Shown here: positions 1-5,124 of the stretch, piece after piece
Numbering within the stretch: position 1 is the stretch's first letter
Layout: every line of letters starts with the position of its first letter
DNA from: a virus
Lineage: Duplodnaviria > Heunggongvirae > Uroviricota > Caudoviricetes
Virus record (IMG/VR): IMGVR_UViG_2585427739_000007
Length of the DNA stretch: 5,124 bases
Strand: one strand, 5' to 3'
Translations under genes and position numbers: made by a program
The notes under the pieces: generated by a model
Databases searched by the model: none
Told to the model about the DNA's origin: nothing
What the model saw: the letters and a program-made list of their open reading frames with translations, nothing else

Positions 1-285
1 TTCATTTTCCATCGTTTTCTTGCCGAGCAGGCGCTGGAGTTCTTTAATCTGCTTCATGGCGGCAGCAAGTTCAGAGGCAGGAACAACCTGTTCTCCGGCG
101 GCGACAGCAGTAAGACTTCCTTCCTGGTATTGCTTACGCCAGAGAAATAACTGGCTGGCTGCTACACCATGTTGCCGGGCAACGAGGGAGACCGTCATCC
201 CCGGTTCAAAGCTCTGCTGAACAATTGCGATCTTTTCCTGTGTGGTACGCCGTCTGCGTTTCTCCGGCCCTAAGACATCAATCAT
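1..285 (-). CDS. insC: IS2 transposase OrfA (InsC), N-terminal 95 codons; 3' part lies outside the window
   Basis: ATG at 285..283 (minus). Translation [95 protein letters not shown] matches IS2 InsC as I recall it. It is absent from the ORF track because no stop codon falls in the window. Confidence 0.85.
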
Positions 286-376
286 CTGTTCTCCAATGAC
301 TAGTCTAAAAACTAGTATTAAGACTATCACTTATTTAAGTGATATTGGTTGTCTGGAGATTCAGGGGGCCAGTCTA
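1..376 (-). mobile_element. IS2 (IS3 family), left-end portion in inverted orientation; runs off the window start
   Basis: Reverse complement of 301-376 reads TAGACTGGCCCCCTGAATCTCCAGACAACCAATATCACTTAAATAAGTGATAGTC..., which I recognise as the IS2 left terminal inverted repeat and leader; the terminus is at 376. The adjoining orfA matches IS2 InsC. Confidence 0.85.
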
Positions 377-486
377 TAATGACCTTTTATCTTACCCTTA
401 AGATTTCAAGGATTTTGACTCATGGAAGAGTCCTTTTTATTTAAATTTCACATTCAGCGCTAAAAATAATCCGATTTAATATTAAT

Positions 487-1514
<1,028 letters not shown>

Positions 1515-1627
1515 GGATATTTATCAGGATTTATCGGCTTCAAATCCCCGGATATGTTAAATCTTACCTCACCAGTGATGGGCACTGGCGGGAGGAGGAT
1601 GTCAATCTGATAAACACAGAGGCGACT

Positions 1628-1888
1628 ATGGATTACACAAATCTACCTAAACAAACTTTTGCTGATTTAATCGCACTCAGGCAAGCAGTCGTAGCTCTAA
1701 TCAACTTGTTGCCGGAGAAGGAAAAGGAATTAGTTAAAGTGCTTCTTAACAGAACTGCCGCCGATTTTTCATCATATCCACTGACAGATGACCTTGCGGA
1801 CCTTCCTGAATTAATTGCAGCGTCCGCCAATAAGCTTACTGAAGAGATTTACCCTCCTCAAAAATCTTCACAAAATTCCTGCGAGTAA
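1628..1888 (+). CDS. Hypothetical small acidic protein, 86 aa, convergent with the lysis genes
   Basis: ATG at 1628 is preceded by AGAGG (1618-1622) at 5-nt spacing. A strong intrinsic terminator lies 22 nt past the stop. The translation is protein-like (helical N-terminus, acidic C-terminus), whereas the overlapping minus-strand ORF 1633..1830 is Ser/Ala/Arg-rich as expected of an antisense frame. It fills an otherwise unexplained ~320-bp gap between two minus-strand genes. No homolog recognised. Confidence 0.4.
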   Translation: MDYTNLPKQTFADLIALRQAVVALINLLPEKEKELVKVLLNRTAADFSSYPLTDDLADLPELIAASANKLTEEIYPPQKSSQNSCE

Positions 1889-2387
1889 CTTCAATGCAAT
1901 AATCGTAAAACGCCGCAAACTGCTCATCGCGGCGTTTTTTTTCATCTTCAGAAGGAATCAGCACCGACAATTTTTTATTCAGATCAGCGACGCTGCCCTC
2001 CAGTTTTTCAATGGGCGATTCAATATCATCTTTTTCTGACCGCAATGCCGTCGGTGGCGTCTTCAGAGAACCAGTAATTCTTCCCGGTAGCTTTCCTTTG
2101 TAGGTTATCCACACATTCTGCGCCTCTAAAATTATGGGGCGCTTTTCCGGCGACTGCTCATCCCCTTCACATAACCCGGCAGCAACATCCAGGAAGACCT
2201 GTCTGATGCTCCTTCTGGCTGCTGCCTCATAAAACTCCAGCGCGGCACCTTCAACACGGTCCAGCGAGATGTCCAGGTCAAAAATTTCACCGTCAAAGTG
2301 TTTTTTGTCCCGTAAGGCTACAGTTACCGCCACTTTATTCTCAAAATTGCGAACTCCTTTCACAACCAGTTCATAGTCTTGAGTCAT
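1836..2387 (-). CDS. Hypothetical protein, 183 aa, between pinholin and endolysin (same position as ydfR/DUF1327 in Qin-type prophages; family not verified)
   Basis: ATG at 2387 lies 4 nt after the holin TAA stop, with a purine-rich GAGAAGAGAG stretch upstream. The ORF track shows a TTG-initiated extension to 2408, but the ATG is the more plausible start. Soluble, acidic, protein-like translation; no transmembrane segment. Function not recognisable by eye. Confidence 0.6.
   Translation of the reverse strand: MTQDYELVVKGVRNFENKVAVTVALRDKKHFDGEIFDLDISLDRVEGAALEFYEAAARRSIRQVFLDVAAGLCEGDEQSPEKRPIILEAQNVWITYKGKLPGRITGSLKTPPTALRSEKDDIESPIEKLEGSVADLNKKLSVLIPSEDEKKRRDEQFAAFYDYCIEVTRRNFVKIFEEGKSLQ
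1910..1942 (+). terminator. Rho-independent terminator for plus-strand transcription
   Basis: Stem ACGCCGC (1910-1916) pairs with GCGGCGT (1929-1935) around a 12-nt loop, followed by T8 (1935-1942). On the minus strand the same hairpin is followed by only TTTT, so it is a weaker terminator in that direction. It lies inside the 3' coding region of the 183-aa minus-strand gene. Confidence 0.55.
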
Positions 2388-2391
2388 TGGA

Positions 2392-2607
2392 TTACTCTCT
2401 TCTCGCAACCTTACGCCTGTCTTCTTTAATCTTGAAATAAAGGTTTGTCAGATACGTCAGCATGCCAAATACCAGACTACCCAATACACCTATTGCCGCC
2501 CACTGTGAGGGCGTGACTTTATCGAGCAACTGTAAAAACCAGTAGCCAGCACTGCCTGCAGAGGTGCTGTAGGCGATGCCCGTTGTTAACTTATCCATGG
2601 ATTTCAT
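2392..2607 (-). CDS. Class II pinholin of the phage 21 S21 type, 71 aa, with dual-start motif
   Basis: Translation [71 protein letters not shown] closely resembles phage 21 S21 and E. coli EssD/EssQ as I recall them. Two hydrophobic segments are present. Dual starts (ATG at 2607 and 2598, giving MKS-MDK) are typical of antiholin/holin pairs. A strong GGAGGTGAGG Shine-Dalgarno lies just upstream. The ORF-track extension to 2691 is not supported. Confidence 0.85.
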
Positions 2608-2697
2608 AGCCTCACCTCCGCAGATAACGGATGGTGTACACGGTTTGGTTCGAAGAAGGAAAGAAGTTACATTAGCGTAAGGCCCGAACATCTATTC

Positions 2698-2728
2698 AAA
2701 AAGAAAAACGCCAGCAATTATTCTGGCG
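2698..2728 (-). terminator. Rho-independent terminator for minus-strand transcription, between the AraC-like gene and the holin
   Basis: On the minus strand, stem CGCCAG/CTGGCG (2709-2714 with 2723-2728) around an 8-nt loop is followed by TTTTTCTTTTT (2698-2708). It sits 70 nt downstream of the AraC-like stop and ~90 nt upstream of the holin start, positionally analogous to lambdoid tR'. Confidence 0.55.
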
Positions 2729-2797
2729 TAGCTAAAAATATCGTATAATCTTACACTTCAAAAAATAACTTTATAAAATGCCATCACATCATATCTT

Positions 2798-3511
2798 CTA
2801 AGAAAATCTTGATAAATATTGGTGCGGAGGCACACCAAAATATCCTCTAAAAACACTTACAAAATATGATGCATTGTCATACCCGCATATTCCCGCCACC
2901 TTGCCGACAGTATGGTTACTGTAGATCAATAATCTTTGCGCCATCATCATTCGTTCTTCAAGAATTAATTTACTAAACGATAATCCTTCGTCTTTTAATT
3001 TTCTTTTTAACAAACTCTCGCTCATATATAATCTTGAAGATATATCACAAAGTCTCCATGACGCTGAGATATCCGAGTGAATAATAGCCTTAACTTTACA
3101 ACCTAAGCTATTAAGACTTCCGAACAAAAAACTTTGCACTATTTTCTCTGAAGATAAGACAGCAAGACATGCAAGTGATATTTGATTTCTAACTACATCC
3201 ACGGTTTTGCTATCACAATTCAAGCATGCAACCAAGTTCCTTAACAATGAAAAATCTTCACATTCTACTATCAAGTATGACGGATAAAACCTTCTTACAG
3301 AAAAAGGTGAGAGTGTGTAGTTTTTAAAGAAATCATTAACTGTTTTCTCCTCAATATCTACGATCATTAGATGATCTGTATTTGACGAAAAAAGATCTTT
3401 TAAATTGTATTCAATGAGGACAGCATTTCCTTTTTTAAACAAAATATCTTCTTTACCAATTCGGACACCAAACGAGTTCAACACCAAAATGATAGAACAT
3501 ATGTATGGCAT
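2798..3511 (-). CDS. AraC/XylS-family transcriptional regulator of the AppY/YdeO-like subfamily, 237 aa, in an AT-rich island
   Basis: C-terminal double helix-turn-helix signature (WRLCDISSRLYMSESLLKRKLKDEGLSFSKLI...GKVAGICGYDNASYFVSVFRGYFGVPPHQY). The N-terminal half resembles my recollection of DLP12 AppY (e.g. ILFKKGNAVLI and LMIVDIEEKTVNDFF segments). ATG at 3511 has an AGGTGG Shine-Dalgarno 5 nt upstream; the GTG at 3520 used by the ORF track is less likely. Base composition is strongly AT-rich relative to the flanks. Confidence 0.8.
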   Translation of the reverse strand: MPYICSIILVLNSFGVRIGKEDILFKKGNAVLIEYNLKDLFSSNTDHLMIVDIEEKTVNDFFKNYTLSPFSVRRFYPSYLIVECEDFSLLRNLVACLNCDSKTVDVVRNQISLACLAVLSSEKIVQSFLFGSLNSLGCKVKAIIHSDISASWRLCDISSRLYMSESLLKRKLKDEGLSFSKLILEERMMMAQRLLIYSNHTVGKVAGICGYDNASYFVSVFRGYFGVPPHQYLSRFS

Positions 3512-3926
3512 ATTATCCACCTGATATCATTGGGGTTACACCAGGTAAGTATAGGTGGAAAATCAATATTCGCCAGTTCAACAATAAGGAAAATCTCATT
3601 GCATCACAACTATAAAACCATGTGTTTAACTCACAAAAAACAAATCATTAAACTAATCTGTTATATTATAATAGCTGCGTGCAATAATAATATTATATGC
3701 TCTTTATATTCACTTGAAATATCTTCATATAAAACAGATTGAATAAAATCTTTTGGGGCTGGTATGTTTACCAACATTAAATTGCATCTCAATGTTTTCT
3801 TTAGCGTGAACAGGATTTTTATAAAAACTGACACTATGAGCATCATAGCGTAGTTTTTACGATTGTAAATATCCTGCATACAGGAACTCATCACTTTCAG
3901 ATGATATCGCATACAGTTAATTCACC
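3512..3926. other. AT-rich non-coding leader upstream of the AraC-like gene, abutting the IS3 insertion point
   Basis: Very AT-rich with many TATAAT-like hexamers on both strands and no convincing ORF. It probably holds the regulator's promoter and is a plausible nucleoid-protein (H-NS-type) binding region. Its right edge is the IS3 junction. Confidence 0.4.
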
Positions 3927-3991
3927 TGATCTTACCCAGCAATAGTGGACACGCGGCTAAGTGAGTAAACTCTCAGTCAGAGGTGACTCAC

Positions 3992-4291
3992 ATGACAAAA
4001 ACAGTATCAACCAGTAAAAAACCCCGTAAACAGCATTCGCCTGAATTTCGCAGTGAAGCCCTGAAGCTTGCTGAACGCATCGGTGTTACTGCCGCAGCCC
4101 GTGAACTCAGCCTGTATGAATCACAACTCTACAACTGGCGCAGTAAACAGCAAAATCAGCAGACGTCTTCTGAACGTGAACTGGAGATGTCTACCGAGAT
4201 TGCACGTCTCAAACGCCAGCTGGCAGAACGGGATGAAGAGCTGGCTATCCTCCAAAAGGCCGCGACATACTTCGCGAAGCGCCTGAAATGA
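3992..4291 (+). CDS. insE: IS3 transposase OrfA (InsE), 99 aa
   Basis: Translation [99 protein letters not shown] matches IS3 InsE; helix-turn-helix plus leucine-zipper-like region. GAGGTG Shine-Dalgarno upstream of the ATG at 3992; the GTG at 3983 in the ORF track is probably not used. Confidence 0.85.
4254..4258 (+). other. Candidate programmed -1 ribosomal frameshift motif (AAAAG) for the IS3 OrfAB fusion
   Basis: AAAAG lies near the 3' end of insE, with insF in the -1 frame. IS3-family transposases are produced by -1 frameshifting and the IS3 site has been reported as an A-AAG-type motif (from memory). No downstream structure was verified. Confidence 0.4.
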
Positions 4292-5124
4292 AGTATGTCT
4301 TTATTGAAAAACATCAGGCTGAGTTCAGCATCAAAGCAATGTGCCGCGTGCTCCGGGTGGCCCGCAGCGGCTGGTATACGTGGTGTCAGCGGCGGACAAG
4401 GATAAGCACGCGTCAGCAGTTCCGCCAACACTGCGACAGCGTTGTCCTCGCGGCTTTTACCCGGTCAAAACAGCGTTACGGTGCCCCACGCCTGACGGAT
4501 GAATTGCGTGCTCAGGGTTACCCCTTTAACGTAAAAACCGTGGCGGCAAGCCTGCGCCGTCAGGGACTGAGGGCAAAGGCCTCCCGGAAGTTCAGCCCGG
4601 TCAGCTACCGCGCACACGGCCTGCCTGTGTCAGAAAATCTGTTGGAGCAGGATTTTTACGCCAGTGGCCCGAACCAGAAGTGGGCAGGAGACATCACGTA
4701 CTTACGTACAGATGAAGGCTGGCTGTATCTGGCAGTGGTCATTGACCTGTGGTCACGTGCCGTTATTGGCTGGTCAATGTCGCCACGCATGACGGCGCAA
4801 CTGGCCTGCGATGCCCTGCAGATGGCGCTGTGGCGGCGTAAGAGGCCCCGGAACGTTATCGTTCACACGGACCGTGGAGGCCAGTACTGTTCAGCAGATT
4901 ATCAGGCGCAACTGAAGCGGCATAATCTGCGTGGAAGTATGAGCGCAAAAGGTTGCTGCTACGATAATGCCTGCGTGGAAAGCTTCTTTCATTCGCTGAA
5001 AGTGGAATGTATCCATGGAGAACACTTTATCAGCCGGGAAATAATGCGGGCAACGGTGTTTAATTATATCGAATGTGATTACAATCGGTGGCGGCGGCAC
5101 AGTTGGTGTGGCGGCCTCAGTCCG
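4288..5124 (+). CDS. insF: IS3 transposase OrfB (InsF, DDE integrase domain), truncated by the window end
   Basis: Translation begins [36 protein letters not shown]... and matches IS3 InsF. The ATG overlaps the insE stop (ATGA) in the -1 frame. It is absent from the ORF track because no stop codon occurs before 5124. Confidence 0.85.

Follow-up and report, generated by a model that had tools for sequence, protein, structure and literature searches.

The locus analysed here raises the question of why the lysis cassette of an E. coli prophage should hold, on the strand opposite to its own genes, an 86-codon open reading frame (ORF86) followed by a hairpin that is written into the neighbouring gene. 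The window, that is the whole stretch of 5,124 nucleotides that was analysed, was re-read for the features described in an earlier note and all of them were found where that note had placed them. The gap of about 320 bp in the cassette measures 321 nt (1515-1835), since the lysozyme gene starts at 1514 and the gene of 183 amino acids on the same strand ends at 1836. The opposite-strand frame with its AGAGG was confirmed, as was the overlap of its 3' end and of the hairpin with the 3' coding region of the 183-aa gene, the two reading frames sharing 53 nt (1836-1888). The features needed for the argument are the following.

981-1514, minus strand: SAR-type phage lysozyme gene (rrrQ; PF00959), a context gene
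1513-1537, plus strand: conserved block ATGGATATTTATCAGGATTTATCGG, which forms the left edge of the module, abuts the lysozyme start codon and contains a -35-like hexamer
1515-2051, no strand assigned: mosaic module made up of leader, ORF86, hairpin and late-gene coiled-coil tail, which some cassettes carry and others, homologous in the rest, do not
1530-1558, plus strand: candidate sigma-70-type promoter, -35 TTTATC (1530-1535), 17-nt spacer, -10 TATGTT (1553-1558)
1618-1622, plus strand: Shine-Dalgarno sequence AGAGG, 5 nt before the ATG, read from the sequence
1628-1888, plus strand: ORF86, 86 aa, PHROG 2572, RefSeq WP_072008041.1 ('hypothetical protein')
1836-2387, minus strand: late gene, 183 aa, DUF1327/YdfR domain plus a 70-aa coiled-coil-like extension, PHROG 2091
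1907-1942, plus strand: hairpin and T8, 10 bp with a 12-nt loop, probably a terminator or another 3'-end structure for the plus-strand transcript, lying within minus-strand coding sequence
2392-2607, minus strand: phage-21-type class II holin gene (essQ) with the dual start MKSM (PF04971), a context gene

On balance we lean towards reading ORF86 as a real moron-type accessory gene which occupies a conserved convergent slot in the late operon of Qin/phage-21-like lambdoid prophages, a reading that rests on comparison of sequences. In cassettes without such cargo (L003, the L139 type and the K-12 type) at most 63 nt separates the ydfR-type gene from the lysozyme gene, and in L003 there are only 63 nt at the site of the 321-nt gap; cargo-less cassettes make up 34 of the 83 classified loci. 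ORF86 is therefore present in some homologous phages and absent from others at the same position. Moreover its base composition is unlike that of the flanking phage genes, with a GC content of 41.0% and a GC3 of 35.6% against 51.9% and 52.2% in the lysozyme gene and a GC content of 49.1% in the DUF1327 part of the late gene. The suggestion of an independently expressed moron, one of those made in the earlier note, fits these comparative data, in which ORF86 appears as extra DNA.

Of 5426 complete E. coli genomes, 294 contain at least 80% of the module (1515-2051), and its part 1896-2047 alone is shared much more widely (1632 of these genomes in all). A scan of genome contigs yielded only 7 loci. 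The module is also carried by phages 2H10, PhiR63_1, PhiR12_x and PhiR5_1; 2H10 is a viable phage with ORF86. The members of the ORF86 family include RefSeq WP_072008041.1, WP_001306174.1 (from CFT073) and WP_071528021.1. The minimal unit common to the three ORF86 subfamilies consists of the leader block, the ORF and the hairpin, while the neighbouring genes differ. In Salmonella prophages a homologous module lies after the endolysin gene and an Rz-like gene and before the terminase genes. In each of the relatives the ORF shares 53-59 nt with the 3' end of a late gene, and the hairpin comes after it.

The promoter-like motif and its cargo

The block at 1513-1537 is nearly invariant in all three subfamilies, including the Salmonella and metagenome loci that have no adjacent lysozyme gene, and it is missing from L005 (a cargo-less cassette with the long 297-aa late gene) although the lysozyme gene is present there. 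The candidate promoter that begins in this block has a predicted start near 1565. With 7 of 12 consensus matches it is weak, and a stricter consensus promoter scan does not call it; the exact motif TTTATC-N17-TATGTT is expected by chance 0.03 times per window. The ORF86 subfamilies have both hexamers in common, 17 nt apart, but differ in the sequence of the spacer. A Shine-Dalgarno sequence (AGAGG or TAAGGA) stands at the matching position in all of them.

The same motif precedes four families of cargo ORF. Besides ORF86 these are ORFs of 90 aa (PHROG 2411), of 104/106 aa (PHROG 1853-like) and of 233 aa, the last in O157:H7, and all three are also preceded by AGAGG. None of the three matches PHROG 2572, BLASTP found no homology among the cargo ORFs, and hhalign gave non-significant values (E 0.07-0.65) for the two families whose profiles were compared with ORF86. 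None of the cargo-less types examined has an intact motif, which is either missing or mutated there; a natural cargo-less variant reads CAGGTT in place of TATGTT. This link between motif and cargo comes from about 4 cargo types against 4-5 cargo-less types, and these are not independent samples. No conserved structure was found in the leader RNA (RNAalifold -2.2 kcal/mol, single-sequence z-scores of about -0.8), and a scan of the whole window with Rfam covariance models had no hit at E <= 1. The prophage sRNAs AsxR/AgvB and the Pas sRNAs were considered and rejected, as they map between the moron/esterase genes and the holin gene, outside the slot.

As an accessory gene of the moron type, ORF86 might work as follows. 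The weak sigma-70-type promoter at 1530-1558 would fire away from the endolysin gene and against late transcription, giving a transcript with a leader of about 60 nt that carries the AGAGG and an 86-aa frame which, at the level of sequence, is under protein-level constraint. The transcript would end at the hairpin and T8 (1907-1942), and because the hairpin is also late-gene coding sequence the last 107 nt or so would be antisense to that gene. The late operon of lambdoid phages is antiterminated by Q. In this scheme ORF86 would be expressed in the lysogen, while the late operon is silent, and after induction late transcription passing the hairpin from the other side would turn ORF86 off by promoter occlusion and antisense pairing.

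A bolder form of this proposal can be put forward but is rather unlikely. The endolysin-proximal motif and the hairpins within ydfR-type coding sequences could together form a dedicated, conserved reverse expression slot, with interchangeable cargo that is on only in lysogeny and is switched off by late read-through; ORF86 would then be a binding protein with an anti-defence or host-modulating role, or it would antagonise the late protein that it overlaps. Such a slot would be located in the lysis cassettes of Qin/21-like prophages and of related ones in Salmonella.

A main role at the level of RNA seems less probable still and is unlikely in our view. According to it the convergent transcription is itself the function. 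By antisense or collision it would act as a brake on late transcription that leaks in the lysogen, so that genes beyond the collision point stay silent, and the protein would be secondary. The convergent geometry, the 3' overlap and the embedded hairpin kept in all subfamilies are consistent with this, as is the position of the SAR endolysin gene downstream of the collision point in the window. The promoter-like motif is also kept while the cargo is swapped among ORFs that are not detectably related, which is what would be expected if transcription itself mattered. However, the protein is conserved at 38-57% identity with conservative replacements and its Shine-Dalgarno sequence and start are kept, which an RNA-only role would not need. 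Such a brake would also be dispensable, since cargo-less cassettes are common, and polymerase modified by Q is expected, from lambda biology, to resist transcriptional interference of this kind. Moreover no specific lysis gene is its conserved target, because the Salmonella module follows the lysis genes; position relative to the endolysin gene is thus not conserved and only convergence with late transcription is kept. For this reason a brake on endolysin and spanin expression, as the earlier note had proposed, is not supported as a conserved role.

The hairpin and the overlapped late gene

The GC stem and T8 that had been noticed beyond the ORF stop codon belong to a somewhat longer hairpin. 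The GC stem itself (1911-1916/1929-1934) is extended by A-U pairs to 10 bp (1907-1916/1929-1938), the T8 stands at 1935-1942, and the structure begins its GC-rich part 22 nt past the stop codon of ORF86. It folds at -14.6 kcal/mol (z = -3.4), none of 200 shuffled sequences folds as well, and it is stable on both strands. The 12-nt loop is long for an intrinsic terminator and, as it exceeds 8 nt, the hairpin is not listed by the consensus terminator scan. Only the E. coli subfamily has a good T-run; in the other subfamilies TTTCTGTTCTG or TTGTCGCTCATTT takes its place.

Read on the minus strand, the hairpin region encodes EKKRRDEQFAAFY. All subfamilies have kept the hairpin at a distance of 20-25 nt from the stop codon, despite changes in the late-gene residues at this place (RRDEQFAA, RRDENEAA and RHHENGVA). 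Covariation amounts to one compensatory change from G-C to A-U, which is not statistically significant, and one G-U variant. The conservation of the hairpin could reflect the protein sequence of the late gene. It lies within a conserved coding segment of that gene which is also present in prophages without ORF86, and it is absent from the cargo-less 297-aa form. The hairpin is therefore not peculiar to ORF86, and its description in the earlier note as a terminator of the ORF's own is not supported.

The late gene itself is composed of a DUF1327/YdfR domain (2052-2387) and the coiled-coil-like extension (1836-2051). It starts with the ATG at 2387; a start at the TTG at 2408 would give 190 aa. 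In the PGAP annotation 2052-2387 alone is marked, as a partial YdfR pseudogene, but the 183-aa form aligns with the PHROG 2091 profile over its whole length. Its tail has been combined with different partners: tail-bearing late genes include DUF1327 forms of 169, 183, 211 and 243 aa and also forms of 116 and 144 aa, and a free-standing 73-aa tail gene is coupled to an Rz-like gene. A search of the literature on ydfR/DUF1327 and on genes between holin and endolysin found nothing relevant.

These observations bear on a further alternative, in which ORF86 and the coiled-coil tail are a co-evolving two-gene unit and ORF86 binds the tail protein or controls it by antisense, and might for instance regulate lysis timing or some late function. 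The last 37 or so residues are homologous in every late gene that is overlapped by an ORF86 relative, whatever the domain upstream, and the antisense frame stays open with a positionally conserved stop. Nevertheless physical overlap explains the co-inheritance more simply, because the tail is the antisense of the 3' end of the ORF and of the terminator. In addition the hairpin-bearing coiled-coil segment occurs in many more genomes without ORF86, where it is joined to other C-terminal domains (1632 genomes against 294). A two-gene unit of this kind, including the roles named, is considered improbable, about as much as a main role of the RNA.

Coding capacity and product of ORF86

ORF86 matches the PHROG 2572 profile with an E value of 2.2e-52, its residues 1-86 being aligned to positions 1-86 of 86, and the same profile is matched by the distant relatives P0020 and P0025. 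PGAP calls ORF86, and both complete genomes and the ECOR-derived PhiR phages have the same ORF among their annotated genes. The reading frame is conserved across related loci, being intact in 77 of 89; the other 12 copies have lost the start codon or the stop codon or carry a premature stop. Profile searches found relatives of 89-93 aa, with 38-57% identity, in Salmonella, other and metagenomic prophages.

The earlier note had asked whether the minus-strand ORF at 1633-1830 could be the conserved one. This ORF stays open in the E. coli haplotypes and its third codon positions coincide with those of ORF86, so codon-position counts and dN/dS cannot separate the two; the dN/dS of ORF86 (0.3-0.67) indicates weak constraint. 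The choice of frame was therefore based on BLOSUM scores and stop codons. When 53 gap-free codons are compared, identity is highest in the plus frame (0.43-0.62), where the replacements are conservative, with a mean BLOSUM score of mismatches of about 0. In the minus shadow frame the mismatches score -0.4 to -1.4 and there is an internal stop in L102. Among the divergent homologues the minus ORF has no conserved start and no family match, and only the plus frame stays open with its Shine-Dalgarno sequence and start conserved. The minus ORF was also considered as the remnant of a long C-terminal domain, which was rejected as no similarity was found. Judged by this pattern of substitution, ORF86 is a genuine protein-coding gene, since only the plus frame evolves like a protein. 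That ORF86 is instead a chance ORF at a mosaic junction or a shadow of the minus ORF, as its high dN/dS, the open minus frame in E. coli and the lack of a RAST call in phage 2H10 might suggest, is very unlikely and can be regarded as largely refuted by the frame test, to which the plausible three-helix fold predicted for the plus-frame protein may be added.

The predicted fold consists of three helices (AF2 pLDDT 74.7) and the protein is acidic (pI 4.6). There is no signal peptide, no lipobox and no match to a Pfam holin family. The most hydrophobic 19-residue window (residues 10-28) has a borderline Kyte-Doolittle value of 1.62 and contains D13, R18 and Q19; the transmembrane segment or lipobox expected of lysis proteins (holin, antiholin, spanin) was thus not found. 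No Pfam or NCBIfam family was found for ORF86; DUF1823 and GCIP_C were sub-threshold. DUF1823 scored 12.2 bits against ORF86 (E 0.22; E 0.024 for the best family member), with a Pfam gathering threshold of 25 bits. The label 'DUF1823 containing protein' in the GenBank records of the PhiR phages rests on this sub-threshold match (E 0.02-0.2) and was not adopted. The product, predicted to be a small, acidic, soluble three-helix protein, would most likely act by binding another protein.

Whether it is an anti-defence protein, as had also been suggested, was considered through its similarity to known families. In PADLOC-DB 2.0 neither ORF86 and its relatives nor the partner genes matched any model at E <= 1. 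The sole lead is AcrIIC4 (88 aa), the best near-full-length PDB match of the ORF86 family profile (residues 25-86 to 20-83, E 0.13). AcrIIC4 is a prophage-encoded three-helix bundle (PMC10516666). It resembles ORF86 in length (88 against 86 aa), in prophage origin, in the three helices, predicted in ORF86, and in the local motif LP..(K/R)E.(V/I)K.L...A..FSS. The acidity of ORF86 also speaks for the relationship. However, the resemblance is neither significant nor reciprocal and no structural match was found, so that ORF86 lacks the significant sequence or structural similarity by which an AcrIIC4-like protein would be recognised. The suggestion of an anti-defence function is not borne out by these searches, and a distant relationship to this anti-CRISPR seems very doubtful.

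Significance and comparison with known systems

About 5% of sequenced E. coli, including CFT073, have ORF86 in the slot, as does phage 2H10, and if the slot is active such lysogens would express an uncharacterised small protein inside a lysis operon that is supposed to be silent. The 537-nt module is present at least in part, most often as its hairpin segment, in about 30% of the genomes. If the slot is inactive the locus is one more hypothetical phage ORF. The locus is a compact natural example of a putative terminator within the reading frame of a convergent gene, with a candidate promoter that is reused for swapped cargo. The annotation of prophages can also benefit, as the 183-aa gene that overlaps ORF86 is labelled a pseudogene by PGAP and ORF86 itself is overlooked by RAST, and the arrangement is relevant for finding accessory genes expressed during lysogeny in EHEC and UPEC prophages.

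The geometry recalls OOP RNA and cII of lambda and txpA/RatA of B. subtilis, a type I toxin-antitoxin system with 3'-overlapping convergent RNAs. Here too the predicted transcripts are convergent with 3' ends overlapping by tens of nucleotides, and therefore an RNA duplex with the late mRNA is predicted. Unlike in those systems, the antisense partner of ORF86 is itself a conserved protein-coding mRNA and there is no small hydrophobic toxin. Within PHROG 2572, a family without function or literature, ORF86 is a full-length member.

The closest comparison is with the morons. In lambda, bor adjoins Rz on the opposite strand and lom is a further example. The morons of lambdoid phages were reportedly treated by Juhala et al. 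2000 and Hendrix et al. 2000, as quoted in PMC4104026. Like them, ORF86 is extra DNA that sits inside the late operon of some but not all homologous phages, it has a candidate promoter, a hairpin with a T-run and a lower GC content than its neighbours, and its orientation would permit expression while the late genes are silent. It differs in lying between the holin-adjacent gene and the endolysin gene rather than after the cassette, in that its putative terminator and its last 18 codons fall within the reading frame of a convergent late gene, and in having a promoter element common to several interchangeable cargo genes; its product, unlike Bor and Lom, has no signal peptide. We regard ORF86 as a phage accessory gene of an ordinary kind whose arrangement is unusually tight.

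Prophage setting and the convergent late gene

E. coli NT1F25 has a Qin-like cryptic prophage region whose sequence agrees with the window at 100% identity. The features of the window are the following:

1 to ~300, left flank: IS2 transposase end
487-984, minus strand: DUF2514 Rz-like gene
981-1514, minus strand: lysozyme gene
1530-1535, plus strand: -35-like TTTATC, in the conserved left block
1553-1558, plus strand: -10-like TATGTT, 17 nt after TTTATC
1628-1888, plus strand: ORF86
1836-2387, minus strand: DUF1327/YdfR-type gene, 183 aa
1907-1942, plus strand: hairpin, 10-bp stem with six G-C pairs, 12-nt loop, then T8
2392-2607, minus strand: phage-21-type holin, dual start MKSM at 2607 and 2598
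2798-3520, minus strand: AraC/YdeO-like regulator
3983-5124, right flank: IS3, orfA (3983-4291) then orfB

In the source genome IS3 separates the Q antiterminator gene from the lysis cassette and has probably cut the lysis operon off here from its late promoter. An Rz1-like lipoprotein frame (537-833, minus strand, lipobox LTSC) is nested in the DUF2514 Rz-like gene, and the spanin pair therefore appears complete. The AraC-family regulator (240 aa, GC 33.5%), inserted directly upstream of the holin, is nearest to YdeO, GadX and HilD with scores below the equivalog cut-offs; it appears to be a separate moron, of a kind known from EHEC prophages.

The 183-aa gene consists of a DUF1327 domain and a 70-aa coiled-coil-like extension. 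Its match to PHROG 2091 spans the full length, and the full frame recurs in viable phages. PGAP annotates only 2052-2387, as a truncated pseudogene ('YdfR family protein, incomplete'), which is probably an artefact of comparison with the short YdfR model.

ORF86 as a protein-coding gene

All the elements described in an earlier note made from the sequence alone were found where it had placed them. From the lysozyme start to the stop of the 183-aa gene there is a gap of 321 nt (1515-1835), which the note considered unusual, against 63 nt in a relative without a plus-strand ORF there (a cargo-less cassette). ORF86 has AGAGG 5 nt before its ATG and shares 53 nt with the 3' coding region of the 183-aa gene, whose coding sequence also contains the hairpin.

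Databases already list ORF86 as a hypothetical protein, the label given by PGAP in NT1F25, CFT073 and other genomes, and it is probably a phage moron. The PHROG 2572 profile matches it over its full length (E 2e-52), and the phage genomes carrying it include 2H10, PhiR63_1, PhiR12_x and PhiR5_1. In a set of 5426 complete E. coli genomes, 294 contain at least 80% of the module 1515-2051 (leader, ORF86, hairpin and coiled-coil tail of the late gene). ORF86 is intact in 77 of 89 related loci, the lesions being ATG to ACG (n = 7), loss of the stop codon (n = 4) and a premature stop (n = 1).

Within E. coli the dN/dS of ORF86 is 0.32-0.67, which indicates weak constraint. This ratio is no arbiter between the strands, because the minus-strand ORF 1633-1830 is also open and its third codon positions coincide with those of ORF86. 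The decisive evidence for the status of ORF86 as a gene is its distant relatives, sought with a profile against 1.8 billion representative proteins and then with a second profile search. These proteins (P0020, P0021, P0025, P0027 and P0028; 89-93 aa, 38-57% identity) originate in prophages of Salmonella and in gut metagenomes, and they too match PHROG 2572; their Shine-Dalgarno sequence (TAAGGA) and start codon occupy the same positions as those of ORF86. Frames were compared over 53 gap-free codons by identity, mean BLOSUM62 of mismatches and stops. The plus frame had the highest identity (0.43-0.62) and mismatches that were conservative on average (mean about 0 to +0.35), whereas the shadow minus frame gave means of -0.4 to -1.4 with an internal stop in one related locus (L102); the remaining frames were full of stops. 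Conservation thus lies with the plus ORF, contrary to the suggestion that the minus-strand ORF might be the conserved one. Taken together, the evidence says that ORF86 is a genuine protein-coding gene.

AlphaFold2 predicts three helices (8-26, 30-48 and 59-74) and a disordered tail (pLDDT 74.7). The protein is acidic (pI 4.6) with no clear membrane segment, and no family was found for it in Pfam, NCBIfam or PADLOC. The GenBank label 'DUF1823' was rejected, as its basis is a sub-threshold match. The best near-full-length PDB match of the family profile was AcrIIC4, an 88-aa three-helix anti-CRISPR (E 0.13); the match was not reciprocal, hhalign gave a probability of 7.9% over 25 residues, and AcrIIC4 was absent from the fold-search results. 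This likeness serves only as a lead.

A conserved slot with exchangeable cargo

In all contexts recovered, ORF86 relatives converge on a late-strand gene, with a 3' overlap of 53 nt (E. coli type) or 59 nt (other types), and the same hairpin lies 20-25 nt 3' of their stop. The partner gene takes several forms:

DUF1327 fusions of 169, 183, 211 or 243 aa
a stand-alone 73-aa gene in Salmonella, whose translation is coupled to that of the Rz-like gene
forms of 116 and 144 aa

Since the partners vary and are homologous throughout the set in their last ~37 residues only, the unit common to the ORF86 subfamilies is, as judged from sequence, the leader, the ORF and the hairpin.

With a folding energy of -14.6 kcal/mol, the hairpin was more stable than all 200 shuffles. 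It escaped the consensus terminator scan solely through the 8-nt loop limit of that scan. The earlier note read this hairpin with T8 as a terminator of ORF86's own, but the same hairpin also occurs in prophages lacking ORF86, and in the minus-strand gene it encodes EKKRRDEQFAAFY. Parts of the module are found in 1632 E. coli genomes, most partial matches being the segment 1896-2047, and O157:H7 prophages carry the hairpin segment without ORF86; one genome may hold as many as 11 copies of the matching segment. The hairpin is evidently not private to ORF86. Its arms are kept although the encoded residues change (RRDEQFAA, RRDENEAA, RHHENGVA). Covariation amounts to a single event, one compensatory change of a G-C pair to A-U, alongside a G-U variant, and was not significant against shuffle controls. 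The plus-strand T-run is T8 in the E. coli subfamily only, and both plus-strand cargo and hairpin are missing where the late gene has its 297-aa form.

A nearly invariant block, ATG(G/T)ATATTTATCAGGnTTTATC(G/T)G, forms the left boundary of the module. It is better conserved than ORF86 itself and is kept also where the lysozyme gene is not adjacent; no conserved RNA fold was found in it. The spacing of TTTATC and TATGTT is fixed at 17 nt while the spacer sequence varies, and 0.03 chance occurrences of the exact motif are expected per window. The motif is weak against the consensus (7/12 matches) and was not called by the consensus scan. A 15-codon mini-ORF (1513-1560, plus strand) without a Shine-Dalgarno sequence covers the block and the -10-like hexamer, and the Salmonella-type module L018 has one of equal length, MYIYQALSALKLWLL, with its stop in the same alignment column. 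As the block shows no synonymous variation, it seems more likely to act at the DNA level than as a peptide. A similar motif, TTTATC-N17-TATGAT (2788-2816, minus strand), one mismatch from that of the slot, lies upstream of the holin, on the side of the AraC-like gene, and could be a lysis-gene promoter or chance.

The slot between the late gene and the lysozyme gene was surveyed in 83 classified loci with a DUF1327 gene, and in a further locus (L004) outside these. The motif and AGAGG precede four different plus-strand ORFs:

ORF86
a 90-aa ORF (PHROG 2411)
a 104/106-aa ORF (PHROG 1853-like)
a 233-aa ORF of an O157:H7 prophage (L004 1209-1910, plus strand), with the same motif before and the same hairpin after

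The 233-aa ORF had no match in Pfam, PHROG or PADLOC, and PGAP leaves ~1 kb of its slot unannotated. No homology to ORF86 or to each other was detectable for the two cargo families compared by profile. All cargo-less types examined either lack the -35 block or have GGACAGGTT where others have GGATATGTT. With only about four cargo types and four to five cargo-less types, the association of motif and cargo is suggestive, with no statistical force.

L005, a cargo-less 297-aa form, has no -35 block (1540-1600). GGATAT repeats flank the block in the window (1515-1520 and 1550-1555), and the loss looks like a deletion between them. A second plus-strand hairpin (2120-2146; GCGCCTC...GGGGCGC then TTTT; -14.5 kcal/mol, z = -1.5) lies in the DUF1327 coding sequence, ~45 nt past the stop of the 90-aa cargo in prophages of the L169 type, which carry that cargo. 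It may serve as terminator for the 90-aa cargo, as 1907-1942 may for ORF86.

The ORF86 unit as a probable moron

The interpretation offered in the earlier note was supported in part. A brake on endolysin/spanin expression is not backed as a conserved function, since in Salmonella prophages the module lies past the lysis genes, with the endolysin and Rz-like genes ahead of it and the DUF1441/terminase genes behind it, and cargo-less cassettes are common. The simplest account is that the ORF86 unit is a moron, an accessory transcription unit in the late operon with a candidate promoter. Its lower GC (41%, against 49-52% in the flanks), the candidate promoter and the terminator-like 3' end argue for this reading. 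The orientation of such a moron would allow expression when the late genes are silent. In the lysogen it would be transcribed from ~1565 to ~1942, the 3' ~107 nt of the transcript being antisense to the late mRNA, and upon induction antiterminated late transcription would turn it off.

The part that deserves experiment is the conserved slot with its swapped cargo and embedded candidate terminator, for which no literature was found. The packing of the ORF86 unit is unusual: it has the holin-adjacent gene on one side and the endolysin gene on the other, and its candidate terminator and last 18 codons fall inside a convergent late gene's reading frame.

What the first reader, a model, noticed from the sequence alone, without database searches (positions are those of the whole stretch)
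1836..2387. Unassigned 183-aa gene translationally coupled to the pinholin and placed between holin and endolysin
Canonical phage 21 cassettes run S-R-Rz/Rz1 with no intervening gene. Here a 183-aa soluble acidic protein starts 4 nt after the holin stop. From memory, Qin-type prophages carry ydfR (DUF1327) at this position, but I cannot verify that this ORF belongs to that family, and it seems longer than the ~100-aa K-12 YdfR. Its 3' region also encodes the plus-strand terminator hairpin (KRRDEQFAAF). Its position suggests a lysis-timing or accessory role, or a moron carried in the lysis operon.
Basis: partly seen in the sequence, partly recalled or inferred. Interest (0 to 1): 0.5.

Follow-up and report, generated by a model that had tools for sequence, protein, structure and literature searches.

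The report
YdfR-family gene in prophage lysis cassette
The 183-codon gene between the holin and the endolysin is an intact copy of the already catalogued YdfR/DUF1327 phage family, an optional add-on to this lysis cassette whose function is unproven; its K-12 relative binds the host RNA-cutting enzyme RNase E.

Summary
An open 183-codon frame (1836-2387, minus strand) starts 4 nt after the stop of an S21-type pinholin and lies upstream of a SAR endolysin. The window is a defective Qin-like E. coli prophage.

It is not unassigned. Residues 1-112 match Pfam DUF1327 (E 2.6e-42), the full length matches PHROG 2091, and an identical protein is deposited in phage PhiR63_1.

The family is small, seen only in E. 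coli/Shigella lambdoid phages, and mosaic. This allele has four parts:
- a conserved three-strand-plus-helix N domain, 61/72 identical to the K-12 YdfR segment reported to bind the RNase E catalytic half;
- a conserved linker;
- a coiled-coil segment;
- a short tail, at the point where longer relatives (268-330 aa) carry an extra roughly 130-aa domain.

The last 53 nt overlap a convergent 86-codon ORF. RefSeq annotates that ORF and calls ydfR a truncated pseudogene. Substitution patterns instead favour minus-strand coding.

About 23% of phage records with this holin type carry ydfR, so it is accessory and not a core lysis gene.

Most likely it is a cytoplasmic late protein, made by coupling to the holin, that binds RNase E or RNA. 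That mechanism is inferred. No structural or defence-system match was found. Ordinary, modest interest.

The parts
2392..2607 (-). S21-type class II holin (pinholin, essQ), 71 aa, with dual start MKSM
   Evidence: PF04971 E 3.3e-34. PHROG holin families. RefSeq essQ.
2388..2391 (-). 4-nt spacer (tcca) between the holin stop and the ydfR ATG, the basis of the inferred translational coupling
   Evidence: Sequence. The spacing is 4 nt in 132 and 3 nt in 13 of 149 related loci.
1836..2387 (-). YdfR-family (DUF1327) gene: 183 aa, acidic and soluble. This is the finding.
   Evidence: PF07041 at 143.4 bits, residues 1-112. phrog_2091 matched 183/183, E 8e-112. 100% identical to XSB43285.1 of phage PhiR63_1. 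356 homologues.
2178..2387 (-). Module M1 (aa 1-70): three beta strands plus a long helix. It corresponds to the K-12 YdfR segment reported to bind the RNase E N-terminal half.
   Evidence: AF2 pLDDT 78-93 for residues 1-70. 61/72 identical to K-12 YdfR. dN/dS 0.18-0.25 with pS about 0.7. Binding data from PMC13232886.
2052..2177 (-). Module M2 (aa 71-112): CEGDE..EKRPIILEAQNVWITYKGKLPGRITGSLKTPP, nearly invariant across the family, with a low-confidence predicted structure
   Evidence: Alignments. pLDDT below 50. Also found attached to a different N terminus in P0162.
1893..2051 (-). Module M3 (aa 113-165): predicted helical, coiled-coil-like segment shared with the 169-, 176-, 211-, 296- and 329-aa forms and with a stand-alone 185-aa form
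   Evidence: dN/dS 0.36-0.55 in the minus frame, with in-frame indels of 5, 7 and 28 codons between alleles. Helices 125-143 and 147-182 at pLDDT 50-58.
1839..1892 (-). Module M4 (aa 166-183): short tail IEVTRRNFVKIFEEGKSLQ. The first ~12 residues are homologous to the start of the long C-terminal domain of the 296-330-aa relatives; the last ~6 are specific to this form.
   Evidence: phrog_1085 aligns query 1-178 to profile 1-173 of 296. Alignment and dN/dS 0.30 against the long forms.
1907..1942 (+). Perfect 10-bp hairpin plus T8 inside the ydfR coding sequence. It is terminator-like on the plus strand, 18 nt after the stop of the 86-codon ORF. On the minus strand it is preceded by A8 and followed by only UUUU.
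   Evidence: Arms are perfect in 70 of 75 short-tail loci, carry one mismatch in most long forms, and the left arm is deleted in the 296-aa form.
1628..1888 (+). Convergent 86-codon ORF overlapping the last 53 nt of ydfR. Whether it is a real gene is uncertain.
   Evidence: phrog_2572 matched 86/86. RefSeq WP_072008041.1. GAGG lies 5 nt before the ATG. Only 18 clusters, of which 17 are from E. coli or unnamed sources at >=77% identity and one is a partial 71% hit from Salmonella. 12 nt differences against PhiR12_1 give 10 aa changes. ATG is ACG in 6 of 7 loci with the 176-aa allele.
1515..1835 (-). 321-nt stretch of the late-operon strand between the ydfR stop and the endolysin start. It is untranslated unless the 65-codon ORF at 1633-1830 is used.
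981..1514 (-). SAR-type endolysin (rrrQ), 177 aa
   Evidence: PF00959 E 2.6e-24. phrog_7 endolysin. RefSeq rrrQ.
487..984 (-). Rz-like i-spanin (rzpQ), with the embedded Rz1 lipoprotein frame at 537-791
   Evidence: PF10721 and phrog_312. phrog_11621 for the embedded frame. K-12 rzoQ lies at the same place.
2708..2729 (-). Terminator-like hairpin plus T run between the AraC-family gene and the holin

Best explanation
The ORF is an intact member of the YdfR/DUF1327 family. This family is an optional accessory gene that E. coli lambdoid phages carry between the S21-type pinholin and the SAR endolysin.

Shown:
- Family membership.
- The position.
- The mosaic build: conserved N domain M1, conserved linker M2, helical segment M3 and a short tail.
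- Purifying selection in the minus frame through about codon 177.
- This allele ends where longer relatives continue into a further domain of about 130 aa. That part of the slot is occupied here by a convergent 86-codon ORF.

Inferred:
- The protein is made from the Q-dependent late transcript by termination-reinitiation coupling to the holin. The spacer is 4 nt and the Shine-Dalgarno sequence is weak.
- It stays in the cytoplasm.
- Through M1 it binds the catalytic N-terminal half of host RNase E, and possibly RNA, as reported for K-12 YdfR. It would thereby adjust RNA decay late in infection.
- It does not take a direct part in envelope disruption.

In this genome the cassette sits in a defective prophage, cut off from its Q gene by an IS3, so the gene is probably silent here.
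For: Identity:
- PF07041 at 143 bits against a cut-off of 25.
- phrog_2091 matched over the full length.
- Identical protein in phage PhiR63_1.
- 356 homologues, with 183-aa forms down to 78% identity that keep the length.

Coding:
- dN/dS 0.18-0.25 for M1, 0.36-0.55 for M3 and 0.30 for the tail against the long forms.
- Indels between alleles are whole codons.

Position and coupling:
- A YdfR-type ORF starts 3-4 nt after the holin stop in 145 of 149 loci.

Accessory nature:
- 438 phage records carry the holin type and 100 carry M1.
- In phage 434 the pinholin abuts the endolysin.
- BP-4795 has S-YdfR-R.

Cytoplasmic: no hydrophobic segment, pI 5.18.

RNase E link (PMC13232886):
- K-12 YdfR residues 1-72 gave two-hybrid signals with RNase E constructs.
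- Strep-YdfR co-purified Rne 1-598 and DNase-resistant nucleic acid.
- The window protein is 61/72 identical over that segment.

Defective prophage: IS2, IS3, and truncated terminase and tail genes.
Against: - RNase E binding was shown only for the K-12 allele. It rests on two-hybrid and co-purification assays, and overexpression changed few transcripts. No effect on RNA decay or on phage growth is known.
- Full-length K-12 YdfR gave a two-hybrid signal only with Rne 1-597.
- The authors could not exclude a contaminant as the source of the RNA.
- The position next to the holin would equally suit a lysis function.
- RefSeq treats this allele as a pseudogene.
Confidence: 0.5

Rival explanations
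1. It is a lysis-timing regulator: a soluble protein made in fixed ratio with the pinholin. It would bind the cytoplasmic tail of the holin, or act on the SAR endolysin, to delay or sharpen triggering, in the manner of the soluble antiholin-type proteins of other phages.
For: The gene always sits directly after the holin stop and before the endolysin. It is transcribed with them. A K-12 ydfR mutant was picked up in an envelope-integrity screen (cited in PMC13232886).
Against: - No similarity to any lysis-category family in Pfam, PHROGs or NCBIfam.
- No membrane segment.
- About 77% of phage records with the same holin type lack it.
- The S21-type holin already encodes its own antiholin through the dual start (established knowledge of S21).
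- The envelope phenotype could be a polar effect of the resistance cassette on the downstream endolysin (my inference).
Confidence: 0.15
2. It is a decaying remnant. A longer YdfR (268-330 aa) lost its C-terminal domain when another DNA module replaced it. The 183-aa frame is open only by chance and has no function of its own, as the RefSeq pseudogene flag implies.
For: - Long relatives align to residues 1 to about 177 and then continue for about 120 more residues.
- RefSeq annotates only codons 1-112, as 'missing C-terminus'.
- The host prophage is defective.
- Scattered truncated alleles exist: 84, 85, 154 and 173 aa.
Against: - The 183-aa form is one of the commonest alleles: 64 of 149 IMG/VR loci, a cluster of 681 sequences, and 283 complete E. 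coli genomes carrying the whole slot.
- It occurs in records deposited as complete phage genomes.
- Its length is kept at 78-85% identity with differing N-domain alleles.
- Forms of 103-116 aa with no C-terminal part at all are also common, so the N domain functions, or at least persists, without the long domain.
Confidence: 0.2
3. The real gene in 1628-1888 is the plus-strand 86-codon ORF, a moron with its own ribosome site and terminator. The C-terminal third of the 183-aa frame would then be an incidental read-through of its antisense strand.
For: - GAGG lies 5 nt before the ATG.
- The hairpin plus T8 begins 18 nt after the stop.
- phrog_2572 and a RefSeq protein exist.
- The ORF is intact in about 60 of 66 loci with the 183-aa allele.
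- Other phages carry unrelated convergent ORFs at the same place.
Against: - Only 53 nt overlap, so codons 113-165 of ydfR are not affected.
- The ORF is nearly confined to E. coli (18 clusters; 17 from E. coli or unnamed sources at >=77% identity, one partial Salmonella hit at 71%).
- 12 nt differences from the PhiR12_1 copy cause 10 amino-acid changes.
- The start codon is ACG in 6 of 7 loci with the widespread 176-aa allele, and one locus has an early stop.
- No sigma-70-like promoter was found upstream.
- The hairpin sequence also occurs in long forms that have no adjacent antisense ORF.
Confidence: 0.1

Closest known systems
K-12 YdfR (b1555, P76160; Qin prophage; Pfam DUF1327/PF07041)
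   Same: Same family, and the same position between essQ and rrrQ. Residues 1-72 are 61/72 identical. That segment is the one reported to bind the RNase E N-terminal half (PMC13232886).
   Different: K-12 YdfR is 103 aa. It diverges after about residue 70, lacks M2, M3 and the tail, and its stop overlaps the rrrQ start. Here 321 nt and a convergent ORF separate the gene from the endolysin.
Long YdfR-family proteins of lambdoid phages (phrog_1085; 296-330 aa, e.g. P0049)
   Same: They align with residues 1 to about 177 at roughly 80% identity, sit in the same slot and have the same spacing from the holin.
   Different: They carry a further C-terminal domain of about 130 aa with no known relatives. 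They fill the slot up to the endolysin. The 296-aa form lacks the hairpin because of a 5-codon deletion.
Short YdfR-family proteins (phrog_406; 112-116 aa, e.g. BP-4795 ORF47)
   Same: M1 plus M2 are about 90% identical, in the same slot.
   Different: They end right after KTPP. They have no helical segment and no antisense ORF, and only 50-63 nt separate them from the endolysin.
Phage proteins that target host RNase E (T7 gp0.7 kinase, phiKZ Dip, T4 Srd; from my own knowledge)
   Same: Possible functional analogy: a phage-encoded protein that binds RNase E.
Accessory lysis regulators of other SAR-endolysin phages (P1 LydB; Mu lysis accessory proteins; titles seen, otherwise from my own knowledge)
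   Same: Extra genes inside lysis cassettes that use SAR endolysins.
   Different: No homology detected. Several of those are membrane proteins, whereas this one has no hydrophobic segment.

Membership tests
YdfR family / DUF1327 (PF07041) | Match to the Pfam model above the gathering score | tested here: met
   143.4 bits against a cut-off of 25, E 2.6e-42, residues 1-112 on profile 1-92 of 93.
YdfR family / DUF1327 (PF07041) | Position directly after a class II (S21-type) holin and before the lysozyme of a lambdoid (pro)phage | tested here: met
   Window anatomy. The same holds in 149 related loci and in K-12.
YdfR family / DUF1327 (PF07041) | N-terminal three-strand-plus-helix domain | tested here: met
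   AF2 model with pLDDT 78-93 for residues 1-70: strands 5-14, 18-27 and 34-43, helix 50-73. This is a prediction only.
YdfR family / DUF1327 (PF07041) | Binding of the RNase E N-terminal half, reported for the K-12 member | not testable with these tools
   Only sequence conservation is available: 61/72 identity in the binding segment (PMC13232886).
PHROG 2091 (183-aa YdfR subtype) | Full-length match to the profile | tested here: met
   Query 1-183 on profile 1-183 of 183, E 8.1e-112.
Antiholin / lysis regulator | Homology to a known lysis-regulating family, or a membrane or holin-like segment | tested here: not met
   No lysis-category hit in Pfam, PHROGs or NCBIfam. Maximum hydropathy 0.81, so no TM segment.
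Antiholin / lysis regulator | Effect on lysis timing | not testable with these tools
   This needs deletion or co-expression experiments.
Moron (independently transcribed prophage cargo gene) | Own promoter and terminator flanking the gene | tested here: not met
   Only 4 nt separate it from the holin stop, and no promoter-like site lies between them. The convergent 86-codon ORF fits the moron pattern better but lacks a recognisable promoter.
Known anti-phage defence proteins (PADLOC) | Match to a PADLOC model | tested here: not met
   0 families at E <= 0.1.

The most novel reading that the evidence does not exclude
YdfR-family proteins are phage modulators of host RNase E, made in fixed ratio with the pinholin, so that control of RNA decay is tied to the lysis clock. 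The holin-endolysin gap of S21-type cassettes would then be a recombination hot spot where the RNase-E-binding N domain is combined with interchangeable C-terminal modules and convergent small genes. On this reading the 183-aa allele is a functional variant and not a pseudogene.
Probability: 0.2. Interest if true: 0.6.

Novelty: already known. Interest (0 to 1): 0.3.

Why it matters
YdfR-type genes are present in about 79% of complete E. coli genomes (4277 of 5426) and in many Stx1 and Stx2c phages. No function is established for them.

If the RNase E link reported for K-12 YdfR holds for the phage alleles, this would be a widespread temperate-phage factor acting on host RNA decay, sitting inside the lysis cassette.

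There is also a practical point. RefSeq flags this common 183-aa allele as a pseudogene and annotates the convergent ORF instead. The substitution patterns here favour the opposite reading, which affects pangenome and prophage annotation.

Tried and rejected
- The afdb50 library was unavailable.
- A profile search of PDB sequences returned only a chance-level PARP1 BRCT hit (E 0.09).
- An exhaustive HMMER search of 1.84 billion representatives found only 76 relatives. Nearly all are at least 48% identical or are fragments, so there are no remote homologues to borrow function from.
- NCBIfam, PADLOC and Rfam gave nothing for the gene or the region.
- The 'DUF1823' label attached to the antisense ORF in PhiR12 phages is sub-threshold (E 0.023 against a cut-off of 25 bits).
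- Counting polymorphic sites by codon position in 44 close haplotypes was underpowered for regions 1628-2051, with only 12-14 variable sites each.
- The antisense ORF of phage Chlobot at the same site is unrelated to the 86-codon ORF, so it gives no support for deep conservation.
- The literature search on essQ/rrrQ was swamped by unrelated acronyms.

Full report
**Observation**

- The 71-codon holin (2392-2607) matches PF04971, 'Bacteriophage P21 holin S' (E 3.3e-34), and has the dual start MKSM.
- The downstream 177-codon gene (981-1514) is a phage lysozyme with an N-terminal hydrophobic SAR-like segment.
- It is followed by Rz (487-984) with Rz1 embedded.
- Between holin and endolysin, a frame opens at ATG 2387, four bases after the holin stop, and runs 183 codons to TAA 1838-1836.
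- Its product is acidic (pI 5.18) and has no hydrophobic segment.
- The hairpin encoded by KRRDEQFAAF has perfect 10-nt arms at 1907-1916 and 1929-1938 and a T8 run on the plus strand. The fold is -16.6 kcal/mol, z -2.5.

**Origin of the window**

The window is 100% identical to the chromosome of E. coli NT1F25 and 99.3-99.9% identical to other listed strains, including the B strain REL606.

It is part of a defective Qin-like prophage. IS2 (1 to about 376) and IS3 (about 3925-5124) flank the cassette. The IS3 and other cargo lie between the cassette and the Q antiterminator gene, and the terminase and tail genes are truncated. Late expression in this genome is therefore doubtful.

**Identity**

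- Residues 1-112 match Pfam DUF1327 (PF07041) at 143 bits against a cut-off of 25.
- The whole protein matches PHROG 2091 end to end.
- The identical protein is deposited in phage PhiR63_1, and a 96%-identical DNA segment is in phage 2H10.

K-12 YdfR occupies the same slot and is 103 aa.

The family is small and narrow:
- 356 clusters in the 5.8-billion-protein set, all named sources being Escherichia or Shigella.
- 76 representatives among 1.84 billion, nearly all at least 48% identical or fragments.

**Anatomy: a mosaic**

Alignments of the length classes (103, 112-116, 169, 176, 183, 211, 268, 296 and 329-330 aa) show interchangeable modules.
- M1 (aa 1-70) exists in two deeply diverged alleles. 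dN/dS is 0.18-0.25 with synonymous sites near saturation.
- M2 (aa 71-112) is nearly invariant. In one protein it is attached to a different N terminus.
- M3 (aa 113-165) is a predicted helical segment found in the 169-, 176-, 183-, 211-, 296- and 329-aa forms. It is also in a stand-alone 185-aa protein that lacks DUF1327 but fills the same slot.
- After FAAFYDYC the long forms continue into a domain of about 130 aa with no known relatives.
- This allele continues for about 12 residues that are still homologous to the start of that domain (dN/dS 0.30). It then ends after about 6 unrelated residues.

The 183-aa form therefore looks like a shortened derivative of a long form.

Several facts argue against a dead remnant:
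- Differences between alleles in M3 are whole-codon indels (5, 7 and 28 codons), and dN/dS is 0.36-0.55, so the minus frame is coding there.
- The 183-aa form was 64 of 149 analysed IMG/VR loci, though about half of those loci were retrieved with the adjacent 86-codon ORF as the query, so the share is not an unbiased frequency.
- It includes a cluster of 681 sequences.
- It keeps its length when combined with either M1 allele.

**The overlapping plus-strand ORF and the annotation conflict**

An 86-codon ORF (1628-1888, plus strand) converges on ydfR and overlaps its last 53 nt. RefSeq annotates this ORF. It reduces ydfR to a pseudogene fragment (2052-2387, 'missing C-terminus') here and in another genome. 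The PhiR63_1 record does the opposite.

In favour of the 86-codon ORF:
- a GAGG 5 nt before the ATG;
- the hairpin plus T8 18 nt after its stop;
- a PHROG family (2572);
- intactness in most loci that carry the 183-aa allele.

Against it:
- It is nearly confined to E. coli: 18 clusters, 17 of them from E. coli or unnamed sources at >=77% identity, plus one partial Salmonella hit at 71%.
- Its 12 nt differences from the PhiR12_1 copy cause 10 amino-acid changes.
- Its ATG is ACG in 6 of 7 loci with the widespread 176-aa ydfR allele, and one locus has an early stop.
- No sigma-70-like promoter is seen upstream.
- Its last ~10 codons lie on the antisense strand of sequence that is homologous to ydfR coding sequence in the long forms.

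The hairpin pattern is suggestive but not conclusive. The arms are perfect in 70 of 75 short-tail loci, carry one mismatch in most long forms, and the left arm is deleted in the 296-aa form. One 330-aa form also has the perfect hairpin.

Whatever the status of the plus ORF, it touches only codons 166-183 of ydfR.

**Distribution**

- In every analysable related locus, a YdfR-type ORF starts 3-4 nt (145 of 149 loci) or 9-10 nt after the stop of an S21-type holin.
- Only 100 of 438 phage records with this holin type contain M1.
- In phage 434 the pinholin stop abuts the SAR endolysin start.
- Stx1 phage BP-4795 has S, YdfR (114 aa), R.

The gene is thus an optional insert tied to this holin type, not a core lysis component. 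4277 of 5426 complete E. coli genomes have a ydfR-like match, and 283 have the whole 877-bp slot of this type.

**Structure**

- The full-length AF2 model was poor (pLDDT 52).
- A model of residues 1-116 from a 30-sequence alignment was confident for residues 1-75: three antiparallel strands and a 24-residue helix, pLDDT 78-93. It was disordered for M2.
- No significant structural neighbour was found in PDB or BFVD.

**Function**

The only experimental data are for K-12 YdfR (PMC13232886).
- The first 72 codons were recovered three times in a two-hybrid screen.
- Full-length YdfR gave signals with Rne 1-597.
- Strep-YdfR co-purified Rne 1-598 and DNase-resistant nucleic acid.
- Overexpression changed few transcripts.
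- An earlier screen had listed ydfR among envelope-integrity mutants.

The window protein is 61/72 identical over the binding segment.

My best reading is a cytoplasmic late protein, translated by coupling to the holin, that binds RNase E and perhaps RNA through M1. The helical C-terminal part has an unknown role, perhaps oligomerisation. Family identity I hold at about 0.97. The RNase E mechanism for this allele I hold at about 0.35, and it is inference by homology.

A lysis-timing role rests on position alone. It is weakened by the absence of any membrane segment or lysis-family similarity, and by the gene's dispensability in most phages with the same holin. The envelope phenotype of the K-12 mutant might be a polar effect on the downstream SAR endolysin. 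That is my inference and is untested.

**Verdict**

- The family guess is confirmed.
- The functional speculation is untested and not favoured by the little evidence there is.
- The gene, this exact allele included, is already in public catalogues.

What is mildly new here is the explicit modular map of the family, the conflict between the RefSeq pseudogene call and the selection signal, and the recurrent convergent small ORFs in the slot.

Noticed in passing
window 1628-1888 (+): A convergent 86-codon ORF (phrog_2572, RefSeq WP_072008041.1) overlaps the last 53 nt of ydfR. It has a good ribosome site and a terminator-like hairpin. Against it: no visible promoter, a mostly non-synonymous difference pattern, near-restriction to E. 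coli, and ACG in place of ATG in loci with the 176-aa ydfR allele.
   Followed up: yes
window 2052-2387 versus 1836-2387 (-); L001 10052-10387; L167 1505-1840: RefSeq/PGAP annotates this common ydfR allele as a pseudogene fragment ('missing C-terminus'), although the frame is open for 183 codons. The GenBank phage record PhiR63_1 annotates the full ORF.
   Followed up: yes
L005 2047-2319 (phage Chlobot); L125 and L120 slots; window 1628-1888: Three unrelated small ORF families (phrog_2572, phrog_2411, phrog_1853) occupy the same place in different phages, convergent to the late operon between ydfR and the endolysin. The site may be a recurrent insertion point for antisense cargo.
   Followed up: partly
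L159 and 12 similar IMG/VR loci (holin-endolysin slot of 597-603 bp): A stand-alone 185-aa protein fills the same slot. It consists of the M3 helical segment plus the long C-terminal domain and has no DUF1327 domain. The slot, not the DUF1327 domain, is what stays conserved.
   Followed up: partly
window 1633-1830 (-): A 65-codon ORF lies on the late-operon strand just after the ydfR stop, antisense to the 86-codon ORF. It starts with TTG here but with ATG in most related loci. Its composition (rich in Ser, Ala and Arg) looks like an antisense artefact.
   Followed up: partly
window 2798-3520 (-), terminator-like hairpin 2708-2729 (-): An AraC-family regulator gene (237-240 aa; HTH_18 E 3e-16; best NCBIfam resemblance YdeO/GadX, far below cut-off) sits just upstream of the holin and is followed by an intrinsic-terminator-like hairpin. 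It is probably prophage cargo between Q and the lysis genes.
   Followed up: no
window 1 to ~376 and ~3925-5124: IS2 (left end of the window) and IS3 (orfA 3992-4291, orfB onward) bracket the cassette. Most related genomes match only from 377 on, so the IS2 insertion downstream of Rz is specific to a few strains. The IS3 lies between the Q gene and the lysis genes.
   Followed up: partly
window 537-791 (-): The embedded Rz1 lipoprotein frame (lipobox LTSC, counterpart of K-12 rzoQ) is present but is not annotated in the RefSeq record of NT1F25.
   Followed up: no
proteins P0093, P0098, P0110: Database proteins of 173-187 aa carry both PF04971 (holin) and PF07041 domains. These are apparent holin-YdfR fusions, probably from loss or misreading of the holin stop, given the 4-nt spacing.
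   Followed up: no
L169 3000-3569 (phage BP-4795): In BP-4795 an anti-repressor (ant) gene is inserted between R and Rz. This is another sign that these lysis cassettes tolerate inserted cargo.
   Followed up: no

Follow-up and report, generated by a model that had tools for sequence, protein, structure and literature searches.

An AT-rich AraC-family regulator gene between Q and the holin gene of a Qin-like lambdoid prophage

The segment upstream of the holin gene in the stretch of DNA analysed here (5,124 nucleotides, referred to as the window) encodes an AraC-family regulator that is related to PatE and the Psr proteins, and comparison with other prophages indicates that the AraC cassette is a mobile moron of the Q-to-holin (Q-S) interval of a Qin-like lambdoid prophage. 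We think it probable that this moron has its own promoter and terminator, and that its product is a PatE/Psr-type activator of host acid-resistance promoters. Prophage-borne AraC-like regulators such as PatE, PsrA/PsrB and AppY are an established route by which phages rewire host acid resistance and virulence, and the cassette challenges no current concept; its clade is new and uncharacterised, its class already known. Homologues covering at least 80% of the gene occur in isolated temperate coliphages, in E. coli B REL606 and in about 18% of complete E. coli genomes, so the clade adds an easily tested component to the acid-resistance and xenogeneic-silencing network.

Layout, composition and mobility of the cassette

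Over its full length the window is 100% identical to DNA of E. coli NT1F25 (NZ_CP075472.1) that forms part of a Qin-like defective lambdoid prophage adjoining rspAB/ynfA. The prophage is in decay, with truncated terminase and tail genes and insertions of IS1, IS2 and IS3; the left end of the window is the tip of IS2, and its right part belongs to an IS3 element that occupies positions 16230-17487 of the source locus (L001) and is 1258 bp long. The gene order in NT1F25 is Q (PF06530), a lipocalin gene on the opposite strand, the remnant of a YbgA-like gene, IS3, the AraC gene and essQ, and all of the late genes in the window lie on the minus strand. Its features are as follows.

487-984, minus strand: spanin gene rzpQ, with the Rz1 lipoprotein embedded
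981-1514, minus strand: endolysin gene rrrQ
1836-2408, minus strand: DUF1327/YdfR-like open reading frame
2392-2607, minus strand: essQ, S21-type class II holin and first lysis gene (PF04971, P21 holin S family, 9e-34)
2698-2729, minus strand: predicted Rho-independent terminator of the AraC cassette (stem 2729-2708, T tract 2707-2698)
2798-3511, minus strand: PatE/Psr-like AraC/XylS-family regulator gene, 237 aa, WP_001146313.1
3512-3916, minus strand: AT-rich spacer between the YbgA-like gene and the AraC gene, 31% GC
3517-3522, minus strand: Shine-Dalgarno sequence AGGTGG, 5 nt from the ATG at 3511 and unchanged in every aligned homologue, those of loci L014 and L015 among them
3548-3576, minus strand: candidate proximal sigma-70 promoter (-35 CTGGCG at 3576-3571, 17-nt spacer, -10 TATACT at 3553-3548)
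3842-3869, minus strand: candidate distal promoter TTTACA-16-TATGAT, with 10 of 12 consensus matches, invariant in five YbgA-linked alleles
3917-3926, minus strand: last three codons and stop of a prophage YbgA/RudS-like gene (PF04463 and DUF1722), the remainder being deleted beside IS3
3927-5124, plus strand: IS3, from its left inverted repeat TGATCTTACCCAGC through orfA and past the end of the window

Base composition sets the AraC segment apart. The interval 2698-3926 has a GC content of 0.322, and within it the AraC coding sequence is at 0.335 (GC3 0.307) and the 406-bp spacer 5' of the gene at 0.310, compared with 0.473 for the lysis genes (487-2607) and 0.540 for the IS3 portion (3927-5124). 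Runs of six or more A or T residues are densest in the island, with 35 per kb against 15 in the lysis genes and 5 in IS3. The strong AT-richness that had been predicted for this segment, and its difference from the flanking lysis genes, are thus borne out by computation. Q, lipocalin, YbgA and lysis genes all fall between 0.43 and 0.54, and since the lipocalin and YbgA-like genes themselves have 43–44% GC, the AraC gene and its spacer make up a distinct compositional island nested in the cargo region. The AT-rich AraC segment with its terminator is thus confirmed, with one correction: its border at 3926 is the IS3 junction and no natural boundary. Within the spacer we rejected two open reading frames as genes, one of 83 aa at 3661-3912 on the minus strand, which matches no family and whose frame is broken by a 1-nt indel in alleles, and one of 70 aa at 3530-3742 on the plus strand. 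Searching the full window against Rfam (E <= 0.1) gave no match.

The original prediction put the gene at the hotspot between Q and S. The source genome, isolated phages and 80 viral contigs all confirm that location, although Q itself lies outside the window and is seen only in the source genome sequence. The intact order is Q, lipocalin, YbgA (a PF04463 2-thiouracil desulfurase domain with DUF1722), AraC and holin; it is present in strain 127, in temperate phages that have been isolated (1H12 with its relatives, and IdasGreatGrand), in two prophages with DLP12-type lysis cassettes, and in 80 of 80 IMG/VR viral contigs examined that have enough flanking sequence. More distant homologues occupy the same place in other company: P0013 (60% identity) lies directly behind a Q of the PF03589 family and P0016 (50% identity) directly behind a Q of the PF06323 family, and in locus L015 the genes directly behind the homologue encode holin, DUF1327 and lysozyme, without lipocalin or YbgA. 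The corresponding slot holds cspF/cspB in K-12 Qin (Q-cspF/cspB-essQ) and nmpC in DLP12 (Q-nmpC-essD), and DNA homology between the window and either of these prophages starts only about 20–30 bp before the holin ATG (~2627-2636). Both observations uphold the proposal of a separate horizontal acquisition, and the direct placement of distant homologues between the holin and Q proteins of two other families makes the cassette a mobile Q-S moron.

Set against the moron criteria of Hendrix and Juhala, the slot is filled differently in related phages, the base composition of the cassette is unlike that of the neighbouring phage genes, and a terminator of its own is predicted in silico. The cassette shares with the classical lambdoid Q-S morons (stx of 933W, nmpC of DLP12, and cspB/cspF of K-12 Qin) the slot between Q and the holin, exchangeable cargo between conserved flanks, a distinct base composition and its own terminator; it differs in that its cargo is a transcription factor, whereas theirs is a toxin, a porin or a cold-shock protein.

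The regulator and its relatives

An automatic listing of open reading frames gives the gene as 2798-3520, with a GTG start and 240 aa, and the RefSeq protein of 237 aa starts at the ATG at 3511. That it encodes an AraC-family regulator, as first proposed, is confirmed by matches to the Pfam profiles HTH_18 (3e-16; 59.9 bits, cutoff 33.6) and HTH_AraC (6e-11; 42.6 bits, cutoff 26.6), with the domain spanning residues 161–237, and the protein has the C-terminal domain of about 100 aa with two helix-turn-helix motifs that defines the AraC/XylS family. It also matches phrog_1450 over its full length (1e-96). Current annotation says little more than 'helix-turn-helix domain-containing protein', and PHROG 1450 is listed as 'unknown function'. 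The best NCBIfam profile is YdeO (residues 4–234), at 112 bits against an equivalog cutoff of 348, and GadX scores 90 bits against a cutoff of 500; with scores so far below these cutoffs we reject orthology to YdeO, GadX or another named K-12 regulator.

Full-length comparison places the protein in the GadX/GadW/YdeO/AppY/PatE/Psr subgroup, which we recognised by full-length similarity together with an HTH1 helix of the form S(E/P)SL(L/I)K.KL containing the DNA-contact lysine; the window protein is alignable with all members from residue 1. Its identities, computed over alignable positions and with PsrA re-extended to its upstream ATG, are 47% to PatE (Z0321), 38% to PsrA, 34% to GadW, 30% to AppY, 28% to YdeO and 26% to both GadX and EnvY. 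The expectation of an AppY/YdeO-like regulator was therefore right as to subgroup, but PatE and PsrA are closer than either of the proteins named, and at 28–30% identity and a low profile score orthology to YdeO or AppY can be discounted. From these comparisons the protein is assigned to the acid-resistance and virulence branch of AraC regulators, nearest to PatE and orthologous to no named protein.

PatE, from O-island 8 of EHEC O157:H7 EDL933, is the closest characterised relative over the full length and has several features in common with the window protein: both have the N-terminal motif MxxxCS(V/I)I, their HTH1 recognition helices (SESLLKRKLK) are identical, and both genes are prophage-borne and AT-rich. 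They nonetheless differ at 53% of positions, including the second recognition helix (NASYFVSVFRGYFG in the window protein, SVSYFTYVFRRYFG in PatE) and the C-terminal tail, and while the window gene lies between Q and the holin, patE itself is found beside tail-fibre genes and integrase remnants. With only 47% identity and a genomic context other than O-island 8, we do not regard the protein as a PatE orthologue. P0016, which is 84% identical to PatE, occupies the same Q-to-holin slot as the window gene, and on sequence grounds we take P0016–P0018 to be the true PatE-like proteins, to which the window clade is paralogous.

The remaining relatives add context. PsrA and PsrB (Sakai ECs1087 in Sp4; EDL933 Z1789 and Z2104) are AraC-like proteins carried as lambdoid-prophage cargo downstream of Q; since PsrA of Sakai Sp4 lies downstream of the Q antiterminator, the Q-adjacent arrangement has a precedent. 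Behind PsrA come a tRNA cluster and effector-associated cargo, whereas a terminator and the holin directly follow the window gene, and unlike PsrA/PsrB carriers the hosts of the window gene are mostly commensal, laboratory or animal isolates. Of the K-12 proteins with the same subfamily architecture, AppY of DLP12, GadW, GadX, YdeO and EnvY, none exceeds the range of 26–34% identity. AppY is likewise prophage cargo, but it lies beyond the tail-fibre genes and not in the Q-S slot. Its DNA-contact lysine, K170, is retained in the window protein as K169; substitution K170E abolishes DNA binding by AppY (PMC10057817).

An AlphaFold2 model (pLDDT 86) predicts an N-terminal part of beta strands and helices and a DNA-binding domain of seven helices, the latter superposing on GadX (3MKL) with TM scores of 0.87–0.91 and rmsd of 1.2–1.4 Å. 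At full length the structure is matched best by CsvR, Rns and ToxT (Foldseek E ~1e-11), AraC-type virulence activators with solved full-length structures, and with ToxT the sequence match extends into the N-terminal domain. Identity to these three is about 18–21%, and the TM score is only ~0.44 because the domain orientations differ.

The gene is widely distributed in E. coli. A homologue covering at least 80% of it is found in 996 of 5426 complete genomes, and it is present at 99% identity or more in 330 complete genomes; E. coli B REL606, which has the same allele, ATCC 11303 and ATCC 8739 are among the carriers. It is thus prophage cargo and not a core-genome regulator in its native context, as the original prediction had required. 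Comparison with four alleles gives dN/dS values of 0.21–0.23, and about 0.11 in the DNA-binding half, which shows that the gene is under purifying selection. The allele is a mosaic: relative to IdasGreatGrand, synonymous divergence is uneven (dS 0.10 for the N-terminal half, 0.78 for the C-terminal half), a pattern suggestive of intragenic recombination. A literature search by accession (the protein and its neighbours) and by keyword returned no paper naming the protein; PMC10877973 mentions 'six additional Psr homologs', and the window clade may be among them.

Possible host targets and other readings

The closest relatives act on acid-resistance genes. Both gadE and hdeA are activation targets of PatE and PsrB, and GadE is the intermediary by which PsrA and PsrB repress type III secretion (PMC10877973); AppY binds to gadE at P3, activates this gene and improves survival in acid (PMC10057817). 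If it acts like PatE, PsrB and AppY, the window protein would be a two-domain activator, with a small N-terminal domain of beta strands and helices and a C-terminal double helix-turn-helix domain, which most likely binds AT-rich host promoters and activates them. We infer that gadE and hdeA, in the acid fitness island, are the leading candidates, although at 47% identity the target specificity need not equal that of PatE.

The regulator might instead serve the phage or its neighbouring cargo, acting on the divergent lipocalin and YbgA/RudS-like genes or on late and lysis gene expression under an environmental signal. The association is a close one, in that the closest clade has the three cargo genes together in 12 of 12 phage records and in all IMG/VR loci with enough flanking sequence, AraC-family proteins frequently regulate adjacent genes, and the neighbouring gene codes for a lipocalin while Rns, CsvR and ToxT, the best full-length structural matches, are fatty-acid-gated activators. 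It seems to us unlikely, however, because the homologues with 50–60% identity sit in the Q-S slot without lipocalin or YbgA, and the PatE-, AppY- and mEp332-type homologues are found at other positions within prophages. Moreover, the YbgA-like gene is destroyed in the window while the AraC gene is intact and identical across many genomes, and the targets of all characterised relatives are host genes.

A second alternative, that the gene is a silent passenger, H-NS-silenced acquired DNA in a decaying prophage with no present role and conserved only through recent spread, is also doubtful. It would fit the defective state of the prophage, with its truncated terminase and tail genes and three types of insertion sequence, as well as the 31–33% GC and numerous A/T tracts of the island, and the 330 genomes with at least 99% identity could mean clonal descent. 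But dN/dS is about 0.2 across alleles with dS as high as 0.6, which shows long-term purifying selection, and the reading frame is intact in every allele examined, isolated plaque-forming phages included. The terminator, Shine-Dalgarno sequence and -10 element are likewise kept where the flanking spacer has diverged. We favor a host-directed activator of the PatE/Psr type.

The neighbouring genes also allow a broader reading, which we regard as a long shot: the outer-membrane lipocalin, the RudS/TudS-like thiouracil/tRNA-s4U desulfidase and the AraC protein could form one lysogenic-conversion module. The regulator would then detect a signal from lipids or the envelope and pass it on to the neighbouring cargo, host stress regulons or both. 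Given that E. coli B strains such as REL606 carry the gene, an unrecognised contribution to regulatory differences between B and K-12 is also conceivable.

Transcription and translation signals

The predicted terminator lies 3' of the AraC gene and before the holin gene. Its stem, ACGCCAG/CUGGCGU, has seven base pairs, five of them G-C, with an 8-nt loop and a free energy of -10.8 kcal/mol, and is followed by the tail UUUUUCUUUUU ending at 2698; terminator-like sites in the region number three, against 0.7 expected. Five diverged alleles, with proteins of only 76–86% identity and a divergent flanking spacer, have it unchanged. Across the 80 IMG/VR loci the hairpin is exact in 65, a 1-nt deletion leaves a 5-bp stem in 13, and the two with point variants have a G-C pair changed to G.U on the sense RNA, so that pairing is kept. 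The 50%-identity homologue of L015 has a different hairpin, CCAGCA/UGCUGG with a U run, in the same place. Because homology to Qin and DLP12 begins downstream of the hairpin, the terminator is part of the AraC cassette, not of the holin leader. The holin was originally said to be insulated from the regulator by this element; a conserved intrinsic terminator does lie between them, but the insulation should apply only to RNA polymerase that has not been modified by Q, since Q-modified polymerase should pass it.

That the hairpin and T tract are instead a late-operon checkpoint, keeping the lysis genes strictly Q-dependent whatever gene lies upstream, seems quite improbable, even though the hairpin is positioned about 90 nt before the holin start in all alleles and, in established lambda biology, terminators passed only by Q-modified polymerase are characteristic of Q-dependent operons: the homology to prophages with other cargo shows that it travels with the AraC gene and not with the holin, and the roles of cassette terminator and checkpoint are in any case mutually compatible.

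With a cassette terminator, expression of the moron could proceed as follows. In a lysogen, the AraC gene would be transcribed from one or more promoters of its own in the AT-rich upstream spacer, which is probably silenced by H-NS, and the transcript would stop at the conserved intrinsic terminator, so that the lysis genes would stay off and not be co-expressed. During lytic growth, Q-modified RNA polymerase would be expected to pass through the cassette and its terminator into the holin gene. A scan for the high-affinity H-NS motif (TCGWTWAATT, up to two mismatches) gave 29 matches against 20.6 ± 4.5 expected, which is not significant, with no clustering in the island.

Two candidate promoters precede the gene, in a region where promoter-like sites are not enriched (7, compared with 6.5 in shuffled sequences). 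The proximal one is absent from the list produced by a consensus scan, because its -35 matches at only three of six positions in the window allele. Nevertheless, the TGGC of its -35 and the TATACTT of its -10 are invariant in five homologues, down to 50% protein identity, while the spacer around them is unconserved, and a -35/-10 pair with a (T)TGGCA-like -35 is kept in all homologues, including those of L014 and L015. Transcription from it would start near 3541. In the minimum-free-energy fold, CCACCU at 3557-3552 pairs with AGGUGG at 3522-3517 and would sequester the Shine-Dalgarno sequence (z -1.15); the anti-Shine-Dalgarno segment is missing in L014 and L015, and we treat this hairpin as a weak lead only.

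The distal candidate is overlapped by a weak hairpin at 3851-3831 with a T run (-8.8 kcal/mol), which could instead terminate the upstream YbgA-like gene. IS3 and an adjoining deletion of about 790 bp, which together took out most of that gene, sit 58 bp upstream of this promoter candidate; in E. coli B REL606, IS3 occupies the same 5' site, yet the 3' 831 nt of the YbgA/RudS-like gene are retained. Because of this rearrangement near the distal candidate, and because the prophage is defective, regulation of the AraC gene in NT1F25 may differ from that in intact phages.

Mosaicism of the AraC allele and its upstream spacer

Comparison of the AraC-family regulator gene (window 2798-3511, minus strand) with the related allele of the isolated temperate phage IdasGreatGrand (locus L003, 5001-5732) indicates that the gene is a mosaic, as judged from the sequences. 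Divergence from the IdasGreatGrand allele is low in the N-terminal half (dS 0.10) and far greater in the C-terminal half (dS 0.78); the C-terminal tail also differs and is six residues shorter in the window. The bases directly 3′ of the stop codon differ between the two as well, and the terminator is identical in both.

The AT-rich spacer upstream of the gene is conserved at both of its ends and poorly so in the middle. It contains an insertion of about 54 nt (window 3700-3755, minus strand) relative to the alleles of IdasGreatGrand and L010, and larger indels relative to the phage 1H12. Closer to the gene (window 3517-3557, minus strand), the sequence CCACCU overlaps the proximal −10. In transcripts initiated further upstream it is able to base-pair with AGGUGG, the Shine-Dalgarno, such that translation could depend on promoter choice. 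The fold pairing these two motifs is not significant (z = −1.15), and CCACCU is missing from the distant homologues.

We note that PsrA (ECs1087; L006 18677-19390, in Sakai prophage Sp4) is annotated in Sakai as a 195-residue protein. Reading in the same frame from an ATG further upstream meets no stop and yields 237 residues beginning MVVVCSVIM, and this re-extended start fits the conserved N-terminus of the family.

Insertion elements and loss of YbgA/RudS-like cargo

A YbgA/RudS-like gene, a fusion of a PF04463 2-thiouracil desulfurase and DUF1722, and a Blc-like lipocalin gene on the opposite strand to it are conserved cargo between Q and S in many lambdoid phages. About 790 bp of the prophage YbgA/RudS-like gene is gone here, with IS3 in its place; the stretches compared are window 3917-5124, 16230-17642 of L001 (the NT1F25 source locus) and 9739-11959 of L016. 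REL606 carries IS3 at the identical 5′ site but retains the 3′ 831 nt of the gene, and we therefore attribute the loss to an IS3-adjacent deletion in the NT1F25 lineage. At the other end lies a second element:

1-376, IS2 terminus, inserted downstream of rzpQ and forming the left end of the window

The match of other carriers to the window starts only at position 377. IS2 and IS3 flank a lysis-plus-AraC segment of about 3.5 kb in strain NT1F25.

Genes of the lysis region

537-791, minus, Rz1-type o-spanin lipoprotein ([23 protein letters not shown]..., lipobox LTSC)
981-1514, minus, endolysin (N-terminus [24 protein letters not shown])
1628-1888, plus, 86-residue ORF with a full-length match to phrog_2572
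1836-2408, minus, DUF1327/YdfR-like ORF of 190 residues, matching phrog_2091 end to end

The o-spanin gene, which is without annotation in NT1F25, lies in the +1 frame inside rzpQ, nested as is rzoQ in K-12. The phrog_2572 ORF sits on the opposite strand between the endolysin gene and the DUF1327/YdfR-like ORF; K-12 YdfR has only 103 residues compared with 190 for the latter, at which RefSeq has only a truncated pseudogene annotated. The endolysin begins with what resembles a signal-anchor-release segment; the holin (window 2392-2607, minus strand) carries the MKSMDK dual-start motif of S21, features that together argue for a lysis cassette of the pinholin/SAR-endolysin type.
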